This document shows positions 1-64,000 of a stretch of 64,000 nucleotides of DNA, one piece after another. The stretch's first letter is position 1. Every line of letters begins with the position of its first letter. A program made the position numbers and the translations under genes. A model generated the notes under the pieces. It had not been told where the DNA came from. It was given only the letters and a program-made list of their open reading frames with translations, and ran no database searches. Source of the DNA: Octopus vulgaris (lineage: Eukaryota); assembly GCA_951406725.2 (NCBI GenBank), contig OX597819.1:123070001-123134000 (forward strand). Reading direction: 5' to 3'.

Positions 1-1048
1 AATAATCTCTTCCCAAACAAATCTATTTCCCAGTATCTCTGTTAGAAAACATTTTGATATGACATTGTTTTTATTGTCTATCTTCACGCGAGACAATCTA
101 AATGTGACCATCTCATAATAATAATATATTTTCAGAGATAATGAACCTATGTCTGCATTTTTCAATGAGTTCTTCTTTTTTAAAGATGATAGTACGGGGA
201 ATAGGAGAGACAACTTAAGAAAGCGAGAGAGAGAGAGAGAGGGAGCGATGTGACTGCTATTTCTAACCGATCGAATGAACATGTTCAGCCTCTCTTATTT
301 GCCCTTATTTTAACACCCTGCCACCCACACGCAAGCACGCAAATGTTTACGAGCAGTCTTTGAATTTTTCTAGCCAAAGGGCGTCTTAGCTCAATATTTA
401 CACATAATTATAGCTTTGTCTACTTCGAGCTCCGCCATAAAAAAAGAAAAAACAATTATATACGTTTATATTGAAGACTAGCTATTTTGACCCGTGCTTC
501 GCTCTGGTTTTGGTGGTGGTGTTGTTTTCTGCGAGTTGTCTCCTTTTCCCTTTTTTCTTTTGTTCGTCTTCTTCACCTGGTTCTTTTTATTGCCCTCTTA
601 TTTTTTTCTTGTTCTTACTTTTTATTTTTTCTTCGTCTTTATCTTCTTCTTCTCTTCTTCTTATTTCTCTTCTTCCACTCTTTCTTTTCTCCTTTTCCCA
701 TATTCCTCACCATGGCAACCAAACTGTAGCCCCGAACGACTTGCAGCCCTCCTGACACCATTGCCCACCCCATTTTACCCCCCACTGTAAAATTTGGCGC
801 CAATCCGACCTCATCTAAACCGTTACAATCCCAAAATGAGACAAACAACCACGAAATAAAACAAATTTTTCACATTTCAGCTTTATCGATATTGATAATG
901 TGAAGTATTTATTTAAAAATTCTATTTTGGAAATGTATGATTGTTTTAATTTTTTGTATTTTAATTTAGGCTGAATGGTGAAAAATAATGAACTGGTTAC
1001 CACAAGTAAAAGTTCGACTTCAGGAGAAATGAAGAATTAAAGGCGAGA

Positions 1049-2161
1049 ATGATTCCGTCAGAAAACCTCACGAACATTATCACCACAAAGAGTTATAATG
1101 CTTACGAACAGTTCTACTTGGAAGCGCGTTCCATCACCGGTCTCGTATGTTACCCAATCGCCTGCTCAATCGGCCTTATAGGAAACACAATGAGCATTAT
1201 CGTGATGACCCAAAAGCAAATGCAGTCCTCGACAAATATCTACCTCTTGGCTTTGGCCTTTTCTGATAGCATAAAACTCATCAACGACTTTCTCTATTTC
1301 ATCGTCATATTACTGATGGAGATAGACAAACGCACAGGAGAGTCTTTATATCAAGGTTTATATCCTTACGCCCATTATATATTCAATACGTCGTTATGCA
1401 TATCGGCGTGGATCACCGTATCTGTCGCAGTGGAACGATATGTTTACGTGTGTAAACCACTCTACGTGAAATCTTACTGCACTATTCACCGCGCCCGCAT
1501 TATAACTGTATGTGTTTACTTCTTTATGAGTATGCTATCCATACCATATGCAATGAGATACCAGTCTTTTGAAGTGTACGATAATAGAACAAATCAGACT
1601 TTAATGGATATGTCAGTCACGAAACTCTGGCAAAACAATGTCTTCTCCAGGGCTTACACTTGGTTTCAAAACCTCATTCGTTCAGTAATTCCGCTCTTAA
1701 CTTTAATAGTATTAAATACTTGTATAATGTGTGGTATTAGGCGTTGTAAACTAAGCAAATCCAAGAATATGAGACGATACCGCATTACCATCATGTTGGT
1801 CTGTGTTGTCTTGGTATTCATGGTTTGTATATCGCCTGATGCCATCATGTCCACCATCCTTGGTTTTGGATATATCGAAGAAGATTATTTAACTCGCGGC
1901 ATTCGCGAGATAACCGATCTATTACTTCTTATTAACTCAGCGGTGAATTTTATACTCTATTGCATATTCAACACGATATTTTGGAAGAACTTCTTACATA
2001 TTTTCTGCGCTATTTGTATAAAAATCTACTGCCCTCACCACCAGATGAACGTTTCCACACCATCAAGACAACTGCAAAGCAATGTGTACAGAGAAGTTCA
2101 ACTAGCTACATTTCCAGGAACACATCATTTTAAATTGGTGTCTGTCAAACGAGGTATGTAG
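1049..2161 (+). CDS. Class A (rhodopsin-like) GPCR, FMRFamide-receptor/sex-peptide-receptor-like family
   Basis: Uninterrupted 370-aa ORF with 7 hydrophobic segments. Motifs: GLIGN (TM1), TNIYLLALAFSD (TM2), VAVERYVYVCKPL (TM3), FMVCISP (TM6), INSAVNFILY (TM7). The NFxxY variant is typical of this peptide-receptor-like group. Candidate acceptor ttttaatttag ends at 969. The last codons may be replaced by splicing (see findings). Confidence 0.93.
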   Translation: MIPSENLTNIITTKSYNAYEQFYLEARSITGLVCYPIACSIGLIGNTMSIIVMTQKQMQSSTNIYLLALAFSDSIKLINDFLYFIVILLMEIDKRTGESLYQGLYPYAHYIFNTSLCISAWITVSVAVERYVYVCKPLYVKSYCTIHRARIITVCVYFFMSMLSIPYAMRYQSFEVYDNRTNQTLMDMSVTKLWQNNVFSRAYTWFQNLIRSVIPLLTLIVLNTCIMCGIRRCKLSKSKNMRRYRITIMLVCVVLVFMVCISPDAIMSTILGFGYIEEDYLTRGIREITDLLLLINSAVNFILYCIFNTIFWKNFLHIFCAICIKIYCPHHQMNVSTPSRQLQSNVYREVQLATFPGTHHFKLVSVKRGM

Positions 2162-3136
2162 CATAATTAAAATTACGTTAGTCTTATCTTTGTCACTGAT
2201 TATATGCAAACCTACATTCCTTACTATGTATTGATTAAATGTTAACAAGTCATAAGTTGAGTGGAAATCGGATACGAATACCAAAAGCAAACAATTCAAA
2301 TAAAGACTCTTATATTCTTATATTTTACCGAGCTGTTCATTCAATTATTGAAAAGTTGTTATCTCTTAATGAAACCAAATTTGTCACAATTTTCTAATGT
2401 ATGATTTTATATAATAAAATAAGCAGTTTGTTTTCTTGCAAGAACTTCTGTTATTGCTTGTATTACTAACATACATGAATGTTTGTTTATAGTAAATGTT
2501 CATATGCTTGCTCAGCAAATTACCGTAATTTCTTCGTCACCAGTTTTACATTATCAATGTGTTGTAGCCGCTTTCTTGAAATACTGTTGTTGATTCGAAT
2601 AATCATTGTCGTTACATGCTCAGCTAACATCCACAATTCTTTCTCGAATTGATTTACTTGACCTGAAAATAAACATTGATTTTAGTCACCACATGTATTA
2701 TATTTCGAGTGTCACTGAACAAAGACAAGAGCCTCAGATTGTTATTATTTCACACAAGTAAAGCAGTGAGATGCTACAATCGTCAACAAAGCGGACAAAA
2801 TGCTCCGTGGAATCTCTGCCAGCTCTTTACATTCTTAGTTTAAATTTTACCTTTCATCCACTCGGTGTCTAAAGAATAAATACCAGCATAGTTAAGAACG
2901 GGGTTCGATGTAATTCATTAACTCTTTCCTTCAAAATTGCTTGCCTTATGCACTAATCTGAAGCCCTTACTTCACACTAAATGTTATTTAACATGGCTGA
3001 GTATTGACAGAGTCTAAGTATGAAGTTCGAGATACGATTGGATTTGTGTCAGTTATTTTCTAATTTTCAGTTCAGACCTAAGCTACCTTAAGATCGTAAA
3101 CATGATATGCACTTTCATATGTAAAATGGTTTAATT

Positions 3137-3532
3137 CTTTATTGCCCATAGAGGGGACAAACAATGACAGACAAACGAATTGAGTCGATTACATCGACCC
3201 CAGTGCGTAACTGATACTTATTTAATCGACCCCGTAAGGATGAAAGGCAAAATTAACCTCGGCGGAGTTTGAACTCAGAACGTGACGGCAGACGAAATAC
3301 CTATTTCTTTACTACCCACAAGGGTCTGAACACAGAGAGGACAAACGCAGACAGACAAAGGGATTACGTCGATTATATCGACACCAGTGCGTAACTGGCA
3401 CTTATTTAATCGACCCCAAAAGGATGAAAGGCAAAGTTACCCTCGGCGGAATTTGAACTCAGAACGCAGCGTCGGACGAAATACCGCTAAGCATTTCGCC
3501 CGGCGTGCTAACGTTTCTGCCAGCTCGCCGCC
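3137..3532 (-). mobile_element. tRNA-derived SINE family B (Nin/Deu-like central domain), dimeric copy
   Basis: Head GGCGGCGAGCTGGCAGAAACGTTAG, B-box GAGTTCAAATTCC, core GCCTTTCATCCTTTCGGGGTCGAT..AAGTACCAG. The body is present twice. Flanked by the near-perfect direct repeat tatgtaaaatg(g)tttaatt (3118-3136 and 3534-3551). Confidence 0.88.
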
Positions 3533-4118
3533 TTATGTAAAATGTTTAATTAAGACGTGAGATTGATATGGTTGTCATTTCTAGTAGGTCTGGTTATTTT
3601 ATAGGCGCTCACTAATACATTATCGTTATCATTGTCATTATCATCATCAATCCTTAGACATTTCTGTTTGAGAGTTAGAATACGTAGGATAGTTAAGCGG
3701 GGTATCTTGTGTGTAAGCGACCGAGGTGCCAATACTCCCACTGAAATGCAACGCCATTTCGTTTCATATTTACTCATTCACAACAGATTGAACTGGAGCA
3801 AGCATCGAAAAGTAAACTTGAAAAATAAAATGCACCACTCGATCAACGAGTCGAAACGATGATCTTAGGTGCAGACTCCCTAACCTGTAGATCACATGAC
3901 TTCCCTGTCTTATATTATTGGAAAACTTCTGAATATGAAACAATCTGTATACTTATCTATCACATGCTATAAAAAAAAATTGGTATTCAATAACATCATT
4001 GATTGGAAATGTAAATAAGAAAATGAAATAAATATAGACAGTAACATATTTACGAATTCACTTTTTAGAAAACAGAAACCAAGTAACACGGTCCAGCATA
4101 GATTATAAAAATATTCTT

Positions 4119-4123
4119 TATAC

Positions 4124-4187
<64 letters not shown>

Positions 4188-4219
4188 GTATATATATATA
4201 TATTTATATGTATATATAC

Positions 4220-4261
<42 letters not shown>

Positions 4262-4491
4262 GTATATATACGTATATATATATATATATTTATATGTATA
4301 TATACGTGTATATATATATATATATATATATACGTATATATATATATATATATTTATACACATACACAGATACATATACACAGACACACACACAAACACA
4401 CAGACACACAAACATACACACATACACACACAGACACACCTATATATATAAACAATTCTATTTTCTAGTTTTTATATATATTTATATATAC

Positions 4492-4536
<45 letters not shown>

Positions 4537-4871
4537 CGTATATATATATATATATATTTATACACATACACACAGATACATATACACAGACACACACAAA
4601 CACACACACAAACATACACACACACACGCACAGACACAAACACACACATATATATATAAACGATTCTTTTTTTTTACTTACTTATCGATGACTAGGTGGT
4701 GGGGAATTATCGTACAATTCATAAATGTTTCCTGCTGGATAAATTGATAAGACGAGCGGCGTCGTGTCTGGGTGATAAACTAGTAAATATTTTCACAATA
4801 TACACAGACATGCTTATTGAAGTGTGCGTATGTAGGTACGTATACATATGTGTGTATATGCATATATATGC

Positions 4872-4903
<32 letters not shown>

Positions 4904-4914
4904 AGTATAGTATA

Positions 4915-4967
<53 letters not shown>

Positions 4968-5135
4968 TATATACACATATATATAGAGATAGATTATATT
5001 CATATAGATATTTTTTTTTATTGAAATTGAAGCCCTAGTGAAGGCGAGCGTTTCTCTCGCCACTCGAGTTACAGGATACTGCAATCTTCTGGCAAAACAC
5101 TGAGCTAACATTGTTTTGTCACCATGCATAAGCAT

Positions 5136-5180
<45 letters not shown>

Positions 5181-5230
5181 AGTACGATTTATTCGCGATC
5201 AGGTTAGTTCGAAAACCTACGTACATTTAT

Positions 5231-5304
<74 letters not shown>

Positions 5305-5381
5305 TATACAAATATATTTATACACCCCCACACACATACACTCACACATATGTATATATTTATGCATATAAGTATATCTAC

Positions 5382-5478
<97 letters not shown>

Positions 5479-5490
5479 CACATATATGCC
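4119..5490. repeat. Compound (TA)n/(CA)n/(TG)n microsatellite cluster
   Basis: Directly visible dinucleotide tracts. It includes an internally duplicated TA-CA block (about 4330-4460 vs 4530-4660). Confidence 0.97.
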
Positions 5491-5850
5491 ATTTTGGTGA
5501 ATCAGCAAAAATCTATGTAGTGATAGATTGGATTTCACTTAACTGTAAGCGATGAAATAGTGCTACTAAGTACCTATAATTTCAAGCGAAATTGGCTTGG
5601 CAATTTTGTACCCTCGCTTGCGGTGGCGCCATTAACTCCCCTGTCAGTATATAGACTTGTGCTATGTTTGTAGCTATAATGGACTTTGACTCTTTTTTCT
5701 AGTAACATAGATGCTACAATGCGCCCTGAGTCATAATTACGGACGACATAATTATTCTAGCTATCTTTATCCTTTTATTCATAGATACACACACACACAC
5801 ATACATACATATCTGTCTATCTATCTATCTATCTACCTACCTACCTCCCC

Positions 5851-5900
<50 letters not shown>

Positions 5901-6009
5901 ATCTATCTATCTATATATATATATATATATCTGTATATATATATCTTAATAACAAACAAGATGAGGTCAAATATCCGTCGAATGTAAATAATGTAAATAA
6001 AATATATGT

Positions 6010-6222
6010 ACTTTTCTACTCTAGGCACAAGGCCCAACATTTTTGAGGCGGGAGCCAGTCAATTAGATCGACCCCAGTCCTCAACTGGTACTTAATCTTT
6101 CAACTCCGAAAGGATGAAAGGCAACGTCGATGTCGGCGGAATTTGAACTCAGAACATGAAGACAGGTGATATACCGCTAAGCATTTCGCCTGGTGTGCTA
6201 ACATTTCTGCCAGCTCGTCGCC
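6010..6222 (-). mobile_element. SINE family B, short-tail subfamily
   Basis: Same head and core as 3137-3532, but with a different tail (..GGCCTTGTGCCTAGAGTAGAAAAG). Confidence 0.85.
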
Positions 6223-6240
6223 TGAATAATAAAGTATATA

Positions 6241-7315
6241 CAGGGGTTGGACAAAATATTGGAAACACCTTAAAATTCCAAACAAATTTATTTTAATATA
6301 GAGTAGGACCTCCTTTGACAATAATTACAGCTTTAATTCTACGAAATACGGTCTCGTTTGAAGATTTGAATTGTTCCCAAAGGAATTTTTGTCCATTCTT
6401 CAGCTAAAACACTCTCCAGTTCTTATAGTGCTGATGGGGGAGGATATCAAATCCTTACTTTTTCTATAATATACTATTAATTTTCAATAATTGAGAGATC
6501 TGGAGACTGTGGTTGCCAGAGAAGATATTCAACTTCACTAGAATTTTCCTCGTGCCATTCAGTAACAACTTTAGCTGTGTGAATTGGTGCGTTATCATCC
6601 TGAATGATTGCGTTTTCCTCTGGAAACAGTTCCGCAACCAAAGGATGAATTTGATCAAATGAAATGCTTAAATAGACTTGACTATAAAAGGAAACCATAG
6701 GGCCGGCAGATTTCCAAGATATAGCCTCCCAGATCATCACAGATCCTCTTCCATGTTTAACAGTTGGAAGAAATCAGTCTGGGTCAAATGCTTCTTTTGG
6801 CTGTCTCGTCTGGTGGTCGGAAATAAAGTAAAGGATGACTCCTCCGAGAAAATAACATTCGTCCACTACTGTAGGGACCAATTCTGTAGGTTTTTACTCC
6901 ACTCTAAACGCTTTGCAACGTTTGTTTTTGAAAGTAGTTGTTTTCTAATTGCAGCCCTGCTGTGAAATCCGGCTTTGTGCAGCTACCACGAACAGTTTTT
7001 TGTGGAAACTGGGTTCTCAACGTGGTCATTAAGCTCTGCAATAAGCTTGGATGCTGTACTTTTGTGGTCCTTTACAACAATTCGCACCAACAATTTGACA
7101 TCTTTGAAAGTCCAATAGATCTGTCATTTTAATGAATTTTTATTACTTTTGTCTGATGATATCTGAAAAAAAACCAGCAATTTTAGCAAAGCTTATTAAG
7201 CAATACTAATAATACATAAAAATATAATAATAAACAAGCTTTTGACTGTTTTATAGATAATTCAAAATTATGATGCTATGAGGCTTCGTGTTTCCATTAT
7301 CTTGTCCAACCCCTA
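6241..7315 (-). mobile_element. Tc1-like DNA transposon, decayed and internally deleted
   Basis: TIRs caggggttggacaaaatattggaaacac / gtgtttccattatcttgtccaaccccta, preceded by TA. Minus-strand fragments QDDNAPIH and WQPQSPDLSIIEN match Tc1 DD34E motifs. Confidence 0.92.
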
Positions 7316-7323
7316 TGCATATA

Positions 7324-8823
7324 CACTGAACCGCAAAAGAAATGCAATATTTTTCAAATGTCATTTTTATATGACAAATTCTGAAAATTTATTTCGACTA
7401 AGTAAGAGTAAATATTCTAACACGTGCTGTCTTATGGCTGAGACCCAAATTGCAGGTAACCCTTCAACTTTTCCTGAAACGTGGTGCCAAAATGCAGTTG
7501 AGTTAAATGCTGTCGGTAGCAGTCGCAAACAACTGTCATGAAAACCGAAATGCCCGTGCATCTCGTGGAGGTTATGGGTACAAAAACCAACTTGAGCGGC
7601 GTTGATGGCATTTATGATTTGGACGCATCAGGTATGACCCGATTGCCAGCAGCACGTGGAGAATATGTTATCGGCCGATTGCAAGCAGGGCAGCGTACCA
7701 TGGTTGTTGCGAAAGCATACTATGTTCATGTCAGCTCCATCTATCGCCTGCAACAGCGATACAACAATACCAATAGCACTTCAGACCAATAGCAATTCAT
7801 AGGGCGCTCTTAGGTGACCACGCCCAGGCAGGACCGCTTCATCCACCTGCAACAACTCCATGATCACTTCAGACCGGCCAGTGTGACAGCTCGCGAGACC
7901 ATTGGCACTGGAAAGCAACCCATAAACAACGTGACCATACGGCGTCGACTGACCGCCAACAGCCTTCGTTGCCGTCGTCCTGTTCGAGGGGATCTGTTCG
8001 CACCGCCCGCCACCATCAGGCATTACAGTGGGCTACATAGCACCGGCATTGGCGGCATCAACAATGGAGATCACTAGTCTTCCGCGACGAATGTCGTTGC
8101 TGTGTTTCCTCCTCGGATGGCAGAGTGAGGGAGTGGAGTAGGAAGGGTGAACGCTACAGAGACGAATGTGTCACGGAGAGAAACGCGTTTGGTGGCCAAA
8201 GCATCATGGTTTGCGGTGCTATAGGGCTGAATCAGAGAATTGGGCCCTATGTGTTCCAAACTGTTGGTTCAGGCAGCGGGAATGTCATCACAGCGCAGCG
8301 CTACGTTGACCAGATCCTAAGACCTCACATCGTGCCCTTCGCACGTCACCATAGCTACGTGTTCCCACAGCTCAATACTCCCTCCATCACGGCCAGAGTC
8401 ACCATGAACTTCCTGAGTCAGCACAACATCAGAATCATGCCCTGACCGGCACTCAGACCGGACTTGAACCCAATTGAAAACCTATGTGATGAAATCCAGA
8501 GGCGGCTAAACCAGGTGGTCCCAAAACTGACAAGTCGTATGGAAATGAAAGCAGCTTGTCTCAGGGTGTGGGCACAGGTGCGAATAGCTTTCGTACCGAC
8601 GATGTGTGGCTGTTTTGAACACCCAGGGAGGGCATATACGGGACTGAACATGTCACGTCCTATAATCTCGATGTGCTGTAACCGCCCTCTACCAGAACAC
8701 ATGACAATGACCCGTAGACTGTGGTGAAAGTGCATCCAAGAAATTGACTTCATCAGATTTATCAAAATTTATCTCTGACATAATGAAATTAAAATATATT
8801 TCACAGTCACATGCGGTTCGGTG
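7324..8823 (+). mobile_element. Tc1-like DNA transposon (second family) with pseudogenised transposase
   Basis: TA-cactgaaccgca ... tgcggttcggtg-TA ends. Frameshifted transposase pieces: MTRLP..IGRLQAG, TTPRQDRFI, FGGQSIMVCGAI, and PDLNPIENLCD. Confidence 0.92.
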
Positions 8824-9444
8824 TACACACACACATACACACACACATACACACACACACACACACACGTACACACATACATATATATATATATATGTTG
8901 CTTATATGCTGTAGTATCAGAAATCATGAAAGCATTAATGAAAAAATATGCATCGAATGAGTTAGAAAACACGAATTTAAATATTAAAATTAAGGTCGAT
9001 ATCATTCTGATATTACTATTCCCATTTTCTTCTGCAATTTTTATATATATTCTATATACATACATTAGATTACATTAATATTTTATGACTTACTTTTATG
9101 CATCGACACTCAGTTATTAATGAATTGAAAAAATATTCAGAAATTTATAGAATGCAATGTTACATTAAAAGATATCCGCCTTAAACTAGTAGATCCCTTT
9201 TCAAACTGTAGAATAAAATAGATGTACTCTAGTTTAAGTGGGTTAAGAATTCGCTGCACTTGTTGCTCTTTCATTTGCCAAACAGAAAATGTAGTTCTAA
9301 AAAAGGAAATGGTTAACGCGTTCGGCCAGGATTTTTCTTCCTCAGAGACGAATTATTAGAAAAGTCTGTTTTGCGGGGTAAAATTTGATAATAATTGTGC
9401 TATTATCTGTATGTAATCGGTTATTTTGCGTTATTATAGGTACA

Positions 9445-9449
9445 CAAAT

Positions 9450-9521
<72 letters not shown>

Positions 9522-9726
9522 GGGGAAGAGAGAGAGGGAGTGAGAGAAAGGGATATATAGATAAATAGATAGACAGATATAAATATAAACATATACATAT
9601 ATAGACAATCATATATATATATCACGGTTTTAATGCACTAAGCCACTTGGTGTTAAATTGATGTACTATTAAATTAGTATCCAATTTTCTCACCCTTATT
9701 AGTTGATTATATATATATATATATAG

Positions 9727-9786
<60 letters not shown>

Positions 9787-9833
9787 GCGTGCGTGTGTGT
9801 GTGTTTGTGTATGCATATGTGTGTATATATATG

Positions 9834-9874
<41 letters not shown>

Positions 9875-10070
9875 TATTCATACATACATGCACACATACA
9901 TACACACACATACGTACATGCGTACACACACGCATATATATATATATATATATATATATCGACTACAAGGAATTCCGATGCACACGCACAAGCATCCGCA
10001 CATAGACACATTGACACGCACAGACACACAAACACCATACACACACACACACACACATACACACGCACTG
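9445..10070. repeat. Compound (CA)n/(TA)n/(TG)n microsatellites
   Basis: Directly visible. Confidence 0.95.
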
Positions 10071-10263
10071 AAGTACATTTATTTTTTTGCTTAATACAAA
10101 TATATGGTTTAACGTTTTGCTATCCATCTAAAAGATTTTTACCCAATCTGGCAGCATGAATTAGCGATCAGCTATTCAAAGCTTCCGTAGATTCCTTAGC
10201 ATGATCTTCTCAGTTTTTTGAAGAGGATTGAAATTAAGAACTTGCAAAGACGCAGCAACAACA

Positions 10264-10645
10264 GTGGAGGCGCAATGGTCCAATGGTTAGGGCAGCGGAC
10301 TCGTGGTCAGAGGATCGCGGTTTCGATTCCCAGACCGGGCGTTGTGTGTGTTTATTGAGCGAAAACACCTAAAGCCCCACGAGGCTCCGGCAGGGGGTGG
10401 TGACGACCCCTGTTGTACTCTTTCACTCCAACTTTCTCTCACTCTTTCTTCCTGTTTCTTGTCCCCGACTTCCTATGCAACCGCTGAGCCTGGATGTGCA
10501 TTCATTCATCCGTCGATGCTCTCGGTGTCGGGGGTTGACCTGCTTTCTCTTCTGCGGGTCTTACGAATAGCAAAGGACCACGTTTCGGACTTCTCCCATC
10601 TTGCGAGTTCTGGGACGAAGACCGTTCGCTCAACAGCAACAACAG
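10264..10645 (+). mobile_element. tRNA-derived SINE family C with (CAA)n-like tail
   Basis: A-box TGGTCCAATGG, B-box GGTTTCGATTCC. Head and body are shared with 14857 and 50564. Ends caacagcaacaacag. Confidence 0.85.
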
Positions 10646-10822
10646 CTAGAAAACTGTACTGAGGTGTATAAAAACTGGTCAGTACCTAACTGCCAATAGT
10701 TGGACTTGGTCTGTATCAACGACCAGGTCTCAGATGTATTGACAAAGCATTTAAACCCACTTTAGAGTGCAATGATATCTACAAATCAGAAAAGTATCTA
10801 TAACTGTAAAATACTTGGAGTT

Positions 10823-11241
10823 ACTCTTTTTTTACTCTTTTACTCTTTTACTTGTTTCAGTCATTTGACTGCGGCCATTCTGGAGCACCGCCTTTAGTCG
10901 AGCAAATCGACCCCGGGACTGATTCTTTGTAAGCCCAGTACTTATTCTATCGGTCTCTTTTGCCGAACCGCAAAGTGACGGGGACGTAAACACACCAGCA
11001 TCGGTTGTCAAGCAATGCTAGGGGGAAAAACACAGACACACAAACATATACATACATACATATATATATATATACATATATACGACAGGCTTCTTTCAGT
11101 TTCCGTCTACCAAATCCACTCACAAGGCATTAGCCGGCCCGGGGCTATAGCAGAAGACACTTGCCCAAGATGCCACGCAGTGGGACTGAACCCGGAACCA
11201 TGTGGTTTTTAAACAAGCTACTTACCACACAGCCACTCCTG
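10823..11241 (-). mobile_element. tRNA-derived SINE family A (internal TA/TG microsatellite, (TAAAAGAG)n tail)
   Basis: Head CAGGAGTGGCTGTGTGGTAAG, B-box GGTTCAGTCCC, consensus 3' end GGCGGTGCTCCAGCATGGCCGCAGTCAAATGACTGAAAC. It resembles the octopus OK/OR SINE families, but I cannot assign the exact family name. Confidence 0.9.
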
Positions 11242-12454
11242 TATAAATTTTTTAAAGAAATTATTGTACTTCAGGATGGTCATTTTATTTATTATCATAT
11301 ATAAAGCTGCTGAATCAAGAGATAATAAGACAAATCGGTATTTCAAAGTAATACTTGAAAAGTATTAAATAACATGCGGCCCAAAATATTTTTACTGATC
11401 CCATATATTTGACCCTTCCTTATATTATTAGTTTACATTTTTGGTTAACCAGGATATTATATTTATGACCGTTGAAAGTAGCATACAGCTTATGTTCCGA
11501 TATAACGTTAAGTTTCTACTCTCGCACGTAATTTTTAACTGAGAGATAGTTTTGTAATAAGCAGAGTAATTGCTAGGGTTAGATTTTTAACAGGCTTTGG
11601 TGATATTGTTGGAATCGTATCAATAAATGAGTGCAGTTATCACTTTGAAAATAAAATAATATTGTTTTTTTCTCTGAAGAAACAATGTTTTTGGCAAGTT
11701 TTAAATTTTGTTAAAGCAAAGATTTTGCTTGAAGGTGGTTCGAAGACATTTCAAAACACTTTTTTTCATCACTTAGAAGTGCTTTGCTGTGTAGATAAGC
11801 ATTTAAAGTATCTGAAATAAAACTCACTTTTGTGTTATCTATAATCGCTTTATGAAGAAATATTTATTATTTTTTTGTCATACACACGATAATGTCTTTT
11901 GTGTTTCCACTTAAATACTTAATGAATTTTGTTTTGAATGCTAACGGGACTTTCTTGTACAGAAAATTTTTAGCTTCTGATAGACTTTCACCTTTTTAAG
12001 CCCGACAATTGAGAATTCTCAATGGATTAAACAACAATGTCTTGAATCGTAAATTTGATTTTCATGTTGTCGATTATTCAAATGACTTTATCAGGGAAGC
12101 AGTGTGACAATTATAAGAAAAAACAATGTACGTGATCACATCGAAATATGACTAGTCTTTGGTATATGACTGGTTGCCAAAATGCTGTCAAAACTGCATC
12201 ATATGTTTAGCTATCAATTGTCATATTCATAACACGTTATGATTTGCAAACAACTTGCAAATGCAAGTGCTGCCAGTCAAAAACTCCGCATACCGAAAGA
12301 CAGCAACTGTATGGGGTCATCAGGAGAGAATGCGCGTCGTTTCGGGGCCTACATCTAGACAACATCCTTGCGCACCGACCCTACTCACTGATATGAGGTC
12401 CCGCTTGCTAGATCAACTGATTATTAAATAAAGCGGCAAAGCGCCTAATTCTAA

Positions 12455-12667
12455 GGCGGAAAACTGGCAGAAAAATTAGAACGTCGGGCGAAATGCTTAG
12501 CGGTGTTTCGTCCATCTTTACGTTCTGAGTTCAAACTCCACTGAGGTCGACTTTGCCTTTCATCCTTTCGGGGTCGATAAATTAATTACCAGTTGCTACG
12601 GAAGTCGATCTAATCGACTGTCCCATTCCCCCCAAATTTTGAGCTCTGTGCCTAGAGTAGAAAAGAA
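12455..12667 (+). mobile_element. SINE family B, short-tail subfamily
   Basis: Head, B-box, core and GTGCCTAGAGTAGAAAAG tail are all present. Confidence 0.85.
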
Positions 12668-14856
12668 TATTCTAGCCATCGCTTATTGTCTGTTTTTAAC
12701 AAGATACACTGGTTAGCCTTTTCCACGGTGGTTTGGATATCGTTCATGGTTGTATTCACTTTACGATGAGTTAGGCTTAACGATAACAACAGTCGCCTCG
12801 CACTGTATCCAACTAATCCTCTACATCCGACTTCACTTGGAAAATGCTCCGCTTTCCAGCCTGCGTCTCCATATTCCTCGAGGCTAATATTCGAAGATAT
12901 AAAAGGAAAAAAATTAATATTCTCATGTTTTCAATATCATATGTATACAATGCATAGAAACAAACTTGGTAAATAATTCAGTGCTTTTACAGTACATGAT
13001 CGCGTTTCCCAGTTTGACAACTCCATGTATGTGTAATAAGATCTCTAACAATTTGTTAGTTCGAAATTCGTCATTACATAACTGAAATAATTTACTTCTT
13101 CCTTTGTTTAGTACTGTAATCGGTTGTAATAGTATGTAATATTTCTCCGAAAAACATAAACCACACCTTCAAGATCAAAAGGGACCCGCGTTCAATAATG
13201 GGCCACTGTACGTGAATTGTTTCAATGGCGAAATGTTTTAGTGTTTCATAACAGAGTACACAGTTAAGAAATAGGCAAAAAGTAGACTTCAGCAAATTTT
13301 AACAATTTCAAATAAGGCTTGCGTTCAGATCAAGTCCTGTTTGTACCAGACTACGAAAAATATTACATACATACATACATGCACATACACATGCACATAT
13401 ACATATATGCACACGCGCACGCACACATGTACATATACACGCACTCATATACATATACACACAGGCACAAAGATACATGTACGAATGCTTGTATGTGTGT
13501 ATTTAAATGTACGTATACAGTGATTGTATGAATACACGTCACTGCGTAACATTTGAAGATATAACTTGAGGCATCTCTATCTAAATATCTATATACTTGA
13601 AGGAGAAAATATGCTACGTTTAACTAATAGGCGCTTTAACATAGGTTTGACGTTCAGATATACGTAAAGATATATATTTTAAAATGCAAATGGAGATAGG
13701 AGAACCAAGTCCGATTAAAAGTATATAGTAGTAGCGAAACGTAATTTTCACAGATACATACACAATAATTATGTATCAGTAACAAAGTACATTATTGATG
13801 CATTTTGAATGGCATAAACATATTAATATTTTGGCCCAGATTTGCCTTATATGCAGATATCTTACGTGAACTATTGACAATAGCGTCGTAGCAAGAGGGG
13901 TATGAGGTTTAATAGAGAGAAGTAAAGTTGAGCGTCGTGCGATACTAATCGCTTTCATTGTATTTGAAAACAATTATAGATTACGTTAAATTCAACTTAC
14001 ATTGAAAGCCAGCAAAGTTTGGTTTAATCCTGTTCATGCTATATTATTAGCATTATCCTACGTTTGAGAATAAAATTATTTCCTTATCTGTATCTGTCAA
14101 TTATAAATTAGCATTTACGTAATATACATTTCCCATTTTGGAACAGAGCCAGCAATTTCTGAGGTGAGGGTGAAGTCGATTACATCCACCACAGTATTAC
14201 ACTAGTACTTTGACAGGTATTTTGACAGGCGCTTTGACAGGTTTCTATTTTATCGACTCCGTCGCGTGACCCTGCGACGGATTGGCACCCCGCTCAGAAT
14301 GAGGTGGGGTTGTGACTTCGGCATTTTATACGCCATGACAAACGGGTAACCGGTCCTATCACTCCAGGGACTTGAGATAGTAATGTGAAATGGACTCCCT
14401 TACACATTATTAAGTGGGATGTATTTCAAGGTATTTTAATGGAACAATGGATGTAAAGGACAGGGCGAACAATATTTAAAGAAATATACAAATACTAACG
14501 AGATACATGTAAAAGGCACATTTCGAAACTTTGAGAGGCGAAATTCAAGCTCAGTTATAAATACATATGAGAGACGCAGGCGCTTTCGAATACTTCTAAA
14601 CGATGTGTGGCAAAAGTTTAAGTATAATCAACAAAATAAATGATCCTGACATAGATTTATCATCAGGCAAGTCTTTGGATACAGTTCCACAAGCTCTAAG
14701 ATTCAGTGTTGTCTTTTCGAAGTCTGGTGTAGATGCGCTGAGTTGTACATTAAGTATCAAAGCTCAGCCATAATAAAGGAGAATCATAACCGGCGTTTCT
14801 ACTGAGTTTAGCAGATAAATGTAGCTTCCTTACTCTCACGCACTATCTCCCTCACA

Positions 14857-15258
14857 GTGGAGGCGCAATGGCCCACTGGTTAGGGCACTGGACTTGCGGT
14901 CGTAGGATCGCAGTTTCGATTCCTAGACCGGGTGTTATGAGTGTTTTTGTTTTTTTTTTGAGCGAAAACACCTCAAGCTCCACAAGGCTCCACAAGGCTC
15001 CAGGAGGGGGTGACGGTGAATCCTGCTGTATTCTTTCACCACAACTTTCTCTCCCACTTTCTTCCTGTTTCTGTTGTATCTGTATTTCAAAGGGCCAGTC
15101 ATGTCACACATTGTGTCACGCTGAATCTCCCCGAGAACTACGTTAAGGGTACATGTGTCTGTGGAGTGCTCGGCCACTAGCACGTTAATTTCACGAGCAG
15201 GCTATTCCGTTGATTCGATCAACTGGAACCCTCGTCGTCGTAACCGACGGAGTGCCAC
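14857..15258 (+). mobile_element. SINE family C (alternative tail)
   Basis: Same head as 10264. The tail ..CTCGTCGTCGTAACCGACGGAGTG is shared with 50564 and 56402. Confidence 0.85.
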
Positions 15259-15489
15259 GATTTCCCTCACAACTAAACACAGACGAACATACTAGGTTGA
15301 GGTACACACACATTCACACACGCACACACAAAAACACACACACACACACACACATATGTATGAGTCTTGCAGTTATTCATCAAAGGCTTACAGAACGTTC
15401 AGCAGAGGCACGAATGTTGCTTTCATGTGCTGAACACAAATGATACTTGAGATATGAAAAATAAATTTTATATATATTAGAATCAAATT

Positions 15490-15678
15490 TTGGCACAAGG
15501 AGAGATATTTGAATTATGTTGACTCCAGTATTCAACAAATACTTACTTTATTGACCGGGGATTAAAGGCAAAGATGGCTTCAGCTGAATTTGAGCTCAGA
15601 ACATTAAAGATGAGCTAAATACCGTAAGAATTTCGTCCGGCTTGCTATCGATTCTGCCAGCTCTCGCTTTAAAGAGAA

Positions 15679-15745
<67 letters not shown>

Positions 15746-15976
15746 CGTGCGTGCGCATGTGTGTGTCTGTGTCTATGTTTGTGTGTGTGTTTATCCCCCC
15801 AACATCGCTTGACAACCGATGCTGGTGTGTTTACGTCCCCGTAACTTAGCGGTTCGGCAAAAGAGACCAATAGAATAAGTACTTGGCTTACAAAGAATAA
15901 GTCCTGGTGTCGATTTGCTCGACTAAAAGCAGTGCTCCAGCATGGCCGCAGTCAAATGACTGAAGCAATTAAAAGA

Positions 15977-16024
<48 letters not shown>

Positions 16025-16540
16025 ACAAGGGCACCAAGTTCGAGGAAGTCGGTAAGTCAATTACATCAAAACCAGTACTCAGCCTGTACTCATTTCATCG
16101 ACTCCAAAATGATGAATGGCGACGTTAACCTCAGCGGAATTCGAAATTAGAATCCGCTACGGATTTCGCACGGCGTGCTAACGATTCTACCAACTCGCCG
16201 ACTTAAAAATAAATATATGTATTGATATTAGATCTGTATTTATCTATAATACTTCACAGTAAAATATATAATGAATAGAGAGCAGTGGCTGTATGGTAAG
16301 AAACTTCCTTTCCAATCACATAGTTCTGGGTTCAGTCCTACTGCGTGGCACCTGAGGCAAGTGTCTTCTACCATAGCCAAGGGCCGACCAAAGCCTTTGA
16401 ATGGATTTGGTAGACGGAAACTGAAAGAAGCCCGTCGTATATATATATATATACGTATATACATTAGCATTTTAAGGAGTGGTCGGGTATAAAATATTTT
16501 AGTGTTGATTGAGTTGAAGGTGGTTCTGTCTCTAAAACTA

Positions 16541-16617
<77 letters not shown>

Positions 16618-16780
16618 GTGTGTTTGTATGTATGTATGTATGCTGGGTTTTTTACGTCCCCGTAAATTAGCGGTTCGGCAAAAGACACCGACGGAATAAG
16701 TTCTAAGCTTTGTTCGACTAAAGGCAGTGCTCCAGCATGGCCGCAGTGAATGAGTGAAACAAGAAAAAGACTAAAAGAGA
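15490..16780. mobile_element. Cluster of SINE fragments (B- 15490-15668, A+ 15680-15978, B- 16025-16203, A+ 16281-16460 and 16620-16780) with microsatellites
   Basis: Diagnostic family motifs are recognisable in each segment. Confidence 0.75.
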
Positions 16781-17397
16781 CTTCCGCAATCATATTCTAT
16801 GCTTTGCGTTCACTGCACTTCAGGGAAAACTAACCAATAGAATTTTTCATCACACTGTAGCTATATATATATGGCAGCGACGACAGGGCAGCGGCGGCAG
16901 GGCAGCGACAGCAGGGCAGCGCCATATGAAAGGAGAAAACAATTGCTTATCATCATTGCTTATCGTAAACATTTGATTCAAAATTTATGACAGAATAATA
17001 AAGTTATGAGAATTCTGTAACTAACGTTTCAAAAGTATTAAAAGAGAATTCATAACGCACTGATGCTAATAAATATTTATACCAAGCTAATGTTTCGTAA
17101 AGTCTTTTATGATAGTTCTGTACTTTTCTGGCAGCTGCTAGTGTCAGAATTAAAAGTTCTTTGTCCTTATTTCTCATTAGGACTTCAGAATGCGAAATAG
17201 TGTGCCAAATTAATTATAACGTTTAACGTCTAGTAATATAAAATGTGTTTTTCCTAGTATATGTGAGAATCGATTTATCTTCTAGGAAACGGGTTTCATT
17301 CGTTCTCAGATACTTGAAGAATCTCTTTTATTATTTAAGTAAAGAATATTTAGAACTAATGCTAGTTCTAAAACCTAAGAGATCAACGCAGTAGCTG

Positions 17398-17818
17398 TAC
17401 TCTTTTACGCTTTTACTCTTTTAACTTGTTTCAGTCATTTGACTGCGGCCATGCTGGAGCACCGACTTTAGTCGAGCAAATCGACCCCTGGACTTATTCT
17501 TTGTAAGCCCAGTACTTATTCTATCGGTCTATTTTGCCGAACCGCTAAGTGACGGGGACGTAAACACACTAGCATCGGTTGTTAAGCGATGTTGGGGGGA
17601 CAAACACAGACAACCCCCCCCACACACACACACACACATATATATACATATATACGACAGGCTTCTTTCAGTTTCTGTCTACCAAATCCACTCACAGGGT
17701 AGTGGTCGGCCCGGGGTTATAGTAGAAGACACTTGCCGAAGGGGCCACGCAGTGGGACTGAACCCGGAACCATGTGGTTGGTTAGCAAGCTAATTACCAC
17801 ACAGCCACTCCTGCGCCT
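17398..17818 (-). mobile_element. SINE family A, full length
   Basis: Complete head-to-tail match to the family A sequence. Confidence 0.9.
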
Positions 17819-18154
17819 GACAAGTAATATTCGTAGCCACTTTAACATGGGTGTCTGTTCGAGTGGACTCTATTGTGATTTTTTTAAACCCAAAAGGACG
17901 TCTCTTCTAGTTGGTTAACGATGCACAACTGCATCCGATAAAACTTCGAGCAGGGCAGCAAAACCCTACCGCCACTGAGAATTATTATAACTGGCTTTTG
18001 GGGACGGCGAGGGCTTAATTCTCCTTTATCTTCTCAGACATATCTGGTCGTTAACGGAGAGAGGTACGCTGAGTGGACAGAGAGCTTAGAAGAGCCATGA
18101 GAAGGAAGCAAAAGAATATAAAAACGATTCACCATTGTCATAGGAATGCATCCT

Positions 18155-19986
<1,832 letters not shown>

Positions 19987-20275
19987 AAAAGGGTAATAAT
20001 ATAGATTACTACCAGTGGCTCAGCACAAAAGACGAATTAGTCACTAGACAAAATATTATTCATGTAGAAATATAATTCGACTACATGAATAATATTTATA
20101 TATATATATATATATATATATAATCAACAATAATAAAGGGAAAAATTAATTAATTAATTAATAATTAATAATTTTACCAAGTATTTCGGTATGTTAAATG
20201 AACCTTTATCGGTAAACTTATACAAAAATTCTATAATTAAGAGTATAATTATAATTAAGGTTGAGCAAAAATTGT

Positions 20276-20648
20276 GAACTGGCAGAAACGTTAGCACGCC
20301 GGTGAAATACTTAGCGGTATTTCGTCTGCCGTTACGTTCTGAGTTCAAACTCCGCCGAGGTCGACTTTGCTTTCATCCTTTCGGATTCGATTAAATGAGT
20401 ACCAGTTACGCACTGAGGTTGGGGTAATCGACTTAATCCGTTTGTCTGTCCTTGTTTGTCCCCTCTGTGTTTAGCTCCTTGTGGGTAGTAAAGAAATAGA
20501 AATAGGTATTTCGTCTGTCTTTACGTTTTGAGTTCAAATTCCGCCGAGGTCGACTTTGCCTTTCATCCTTTCAGGGTCGATAAGTTAAGTATCAGTGGCG
20601 TACTGGGGTCAATCTAATGGACTGGCTCTCTCTCCCCAAAATTTCGGT
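20276..20648 (+). mobile_element. SINE family B hybrid dimer
   Basis: Head plus a long-tail monomer joined at GAAATA|GGTATTTCGTC to a short-tail-type body. Confidence 0.85.
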
Positions 20649-20718
20649 ATGTGGTGAAGCAAATTTTTGCTGGAACCTAATTATAATTATACTCATAATT
20701 ATAGAATATATATATATA

Positions 20719-20761
<43 letters not shown>

Positions 20762-20953
20762 CTATGTGTGTGTGTGAAGATGTATATGTATTGTACGGAT
20801 GGATTTGACCAGTTTAATACGGGATTGGCTTTTTCATTGCTCACAAGAAAAAATAAGTATATAGAGTTCCGTGTTTTCAGAACAAGACAATAAAATACCA
20901 AAAATGTAATATTTCTTCTAAGGAACTTTATTTTATAATATTCTGTGGTTGAA

Positions 20954-21168
20954 AGGCGGTGAACTGGCAGAAACGTTAGCACACCGATGAAATGCTTAGT
21001 GGTTTTTCGTCTGTCTTTACGTTTTGAGTCGAATTCCACCGAGGTCGACTTTGCCTTTAATCTTTTCGGGGTCGATAGATTAAGTACCAGTTGCGTACTG
21101 GGGTCGATCTAATCGACTGGCTCTTTCCTTCCCCAGATTCCGGGCCTCGTGCCTAATGTAGAAAAGAA
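20954..21168 (+). mobile_element. SINE family B, short-tail subfamily
   Basis: Full head, core and tail. Flanked by the direct repeat atattctgtggttgaaa (TSD). Confidence 0.88.
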
Positions 21169-21208
21169 TATTCTGTGGTTGAAAATTACTGACTAAATGG
21201 TTATTATA

Positions 21209-21349
21209 TTAGGTTGTCCCAAAAATTCGTAAACACTTGCGAAAATTGAATTTTTACTCGCCAAGTACTAACAAAAACAACAAAAATTATTCCTCAAAAT
21301 AAAGACCATTATTTTCCAAGACTTTCTACGAACTTTTGGGACAACCTTA
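21209..21349. mobile_element. mariner-derived MITE (about 141 bp)
   Basis: TA-ttaggttgtcccaaaaattcgta ... tacgaacttttgggacaacctta-TA. Confidence 0.88.
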
Positions 21350-21543
21350 TATTTTCCTACTTACTAGATATGGCAAACTTAACGTATAACGAACGAAGTA
21401 TTACTTTGACATTCAAACGGTAATTCACCTGAAGGTAATTATATGATAACGTTAAACCACGTGTTTTATAAAGGCAGGAATCGAGAACTAGAGTGGTTAA
21501 CGAATGAGCTGCATGATTTCACCACAGTCCGAACAGATTTATA

Positions 21544-22055
21544 TTAGTTAGTTAGTTAGTTAGTTAGTTAATTTTTTGGCTCAAAAGCAAAAAGCAAGGC
21601 CATGTAGGGGGACATGGAGTTAAGTACAGGGTGGTGTTCATGTAAAGAGTTCAGGCCACTTGAGGTCAAGGGAGACTTTGAACAAAGCGGGCGTCGGCAT
21701 CTTCACCATCTCGTCTGGCAGCTTGTTCCACGGATCCGCAACCCGGACGGAGAAACCTCCTCTCCTTCGATTGAGATGAAATCGTCGCAGGTAGAGCTTT
21801 TCGGAATGACCCCGCAGCCAACGCTCTGGGGCAGGAGTGAAGAACAGCTCTTTCGAGAGGTTACACTTTCCGCTTATGATGTTGTGAGCGAGAATGAGAT
21901 CACCACGGCGGCGGCGTTTTTCTAGAGAATAAAGGTCGAGCGTCTTCAGCCTTTCGTCATAAGACAAATTCTTGAGACCATGAAGCATGCGGGTAGCCAG
22001 CTTCTGGACTCTTTCGAGATGCTGTATGTCTTTGAGGAGATAAGGAGAAGAGGCT
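21544..22055 (-). mobile_element. CR1 LINE 3' fragment with (TAAC)n tail
   Basis: LSYDERLKTLDLYSLEKRRRRGDLI, LRGHSEKL, FSVRVADPWNKLP, FKVSLD: a classic CR1 ORF2 C-terminus. Confidence 0.93.
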
Positions 22056-22764
22056 ATTAAGATTGCCGTATGGTGGCAAGGGTGGAATGGATTATATGAG
22101 TAGTTGGTTGATACTCTATTTCTTGTAGAACTTGGTTTCAGATCCTATATTCAGTTAATTAGTTGGCTGTTCTGTAAATGTTCGTTTCTATGTTAAGTCG
22201 AAGCCCGTCATTAAGTTTTCTGTTACTGTAAATTTCAGTCTGAGAAATTTGCAAGTGAAAGGGATCCAGACTTGTCTATGACGAGCGGCTATGTAGCAAC
22301 GATAAGCGGTTTATTTGCGATGTTTATAGAATATTCATCCTGATTTTGGCAATAAGAAATTGGTGTGGCACTATTTCTTCTGAATCCAATGCAATTTTGG
22401 TTTGCAGTACTCTTCTTATCGTGGGTAATTCGATTATCGTAGAATTGATTAATCATTTTGGATAATTCTTGCTGAGAAATGCTTGGAATCTGTCCAAGTT
22501 TTAAAATAAGCGTTGAAATCTGGAGATATATTGATCAAGCGATATACGGGAAGTGTTTCAAAAATTCCTTAATCATGGAATAATGAATGAGAAAGTTTAA
22601 GGAATGTTAGAGATGATACCACATTTCATACATAGTTTTACGAATCTAGAAACAGATCTTCACCTGTTTCTCTCATAGATTGTGTAATTTAATTACCATA
22701 GAAATTTCAGCTTGGCTCAGAGTACTATCGTTATATGAAACATTCTGAAAAACAGTAATGAATA

Positions 22765-23911
22765 TCTCTCTACATATAAAACTGAAAATGTGTGTCTGTC
22801 TGTCAGTCTGTGTGTGTGTTTCCCTAAAACTTGAGAACTACACAATCAATTTCATTCAAATTTTACACATGCCTTACTTAGGGTCCGGGGAGTGTCATCG
22901 CCAAAAAACATTTTAACTTTTTGCCTAGGGCGAGCCCACAGCAATATCATATCTTCTCCACTACGATTCCCTAAAACTTGAGAACTACAAAACCAATTTC
23001 ATTCAAATTTTACACAGGCCTTACTTAGGGTCCATGTAGTTTCATGGGCAAAAAAATGTTCAGCTTCTTGCGTAGAGCGAGCCCATAGCAATATCATATC
23101 TTCTCCACTATTTCAGTATTACGTGTTAAAAGTGAAACAAAAACATTTCTCTATTTTATGTGAGATACTTTCACTTTAACAATAAAAATAATAATAACAA
23201 TTGAATTATATGTAGTAAGTAATAATTAAAATCAAACAAAAGTATAATATAATCGTAACATAACAGAAGTAAAAATAGCAATTGGTATAAAATTGCATCA
23301 ATGACTTGAATTTGAATAAGTGGTTTCACATGAATGGGAATAAATAAAAAGTAAAATTAGCGTGCAGAAATGGAATAGTCCAGATGGATAATAAAAAATT
23401 AAATTAAAGAAAAGACTATAAAGTATACAATGTAGAGAAAAAAGAAGATTTGAACACCTGGAGGAAAGCACAATTGAAAAGTGTCTTGGTGCGACTATGA
23501 AAGATATCTAACCAGAGGCGGTAAATTCGCCACAATAGAAGCAAGGTTCGAGTCAACGGAGCGTGCAAGGGAGTACTCGACTCGAACTTACAAAGTGGAA
23601 ATATTTTATTTTTACCTTTATATCTGGGACGTAGGACGCCCCGGAAAAAAATTAAAAATGTCCCCCGCCCCAGAAGTTGAGATAGGCTGGATTGTAGCCA
23701 CACTTCTATACAAGAGGGAGGACAAGATACAATTGATCGAAATTGCAAGAGACGGGTTTACAATTCCAGTCTGTTATATATTTTGAGTATTGTTATCACT
23801 AGCGATATCAAGATATAACTTTGTATTTTGTATTTTATGTGTAGATGTAATATCTACACATAGATACATGCACTAGCACTATGACCCGGCAACGACGGGT
23901 CATAATGCTAG
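22765..23911 (+). mobile_element. Non-autonomous Helitron
   Basis: A|TC start (tctctctacatataaaa followed by gtctgtct microsatellite). Subterminal hairpin tatgacccg-gcaacga-cgggtcata and CTAG|T end. Internal ~147-bp tandem duplication (about 22820-22962 and 22967-23110). Confidence 0.88.
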
Positions 23912-24299
23912 TATTTTCTAAAAGGACACGGTTTGGAGATAAAATGAAACCAGAAGCAACGGTAAAGGCTTGGGCTTATAGTTACAGACTTTTACTTGTC
24001 TCGGTCGTTTGATTCGGGTCCTGGTGAGGCACCAAATTTTGTTCCTATTGAGTACCAATAATTGCGATATAAGATCCATTTTAAGACACGAGTGACAACG
24101 GAATTATAAATAACTAGTTATAGCATGTAGTGACAGCTTGTGTTAAATCAACCAATCAGTGTAGCTTAAATATTGTCAGCCATTAAGAGACAAACAATTT
24201 TAATAGGGATGTTTTCTTTACTCTTCAAATATCCAATATTTCTGTGTCTTTCTTGTAAACCCTACTATATCTGCTTCCCATTTTTACATCAACTTTTCA

Positions 24300-24600
24300 C
24301 CACTAATTCTTCGCCATTATCCTAAACAACAGCTTTTTCTACTTCGATGATACCACATATAAACAGACATCATTCTTTCTATTTGGATTGGTTGGGGAGA
24401 AACAAATCTATCTGATTTTAATTGCCACTACATATATAGACCAGCTGGTGTGCATAGGAACCACATATCACTTTCGGATTTCCCATTCGTTTCCAGATAT
24501 GTAGATGATATCATAATTCTCGTGAACAATCAATTACCATGTATTAATATATTCTACGACGTCGATAAAGACATAGATTTTGATATAGAAACTCCTGGTG
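24300..24600 (+). mobile_element. Decayed Penelope-like RT fragment
   Basis: LNNSFFYFDDTTYKQ and FVSRYVDDIIIL..IDFDIE resemble PLE RT motifs. Confidence 0.6.
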
Positions 24601-24651
24601 GTGCTGTATTTCTATTTCTTTCTTCTTTTTCTCCCATTCTATCTCCCACTA

Positions 24652-25073
24652 TACTCTTTACTCTTTACTCTTTTATTTGTTTCAGTCATTTGACTGCGGC
24701 CATGCTGGAGCACCGCCTTTTAGTCGAGCAAATCGACCCCGGGACTTATTCTTTGTAAGCCCAGTACTTATTCTATCGGTCTCTTTTGCCGAACCGCTAA
24801 GTGTCGGGGACATAAACACACCAGCATCGGTTGTCAAGCAATTCTAGGGGGAACAAACACAGACACACAAACACACACACACATATATATATATTTATAT
24901 ATATACATATATACGACAGGCTTCTTTCAGTTTCCGTCTACCAAATCCACTCACAAGGCATTGGTCGGCCCGGGGCTATAGCAGAAGACACTCGCCCAAG
25001 ATGCCACGCAGTGGACTGAACCCTGAACCATGTGGTTGGTTAGCAAGCTACTTACCACACAGCCACACCTGCG

Positions 25074-25076
<3 letters not shown>
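24652..25076 (-). mobile_element. SINE family A, full length
   Basis: Complete family match. Confidence 0.92.
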
Positions 25077-25140
<64 letters not shown>

Positions 25141-25634
25141 TTATATTTATATATATTTATTTATATATATTTATATATATCGGTTCCGTTTTCAGCAGAG
25201 AAAGACGTGATTGCCTTTGCTCTGTGAAAAAGTTTGCATAGAACGGCGAAATAACCCACTGTAGTTGCAAAACGTAAAACTCTAAGTCATAGAGATCACT
25301 ACAACACTTTGGTTAAAAATATTTTAAAAAATATATATATAAATATATACATATACACAGTAATTTTCATTTTCGCCGAAACGCACATGGTGCAAAAATA
25401 ACTGAATCAAGTTATCTCCTGCAAGAAAGAAAAAGAAGTATCTCTCCTGAAAAAAATCCCGTAAACCAAAAAAAATAATCCAGACCACATTGTTGGATTA
25501 AGTATCAATTTCATCTATTTCATATTTTATTTATTATTCTATTTTATCTTTCACTTAGGCCCACATCTTAGTTAAAGTTGCGATCGTCATTTTGTTTGTT
25601 TACATTTTCAATATCTATTATCGATATAATAATT

Positions 25635-26918
25635 TTCCAGATACTCTATCTTCTAATTAGCCTTAAGATTAAATTAAATAACGTTCAATATTGATACCGT
25701 CAAATTAGCCTTAGGATTAAATTAAATAACGTTTAATATTGTTTAATATTGTTAATAATTATTGTTAATTAGCCTTAAGATTAAATTAAATAACGTTTAA
25801 TATTGTTTTGATATTGTTAATAATTTTTCAGATACTCTATCTTCTAATTAGCCCTAAGATTAAATTAAATAACGTTTAATATTAATAACGTCTAATTAGC
25901 CTTAGGATTAGATTAAATTAAATAACGTTTAATATTGTTAATAATTATTGTTAATTAGCCTTAGGATTAAATTAAATAACGTTTAATATTGTTTAATATT
26001 GTTAATAATTACTGTTAATTAGCCTTAAGATTAAATTAAATAACGTTTAATATTGTTTAATATTGTTAATAATTATTGTTAATTAGCCTTAGGATTAAAT
26101 TAAATAACGTTTAATATTGTTTAATATTGTTAATAATTATTGTTAATTAGCCTTAAGATTAAATTAAATAACGTTTAATATTGTTTTAATATTGTTAATA
26201 ATTCTTCAGATACTCTATCTTCTAATTAGCCTTAAGATTAAATTAAATAACGTTTAATATTACCCACACTCTAATATAATATTAACATTGCTAATATATT
26301 TTCAGATACTCTATCTCCTGATTAGCCTTAAGATTAAATAACGTTTTTATCTACACTCTAATATAATATTAATATTGCTAATACATTTTCAGATACTCTA
26401 TCTTCTAATTAGCCTTAAGATTAAATTAAATAACGTTTAATATTAATAACGTCTAATTAGCCTTAAGATTAAATTAAATAACGGTTAATATTGCTTAATA
26501 TTGTATATATAATTTTTCAGATACTCTGTCTTCTAATTAGCCTTAAGATTAAATTAAATAACGTTTAATATTACCCACACTCTAATATAATATTAATATT
26601 GCTAATATATTTTCAGATACTCTATCTCCAAATTAGCCTTAAGATTAAATAACGTTTTTTTTTTACCCACACTCTAATATAATATTAATATTGCTAATAT
26701 ATTTTCAGATACTCTATCTCCTAATTAGCCTTAAGATTAAACAACGTTTTTATCCACACTCTAATATAATATTAATATTGCTAATACATTTTCAGATACT
26801 CTATCCCCTAATTAGCCTTAAGATTAAATAACGTTTTTACCCAAATAACGTTTTTACACAAACTTTAATATTGTTAATATTTCTTTTTCAAGTACTCTAT
26901 CTTCTAATTAGCCTTAAT
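25635..26918. repeat. Modular AT-rich tandem array, 18 copies of the core TAATTAGCCTTA(A/G)GATTAAA(TTAAA)TAACGTTT
   Basis: Cores counted at 25654, 25702, 25766, 25845, 25893, 25952, 26016, 26080, 26144, 26223, 26319, 26406, 26454, 26534, 26630, 26722, 26809 and 26905 (partial). Confidence 0.95.
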
Positions 26919-26978
26919 ATCTTCCTGTCTTCTCTCGAACATAATTAGATAGATAAACGGATAGACGGATTATCCAGC

Positions 26979-27890
26979 ATGTCCAGAGCATGGAGACGTG
27001 ACGAGCTGGATTTATTCGTACGAGCATGGGAGTGCGCCGGCGGAGATAGCTCTAGCGAGGTGATTGCGGCTGCGCTGAAGAGCAGAGGCTACAAGAGGAC
27101 GGCGGCTCAGATGGAGCGAAAGAGACAGGAATTCGTGCGCTCATATGCGCTTGTACGGTCGCACATTGGCGCACTTGATGCCATCTTTGAGAACGAGCGG
27201 GGCAAAGATGGCAAGAATGGAGACGATGAAAGAAGTCACCCCCACCTGGTGGACGCCCGGGAGGAGGTTTTGAATGAGAAACCTGCCCGGGAAGTGAACC
27301 CAGGTGCAAGTTCTCCAACCGGCAGCAAGGGCCATGGAGACGGAGAACCCGGTGAAGAGGTAGAGGGAGGAAGAAGAACTAAAAGAAGGACTGGAAGAGC
27401 TAAAGGAAAAGAAAAAGCTCAAGCAGGACCAAAGAGTGAAACAACCAGAAATAGAAGTGGAACCGCAAAGGATGGAACCAAACAGCGCACACGGATGTGT
27501 ATGTTCTACCTGAGAGGTTCCTGCTGGCATGGAAAGGAAGGTGCAGGCTGCCGCTTTGCACATCGGGGACCCTGCCACAGAGACACGAGGCAGATGGACA
27601 AACCATCAACACAAAGAAAAGGGATGGACCACGCACCACCTGCCCCAAAGCGGAGGTACGCAGATGTTGTGCGCGCCACAAACAGCCAACATGATGTTGT
27701 CGAAAGAGCAGCTGCTGAGCAACAATCTTTTTTGTGCATGGCACAAAAGATTGTACAGCAGCTGACCTGGCTTCATCAAACCCAAGCCCGCAGGTGGGAC
27801 TACCCACTATATACCAGACCACCACAGCAAACAGACACAGGATGGACACCGCCGGCAACAACGTACACCTCACCTCGATACTCCTACTGA
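26979..27890 (+). CDS. LINE ORF1: N-terminal Myb/SANT-like (trihelix) domain, basic linker, CCCH zinc finger
   Basis: W-RRDELDLFVRAW..IAAALKSRGYKRTAAQMERKRQEFVRSY matches the trihelix pattern W..E...L...W..IA..L...GY.RT..Q...K...L...Y. CMFYLRGSCWHGKEGAGCRFAH is C-x7-C-x8-C-x3-H. Confidence 0.8.
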   Translation: MSRAWRRDELDLFVRAWECAGGDSSSEVIAAALKSRGYKRTAAQMERKRQEFVRSYALVRSHIGALDAIFENERGKDGKNGDDERSHPHLVDAREEVLNEKPAREVNPGASSPTGSKGHGDGEPGEEVEGGRRTKRRTGRAKGKEKAQAGPKSETTRNRSGTAKDGTKQRTRMCMFYLRGSCWHGKEGAGCRFAHRGPCHRDTRQMDKPSTQRKGMDHAPPAPKRRYADVVRATNSQHDVVERAAAEQQSFLCMAQKIVQQLTWLHQTQARRWDYPLYTRPPQQTDTGWTPPATTYTSPRYSY

Positions 27891-30800
27891 ACATCAGAGG
27901 ACTGCAAACACTCAGTAACAGGACAAAGATCCCGTTCCTGAGAGACTTTGTTGCATGCAATCAAGCCATATGCATAGCACTTACAGAAACGCACCTGAAA
28001 CCGGACATAGCAGATGCGGAGTTACACATACCACAGTATGCTGTACTAAGGACCGACAGGAAAGAAAGGAGTCATGGAGGTGTTGCTATGTACATCCGTG
28101 AGGACCTCACACCCCAGGTCCTCTTGTCATACTCAAACTCGGTGTGTGACACACTAATTGTACATATTAAGCAACTTGATGTAGTTGTGTGTGCTACATA
28201 TCGCCCTCCAGATGCCCCAAGCCATGTGGGCAAGTTTGAAGACTGCCTTATAAAAATAGAAGAAATTCTAACCACATTAGAACAACACATAGGTGTGCTT
28301 CTTATGGGAGACTTCAATCTGCCCAATGTCAGATGGCCCGAGGGCCTTTCTCTCCCAGGAATGACAAGATGTGAACGAGGACAGGCGAGGTCCCTCCTGA
28401 ACCTCATCAACACCCTGTACATGGAGCAGGTAATACTCCAACCAACCAGGGCAGGTAACACACTGGATCTCTGCTTCACAAATGACATGGATCTCATCCA
28501 TAATGTGAAAGTGACACCGACACTACTCTCGGATCACAACATGATAGAGCTGACCATGTACGGGCCAAAAGAGAGCACGGACATGCAGCCTACAAGAAAC
28601 CCTCAAAATCTTTCCAGCTTGAACTACCATAAGGCAAACTGGAAACAAATTGAGAAAGAGATCCTCAAACAAAACTGGCCTAAATGTCTCTCCTCGCCAG
28701 ACATCGACGTGAAACTTCAACAATTCATGTCTGTAATGCAAGCCATATGCTACAAATGTGTCCCAGAGAGAAAGGCCACTGTACACAAGAACAAAATCCC
28801 CAGAGAGAGGAAAATTTTAATGAGACGGCGTACGAAATTTTCAAATCGCCTAAACAAACAGATTGAAAGCAGTGAAAAGTCCCGCCTAAAAATAAAACTG
28901 TTGGAAATCGAAAAATGTCTGCAACTCTCCCATGAAAAAGAAAGAGCAGACAAAGAAGCCTGGGCTATAGAAAACATAAAATCTAACCCCAGAGCTTTCT
29001 ACAGGTATGCCAAAGAAACAGCTACAGTGCACTGTAGAATAGGGCCACTCCTCGAAAAGGATGGCACACTTACAGGAAAACCAATGAGGGTAAGTGAAAT
29101 ACTGAATGAGCAATTCAAGAGTGTTTTCACTCCACCCCTTGGGCATCTCCAAATCACCAATCCAACTGACTTTTTTACCACTGCAGATATAAAATCAGAG
29201 GCGGCGACGATAGATTACATCGATATAAAGGAAGACGATGTAACCAAGGCTATAGATGAAATGAAAACAGACTCAGCTACTGGCCCCGATGGATTCCCGG
29301 CAATCCTCCTAAAAGCATGTAAGAGAGTCCTAGCAAGACCACTGCAGTTCCTCTTTCAGAGCTTCCTTGCAGCTGGCAAACTTCCAGGAAAACTGAAGGA
29401 AGGTAAAATATGCCCCATTCATAAAGGAGGTAGCAGAGCGGAAGCCAAGAACTATAGACCTATCTCTCTGACCTCACACATCAGCAAGGTCATGGAACGA
29501 ATAGTCAGAAGGAAGCTGATCACCTTCCTTGAAGAGAATGACTTGCTGCCCGACACCCAACATGGTTTCCGACCAGGGAGAAGCTGTTTAACTCAGCTCC
29601 TACAACACTATGACTGGGTGCTGAAACGGCTGCTCAACCACTCAAATGTGGAAGTGATATATCTCGACTTTGCAAAGGCCTTTGATAAAGTCGATCATGG
29701 AATGATATGTCACAAACTGCGTGATCTCAACATAGTTGGAAAACTGGGAGAATGGCTTCATGACTTTCTGAAGGATAGAAGTCAGGTGGTAGTAGCCAAT
29801 GGGGCCACCTCCATTAACACACAAATAGTGAGCGGTGTTCCGCAGGGCACTGTTCTGGGACCACTACTGTTCATAATGGCCCTCTCAGACATGCCCTCAG
29901 CCACGCAGAGAGCCACGATCACAAGTTATGCAGACGATACAAAAGTTTCACAGGCAATACAGAACCCTGAGGACACTAAACACCTGCAATGTGAGCTGGA
30001 CGAAATATACAAGTGGGCTAAAAACAATAGCATGCAGTTCAATGCTGGAAAGTTTCAAGCTTTATACTATCAGCATGCAAAACTGAATGCAATACCCAAT
30101 GAATACACTGGACCCGGAGGGATTGCAATCCCAGAGGCACAATCAGTGCGTGACCTGGGTATTCACATGAGTGATGACGCGACCTTTCATGTACATGTTG
30201 CTAAACTGACAATGAAATGTAGACGGCTGGCTGGATGGATTCTTAGAACCTTTAGAACAAGAGAACAAGAAACCATGATGGTCCTCTGGAAGACACTTGT
30301 CCTAAGCCACTTTGACTATTGCTCTCAGCTATGGTCACCATCCAGTGTCAAGTTGATCACAGAACTTGAGGCGATCCAACGAAGCTACACAAAGAAGATA
30401 GCCTCTATGCAGAATGTAAGCTACTGGGAAAGACTCAAGAGATAAAAATTATATTCCCTGGAGCGTAGGCGGGAAAGATATGCCATAATATACATCTGGA
30501 AGATCCTGGAGGGAAGTGTCCTGAACTTTGGCATCGAGAGTTACGCAAATGCCAGAACTGGGCGCCACTGCGTGGTGCCTAGGACTCCAAACCTGCCATC
30601 AAGATGTAGGACAAGATTCTGTGATAGCCTGGGCTTCCGAGGCCCACAGCTCTTCAATATCCTCCCGAAGAACCTGAGAGACCTGCATGGGGTGGATACA
30701 GATGTCTTTAAAATGAAGCTGGATCTCTTCCTGTCAGGTGTCCCAGATGAACCAACTTCACGGCAGGAGGGGCAGATGAGGGCAGCTGCATCGAACTCTC

Positions 30801-30900
30801 TCATGCACCAAATAGCAGTTGCTAGAAGCCTCCATGAAGTGAAACCAAGTAGCAACACCAAATGGCGGTGCCCCAGCATGGCCACAGCTCATAGGCTGAA
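27842..30900 (+). CDS. LINE ORF2 (APE endonuclease + reverse transcriptase) with one in-frame TAA at 30443-30445
   Basis: LNIRGL, LTETHL, GGVAMY, YRPP, GDFN, LDL, SDH (APE). [39 protein letters not shown] (RT). The same frame resumes after the stop with KLYSLERRRERY..FNILP..LDLFLSGVPDEP. First ATG at 27842. Confidence 0.95.
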
Positions 30901-30926
30901 ACTAGAATCAATCAATCAATCAATCA

Positions 30927-30961
<35 letters not shown>

Positions 30962-31214
30962 ATCTTTCTCTCTTTCATTCTCGCTTCAGTTTCCGTCTCC
31001 AAGTCCTTTAATACTAACAAATACTGGAAAGATTCCTGCAAGTGTTTATTTGTGCCATACAGAACAATCTTATTTACTAGAGCTAACGATACATAGGAAG
31101 TGGGTTGTTAAGTATACACACCAGAAGTAAGAAGGCAGGCAATAGAGCCGTCGAGGCTCCAAAAAATGCTGGTAAACAATAGCTACCTAGCAGATGGCTT
31201 TATGAGCACCAAAG

Positions 31215-31552
31215 AAGGCACATGGCTCAGTGGTTAGAACAACGGGCTCACAATCATGAGGTCGTGTACTCGATTCCCGGACCAGGCTCTGTGTTGTGTT
31301 CTTGAGCAAGTTACTTTATTTCACGTTACTCCACTTCACTCAGCTGTAGAAATGATTTGCGGCGTCATTGGTGCCAAGCTGTATCGGTATTTGCCTTTCT
31401 CTTAGATAACATCGATGGCGTGGAGCAGGGAGGCTGGTATGCATGGGCGAATGCAGGTCTTCCACAAACAACCTTTCCCAGAATCGTACCTCGGACGGGA
31501 ACTATCTAGGTGCAATCCCCATGGTTATTCATGACCGATGGTGAGGGTCTTT
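31215..31552 (+). mobile_element. tRNA-derived CORE-like SINE
   Basis: A-box TGGCTCAGTGG, degenerate B-box, CORE-like TTGTGTTCTTGAGCAAG..ACTTTATTTCAC..CACTCAGCTG. Confidence 0.75.
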
Positions 31553-32119
31553 ACAAACCGAAAAAAGGTTCACCCTAAACAACACTTGCTTTTCATGGAT
31601 ACCACACTTTAATGAAATCATAAGAAAGATTTGGATAAACAACTAACACACACAGGGCATCTTCCTGAAATATTTACTGTCTGGTAGGCAAGCCACACAT
31701 GGCAACATTGTGTGTACGTCATCCAACTGTCCTATTAAGAACTTAGACAAATATTTTACAGACTGTTCATTATTTCTTGTAATTTTTAATGAAAGCCATG
31801 TTGAGTAGAGGATGAATACTTCAAACTGAGGTCACATACCTAAAAGCATAAGCAACTTCGAGCTTCTTTAGGATCAATGGTTTTCAGGAATATATGTGAT
31901 TACTGTTCATAAGACATTGCACTGTCAGCGTGCTTTGTATATGGTAATACACGAGTATTCCTAATAAGATGGAGATAAAACTACGAAGATCTTTTATTAA
32001 GTGGAACTGTAAGAACATTGAAAGCTGCGTAACTTACTTGAACATATATTAACACGAATGATGAAATATTATTGTGATGTCTTATGTAGATATACACATT
32101 TATTTGTATAATTCTGCTT

Positions 32120-32121
32120 TT

Positions 32122-32166
<45 letters not shown>

Positions 32167-32221
32167 CATACATACATATATATACATACATATACATACA
32201 TACATACATACATATATATAT

Positions 32222-32287
<66 letters not shown>

Positions 32288-32951
32288 GTATATATATAAA
32301 TTTATCTGTATACCCACGAGCATATTCCTAAAAAGAGAAGCTGGTGCACGCATTTTTAATAGAGTGAGCATTAATATGCACGGTCAGGAAAAAAATAAAA
32401 CAATGAATAAGACTTCTTCTGTGCTTTTCATTTAAAGAGGAAATGCACCGTTTATAATCATCACTGTATCAACTGCACTAGATATGACAGGTTGACAAAG
32501 CATATTGGAATGTAATTATATATATATATAAATGTGTTTATGCATATTTATATAAATATATTTATATAAATGTATAAATATATATATGTACATATATAAA
32601 TGTATATATATATACGTTTATATATATAAATTCATATATATATATATATATATAAATGCATATATATATATATACATTTATATATATAAATGTATATATA
32701 TATACACATTTATATATATAAATGAATATATATATATATATATATATATAAATATGTATATATTTATATATATAAATGTATATATATATACATTTATATA
32801 TATAAATGAATATATATACATATATATATTTATATATAAATGAATATATATATATATATAAATATATAAATATATATATATATATATACATGTATATATG
32901 TATATATAAATATATAAATATATATATATACATGTATATATGTATATATAA

Positions 32952-33036
<85 letters not shown>

Positions 33037-33398
33037 TGTATGTATGTATGTATGTATGTATGTATGTATATATACATTGCAAATATTGTCATTGTTCTTT
33101 CGGGATATGACTATACGTATAGTGCACACAAATCAATGGCAACCTGGAAAATATTTTATTTTGTACTGTTTTTCTGCAAATTCTTCGAAATTACATTTCT
33201 GTGTTAATGGACCCCGGAAACGAACACAAGTGCATAAAAAGATAAATAATGCAAAACTTCATCACAATATTGGATATCACCGCTGTATATATGTGTATAT
33301 AAGTGAATGTGCATATATGTGTGTGCGAGTGAATATATATATATATACACATATAGATATATATATATACATATATATATATTCGTATATATATATAC

Positions 33399-33463
<65 letters not shown>

Positions 33464-33524
33464 TATATACATATATATATACATATATATACATATATAT
33501 ATATACATACATATATATACATAC

Positions 33525-33589
<65 letters not shown>

Positions 33590-33597
33590 TATATATG
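32120..33597. repeat. Extended (TA)n/(TATG)n/(TATAAA) low-complexity region with short unique inserts
   Basis: Directly visible. Confidence 0.95.
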
Positions 33598-34200
33598 ACT
33601 GTTGCTTTCTTTGGCATGAAAACAGGGAAACTAAAAGAATTCCAAGCACTTATAAATGGACTTGAAATAAACATTCAATTCACTTCCCTTTCTTCGACAT
33701 CCTCTTTAAGAAATCTAACAACGTAATAGAAACAGCTATATACTATAAGCCCACGGACTCCAAGCAATATCTATCCTTCAACTCATGCCACCCCAGACAC
33801 ACCAGAATGAATATCTCCTTCAACCTAGCAAAAAGGATATGTACTATAGTTTCTAATGCAAGCACCAGAGACATACGACTACATGAACTAGATGATGCAC
33901 TCGTCACCAGGAACTACCCACCTCCACTAATTGACATATGCTTTCAACGTGCCCTTCATCTCAACGTCCACGAACTCACATCCCAAATTAAAGAAGGATT
34001 TACAACCAAAAGCCCAACCATATATCTCCACACACAACCCTCTTAACAAATGAAGACTTCAACACCATCCTTGAAGACATTCCCCTGCTAGAAAAGGACC
34101 ACAGAATGAACTTAATCTTCCAAACGCACACCATCATAAAAAACAAGAGACAATCCAAATCTATGAAAAGTCTCCTGACACACGCCTGAATACGCTCAAC
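33597..34200 (+). mobile_element. Penelope-like element RT thumb/linker fragment next to (TA)n
   Basis: YYKPTDSKQYLSFNSCHPRHTRMNISFNLAKRICTIVSN..LVTRNYP matches the PLE K.T...YL...S.HP...R.YP signature. Confidence 0.85.
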
Positions 34201-34589
34201 AAGAACACAGTTGTTTTCGTTCGGTTTCCTTGTGTGTCTCCAGTGTCTTGTTTTTGTCCCAACTTTGACCCTCCATAAATCCCAAATTATATTTTGGAAT
34301 TTATAGGAGTAACTGCTTTCCAGGATTCATATTGTCGTTGAATGCTGGAAATGAGGAGTAGATAGACAGCCGACAATTAATGAAGGGTCATTCTCTGTGT
34401 TATTTGTCCAGCTATTCATTTTTCTCCTGTTTTGTTTTGCCTATTTAACTCGTTTATATTCGTACTTCATGTTATTCACACAGTTGGTGACGTCCTGTAC
34501 CCATATATGCACACACACAAACACACATATATATGCAATTTATATTATTATATACATACACGTATATATTTACATATATGCATATACAT

Positions 34590-34642
<53 letters not shown>

Positions 34643-35045
34643 AGTTATGATTTTAGTTTGGAGGAAAGGACTTTTCCATTTAACTTTGCATACGTTCGTT
34701 CCTTCAATGACTGTTGTGTTTGTTGATTATCATAAACTAACTTCTGCTGGAATAGTATTCCAGAGTGTGATTTGAAGGGACCTGATCTGCTATTATCAAA
34801 CATTCGACCTGCTAGAAGCGCCATGTCTGGCTTATTTATTTTATAAGGTTATTAAGCGCTAGCACTGCAGTGACTTTAATGGTTATACCCTGCTGAACCT
34901 CGGGTTATGGATAAATAAGTATGTTATATAGAGCTGCAATGTTCGCTTGAAGTATAATAATGAATTGCACGAAACGTTAAGGTATAAATCTAATTGTGAA
35001 GTACCAATAAATCTTTTGATTTAACTGTGCTTAATTCTTTACCTA

Positions 35046-35272
35046 TTTCTTTACTACCTACAAGAGGCTAAACACAGAGAGGACAAACAAGGACAGACAA
35101 TGGATTAAGTCGATTATATCGACCCCAGTGTGTAACTGGTACTTGTTTAATCGACCCCGAAAGGATGAAAGGCAAAATCAACCTCGGCGGAATTTGAACT
35201 CAGAACGTAGTGGCAGACGAAATGCCGCTAAGAATTTCGCCCGGCGTGCTAACGTCTCTGCCAGCTCAGCGC
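35046..35272 (-). mobile_element. SINE family B long-tail monomer with 16-bp TSD
   Basis: Direct repeat cttaattctttaccta at 35030-35045 and 35273-35288. Confidence 0.9.
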
Positions 35273-35786
35273 CTTAATTCTTTACCTACTATGCAAGCCA
35301 TCAGTGACACATCGCCTTATATTCTTAATAGGAGTAACGGGTAACGCCCAATGATCCTTTTGTCTTTTCTCTAGCCTCACGTTGCATTGGACCAAACAAT
35401 ATCATTTCAGTTTCAGGAAGTGTACAGAGAGTACGTCCCTTGATATTTCCGGGAAATTTTTCAGTTTGAATCACTAAAAGCTGAGATAGGGCCCGTCAAG
35501 AAGGCTGCAAATCACTGTCATCTCCATCAGTGAAACAACGCTACCCATAAAAATATTTTTATAGATTATAGTCTGAAATATAGTTTGTAGAAAATGTTTT
35601 CTAAATAGATGGAAAAAACATAATTGGAGGTATAATAAAGGTTTTAACTATTTTTAACATGTATATCCCAGGTGATTTACGTGGTGCAAAATATAGAATA
35701 TATTATGAATTTGCAGAAGTTACGGACGATACTCATGCTATAAATTAATGTGGTAGTTTATATAGAGGACTTGAACTAATATATGA

Positions 35787-36010
35787 TCAACCGTTCAGTA
35801 TTCAGATTACTCTGTCATATGCAATACTTAATTATTCACATTGTTTTGAATTTATCATACATTTTCCTGTAGATTGGAATTTTCAATGTCGTGGCAGATT
35901 TTAGTATGACATTTTAAGGTAGGTGTGAGAAGCTTGTTCTGGTCAGTTTAGACAGAAAACAGGTAGACTAGTTGGGCCTGATATGGCCCGTTTGAGTACT
36001 AACGGATTAA
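35787..36010. mobile_element. Degraded piggyBac-like MITE
   Basis: tcaa-ccgttcagtattcaga ... tttgagtactaacgga-ttaa: imperfect TIRs with a TTAA-like target. Confidence 0.45.
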
Positions 36011-36698
36011 AATGTTTTAAAAGTGCAGAGTTCATAACAAAATTAGACCACTGCTGCAGAAGAAAATATGGCGCAAAATAAGCCTGGTAGGCAAATAGTC
36101 TAAATGCTTTATATACTTTAGATGAGACCAAAGCAGCAGCTAATATTTAATAAATATGGACGTAGTATAATTCCAAATGTGAAGGGCTAAATTATAGATT
36201 TAAAGTCGTCATAGTTCAAAATTTGTCAGAAAGAGTTATTTTAAACTTTATGTCGCTGAGAAAAATGTACATCGTCATTTTTTTTCTCAAGCTCTTCAAA
36301 ACTGAGTTTGATGAGAATTGAGTTTACAAAAAACTTCGTCCGCTTTCATTGATGTTGCTTCTGTTTACTTTAACCCTTTCCAATATTATTTGAATAAGCA
36401 CGAAAAATAGTTATTTGTAGTGTTATATGTTTTAATATTGTTTTTGTAGCTGTATTCCTTCTCTATAACTTTTGTCTAACGTGTTTGAGATTTGAATAAA
36501 TCATATTTCTTTTCTAGCGTGTGACGATGACGAGATAAATAGAAAAACGAAAAGAAAAAAAAGGAGACTTTATATTACAACGCAGTTTTTATACAATTAA
36601 CAGTTATGAGTAATATCTTAATGTGATAAAATGAATAATTTGTCATTAATTGCTTAATTTTTTCTATTAATTCTCCTTTTTTTAAATATATTTTTCAG

Positions 36699-36736
36699 GC
36701 AATGGAGAAATATATGAAGAAATGCAATCAAGCTGA
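36699..36736 (+). CDS. Putative short terminal coding exon of the GPCR ((G)NGEIYEEMQSS*)
   Basis: Long T-rich tract ending tttttcag at 36698. Its phase is compatible with the donor AG|GTATGT at 2153/2154. Followed by UTR-like (ACT)n/(GAT)n sequence. This is a prediction only. Confidence 0.35.
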
Positions 36737-36766
36737 CACCGATTCGTTTAATTTCATCATTCCATT

Positions 36767-36767
<1 letters not shown>

Positions 36768-36815
<48 letters not shown>

Positions 36816-36909
36816 GCAACTACTATTGCGGAGGCTGGACTAGAGTTAGATAAGTTGAAGAAAAGCAGCTGTGCAGGAGAAATCAAAAGGTGGTCAAGAA
36901 GAACAAAAA

Positions 36910-36941
<32 letters not shown>

Positions 36942-36972
36942 CAACAAGGATGATGGTTATGATGATGGTGGT
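36768..36972. repeat. (ACT)n and (GAT)n trinucleotide repeats
   Basis: Directly visible. Confidence 0.95.
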
Positions 36973-37875
36973 GTTGTTGCTAGGGGAATATATAATGATA
37001 ACACAGAAATGGTTGTGTGTTGGAAAGAGGAAGGCAACATATATAGATATGCTAAATTAATCGGATTACTCCTGTAGATACTGTAACGATCAGACTGCTG
37101 AGAAGTGATCCGCCACATTTCACTGTCTAATCATTCACCTTAGATAAAAGTGCATCTGGTTCATTTTAATTCTCTCCTTCTCTTGCTCGAAGTGGACAGA
37201 AAGCCAGTATAAGGTCAGCTTAACACACAAATTTAAGACAGATATAAAGAGTCCCGTGGAGTAGAAATATATAATAGCTGAATCTACTTTCTGGTTTCTA
37301 TTATCACTTGTATATAATACAATTTTCTTGATAAGGTATGAATAACAGCAATAAAATGAGAAGTTGCGTTTTGAACGAAATTATTATTACTATTTATATT
37401 AAACACTATCATATCATTTTTATTCAGGATAGAAAATATCATACCAAAGCCATGAGAGAAACCGTTTTTGCATGTCAACAATGGAGTTAATATATGTACA
37501 TACAAAGAACTGAAGCACTTCTATTCTCAGATACGGACGAAAATATAGTCCGCATAATGTATATATGTATGTATATGTGCATGTATACATTAACATATAT
37601 ACATATAGGAATACACATATACATTATCTGGATGATGTATACAGAAATACATACATATAACACATCGGTACATACATACATGCATACATACATACATACA
37701 AACATATATACATGTATATATATATATAAACTATATATATAAATACAAATTTACATATATGTTTATAAATGACATACTTATGTAGATACATACACGTAAA
37801 TTACACACGCACATATACACATATACATACACCTATATATAGATTGTTTGAATATATATATGCATGTGTATGTAT

Positions 37876-37925
<50 letters not shown>

Positions 37926-38359
37926 TACATATATATATATATATATATGTATATGTATATATATACACACTTTTATATATTTATGAGACATATATACATA
38001 TATAAATAAACATTTCTCTTTCTCTTTTTCTCTCTCTCTCTCTCTCTCTTTCTTTATATATTCATTTTAAGATCCACAAAGATCAGAACTTAACTGCTGC
38101 TCTTGATGGTCCAAATCGGTTATGCAATTTATAAGAGTGTATTTTCAAAACAGCCAGCTGGAGGAGGTGTCCTCCTGGGGCTACAAGTTACAGTAGCATC
38201 CACCCTTAGGGGTTTGCCATATTTAAATGGCAAATATACTTCACGATATTTTCAAAACATTTTCCGGTTTAAAAAGCTACATCAGATGTTATGATTGTTC
38301 TAAGATCTAGGTAGAGGAGGTGGTCAAACTCTGCATAAGGAGTAGACAACCATCGTATG

Positions 38360-38403
<44 letters not shown>

Positions 38404-38458
38404 TAAAATATATAAAATATACTCACTAATATTATATATATGTATATACATACATATT

Positions 38459-38525
<67 letters not shown>

Positions 38526-38647
38526 ACAAGATAAGGGCAAAAGAAAAATTCTAATGCCAAATATGCCGAAAAAAAGACAAAAATTGTCAATCACCATTAT
38601 AATTTATGCGTCTCGAAACAAACCAATAGAAATTTCTAAAAATTCGT

Positions 38648-38712
38648 TATTACCGTATTGGTCTAATTTCGGAGTTAATTCATAAGAATTTTCCCCTCTT
38701 CAGCGGCAAATA
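38648..38712 (-). ncRNA. Type I hammerhead ribozyme, mirror copy
   Basis: Reverse complement of the 39002 motif. The only difference turns a stem II G-C pair into G-U. Confidence 0.78.
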
Positions 38713-39001
38713 CGTGAGATATAAATGAAATACTTACTCATACCCATGGAAAAAGCAAGCACCAAGTCCCGAGCAGACCTAAGTACCCCAAATATATCCA
38801 AAATAGAAAATCTTCGGCACATCTCGAGACACGTGTGATTCGAACTAGAAACTTTCACAGAGTGAGAGAATCCGGAAGTGAACTTCCGAAGATGTGCCGA
38901 AGATTTTCTATTTTGGATATATTTGGGGTACTTAGGTTTGCTCGGGACTTAGTGCTTGCTTTTTCCATGGGTATGAGTAAGTATTTCACTTATATATCAC
39001 G

Positions 39002-39066
39002 TATTTGCCGCTGAAGAGGGGAAAATTCTTATGAATTAACCCCGAAATTAGACCAATACGGTAATA
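39002..39066 (+). ncRNA. Type I hammerhead ribozyme (minimal stem III)
   Basis: Stem I tatttgccg/cggtaata; CTGAAGA 39011-39017; stem II GGGG/CCCC with inner AATTC-ttat-GAATT; GAAA 39044-39047; stem III ATT/AAT; cleavage triplet AUA ending at 39058. Confidence 0.8.
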
Positions 39067-39537
39067 AGGAATTTTTTAGAAATTTCTATTGGTTTGTTTC
39101 GAGACGCATAAATTATAATGGTGATTGACAATTTTTGTCTTTTTTTCGGCATATTTGGCATTAGAATTTTTCTTTTGCCCTTATCTTGTAAATTATTTAT
39201 AAATGTAACCTTTAAAGGTATTTTTTGATATGCTGGCCATTAATAAAAAGTTTTCCCGAAAAATTTTTATCCTACATTAGTTATATAAAAATATTTATAT
39301 ATATATAACTAATGTAGGATAAAAAAAAATATATATATATATATACATGTATGTATGTATGTTTGTATGTATGTATGTATGTATGTATGTATGCATATAC
39401 ACGAATCGGTGTCGATTCACCTGAGCAAGTCCTGTTTCGAGGACGAGTAAAAGGTGTTATCATTTATTTGTAAGAGGAAATAAGGGCATGCATGGAACAT
39501 AGACTAAAGCGAAGGAAAAAATGAAAGTATGATGTGT

Positions 39538-39591
<54 letters not shown>

Positions 39592-40552
39592 TTAGGGAAA
39601 GGGTTGTATGTATGTCTGTGTGTTTATGTATAATTGTGTGCGCGTGTGCGTTCTTATTAGTGTAGGTTGTTTGAAGTGGTGTACAAATTTCATATATTAA
39701 GATAAAAGGTATTCAGAATTCTTGATAATTATCTATTTGTGTTTCATTTCGTTCGTGTCCGAGACTCATTAGATATATTGCTTTTTAATGAGAATTTTAA
39801 ATATATATATATATAGAAGAGAATGTCCTTTTGTTATTTATATGGGTATGTATATGCGTGCGTATATATGTGCGCATGTCTATGTACATGCATGCACGTG
39901 TGTAGAATCATGTGTGAGTGTATGATGAATCTTTGGATGCTTCGTAAGACGGAGTAAAACAGAAAGGGAGATATAGAGAGAGAGAGGAAGATAGAAAGAA
40001 GGACAGGAAGGAAAGAGAGAAAAAGATAAGATAGCAGAAAGAAATAAAGTAGGAAAGACAAAAAGAAAGAAAGAGAGAAAGTGACAATAGTTACTTTTTT
40101 AATACAATAAAACTTAGGAAAACGAGTCCTTTCTCTGTTTCTGTCTTTTCCCCTTTTTTCTTTCCTTCCTTCTGAATTTTTTCGCCTTTTTTCTCTCTGT
40201 AAACCAAGCCTTCAAACATTCACCACCTGCTTGCCCACTCATGCATGCATGCAATCGAGCGCGCGCGCGCACACAGACACACACACAAATAACAAAAGGA
40301 ACATTCCCTTGCTGCTTTGTATTAAAGGCATAATTTGTTTCGAAAGGATCTTACCTAATGAGTCACCGAAACGAACGAGATGAAAGCGATTATATATAAT
40401 CATCCAAAATTCTGACTACCTTCTTGATATATATATATATATATACATATACATACATACATACATACATACATACATAATCGTGTGCGTGTGTATGTGT
40501 ATTTATGTGAAAGTTAATATTTTGTAAAAGAAAAGAGTTTAAAACCTAATTT

Positions 40553-40605
<53 letters not shown>

Positions 40606-40846
40606 TTATATATGTGCGTGTTTGTGTGTGAAGGTGATAAACTAAATACAATTTACGATAAGCATTTGCAGTTTTATTTTCGTTTAAGTACCACCGACTT
40701 CAGAGTAAAATGTTTTCCTACTGTTCGTCTGCATTTATGGTCTATGGCTGTCACACTCCCACTCCGTTTGTAAGAAGAAATAAAGGCTATCTGAAAAGGC
40801 AAGCATGGGGCATAGACTAAAACGAAAGAAAAAATGAAAGTATGAT

Positions 40847-40892
<46 letters not shown>

Positions 40893-40939
40893 GTAAGGAA
40901 AGGGTTGTGCGTTTTAGTTGTAAGATTATTAAGCTTGAA

Positions 40940-41340
40940 GGACCGTTAACGCGGCTGACAAAATACTTAGAATTTCTTCTGGATCAACGTTTTGAGTTCC
41001 AATTCTGCCGTAGTCAACCTTTCCTACCATCCGTTCATCGATAAAATTAGTATCACTTGGCTAGTAGGGTCCCACAAATTTCAGGCCGTGTGCTTATAGT
41101 AGAAAAAAATATTGATATTTGTGTACAGAAAAAAAGGCGGCGAGCTGGTAGAATCGTTAAAGCATCGGTAATGGTTTGCGGTATTTTTTTCGGTTTTACT
41201 TTTTGAGTTCAAATTCTGAGGTCGACTTCTCTTTTCATCCTTTCGAGATCGATAAAATAAATACCATCTGACTACTGGGGTTGATGTATTGGACTTCCGC
41301 TTCTCCTCAAAATTATTGGCATTGTGTCAAGTGCTGAAGC
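40940..41340 (+). mobile_element. Two diverged SINE family B copies
   Basis: B-box gagttc(c/a)aattc and core ctttt/ccatcc..tcgataaa are present in both. Confidence 0.7.
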
Positions 41341-41697
41341 TATTTATAGCAAAGAAAGTTCTAGATTCGGTCTTGAATTAATGATCTTAATCAAATTGAC
41401 AATATCGATTAGATTAGTGTGATATGAAAAAAGAAGCATAAATCACATCGTTTATGGTACGATCTATCAGTTCTTAAAATCAGCATAACGCCATTAATCG
41501 TTTCGAAGTATGCATTTATATAAATAGAAAACAGATATCAATCTTTTAGTTATCTGAATTATTTGTGCAAATTAGTTCTGATATTAAGGACATAAACACT
41601 TGGATTACTATTCAATTCTTCAGATATGCAAAGATTATTAACGATAACAACCCATGGCAAATCGTGCTACAAGTTTGCAAATAGGTCTCTCATTACC

Positions 41698-41918
41698 TCT
41701 TTCTTTATTGCCCACAGGGGTATAAACACAGAGGGGACAAACAAGGACATACAAACGGATTAAGTCGATTATATCGACCCCAGTACGCAACTGGTACTTA
41801 ATTTATCGATCCCGAAAGGATGAAAAGCAAAGTCGACCACGGCGGAATTTGAACTCAGAACGTAGCGGCAGAGGAAATGCAGCTGAGCATTATGCCCGGC
41901 GTTGTAAAGTTTCTGCCA
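41698..41918 (-). mobile_element. SINE family B long-tail monomer with 13-bp TSD
   Basis: Direct repeat gtctctcattacc at 41685-41697 and 41923-41935. Confidence 0.88.
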
Positions 41919-42175
41919 GATTGTCTCTCATTACCGTCTTCAAAGTACGAGCAGTTCCATGCCAGTAATTGATATAGCTAGTACATTTAGTCTTATTTAT
42001 CACTAATTCGTTTGTTACTAATCCTGGATAACATCAGTCGAAGATTCTGCTTGTACCTCAAAAATGCACCCCAACGACCAGTCGCAATACTTTGCCACTC
42101 AGAGCGCTCTGACCATCGCTTGCTTTTTCATGACCGTGCTTCAAAGATGCTTCGCTTTTATCCAGATATACGTTC

Positions 42176-42375
42176 AACATGGTACTTGTCAAAAACATGG
42201 TACTAGTCAAAACATGGTACTAGTCAAAAACATGGTACTAGTCAAAAACATGGTACTAGTCAACATGTTACTAGTCAAAAACATGGTACTAGTCAACATG
42301 GTACTAGTCAAAAACATGGTACTAGTCAACATGGTACTAGTCAAAAACATGATACGAGTCAACATGGTACTAGTC
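42176..42375. repeat. Minisatellite of about 12 copies of AACATGGTACTAGTC(AAA), 15/18-bp unit
   Basis: Directly visible. Confidence 0.95.
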
Positions 42376-42555
42376 AGAACAAATGATACAGAGGTTCCAG
42401 TCCCCAGCAAACGATGAAGGATGCTATTGTCTTCTCTACAGAGAAAGGTAGAGATGAATAAGAAAATACATGGTGTTGAAGCATCGCTGCTGTGGGCCAC
42501 GAGTTTGATATCAATAAATCTACTATTCCTTATATTTGCAACGTGCGTGGAGATC
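42376..42555 (+). mobile_element. pogo/Tigger transposase N-terminal HTH fragment
   Basis: PSKR.RM...KVEM..K..G.SIAAVGHEFDINKSTIPYI resembles the Tigger HTH_psq pattern (VGR.FGINESTVRYI). Confidence 0.5.
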
Positions 42556-42668
42556 ATTACTTTATTACTGGTATTTTTTCTAACAAACCACCACGATTAA
42601 TGAGATTAGATGCAATATCAATATACTGGTATTTCGAAAGATTACTGCCTAGAGTGAGAAATCTAATA

Positions 42669-43086
42669 GGATCTTTTCGGTTTGACCGGCAGTTTTTTCT
42701 AGCGGTGTCATATGAAATTGTCACCCATAATTATGACCCTAGTATCGAACTATTGCATTTCAATCTATTTTAGGGTTAGTTAGGGTTAGGGGTGGGGGGA
42801 GGGTATCTCTTTTTCTTCAGAAATGTAAATAAACCCAATCTGTTTCTTAAACTAGGGACATATTCATACGGCACAGAATGTTTTCACCTCAATAGACGTC
42901 ATTGATTGGTTGAAATTGCAGAAATTGAAGAAAAAACAACAAATATCTTACAAACCATAGAATTTTCTCAATAAAGCCAAGAGAAAAAGATGTTATATAA
43001 ACACATTCTACCAGTATACGAAGTTTAAAAGTGTTTAGTTACGTGGAAATTATTTTAAAAAACTGCCGGTCAAACCGAAAAGATCC
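42669..43086. mobile_element. Merlin-like non-autonomous DNA transposon (418 bp)
   Basis: Perfect 30-bp TIR GGATCTTTTCGGTTTGACCGGCAGTTTTTT. 8-bp TSD ATCTAATA (42661-42668 and 43087-43094). GG termini with an 8-bp TSD fit Merlin. Confidence 0.88.
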
Positions 43087-44469
43087 ATCTAATATTACTG
43101 ATATGGTAACAGAAGTAGTTTTACTTATCCATGTTTTTGGCACAGACTCTGCCAGTATTAACTTTACTTCTTAATCTCTTAAAATAAAACCGATAGTATA
43201 GTGTTTGGACTAGTATCCACAGATATCACTGTTTATACTTACGCCTTCTTTTATATACTTATACCGCTGATCTCTGTAGAGCACAAGCTCCGGGAAACTC
43301 AGGCAGACATTTTTTTCACATTATATCGTCACCATTCCGTTCAAACTATTTATAACTCAGAAAACAAAAAGGTGGTGAGTTGGTAGAATCGTTAGTGTGT
43401 CGGGCAAGCAATGCCTAGCAGCATTTCGTCCGGTTCTTTACGTTGTAAGTTCAAATTCCAATGAGGTCGGCGTTTTCGTTTTATCTTGTAAGTATCGATA
43501 AAATAATGATTAACTGGACACTGGTGGCGGTGTAAATCTTATCAGAAACTTTAAACCAATATTTCAGAGACAAATAAGAGGTGTGGATGTATGTAGGAGA
43601 GGCAGAAACAGTAAAGGACTAGAGCATATATTGAAACAAAAAAACACTTTGCGGGTTTCCAGACCCAAGCCAACCAGTGAGCCACAGTGTAGTCACTCGA
43701 TCTGTGAGAAGTAGCAACTTGAAATTACTTCTTGTAGAATAGGAAATAATACATTGACAAATGCAGTTCTAGTTACGCAGTTCCTTCATCATTACTCGAA
43801 TGAATCCTGGTTTATGAAGGGTTGAAGAAGCAGCATTGGTGAAAAAAAAATTGGATCAATGAAATTGTGTACATCCCTCCCCAATGTTTTCCAGGTGTTA
43901 AAATATAAACTTGCATCATTCAAAGCTTTCCCAGTGGGATTAGTGAAGTGAAAACGCTAGGGTAAGTTTTGCGTGAGATCTAAAACGCGATCTTTTAACA
44001 ATTTGTGATCATAATTTTGGGCAAGAAAATAATACAACTAATCACTTTTCTAATATATTTTTTGGAAAATGGAACGATGAGACATTGTGATGATCAAAAA
44101 GATTTCCCAAGAAATTAGCAGAACAAGAGAAGTTTCATCAGCTGAAAATCAATACAGAATCGTAGTTTCGACTTATAAAAGGGATATCTCTTACTCTAAT
44201 CGTTCGCTACATGGAAAAACAAAATGATAATAATCAATACCATTATTACTCCTCTTGGTCGCAGCGCATCGTAGAGCAATGAGATAAGTCTCGTTACTTT
44301 CGACTTACTTTCAATTACTGCTAGAAATATCATCGCTTTTTATTTAATGCCTAAGCTCTTGGGAAATAACTAAACATTGCACTTTCCGTTTCACCAATCG
44401 GTGAAATAATATAAATAGCCATCGTGCCGCTTAATGAAAAATTGTTATCATTATATTTCATCATGGAAA

Positions 44470-44965
44470 GCTGTCAGAATCTTTAGAGCATTGTACAAAA
44501 TACTTTGCGGTATTTGTACTGATCCTTAACATTCTGGGTTCAACTCCCGCCAAGGTCGACTTAGCTTTTCATCTTTTCCGGGTGAATAAAATAAAGTAAC
44601 GAAATAGGCCTTTCTCACGATTTTCAGGCATTGTACCTGTACTAAAATCAACAATATTTCTCCCTCAATTGGTGATGTGCTGGCGGAATCGTTAGGGCGT
44701 CGGGAAAATTTGCTTAGCGGGTTTTTTACCTTACGGTTCTTTACATTCTGAGTTCAAATACTACTGAGGTTAACTTTTCTTAAGTGCTAGTAAAATAAAA
44801 TGCCAGTAACGTACTGGGGTCAATGTAATTATCAAATCTCCTTGCTTCACAGCTTTCTGGCATTGTGCCAAAATTTGAAACATATATTTCTTCACAGAGA
44901 GGCAGCGAACCGGTAGAATCGTTTGAGCATCCGACGAAATTGCCAATCCGCATTTCTTCCAGATC
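44470..44965 (+). mobile_element. Three diverged SINE family B copies or fragments
   Basis: Repeated gcagaatcgtt-type heads and ctg(a/g)gttcaa B-boxes. Confidence 0.65.
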
Positions 44966-44981
44966 TCTACCTTTTCAATTT

Positions 44982-45460
44982 AAATACCTATTTCTTTACT
45001 ACCCACAAGGGGCTAAAAACAGAGGGGACAAACAAGGACAGACAAACGGATTAAGCCGAATATATCGATCCCAGTGCGTAACTGGTACTTATTTAATCGA
45101 CCCCGAAAGAATGAAAGGCAAAGTCGATCTAGGCGGAATTTGAAATCAGAACGTAGCGGCTGACGAAATACCTATTTCTTTACTACCCACAAGGGGCTAA
45201 ACACAAAAGGGACAAACAAGGACAGACAAACGGATTAAGTCGATTACATCGACCCCAGTGCGTAACTGGTACTTGTTTAATCGACCCCGAAAGGATGAAA
45301 GGCAAAGTCGACCTCGGCGGAATTTGAACTCAGAACGTAGCGACAGGCGAAATACCTATTTCTTTATTACCCACAAGGGGCTAAACATAGAGGAGACAAA
45401 CATGGACAGACATAGGTATTAAGTCGATTATATCGACCCCAGTGCTTAACTGGTACTTAA
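44982..45460 (-). mobile_element. Headless head-to-tail array of about 2.6 SINE-B monomers (184-bp period)
   Basis: The junction aaatacctatt recurs at 44982, 45166 and 45350. Confidence 0.92.
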
Positions 45461-45685
45461 GCAGATCAATGTTCGATCCTACCTAGAGCCGTGCACTGTA
45501 TATTCCCAAAGCGACTCAGTGGCCCAATACACTGTACAGTTGATACTCTGAAGTAGGAAATCATAGCTATCCATAGCTTCAGCAGTGTACAAGTGCCAAG
45601 TGTTTCGTTAATTCGTCACCTTTTATGAGAATAAATTGGAGAAGAACGTCTTTATTAAGCTGCTCGTCATTAAAAGAATGATCTA

Positions 45686-45870
45686 GGGCGGCGAATTGGC
45701 AGAGTCGTTAGCGCGCTGAACAAAATGTTTGGAAGCGTTCTGAGTTCAAATTCCGCCGGGTTCGACTTTGTCATCCTTTCGGTGTTGATGAAATAAAGTA
45801 CCAGAGCAGTACAGAGTCGATTCAATCGACTTCTTCCTTCCCCTCAAAATAGGCCCTGTACCAAAATTAA
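45686..45870 (+). mobile_element. SINE family B
   Basis: Head, B-box and core are present. Confidence 0.75.
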
Positions 45871-46387
45871 AAACAATTAGCACAATGAACCCCGTTTGAC
45901 CAAATCTGCTATAGGATTCTCCATCATCGTTTTAAATGGTGAGACGAATTTGCATCTAGTTTCTATCAGTAGCCGTTTCACATCAGTTATGTTGCAGACA
46001 GAACAGATAATTTCCAGCATTTCGGTAAAGCTACGTGCCTAAAACAAAGAATGCCACATCATCATATTCAAACGATCCTACAATTTATGGGTTCACTCGG
46101 TTAATGTAAAACTTCTAAACCTCATATTACTTGATTTATCGTATTTTAAATGGCCTCTTAATAACTTGATTTCCAATTTCACCTGTCCTCAGTTTCGAAT
46201 AAATAACTTCTAGACATATATGTGGACCTAATAAATAAATGATACTGCTTCGACTATAATGTTAACCACCTGACCAGTTAAGATAAAAAAATTAACGTTA
46301 TGTTTATTGCAATAATTTTTCTTCTTTAAACATTGTCAGATAATAAATTTTTGTATGTGATAAAAGCGTCTTAAATTTCTGTTACAA

Positions 46388-46558
46388 AGGCGTAGGAGTG
46401 GTTGTGTGGTAAGTAACTTGCTTACCAACCACATGGTTCTGGGTTCATTCCCACTGCGTGGTCCTTGGGCAAGCATCTTCTACTATAGCCTCGGGCCGAC
46501 AAAAGCCTTGTGAGTGGATTTGGTAGACGGAAACTGAAAGAACCCCGTCGTATATATG

Positions 46559-46637
<79 letters not shown>

Positions 46638-47611
46638 ATGTTTGTGTGTCTGTGTTTGTCCTCCCAAAATCGCTTGACAACCGATGCTGGTGTGTTTAGG
46701 TAACTTAGCGCTTCGGCAAAAGAGACCAATAGCATAAGTACTAAGCTTACAAAGAATAAGCCCTGGGGTCGATTTGCTCGACTAAAGGTGGTGCTCCAGC
46801 ATGGCCACAGTCAAATGACTGAAACAAGTAAAAGAGTAAAGCTACTAAATACTAGCTGGGAGTAAAGGAGTTGAAACATATGCATAGCAAAAACAACTTA
46901 GAATTTTTTACTTTATGAGTCATTATTTACAGGGTGATGGTGCGATGCAAAATGACAGATGTGCATTTCTAGGGACTTAGAAACAACTTGCCAGTGCAAG
47001 TGCAGTGATTAAAACCCCCTTCATATCAGGTGCCAGTACGTTTCAGGGCTCATCACGAGAGAATGCATACCGTTTCGAGGCTTTCCTCTCAACGGCTTTA
47101 CAGCGACCCGACAACCCACCTAATGGTTCGACTAACAAGCACTCAGCCACAAGTCCATTTTGTGATCATTAATCCAGAGCCAGATTTCATCTTTTCTTTT
47201 TACCTATATCCAATGGCTGACTCTAACCTACATAATATTTCAAGATGGCGCTTGCTTGATTATTTTGGATATCATTTGATACCAGCAACCGTCTCAGTCT
47301 CGTTCAATTAAAACCCTTTCATCCAACTTTTAGCAGCAAGTGTACAGCAATTTAGCCAGCATTTATACAATACTCCATTAACATCTCATAACACTCGTCT
47401 TTCCTAATTTGGTCTACTTTTATATTGTTTTCTTATGGAATAGTTAGGAGTGGCTGTGTGGTAAGTAGCTTGCTTACCAACCACATGATTCCGGGTTCAG
47501 TCCCACTGCGTGGCATCTTGGGCAAGTGTCTTCTACTATAGCCTTGGGCCGACCAAAGCCTTGTGAGTGGATTTGGTAGACGGAAACTGAAAGAACCCCG
47601 TCGTATATATG

Positions 47612-47682
<71 letters not shown>

Positions 47683-48885
47683 GTGTATGTGTATATGTTT
47701 GTGTGTCTGTGTTTGTCCTCCCAAAATCGCTTGACAACCGATGCTGGTGTGTTTAGGTAACTTAGCGCTTCGGCAAAAGAGACCAATAGCATAAGTACTA
47801 AGCTTACAAAGAATAAGCCCTGGGGTCGATTTGCTCGACTAAAGGTGGTGCTCCAGCATGGCCACAGTCAAATGACTGAAACAAGTAAAAGAGTAAAGCT
47901 ACTAAATACTAGCTGGGAGTAAAGGAGTTGAAACATATGCATAGCAAAAACAACTTAGAATTTTTTACTTTATGAGTCATTATTTACAGGGTGATGGTGC
48001 GATGCAAAATGACAGATGTGCATTTCTAGGGACTTAGAAACAACTTGCCAGTGCAAGTGCAGTGATTAAAACCCCCTTCATATCAGGTGCCAGTACGTTT
48101 CAGGGCTCATCACGAGAGAATGCATACCGTTTCGAGGCTTTCCTCTCAACGGCTTTACAGCGACCCGACAACCCACCTAATGGTTCGACTAACAAGCACT
48201 CAGCCACAAGTCCATTTTGTGATCATTAATCCAGAGCCAGATTTCATCTTTTCTTTTTACCTATATCCAATGGCTGACTCTAACCTACATAATATTTCAA
48301 GATGGCGCTTGCTTGATTATTTTGGATATCATTTGATACCAGCAACCGTCTCAGTCTCGTTCAATTAAAACCCTTTCATCCAACTTTTAGCAGCAAGTGT
48401 ACAGCAATTTAGCCAGCATTTATACAATACTCCATTAACATCTCATAACACTCGTCTTTCCTAATTTGGTCTACTTTTATATTGTTTTCTTATGGAATAG
48501 TTAGGAGTGGCTGTGTGGTAAGTAGCTTGCTTACCAACCACATGATTCCGGGTTCAGTCCCACTGCGTGGCATCTTGGGCAAGTGTCTTCTACTATAGCC
48601 TTGGGCCGACCAAAGCCTTGTGAGTGGATTTGGTAGACGGAAACTGAAAGAAGCCCGTCGTATATATTATATATATATGCGTGTGTGTGTTTGTCCCCCT
48701 AGCATTGCTTGACAACCGATGCTGGTGTGTTTATGTCCCCGTTACTTAGCGGTTCGGCAAAAGAGACAGATAGAATATGTACTGGGCTTACAAAAGAATA
48801 AGTCCCGGGGTCGATTTGCTCGACTAAAGGCGGTGCTCCACCATGGCCACAGTCAAATGACTGAAACAAGTAAAAGAGTAAAGAG
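46388..48885 (+). repeat. Three SINE-A copies (46388-46838, 47444-47895, 48501-48885) with a 1057-bp tandem duplication of the intervening DNA
   Basis: The unique spacers 46839-47443 and 47896-48500 appear identical. The same ORF occurs at 47030 and 48087 (offset 1057). Confidence 0.95.
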
Positions 48886-49354
48886 TATACAAAGTGTATT
48901 ATCTTATGTTCCTCACATCATGTTGCCGTATCCGTCTTCTTCCTTGCTGATATAAGAAAAAGGTGCTCACATTCACGATCTGATGCCACCTCCCAAACCC
49001 TATTCCAGGTTTTGTCACTCACATACTCCTTCTCTTTCTTGCAATTATCTTGACCTTGACGGACAACCGTGATATCCCGTTCGCCGCTGTCGTTCTGCTG
49101 TTTCTTGCAGCCATGGATCTTTTCCATCTACTTCACAGAGGCACTATAGAGAATCCTGTGAACCTCACTATACCTCCATGTGTATTTTTCCAACGCCGTT
49201 AAACAGTTAGATAGAACTTTTTTATTGTGCCAACTTTTCAGCATCTATATTTGTCGTCATTGGTTATTTCCCATCGTAGCAGATTGCCTGGCGATGACAA
49301 TATATTATATTATATATTATTATATATTATTATATATTATAAATGGTTTGAAGA

Positions 49355-49730
49355 AGGAAACTGAACAGTGATGTGCTTCACCATCAGATCTCATCCCAAC
49401 CCACCTTCACTGTAATAACATTTTCTCCTCATTTATTTATCTGACTTTGATGAGGATATTGAATAAAATGCTGTCCCCTTTTCTTTATTTCTTTTGCTTT
49501 AACACAACCACTGACAGTGGCTCTGCGCTCCCTTTGTGTCATCGTCAAAAATGGTTTAAAGGCATCACGACCAATCCCTTTCCAGTCACTTTGGATTGTT
49601 CCTGCTATATCTTGATCATCAAGTGATGCTATTATATCAGCAGTTCCTCTGAAAACCATTTTCATGCAGTTTTGACATCTGAATTTTCGTGTTGAGGGTT
49701 ATCACGAACGAAAAGAAGCTAATTTGGAGG
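49355..49730 (-). mobile_element. Decayed non-LTR fragment, HERO/NeSL-like post-RT region
   Basis: QDIAGTIQ..KGIG...RERRATV...Q.Q...VGWDEI resembles the GR.GLG..ERR.LV..QG.W..W motif. Weak, recognised by eye. Confidence 0.4.
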
Positions 49731-49739
49731 TACTTCGTT

Positions 49740-50450
49740 TTCAAGTCAGTGCATCTGACGTAGATAGAGGAACTGGGACATAGGAATGGTGGATTTGCTT
49801 TGAGTTGGAGAGGAGGTAGAAAATATCAACAGAAAAACAGGAATCAATTGCTTCGTGAAAAACAGGTGAAGTTTCCGAAAGGTGCAATCAGAAAATTGAG
49901 GGTGATTGATAGAGGTTTCTAGTATGCTGGAAATTAATTGTATTGCCAGGTGGAAAGTGATAATAAAAGAGAAGGTGACATAGCTGCTGAAGTGGAGCAT
50001 AAAAATTACATTTGCAATATGAAAGTTTAGGGGACAAGGTAGGAAAAAAATGAAGCCATCATAACTGGGTCCAACCCCAATGCCGATGGCTTGTCCCCAA
50101 ACGCGATACGAAAATTCCCAGGAAAACGTAAGAAAGAGTTCAACGGAGCGGAAAAAAGTCTGGGGCTACTAGATTCTGACACTCTGCAGTGGCCAACAGA
50201 GAAATTACATTCATTGATGAGAGGAATTTTGTGGGTAAGGGAACAAGAATTGGTGAGCACAAGGGCAAAACTATTGTATGGTATTGTCGGGGCAAGGGAT
50301 ACATAAATTTATATATGTAGCTGGTGTTGAATTCGGTCGAGATGTTACAGATAGAAAAACGAACAACTATGGTCGTAGGACTTATATATTTGGCGGGACA
50401 TGGTACAAGGTAGACGTACATAGTGGTTGAATGATAAAATTAGTAGCTAT
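49740..50450 (-). mobile_element. Decayed Penelope-like RT fragment
   Basis: FHLAIQL..., STSSPTQSKSTIPMSQFLYLRQM correspond to the PLE SSSHP..K.SIPYSQFLRLRRIC motif. Confidence 0.65.
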
Positions 50451-50563
50451 GAGCGTGATTAGAAGAGAGGAACTAAGGACGTTTAAGACGGTGGAAACAC
50501 GTTCATGGCTGCGGTGACTACAACTGGTTAAGTAGTTTGTATTAGAAGAGATAATTATTCAGT

Positions 50564-50946
50564 TGGGAGGCGCAATGGCCCAGTGGTTAGGGCAGCGGAC
50601 TCGCGGTCATAGGATCGCGGTTTCGATTCCCAGACCGGGCGTTGTGAGTGTTTATTGAGCGAAAACACCTAAAAGCTCCACGAGGGTCCGGCAGGGGATG
50701 ATGGTGATCCCTGCTGTACTCTTTCACTACAACTTTCTCTCACTCTTACTTCCTGTTTCTGTTGTATCTGTATTTCAAAGGGCCGGTCTTGTCACTCGCT
50801 GTGTCACGCTGAATATCCCCGAGAACTACGTTAAGGGTACGCATGTCTGTGGAGTGCTCAGCCACTTACACGTTAATTTCACGAGCAGGTTGTTCCGTTG
50901 ATTCGGATCAACCGGAACCCTCATCATCGTAACCGACGTAGTGCTT
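50564..50946 (+). mobile_element. SINE family C
   Basis: Head GGAGGCGCAATGGCCCAGTGGTTAGGGCAGCGGACTCGCGG, B-box GGTTTCGATTCC, and the same tail as 14857. Confidence 0.88.
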
Positions 50947-51099
50947 CCCCATCCAATTATTCATTTGATTGACAAACAGCAACAGCAGTCTACTGGCAAT
51001 CTACTTGATCGGTTGTTGTAGTAGATTGCCAGATAAATTCGCTGTTACTTGTTTTTTCATTTATTTTAATCTTTATTTTCCATCAACGATTTTAAGAGA

Positions 51100-52358
51100 T
51101 AATAAATATGTCAGTTAATAATATGTTCTCCTTAATTGTTGACAACTTCTTGCCAACGCTGGATTATCTTTTTAATACTTTGGCGGTAGAAATCATTGAG
51201 TCTTGACGCGAAGAATTTATCGAACCACGTTTTCAGCTCCTCATCGTTGTTGAATGAAACGCCTCGTAGACTACTGTAGTGTGCCCCAAAGAGATTATAA
51301 TCTGAATGCTCTTTTTCAGGAGTATATAGTTGTTTCGTAGCTCCCACCAACCGACTTCTTGAATTGTAATTTTTTGGTAAATCGGCGACGTAAGGGCGAG
51401 TATTATCATGTTGAAGAAGCATGCTGCGTTGCCTCCGGGTTGTTTCAGCTGTAAGTTTCGTTGAGCCGATGTAATTATCGAACGTAAAGTTCTGTATATA
51501 CTGTGTGATTGTTTGCTCGTATTTCGTAATGGATTAGCCCTGCCCAATCCCATCAAATACAAGTCATTGTATTGAGTAGATGCAGCCCTGACTTGGTTCG
51601 AGAGATTGCTTGCTTAACAGGACTGATTCTTTTGCTTCACATTCATGTAAAGTCAGATTTTTCATCTTCCTGACAATGCGGTACAAAAATCCCTATCTAT
51701 ATCCACGAGTAGCTCTGGGTCTTGCGAGCAAACTGGCATCGATAGGGGAGCTCTGAAGCTTGTCCCTTTCGTTCAGAGCGTGTGGCACCCATGCACTAAT
51801 TACCCGGATCTTACTCATCAATCAAATGTAACTGACATCTGTATCGTGAGAGCATCCCATCTGTTGGGGCAATTCCCAAGCTGACTGGTGTGGATCCACA
51901 TGAATGAGATTCTTCAATAGGTATTCATAGAACTGAACAGGTCGGCCAGAACGCAAAGAATCTGTGAGGTCGAATTTGCCCCCTTGAAAAGTAAAAAAGC
52001 ATTGCTGTACAGTTATTTTCCATTTATTTTTATTTTTTTCCTTGTAATATTGCCTTCTCTGTACACTACACAAATGTCACAAGCAACTTTGGCAGGTCTG
52101 GAAATTTGACTGAAAATGAAGAGTAGAAGATGTCGAAAAGAAATCATTTTTTCAACTTGGCATTACATCGCCATATGACCGAAGAGAGGTAATCCTATTC
52201 AAATTTCAAAACCCACGAACTTAAGTTGTACAGCCAAGATAAAATTACAGAAAGCCATAAAACATTTCGATAAAAATATGTTTCGATAAGAATATCTTTC
52301 GTGTTCATTCAAATACCATTGCAAAGAAGTGAATGACTTTATAAGATAATCCATTAGT
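51100..52358 (-). mobile_element. Decayed mariner element
   Basis: Minus-strand LQHDNTRPY, YTPE...SDYNLF (YSPDLAPSDYHLF), DSLRSGRP, and WVPH. Ends are approximate. Confidence 0.85.
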
Positions 52359-52828
52359 TGAGAGCTAGCTCTATTACTTTGTCTACTCTTGTTACTACGT
52401 CAAACATTTTCGGTCCTTATCCTTCACAATCTAAATCTCCGACATATTAAATTCTCATTTACTTCTAGTTTTTACCAGATAAATTATTCGCTCTCCTTTC
52501 TCATTTTCACCGGTCGTCACTAAAAGCCATATAACTCCAAAACATAAGTTTCTTCCACACTTCAAACTTCTTAAATCTCATGAAACTGTTCTCGTATTAC
52601 TCACGCAATTAATAGTTACATTAGAAAATATATAAAACACATCTTGACCATAGATTCATGAGAATATCATATATTAAAGAAAACAGGGATGCTGACACTG
52701 CAATATAACTGAGCTAAAAATATTCACCTCAATCTTTTAACTTTTACCTGTTTCAGTCATTAAACTGCGGCCATGCTGGGATGCTGTCTTGAAGAATTTT
52801 TGTTGAACGAATAGAACTCAGTTCTTAT

Positions 52829-52928
<100 letters not shown>

Positions 52929-53062
52929 ATGATATGCAAAAATAAGATCTAAGGTTCCAGGTGTAGAATGTGAGTAAACTTCGAGCAGTCTGTAGAAGAT
53001 ATAAGAACTTTTAGGAACAACAGTGTTTTATTGGAGTAGAAGATTGTCAATTTTTCCCAAAC

Positions 53063-53204
53063 GCAGGAGTGGCTGTCTGATAAGTAGTTTGCGTACCAAC
53101 CACATGGTTCCGGGTTCAGTCCCACTGCGTGGCACCTTCGGCAAGTGTCTTCTGCTAAACCTTGTTTGTGGACTTGGTAGACGGAAACTGAAAGAAGCCC
53201 ATCG

Positions 53205-53275
<71 letters not shown>

Positions 53276-53520
53276 GTGCGTGCGTGTGTGCGTGCGTGTG
53301 AGTGTGTGTATGTATGTATGTGTACGTGATTGTGTGTCTGTGTTTGTACTCCCAGTATCACTTGATGTTGGTGTGTTTATGTCCCCGAAACCCAGCGGTT
53401 CGGCAAAAGTTATCGATAGAATAAATACTAGGCTTCCAAAAAAATAAGTCCTGGGGTGGATTTGTTCGACTTAAAGCAGTGCTCCAGCATGACGGCAATC
53501 AAATTGCTGAAATAAATAAA
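53063..53520 (+). mobile_element. SINE family A
   Basis: Head, internal TA/TG microsatellite and diverged tail. Confidence 0.85.
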
Positions 53521-53861
53521 CGAAAAAAATATCGGAGTTCGATAAGCTGAAAAAAGTTATTTTACAGCTCACGGTTAGCAACTGGGGTTGCTATGTGTGA
53601 GAATAAAAATCCAGATTTAGGGAATGGCGCACATGAAAACCAAGTTACATATGTTTCGTTGCTAACAGAACCACAGAAGTAGTAATTTCTCAAAGAGGAG
53701 TACTCCACTAGAAGCTCATCAGGCCGAAGATACCTTAGTCAAATGAAGGTTACATTGTCGTGAAGGGAGCTGAAATTAAGAGGAGATATACATACGTTAG
53801 ACTTCATTCAGTCTATGCCTTCTATTTTCACACGCAAAGGTTTGGTCGGCCAGAGGCTATA

Positions 53862-53920
53862 GCAGACGACATTTGCCCAGACGACATTTACCCAGACGAC
53901 ATTTGCCCAGACGACATTTG
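53862..53920. repeat. 4x 15-bp repeat CAGACGACATTT(G/A)CC inside a degraded minus-strand SINE-A
   Basis: Directly visible. Confidence 0.85.
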
Positions 53921-54821
53921 TCACGTGTATGGCTGGATCTGGAACCATTGGTTAGGAAGCAGACTTCTTACCACAGAGCCTCTCTTGCACCTACGATGAC
54001 GTTTTCTTGATGTTAAACTTATTTATGCTAGAAAGGGGGGCAAATACAGAATCAGCTTTTCTTTTCTTTGATTTTTATTTTTTTGGTAATGGCTGAAGAC
54101 ACGTCGTATATGACCAATACAAAAATTGAGGTTATGAAATAGCAGAGTAGAGACAATAATGTACATTAGATACAATAATGTGTTTACTTTAATAGTAATT
54201 GTAAAAGTCTAGAGAAGCTCATGCGAAATGCACAACAGGTATAGATCAAAGATAGGCCTTGAGAAATTATGTCAGAAAGGAATAGAATGTACTTTAAATG
54301 TTAATAAAGGGTGATTGGTAATAAGAGAGATTGAACCAAGTCTAAAGATATTTGATTAATGATAGAATAATTTGTTTTTGGTGATGAATTTGCGTCAATG
54401 GAGAAGTGCCCTGATTTGATTAATAATATAAGGTGTTAAGAAGAAAGGCGAAAACTGGAAGAATGTATTATAATTTCTTGAAAGAGTGAGAATTCTGCTG
54501 CATGCAAATTAAAGCCAGGAATTAGTTTTAGACTGGCTCAAGACCAGTGCTTACCGATAAAGGAAAGATTCATAACGGAAAAAATCGTGGAGTATGTAGC
54601 GTAACATCAATCCCAGATAGCTTGTCTTGCAGAGGTTCAAGCACTTTTGAAAAATAAAGGCTTTGCTGAGATATAAAGGTTAAGGGACTGAAACACTCAA
54701 AGAGAAAGGAATCTGCGTGCGACTAGTTACGCCTGAATCAAATATGATGATGAGATAGGCAAAACAAATAGTCGATATCGACGGATGACTCACAATGGTT
54801 TTGTCTCATATCAATAGTATT

Positions 54822-54887
<66 letters not shown>

Positions 54888-55213
54888 TATATAAACCTCA
54901 ATTTTATATATATATAGGTATTAAGTTAGAGGGCTTTAATACCTCTAAGGGATAATTAAATCCAGAGTCACTCCTGGCTATTAGCTAGGTAGGTACAGTT
55001 TTCTGAAAGATTGTACGGTAGCAAGTGGTTCTGTTGGTGAACCGGAGTTTAGGTTATATAGGAGAAGAAAATGGATATAATAACAATGGGAGACTCATGG
55101 TTTACGCTGGCTTTAATTTAGGCATGTCTTTAATTAAAGACATGCCAGTGTAAACCATGAGTTTCCCATTGTTATTATATCCATTTTCTTCTCTTGTATA
55201 TATATATATGTAT

Positions 55214-55291
<78 letters not shown>

Positions 55292-55362
55292 GTGTGTATA
55301 TGTGTGTGTTGTGTTCGTGTGGGCGCTTGTTTGTGCGTGTATGTGTATAGCATGTATATATA

Positions 55363-55578
55363 CGAAGGGATGCTGAAAATTTCCTGGCTTTGAGTAAAAT
55401 AAAATACAGGAGGATCCGTTAATTATGATTTTATCCAAAATATTACCCTCTCAGTTTCACACACTTATAGCAGCGGTCGTTCAGTTTTCTAAGCCCTGTA
55501 AAAGTACTCGGAACGTTGGGCCTCCACCAAGGCCATTTGCGACGACATTAAAGCCAGGAACTTTTAAGAATACACTCG
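55363..55578. mobile_element. mariner-derived MITE (about 216 bp)
   Basis: TA-cgaagggatgctgaaaatttcctggcttt ... aaagccaggaacttttaagaatacactcg imperfect TIRs. Confidence 0.75.
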
Positions 55579-55946
55579 TGTCTATGTGGGCGTCCCTTGT
55601 GCTTATCCCCGACTACCGCTTGACAGTTAGTGTTGGCCTACGTACGATCTCGTCCCTTAGTAGTTTAGCAAAAGATCGATAATATAAGTACCAGGATTAG
55701 AAAAAATAAGTACTGGGCTCCATTTGATCGATAAAACCCTTCAAAGTGGCGCTCCAGCATGGCCACAATCCAATGAATGAAAGAAGTAAAAGAGGCAAAA
55801 GAAAAAGGCGAGAAAAAAAACTACATTAAATAGTTTTAGATTTACAAGAAACTTGCAAAGATTATGAATGTTCAGCATTTCATATTTTGAAGTAAGTTTG
55901 AATAGATGGGTCGGATATTTTAGCGATGCAGTGATGTAAAAATTTA

Positions 55947-56170
55947 AGCGTTAAGCGAAAGAGATCTGAGAGAAATAAAAACGAAAGAGGTCTAGGGAAG
56001 CAGTGCGATCAGATAAATAACCAGTTATTACCTTCGTATTGAGACAAATATTGAAATTTATGCGTAACTTTATGCGTTAAGCGAAAGAGATCTGAGAGAG
56101 ATAAAAACGATTGAAGCCCGGGGAAACAGTCAGATCAGATAAATAACCAGTTGTTAATTTCATATTGAGA
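55947..56170. repeat. Diverged tandem duplication of about 127 bp
   Basis: gcgttaagcgaaagagatctgagaga.ataaaaacga and atcagataaataaccagtt each occur twice. Confidence 0.85.
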
Positions 56171-56339
56171 TTAAAGTGAAGTGGCAATTTCGATAGATCT
56201 ATAAAGATTCCCGCACTCTCTCACAACTGTATCTTCAAATACATTTACAAAAGTACATTCTCTGATGCTCATATGGTCCATCATTCAAATATATAAATCT
56301 GTATGCATAGACTAGTATATACTTGTTGTCTGCTAGCGT

Positions 56340-56401
<62 letters not shown>

Positions 56402-56404
<3 letters not shown>

Positions 56405-56700
56405 CACTCCGTCGGTTACGACGACGAAGATCCCAGCTCATACGATCAACGGAACAGCCTGCTCAGGAAATAAACGTACAAGTGACTGAGCAATCCACAG
56501 GCACCCAACGTAGTTCTCAGAGAGGTTCAGTGTGATACAGAGTGTGACAAGGCCGGCCCTTGGAATTACAGGTACAACTCATTTTTGCTAGCTGAGTGGA
56601 CTGGAGCTACGTGAAATAAAGTGTCTTGCTCAAGGACACAATGAGTCGCCGGGAATCGAACTTACAACTTTACAATCGTGAGCCGAATGCCCTAACCACT
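56402..56700 (-). mobile_element. CORE-like tRNA SINE carrying the family-C tail
   Basis: tRNA head plus TGTGTCCTTGAGCAAGACACTTTATTTCAC..CCACTCAGC, followed by the same tail as 14857 and 50564. Confidence 0.8.
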
Positions 56701-56715
56701 ATGCTATATATATAT

Positions 56716-56837
<122 letters not shown>

Positions 56838-57134
56838 AAAAGAAGAAGCCAGAGAAAATTCTTTAACGGATCATTACAAATGTTTCAATAGCATCTCCAT
56901 TTGCAATGCCAGTGCATACGAGAATTCTAAAAGAAAAATCATGGATTTAGACATTGGAGAGGCACTTCCTCAGACTTGCATCAATGGTGTGCTATTACAT
57001 TGGGTGTCTTTCAAACCTTGTTGCTAGAGAAAATATCGGGAGAAAATAAAAAAGAAGAAAATTAAAAGTGTTGCCCGGACGACGGCCGGACCAAGAAAAA
57101 AAGGTCAGGCTTGGCCAAACACCGGCCACGTGGG

Positions 57135-57171
<37 letters not shown>

Positions 57172-57299
57172 CAAAGGGATAGAAGAATTAAGGAGGGACG
57201 AGAAAAAATGACAGGGACACAGTGAAGTGAAAAGAGGAGGGAAAGTGAGTGAGAAGAGAAGGCAGGGAAATGTGAGAGAGGTGAAATGTTGTATCCCTG

Positions 57300-57990
57300 C
57301 CGTAAGGGTGGCAGGGGAAACAGGTGCCACCATATGCACGCTTTTTATAGACCTCCAACTAAGAGGCACACTCTTCCACATTTTACACACGCTCTGCTAT
57401 GAATTTTAATAGCCACATCATTGTTTATCATGGGTCGATTTCTATGAGAATTTTGATGACTCACCAGGCCTGCACGACTCAAAATCCTCCGCCTACAAAC
57501 CAAAAACATAAAAAGTAACACTCTCTCACTTTCCACAGGTTTCCCTTCTAAGCCCCCTCCTAATTCTCTCCTACTTCACTCTCTCCCTCTCAATCCTTGA
57601 ACAACCATCATGCACTATCTTCCTCCCTCCCTCCATCCATCACGGTCTTGTGCCTCCTTCTCCCAATTACCAGCTACAATTCGTGTCTGTATTAGCGCAT
57701 TTTAAGGCAATCCTTAAACCTTAATTTAGGCCTTTGCACTGGTCTCCTCCAATCTTCCCGCTTACCATACAATAGCTGATTGGGCAGTCACTCATTAGTC
57801 ATCCTTACCAAATGTCCCTACACTTTTAAACGTCTTTGCAAAATCATTGACTCTAGACTTCTACTGCCACTCCTCTCAAGCACCTCCGCATTAATAATGG
57901 CCTTTTCCCAGTTTATACACTACATTTTTCTCAGCCAGTTTTGATGAAATCGTTCCAATTGCTTTACCTGCCTACGGTAAACCCATGCCT
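57300..57990 (-). mobile_element. RTE-clade LINE 3' fragment
   Basis: YRRQVKQLERFHQNWLRK..INWEKAIINAEVLERS..GHLVRM...LPNQLLYG...RPKLRFKDCLK, then terminal zinc-finger-like C..RRILSRAGLVSH...H and CVKCGRVC. Confidence 0.88.
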
Positions 57991-58095
57991 CACTTCCATA
58001 TATTGCATATGAATATATAAATATATATATAAACAAATATACACTTATACATACTTACATATATATGTACATATATATATACATATATAAACATA

Positions 58096-58158
<63 letters not shown>

Positions 58159-58324
58159 CAATTATTCACCCATACATACATGAATAAACACACATGTACA
58201 TATATATACATCTCCGTGCATACAGATTCATCTATCCACACATACTCCCACGCGCGCAGGCATGCACATATATCCATGCACATACACGTATACGAATATA
58301 CACACATACATACACACATACACA

Positions 58325-58367
<43 letters not shown>

Positions 58368-58491
58368 ATATACGCACACTCATATGCATACACACAGATA
58401 AACATACACATACACGCAACATATACATATGTATATATACATACACACATACATACACACAAATATACATATTCACATACACACACATATA

Positions 58492-59380
58492 TCAGGCTGA
58501 GTAAAAAGTAAGCAACGTTTTGAAACATGAAATTCTTCACAGTATATTCCAACAATGCGGAAATTTTATTCATCAAAGTAGGTACCATTACAATCAACAC
58601 ATTTTCGACAACGAGTTATAAGTTTATTTATTCCGGTAACATAAAAATCTTGAGTTCTGGCGCTGATGAACTCCTTGAACGCACTTTCATCATCGGTTTG
58701 AATTTTGAACTCCTTCTCTCACAGGAAACCATCAAGGTGCTCAAAAAAGTGGTAGTCGGTAGGAAAAAGGTCTGGGGAATAAGCTAGGTGGGGATAAAAA
58801 CCTCAGCGTCAAGTTCCCTCAACTCTGGAGCGTCATTAGCGAAACGTGTGGTCGAGTATTTTCATGAACAATGATTGGTCCTCTTCTGTTGACCGGTCTG
58901 CGACAGAACAGTTGCAGCTTCTCGTTCATGTTGGCAATTTCATGGCAATATGTTTCTGCACTGATGTTTTTTTTTGTTTTAAGAAGTTATAGTGGATGAG
59001 TCCAGCAGTACACCATCAAACAGCTACCATAACCTTCTTTTTGAAGAAATTGGATTTAGAGAAGATTTTCGGTACTTCATTTTGCTTCCCGACCACTGGG
59101 AGGAAGGTTTTTTTTTTATCATTATACAGAATCCACGTTTCATCGGAAGTTACAATACGGTCGAGAAACGGATCGGTCTGGTTACGGAGAAAAAGCGACG
59201 AGCAAATTTCATATCTGCGCACTTTCTGATTTTCATTCGAATCGTGTGGTACCCAGTTGTCGAGCTTTTTCGATTTTGCGATCGCATGCAAAGGGATGCA
59301 GACAGTTTTCTGACTAAGTTGAAGTTCCTTTGCCAGTTTTCGAGTGGTTTTACATGGTTATTTTTCAACGACGGTCTTTA
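58492..59380 (-). mobile_element. mariner fragment (5'-truncated)
   Basis: WVPHD, FLDRIVTSDETWILYND, KKVMV. The end tcaggctgagtaaaaagtaa follows a TA. Confidence 0.9.
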
Positions 59381-59468
59381 ATTGTTTCAAGCAAAGCTCT
59401 TCTTAAGGAACAAGAGACAGGAAATTTCAGCAAAAAAGAAGACAGAGGAAAAGAAATAGCCAACGATT

Positions 59469-59554
<86 letters not shown>

Positions 59555-59569
59555 GATTGATAGATACAT

Positions 59570-59685
<116 letters not shown>

Positions 59686-60606
59686 ATTTAGGAATGGTCA
59701 TTTTGCCAGTTTAGTTTCTTCTTTCTTATTTGTGTGTCTCTCCTTACTAACCGTCAGCCATTTTGATGCGGTCACAGGAGTGTAACGAAAGAACTCTGGC
59801 TGAAATAACATTAGGATTAATGTAAAAAATAAATAACGCTGAAGCAAAGTAACACCAAATATATATTTATTGGCTAAACTGACAAAAATGACCATTCCTA
59901 AATACAACAATATCTGTTTCAACACACGATTTCACATCAAAAATCTTGCACAACAAATATTTAAACGTATATATATACATATATATATATATATAAGGGT
60001 AATCATATATAAAGGTGTTCATGGGAAAACTCCTTTAAATAAGGTTTAGGAACCACTGCTATGGATGTTCGACGCACAGCTGCCAAAGCTGGATCCATTC
60101 CAGGACTCAGGTTTCCAAAACGCTCTTGAGTTACTAGGCTTATATTTTGAAAATAATGCGGAATCTACGATCTATCATTTATCGCAGTTCCGTCATAATT
60201 ATCATTCCACCTTTGAACTTCTCTGCCTCATGTTCAGAAATATTAGACCCTTTCTACCCTGATGACAGAGGCTCGATTTATCCTACGTTGATGGTTTCCA
60301 TTACGGCCTGCATATTGCGATATACTGCATCTACCGACATTATGACGGATCTCCGAGCCACCTGAAACAGCTGTTGGACGTATATCACCTTACTTCTTCC
60401 CCTTTTATTTTTCTGTGTCGTTTGTACTCTGTGTAAGTTGGTCCTGTTGATATAAATATCTGTATATTTATAGTTAAGTATTCATATTCTGTAAGTCTTC
60501 ACTCTTTGCTTTCCATCGTTTTGCAAGTTTACATATACACATATTTTGTATTTCATACCCAAGCTGTTATTTTTAATATATTTAATCTGTTTATCCGCAT
60601 ATATTG

Positions 60607-60652
<46 letters not shown>

Positions 60653-60865
60653 TTTCCCTCTCTCTTCTCTCTCTCTGTATATATATTGACTGTAACTCGA
60701 ATTATTACGAATTGGACAGCCATGAAACGATCGTAGTGTTATACTCATTATCTTTTTTTAATAATTTTGATATATATTTAAAATAATATAAATTAATTAA
60801 TCTTATGTATTGGCTTAAGTTTTTCATTGTATGATTTGCCTAATAGTGGTTTTATCTCTAATTTA

Positions 60866-60923
<58 letters not shown>

Positions 60924-61063
60924 AAATAGGGTAAATGTTTTTTATTTTTCATTCCCTTTCAGAATTGCAACTGTTAGTGGCTTGGAGTTTTAACTGCTCT
61001 TTATAGTGAGTCAGATGTCCTATTATGGTCATCTCTTATGTGTTTAAATGTACACTGTATTTT

Positions 61064-61153
<90 letters not shown>

Positions 61154-61347
61154 GAGAGAGGGGGAGAGAGAGAGAAAGAAAGAAAGAGAGATAGATAGAT
61201 AACTATAGATGTGTGTGTGTGTGTGTGTGTTAATACTTCGTTTGCATTAGTATACTAATTTTCGTATTGAAACTACTGAATGCAGTATCTTACCAGAGTG
61301 GGAGTCAACGGGAGAGGCAGCTGTTATGAGGGAACGTAAGTTATATA

Positions 61348-62594
61348 TTAGGCTGTTTCACAGGAAATGTCGCATTTTTAATTACTTGTTATTTCAGTCA
61401 TTAAAAATCTCAATTATGTATGCCTTGCATTTAATCTTGACTCTTTTTCTTTCCCAACAATACTGGAATACAAAATTCGTATCCGCAGACCTTATGAAAA
61501 TGATAACAACCAAACTATGTTGAGTGATTTTCTCGTATGAGTACAAACTGGGTCACTCTGCCGCAGATCCTCTACGAAATATCAAGCGGGCCTTTGGTAA
61601 TGGTTTTGTTGATATCAGAACTGTTCAGACGTGGTTCCAAAGCTCTCGTTCAGGAAATGATAGACTTGAAAATACACCAAGGGGTATGCCAAAATTAGTT
61701 ATGCGGCTTGATGGATTAAATGTTTTGGTTGAATAAAATCCGAGAACAAAAGTTCGAAAAATTTCATCAGAACTCCAAACATCTCGCATAACTTATTTTG
61801 GATACCTTTAAAAATTGAAAAAGTGAAGCAAGCAGGTAGGATTGTTCCACGTCAACTGAACGAGATTAAAAAAGCAGACGCCCTGAAGTGTGCTCCTTAT
61901 TGCTTTCTCGACTGGAAAAAGACAAATTTTGAATCAAATCATAACTTGTGATGAAAAATGAATACTCTTTGACAACAGCAGGAGAACAGGACAGTGATTA
62001 GATGCAGGAGAGTCAACAAAACACAACTCAAACCCACCATTGCACCATAGAAAGTTATTGGTCATTGTATGGTGGTCTGCGAAAGAATTTATTCATTATT
62101 CATTTTTGCAATAAGGAAAAACGGTAACAGCCACATCGTAATGCCAGGAAATTGGTTGTATGCATGAGACTTTGGAAAAGAAACAACCTGGACTGGTGAA
62201 GAGAGATGGCGCAATTTTGTTCCACGACAATGCACGTCCTCACACTTCTCAAGCTACAGTCCAAAACATGCAAAGCCTGAATTATAAGATTTTGTAATAT
62301 TCTCCCTATTCCCCTGATATCTCTCCTACTGATCATCACTTATTCAAGCGTTTTGAGCTTTTCATAAGCAATAAAGCATTCTTAAATAAAGAAGAGGTAA
62401 CTGAAGCATTCGGACAGTTTATCACAGCAAAAGATGAAAATATTTTTTAAAGACGGAATATATGACATAGAGAAACGTTGGGTAAACATCGTAAATGAAC
62501 ATGGATCATACTTTGATTAAATAAATCAGTTCTCTAACACTTCTGAAACATTTTATTGTTACCTTTCAAATACATTTCATGTGAAACAACCTAA
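61348..62594 (+). mobile_element. Full-length (1247 bp) mariner with inactivated transposase
   Basis: TA-ttaggctgtttcacaggaaatgt ... acatttcatgtgaaacaacctaa-TA. ITCDEK, FHDNARPH, PYSPDISPTDHHLF with stops and frameshifts. Confidence 0.95.
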
Positions 62595-62968
62595 TAGAGT
62601 GTACGATATATAAAAGAACAGTGATTAAATGAAGTAAGCGGTAGCATATGAATGAGAGGTAAACGAAACACGTGAGAATAGGAAAGTATAGAAAGATTGG
62701 AGGGTGACGGTAAGAAGTGAATTTAAACACGGGTTGAGTCTGACACACTACGAAGACTATTACTACGTAACAAAAGTTTTCACATCGCTATGTTTTAGAT
62801 ATCTTTTTCTATCTCCTATCTTTCAAAAGTTTTTTTTTCGATTGACCAGAATGATGCACTGAGTCTGTTTACTCTATAATAACGAAATGCAATCTTCTAC
62901 AGGAAAATGGAAACCTTTGATGACTCATATTTCCACTCAAGAAAGGCTTTCATAGTCTTTTTGTCGTA

Positions 62969-63828
62969 CGAGGGGGAACCCAAAAGGAACTGCAATTTTG
63001 CAACATTTTTTATTCACTTAGTTTTATATGTTTACAATGTTATAGCGTTCAAAATATTCTATATTGGAAGCAGTCCGTCGGTCCAGGCGTGTCTTGCACG
63101 ATTCTACTCTTGCGAGGTGATGCCTTTCAATGCCTCCGTCGTTTTTGTCTTCACCTCTTCACATCTGCAAATTCCGTGGCACAAGCTTTCGTCACCAGAG
63201 ATGATCTTCGAGAAAAGGTCCGGATCAACTTCCAACGGTTCGTTCAGTTCACGACACGTATTCAGTCGTCGCTACTTTTGACCTTCCGTGAGCTACCGTT
63301 TCATAAATTTTGACGCAACTGTTTTCTTTCACAATTCTTCACTCAAAATTCGTTGACAGGAGCTCCAGGACAAACCAGTCATATCAACAAATTCGCGAAT
63401 TGTTCAGTGGCGGTCGTCCAAGATCAGTTTATGAATTTTAATGATGTTTTAATTCGTTTGGGAGGTCTAAGTCATCTAGTAACAAGTGATGATTCTTAAA
63501 ACGGAAAAACCAGTTGTAAACATCTGCTTTGCTCATGGCAGCGTCATTGTAAGTTGTTTGAAACATGACAATTCTTTCGGCTGCCGGTTTCTGTAGCAGA
63601 AAACAGAATTTCCCGGAAGCATGCTGTTCCTTCGTTTCAGCCATCGCAAATATCGACGAACAAGGAAGAAACTCAGCAAATTAAAACGCACCACGTAACA
63701 GCACGACTTTACCTGACTATACCAATCGACAGACTGGTGCCTGAGGGTCACACCAAGTGGAAAAGCCTGAACATACAACAGGTGCATCCTACAGAACACG
63801 TTTCCGGTTACGTTACGGTACTCCCTTG
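62969..63828 (-). mobile_element. Internally deleted mariner (irritans/Hsmar2-like N-terminus)
   Basis: TA-cgagggggaacc ... ggtactcccttg-TA. EQ...KFCFLL.K.A.E...M.Q..Y.DAAMSK..VY.WF.RFK. Confidence 0.85.
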
Positions 63829-64000
63829 TACATGGTCAAACATCTTCCGCCATCACACGACTATAGTGTCTTGTAGGCTATTCAGTCCGGCATTTGTGAG
63901 AAATTCTTTATTCGTGATGTGGTCACATCAAGGCATTATCAGTATGGTCCTCAAACAATGTCTGTACAAGACAATTACAATTGTAGATTCTGCTGGTGTT

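Follow-up and report, generated by a model that had tools for sequence, protein, structure and literature searches.

A young CR1-type LINE family of Octopus vulgaris with a putative Myb/SANT-CCCH ORF1, a recently expanded 5' UTR array and a preference for (TA)n microsatellites

The window analysed in this work, a stretch of 64,000 nucleotides of Octopus vulgaris DNA (contig OX597819.1, positions 123,070,001 to 123,134,000), contains at 25181-30930 a LINE copy on the plus strand, in which a 5' head, a tandem array, ORF1, ORF2 and a tail follow one another in order and both ends are flanked by (TA)n. The 5' part of the (TA)n target microsatellite (25076..25180) is host DNA, and 28 of the 35 young copies of the family with a detected 5' end begin in TA. 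The same tract also adjoins the 5' end of a minus-strand SINE. The element starts with a unique head of 460 bp (25181..25640), which shows 93-99% identity among young copies, has a sharp common start and likely holds an internal promoter. As this head precedes the AT-rich tandem array of 18 cores (25641..26920), the array lies inside the 5' UTR. ORF1 (26979..27890) encodes 303 aa, comprising a Myb/SANT-like domain, a charged linker, one CCCH finger and a long C-terminal helix, and its end is overlapped by the start of ORF2 (27842..30445), which encodes an APE endonuclease and a reverse transcriptase (RT). The element closes with a conserved 3' end (30864..30905), common by sequence sharing to an abundant SINE of the genome, and with an (AATC)n tail at about 30906..30930, recognised by repeat analysis and copy comparison, after which the 3' part of the (TA)n target follows (30930..30959). 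This arrangement agrees with a preliminary description of the locus, which had placed a 303-aa ORF1 just 3' of an 18-core array and the whole block between (TA)n tracts.

The description of the element as near-intact stands for its layout and fails for ORF2, which is about 130 aa shorter here than the 998 aa encoded by an intact copy. The responsible stop codon (TAA at 30443-30445) is private to this copy, since a sense codon occupies that position in 66 of 66 other copies covering it and the frame goes on to about 30835; therefore, the full ORF2 protein can probably not be produced from the window copy. In Pfam searches ORF2 matched Exo_endo_phos, Exo_endo_phos_2 and RVT_1 alone, and no RNase H domain was found. 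A separate ORF1, a short tandem-repeat 3' tail and frequent 5' truncation are traits of the CR1 lineage, whose members, as presented in a CR1/Jockey survey (Metcalfe and Casane, 2014, PMC4120745), resemble the octopus element in having two ORFs, APE and RT, a short repeat tail, 5' truncation and an exchangeable ORF1 N-terminal domain.

A search of the 2.8-Gb genome returned at least 130 ORF1 matches of this family, here family A, with 83-100% identity (130 scored of 5690 candidates). Eighty of the 130 were analysed with their flanks, a non-random sample made up of the top-ranked copies and a spread of diverged ones; the ORF2 frame is open over at least 1036 codons in 29 of these 80, and no ADAR-type A-to-G excess was found among them. 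Close homologues are labelled by source as Octopus vulgaris, O. sinensis and Argonauta hians. Family A is thus a young CR1-type LINE family. No account of it was found in passages of a report on a curated mollusc LINE library (PMC10294476), whose supplements may contain the family, nor in passages of PMC9115989, which deals with RTE-2_OV, the described octopus brain LINE, and in whose main text the term "CR1" does not occur. Both RTE-2_OV and family A are full-length, possibly active octopus LINEs, but the former belongs to the RTE clade and has a single ORF, whereas family A is of CR1 type and has two (PMC9115989).

The suggestion that ORF1 begins with a Myb/SANT-like (trihelix-type) motif was supported by several lines of evidence, and a Myb/SANT fold at its N-terminus is very probable. 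The domain spans residues 3-74 (26985..27200), and ORF1 of the window copy matches PF13837 with an E value of 3e-4 and 21.6 bits, below the gathering cut-off of 27. The structure prediction proposed as a check on the fold gave a Myb/SANT-like helix bundle: from a 20-row alignment, AlphaFold2 (AF2) modelled residues 1-74 with four helices (7-19, 26-35, 42-60 and 63-78) at a pLDDT of 85.9, and the predicted model includes a three-helix bundle with a long third helix. When the model was compared with known structures using VIA-align, Myb/GARP/GT-1 domains took ranks 1 to 5 (ARR1, RAD, GT-1, LUX and PHR2; Z 7.2-8.1, and 7.6-8.1 for the first four), as exemplified by 8xas (Z 8.1, rmsd 2.0, 57 aligned residues). 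TEAD and homeodomains come within 1-2 Z of these top matches, and because they rank so close behind, the assignment is likely and not sharp. Z values of 7-8 are common for small helical models. Foldseek with the predicted domain gave no match at E<=0.001, and a PDB sequence search with the domain profile retrieved no Myb structure; in the ESM Atlas, whose matches serve as leads at most, the best one scored 0.87 and PF13837 clusters took ranks 4-5. Stronger support for the fold comes by way of related families. The profile of the family A domain retrieved 24 of 24 loci of family G, a deeper LINE family described below (23 of them at E <1e-9), and 0 of 6 other Myb loci. The homologous domains of families G and H exceed the gathering threshold of PF13837 on their own, with 27.3 and 29.4 bits and scores of up to 42.9.

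Comparison of the Myb domain with that of families D-F gave a pN of 0.15-0.17 and a pS of 0.52-0.69, and the domain is maintained by purifying selection, also in families whose RT is 42-44% identical to that of family A. Three residues of the recognition helix, R40, Q44 and K48, are conserved. In Myb domains, the Trp of the recognition helix and the polar residue that follows it are positions with a known role. Two host loci (L285 and L286) carry K-W-K where the LINE domains carry K-R/K/I/L, and the K-W-x-N/S motif of two host Myb proteins is absent from the LINE recognition helix. Given this degenerate helix, binding by the domain may be non-specific or directed to protein.

The other conserved blocks of ORF1 are the finger and the C-terminal helix, and the linker is predicted to be disordered. 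As had been noted from the letters alone, ORF1 contains a CCCH zinc finger (27498..27563), C174-x7-C182-x8-C191-x3-H195, whose four ligands are all kept in eight family representatives and which is conserved in families A-F. Its Pfam score stays below the cut-off (16.9 vs 20.5); the finger profile matches Muscleblind-like fingers with E values of 2e-4 to 5e-3 and tandem-CCCH proteins at 96.8%. From its similarity to Muscleblind-like fingers, we consider it fairly probable that the finger binds RNA. The C-terminal helix (residues 236-273, 27684..27797) was modelled by AF2 with a pLDDT of 83-92 over residues 241-270; it shows a low pN (0.02-0.06) relative to pS (0.26-0.38) against families D-F, and likely serves in oligomerisation. 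Pfam detected no RRM, CCHC knuckle, PHD, Tnp22 or esterase domain in ORF1, and the AF2 model contains no beta-sheet domain.

A genome search with PF13837 uncovered two deeper LINE families, G and H, in each of which the matching ORF lies upstream of ORF2. The ORF1 of family G combines Myb with four CCCH fingers and that of family H combines Myb with two CCCH-type fingers. In the same genome, the ORF1 of family I carries no Myb match and consists of a PHD-like domain (a weak Pfam match, E 0.04) and three CCCH fingers; PHD plus three-CCCH proteins share their finger cluster with family G (40% over 83 aa). PHD and Myb alternate in one ORF1 slot on a CCCH scaffold. No genomic context was found for PHD+CCCH proteins outside this genome. 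A set of 80 metagenome loci represents CR1-type elements of more distant relationship; for 38 of these loci, 53 ORFs lying upstream were compared, and none matched Myb or CCCH.

In RT trees, the second of which was built on 69 chosen rows, families A-E, G/H and I group with a large number of unnamed ORF2s in a single supported clade (SH-aLRT 100). In these trees, which are free of named CR1-clade references, the clade is nested among unnamed elements with PHD+RRM-like or esterase ORF1s, the nearest characterised RT relatives. The RT of family I is 50% identical to that of family A and the RTs of G/H are, in full-length comparisons, 42-44% identical to it; for the endonuclease the values are 39-40% and 35-37%. 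A single Myb clade is rejected on the RT tree (AU p=0.005). On the endonuclease tree it is not rejected (AU p=0.085), G/H being weakly grouped with A-F, and that tree does not separate Myb from endonuclease ancestry. The Myb/PHD contrast amounts to one or two independent events.

The preliminary description did not recognise this architecture as one already reported, and in listings of the openly searchable literature no LINE was found whose ORF1 is described as carrying Myb/SANT or CCCH. In the survey of 448 CR1/Jockey elements, the ORF1 domains listed are PHD, RRM, CCHC, coiled coil, Tnp22 and esterase; the main text nowhere uses "Myb", "SANT" or "CCCH", no Octopus element appears in its supplement, and in its scheme, as given there, the ORF1 of family A would fall into the unclassified type V (Metcalfe and Casane, 2014, PMC4120745). 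This ORF1 type is apparently uncatalogued, and Repbase and Dfam may already hold family A.

The array begins behind the unique head and consists of 17 full cores and one partial core, starting at 25655 to 26906, in monomers of 48-96 bp with 15-24% GC; the partial one comes last, beginning 72 bp upstream of the ORF1 ATG, and TRF scores reach 1051. Comparison of copies bore out the idea that the array travels with the LINE and varies in number. The 5' head is present in 56 of the 80 family A copies, and among these 37 young full-length copies carry 14-38 cores (median 17), while 19 more diverged ones carry 0-13. Across the 56 copies, core count correlates with identity to the window copy (Spearman 0.79), and long arrays are block duplications. 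Among the other full-length copies, whose inspection had been proposed as a check, the array was found in the young ones and is missing, with zero cores, from the three most diverged (94-96% identity). Among sister families, the array is absent from 57 of 57 loci of families B-H with a Myb ORF1, some of which are 5'-truncated, and a single proto-core was seen in one. A head homologous to that of family A occurs without the array in two of four family F loci (70-75% identity over about 430 bp). The array is therefore a recent gain or expansion in the 5' UTR of one subfamily of family A.

The proposal that ORF1 binds its own array, as autoregulation or through promoter dosage, did not survive this distribution. 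It would hold that ORF1p binds the cores and regulates the promoter of the element, and it has in its favour that the array belongs to the element and contains a conserved core, that its copy number varies and reaches its highest values in the youngest subfamily, and that the top fold matches of the ORF1 domain are DNA binders. However, the Myb domain is kept in the 57 array-free sister loci and in the three diverged full-length copies that lack the array, the 5' UTR of the family G and H example copies measures only about 330-450 bp, and one copy of family E has grown a different, unrelated array. Because the Myb domain long predates the array, autoregulation is highly improbable and was rejected, and the array is probably not a partner of the Myb domain. 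Instead, it likely modulates transcription by way of host factors, and a promoter role can be put forward as a tentative possibility. In mouse L1, tandem 5' monomers stand at the extreme 5' end of the element. The octopus array resembles them in being made of tandem 5' UTR units that vary in copy number and turn over between subfamilies, and it differs in being internal, 460 bp of unique head coming first, in its 15-24% GC and in its irregular 48-96-bp units.

The array was also considered as a train of splice acceptors, since its monomers contain TTTCAG after CTAAT or TTAAT; this candidate was discarded, as the counts are repeats of one unit. Most splice-acceptor estimates for the sister 5' UTRs are no better than shuffles, and the exceptions are mostly inflated at the boundaries by TA tracts or neighbouring repeats. 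No strong splice donor was found in the 5' head and none at the ORF1/ORF2 boundary, and among the matches listed from assembled contigs of seven runs neither a GT-AG joint nor a loose end resembling an exon was seen at array sites. Rfam gave two weak matches far below the cut-off, both on TA tracts, and folding of the 3' end gave a z of -0.8.

Family A prefers (TA)n microsatellites, above both background and a control LINE. Directly after the tail, (TA)n follows in 27 of the 29 copies found via their 3' end, and TA stands at the new 5' junction in seven of nine 5'-truncated copies (one of them an N gap). Since truncated copies adjoin TA as well, the tracts represent target DNA. Junctions read AATC/AT or AAT/AT (the slash marking the joint), and target duplications are unreadable within TA. 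The other Myb families, each with its own tail, have TA at the 3' junction in 7/9 (B), 7/9 (C), 13/16 (D-F), 4/5 (G) and 8/8 (H) loci, counts that leave out loci without a detectable 3' end and, as for all junction counts, include a few loci resembling segmental duplicates. In contrast, the value for the PHD+CCCH family I is 5/26, the difference from family A being significant (p=1.5e-8), and for the control LINE it is 1/30 and, in a second count, 1/24, against a TA background of 7.7%. The control is a more distant element from the window. In family I, junctions often fall at a TA dinucleotide and rarely in long tracts. TA strictness in family A is lower in diverged copies (14/24) than in young ones (37/44), so that part of the difference from family I may stem from age. 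Of 39 cases of the SINE sharing the 3' end of family A, 11 adjoin TA, a count based on an imperfect tail parse.

These data also bear on the possibility that the TA context is secondary, that is, that insertion is near random and TA tracts grow later, or TA insertions survive better. Tracts are dense (7-8% of window positions and 16% in distal flanks), and no empty pre-insertion sites were seen, nor can target duplications be read inside the repeats, all of which such a scenario would accommodate. Nevertheless, the tie to TA is closest in the youngest copies (99%+), TA is found at both junctions, new 5' truncation points included, and the control LINE of the same genome shows TA in 1/30 and 1/24 cases alone; hence we regard a secondary origin as very unlikely.

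Preference for one microsatellite has precedents. Waldo (ACAY), Mino (AC), Kibi (TC), Koshi (TTC) and Dong (TAA) are non-LTR elements that, like family A, strongly prefer one microsatellite, and the site choice of microsatellite-targeting LINEs is believed to be governed mainly by cleavage by the endonuclease; in the passage of the review concerned, a TA target is given for Micron MITEs alone (PMC3812793). Family A differs from these elements in its TA target, its CR1-type ORF2 and a candidate determinant that lies in ORF1 and not in the endonuclease. Naiad Penelope-like elements, which occur in cephalopods, also prefer (TA)n, and a small accessory domain has been proposed for its recognition; according to the sections of that report that describe them, they have a GIY-YIG endonuclease, another RT class and no Myb ORF1 (PMC8557442).

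We hypothesize that family A is a TA-inserting CR1-type LINE in which the ORF1 finger holds RNA and the Myb domain tethers the particle to TA-rich DNA, with a recent array that tunes transcription by way of host factors, and we give this reading as a whole a probability of roughly 45%. The CCCH finger and the charged linker would hold the element RNA, the C-terminal helix would oligomerise ORF1p, and the Myb domain would bring the particle to DNA rich in TA; there, the endonuclease of ORF2 would nick within a TA tract and the AT end of the tail would anneal at the nick, priming reverse transcription. Target-primed reverse transcription is the standard LINE mechanism. Myb-type domains serve mobile elements as DNA recognisers elsewhere: R2 and TRAS carry Myb motifs in the RT protein, and in Harbinger a Myb/SANT protein binds the ends of the DNA element; family A has such a domain in the ORF1 of an APE-LINE. 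The tether was chosen because Myb and PHD families are interleaved in the RT tree and the preference for TA goes with the ORF1 module. The earlier idea that ORF1 binds AT-rich target DNA thus gained correlative support from the TA preference of the Myb families against 5/26 in family I. That the Myb domain takes part in choosing the site remains tentative, with the odds somewhat against it, and the stronger proposal, that Myb replaced PHD on a CCCH-type ORF1 and thereby turned a loosely inserting CR1 lineage (TA)n-specific as its target selector, is in our view unlikely.

Nearly as likely as the main reading is that the endonuclease, helped by AT microhomology of the tail, sets the TA preference alone, and that the Myb/SANT domain, substituting for PHD, has a different function, for instance chromatin or host-protein binding or non-specific nucleic-acid chaperoning. 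PHD and Myb/SANT domains are both able to read chromatin. Because the endonuclease tree permits one Myb clade, and with it one origin of all TA-seeking families, shared endonuclease ancestry could explain the preference without ORF1. The alternation of the two domains in one slot of a common CCCH scaffold, the degenerate recognition helix, the endonuclease precedent in microsatellite-targeting LINEs (PMC3812793) and the fact that Naiads, as described, reach (TA)n without a Myb-type domain (PMC8557442) point in the same direction. On the other hand, the RT tree puts Myb families on either side of the PHD family, the endonuclease of family I is as similar to that of family A as are those of G/H, and family I often meets TA dinucleotides, yet rarely long tracts.

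The main reading, in which Myb acts as a tether, touches a choice usually credited to the endonuclease in LINEs. This work adds an ORF1 architecture to the class (Myb/SANT or PHD, followed by one to four CCCH fingers and then a C-terminal helix) and describes a TA-seeking, recently active CR1-type clade, which likely drives the abundant SINE with the shared 3' end. Should the endonuclease explain everything, there would still be a new type of ORF1 and a 5' UTR array whose expansion is well dated. If the Myb domain is indeed a target selector, ORF1p would be a DNA-site finder and not an RNA chaperone alone. The Myb families A-H and the PHD family I form a matched pair within one genome, and since one ORF1 module and the target preference distinguish these related families, the role of ORF1 is directly testable.

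Insertion next to (TA)n was also seen in other LINE copies related to the Myb/SANT-ORF1 element. A 5'-truncated, G/H-like copy (window 18695-19868), 82% identical to family H, one of the deeper sister families, is flanked at both ends by long (TA)n tracts. The window additionally contains two very long TA-rich microsatellites, of 540 bp (18155-18694) and 1080 bp (32517-33596). As a control for TA-tract preference we used a different young LINE, whose tail is (TAAC)n and which is represented in the window by a truncated minus-strand copy (21540-22120); the preference was absent in this family, and a search for its ORF1 found none. Neighbouring copies of the clade were frequent, one having inserted in the TA tract behind the tail of another (L157:2800-3990, L031, L080 and L069, all loci of the same genome). 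Two copies (L033 and L084) lie in (AAT)n/(ATC)n instead of (TA)n, and there the junction is again made via AT.

A motif resembling a splice acceptor, CTAAT/TTAAT...TTTCAG, closes many monomers of the main element's AT-rich array (window 25641-26920), and the sense strand of the sister families' 5' UTRs is rich in pyrimidines. The assembled contigs of seven runs gave no evidence of splicing at these motifs. A family E copy also carries a 5' UTR tandem array, of 64-70-bp units (L163:4580-5125); it is unrelated to that of the window element and is an independent array gain.

The ORF1 of family I, a young LINE (loci L369-L394) with an (AAATG)n tail, comprises a PHD-like domain and three CCCH fingers, a second layout absent from the 2014 catalogue (Metcalfe and Casane, 2014; PMC4120745). 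Elsewhere in the window, an intronless ORF of 383 codons (1010-2161) reads, by eye, like a putative rhodopsin-family neuropeptide GPCR.

Finally, an abundant type of SINE (window 24650-25075, minus strand) has its 3' end in common with the conserved LINE terminus at 30864-30905, approximately 45 nt being common to the SINE and the Myb-ORF1 LINE clade. Its tail is of the TAAAAGAG type, the same as that of LINE family B. The Myb-ORF1 LINE clade is the likely mobiliser of this abundant SINE.
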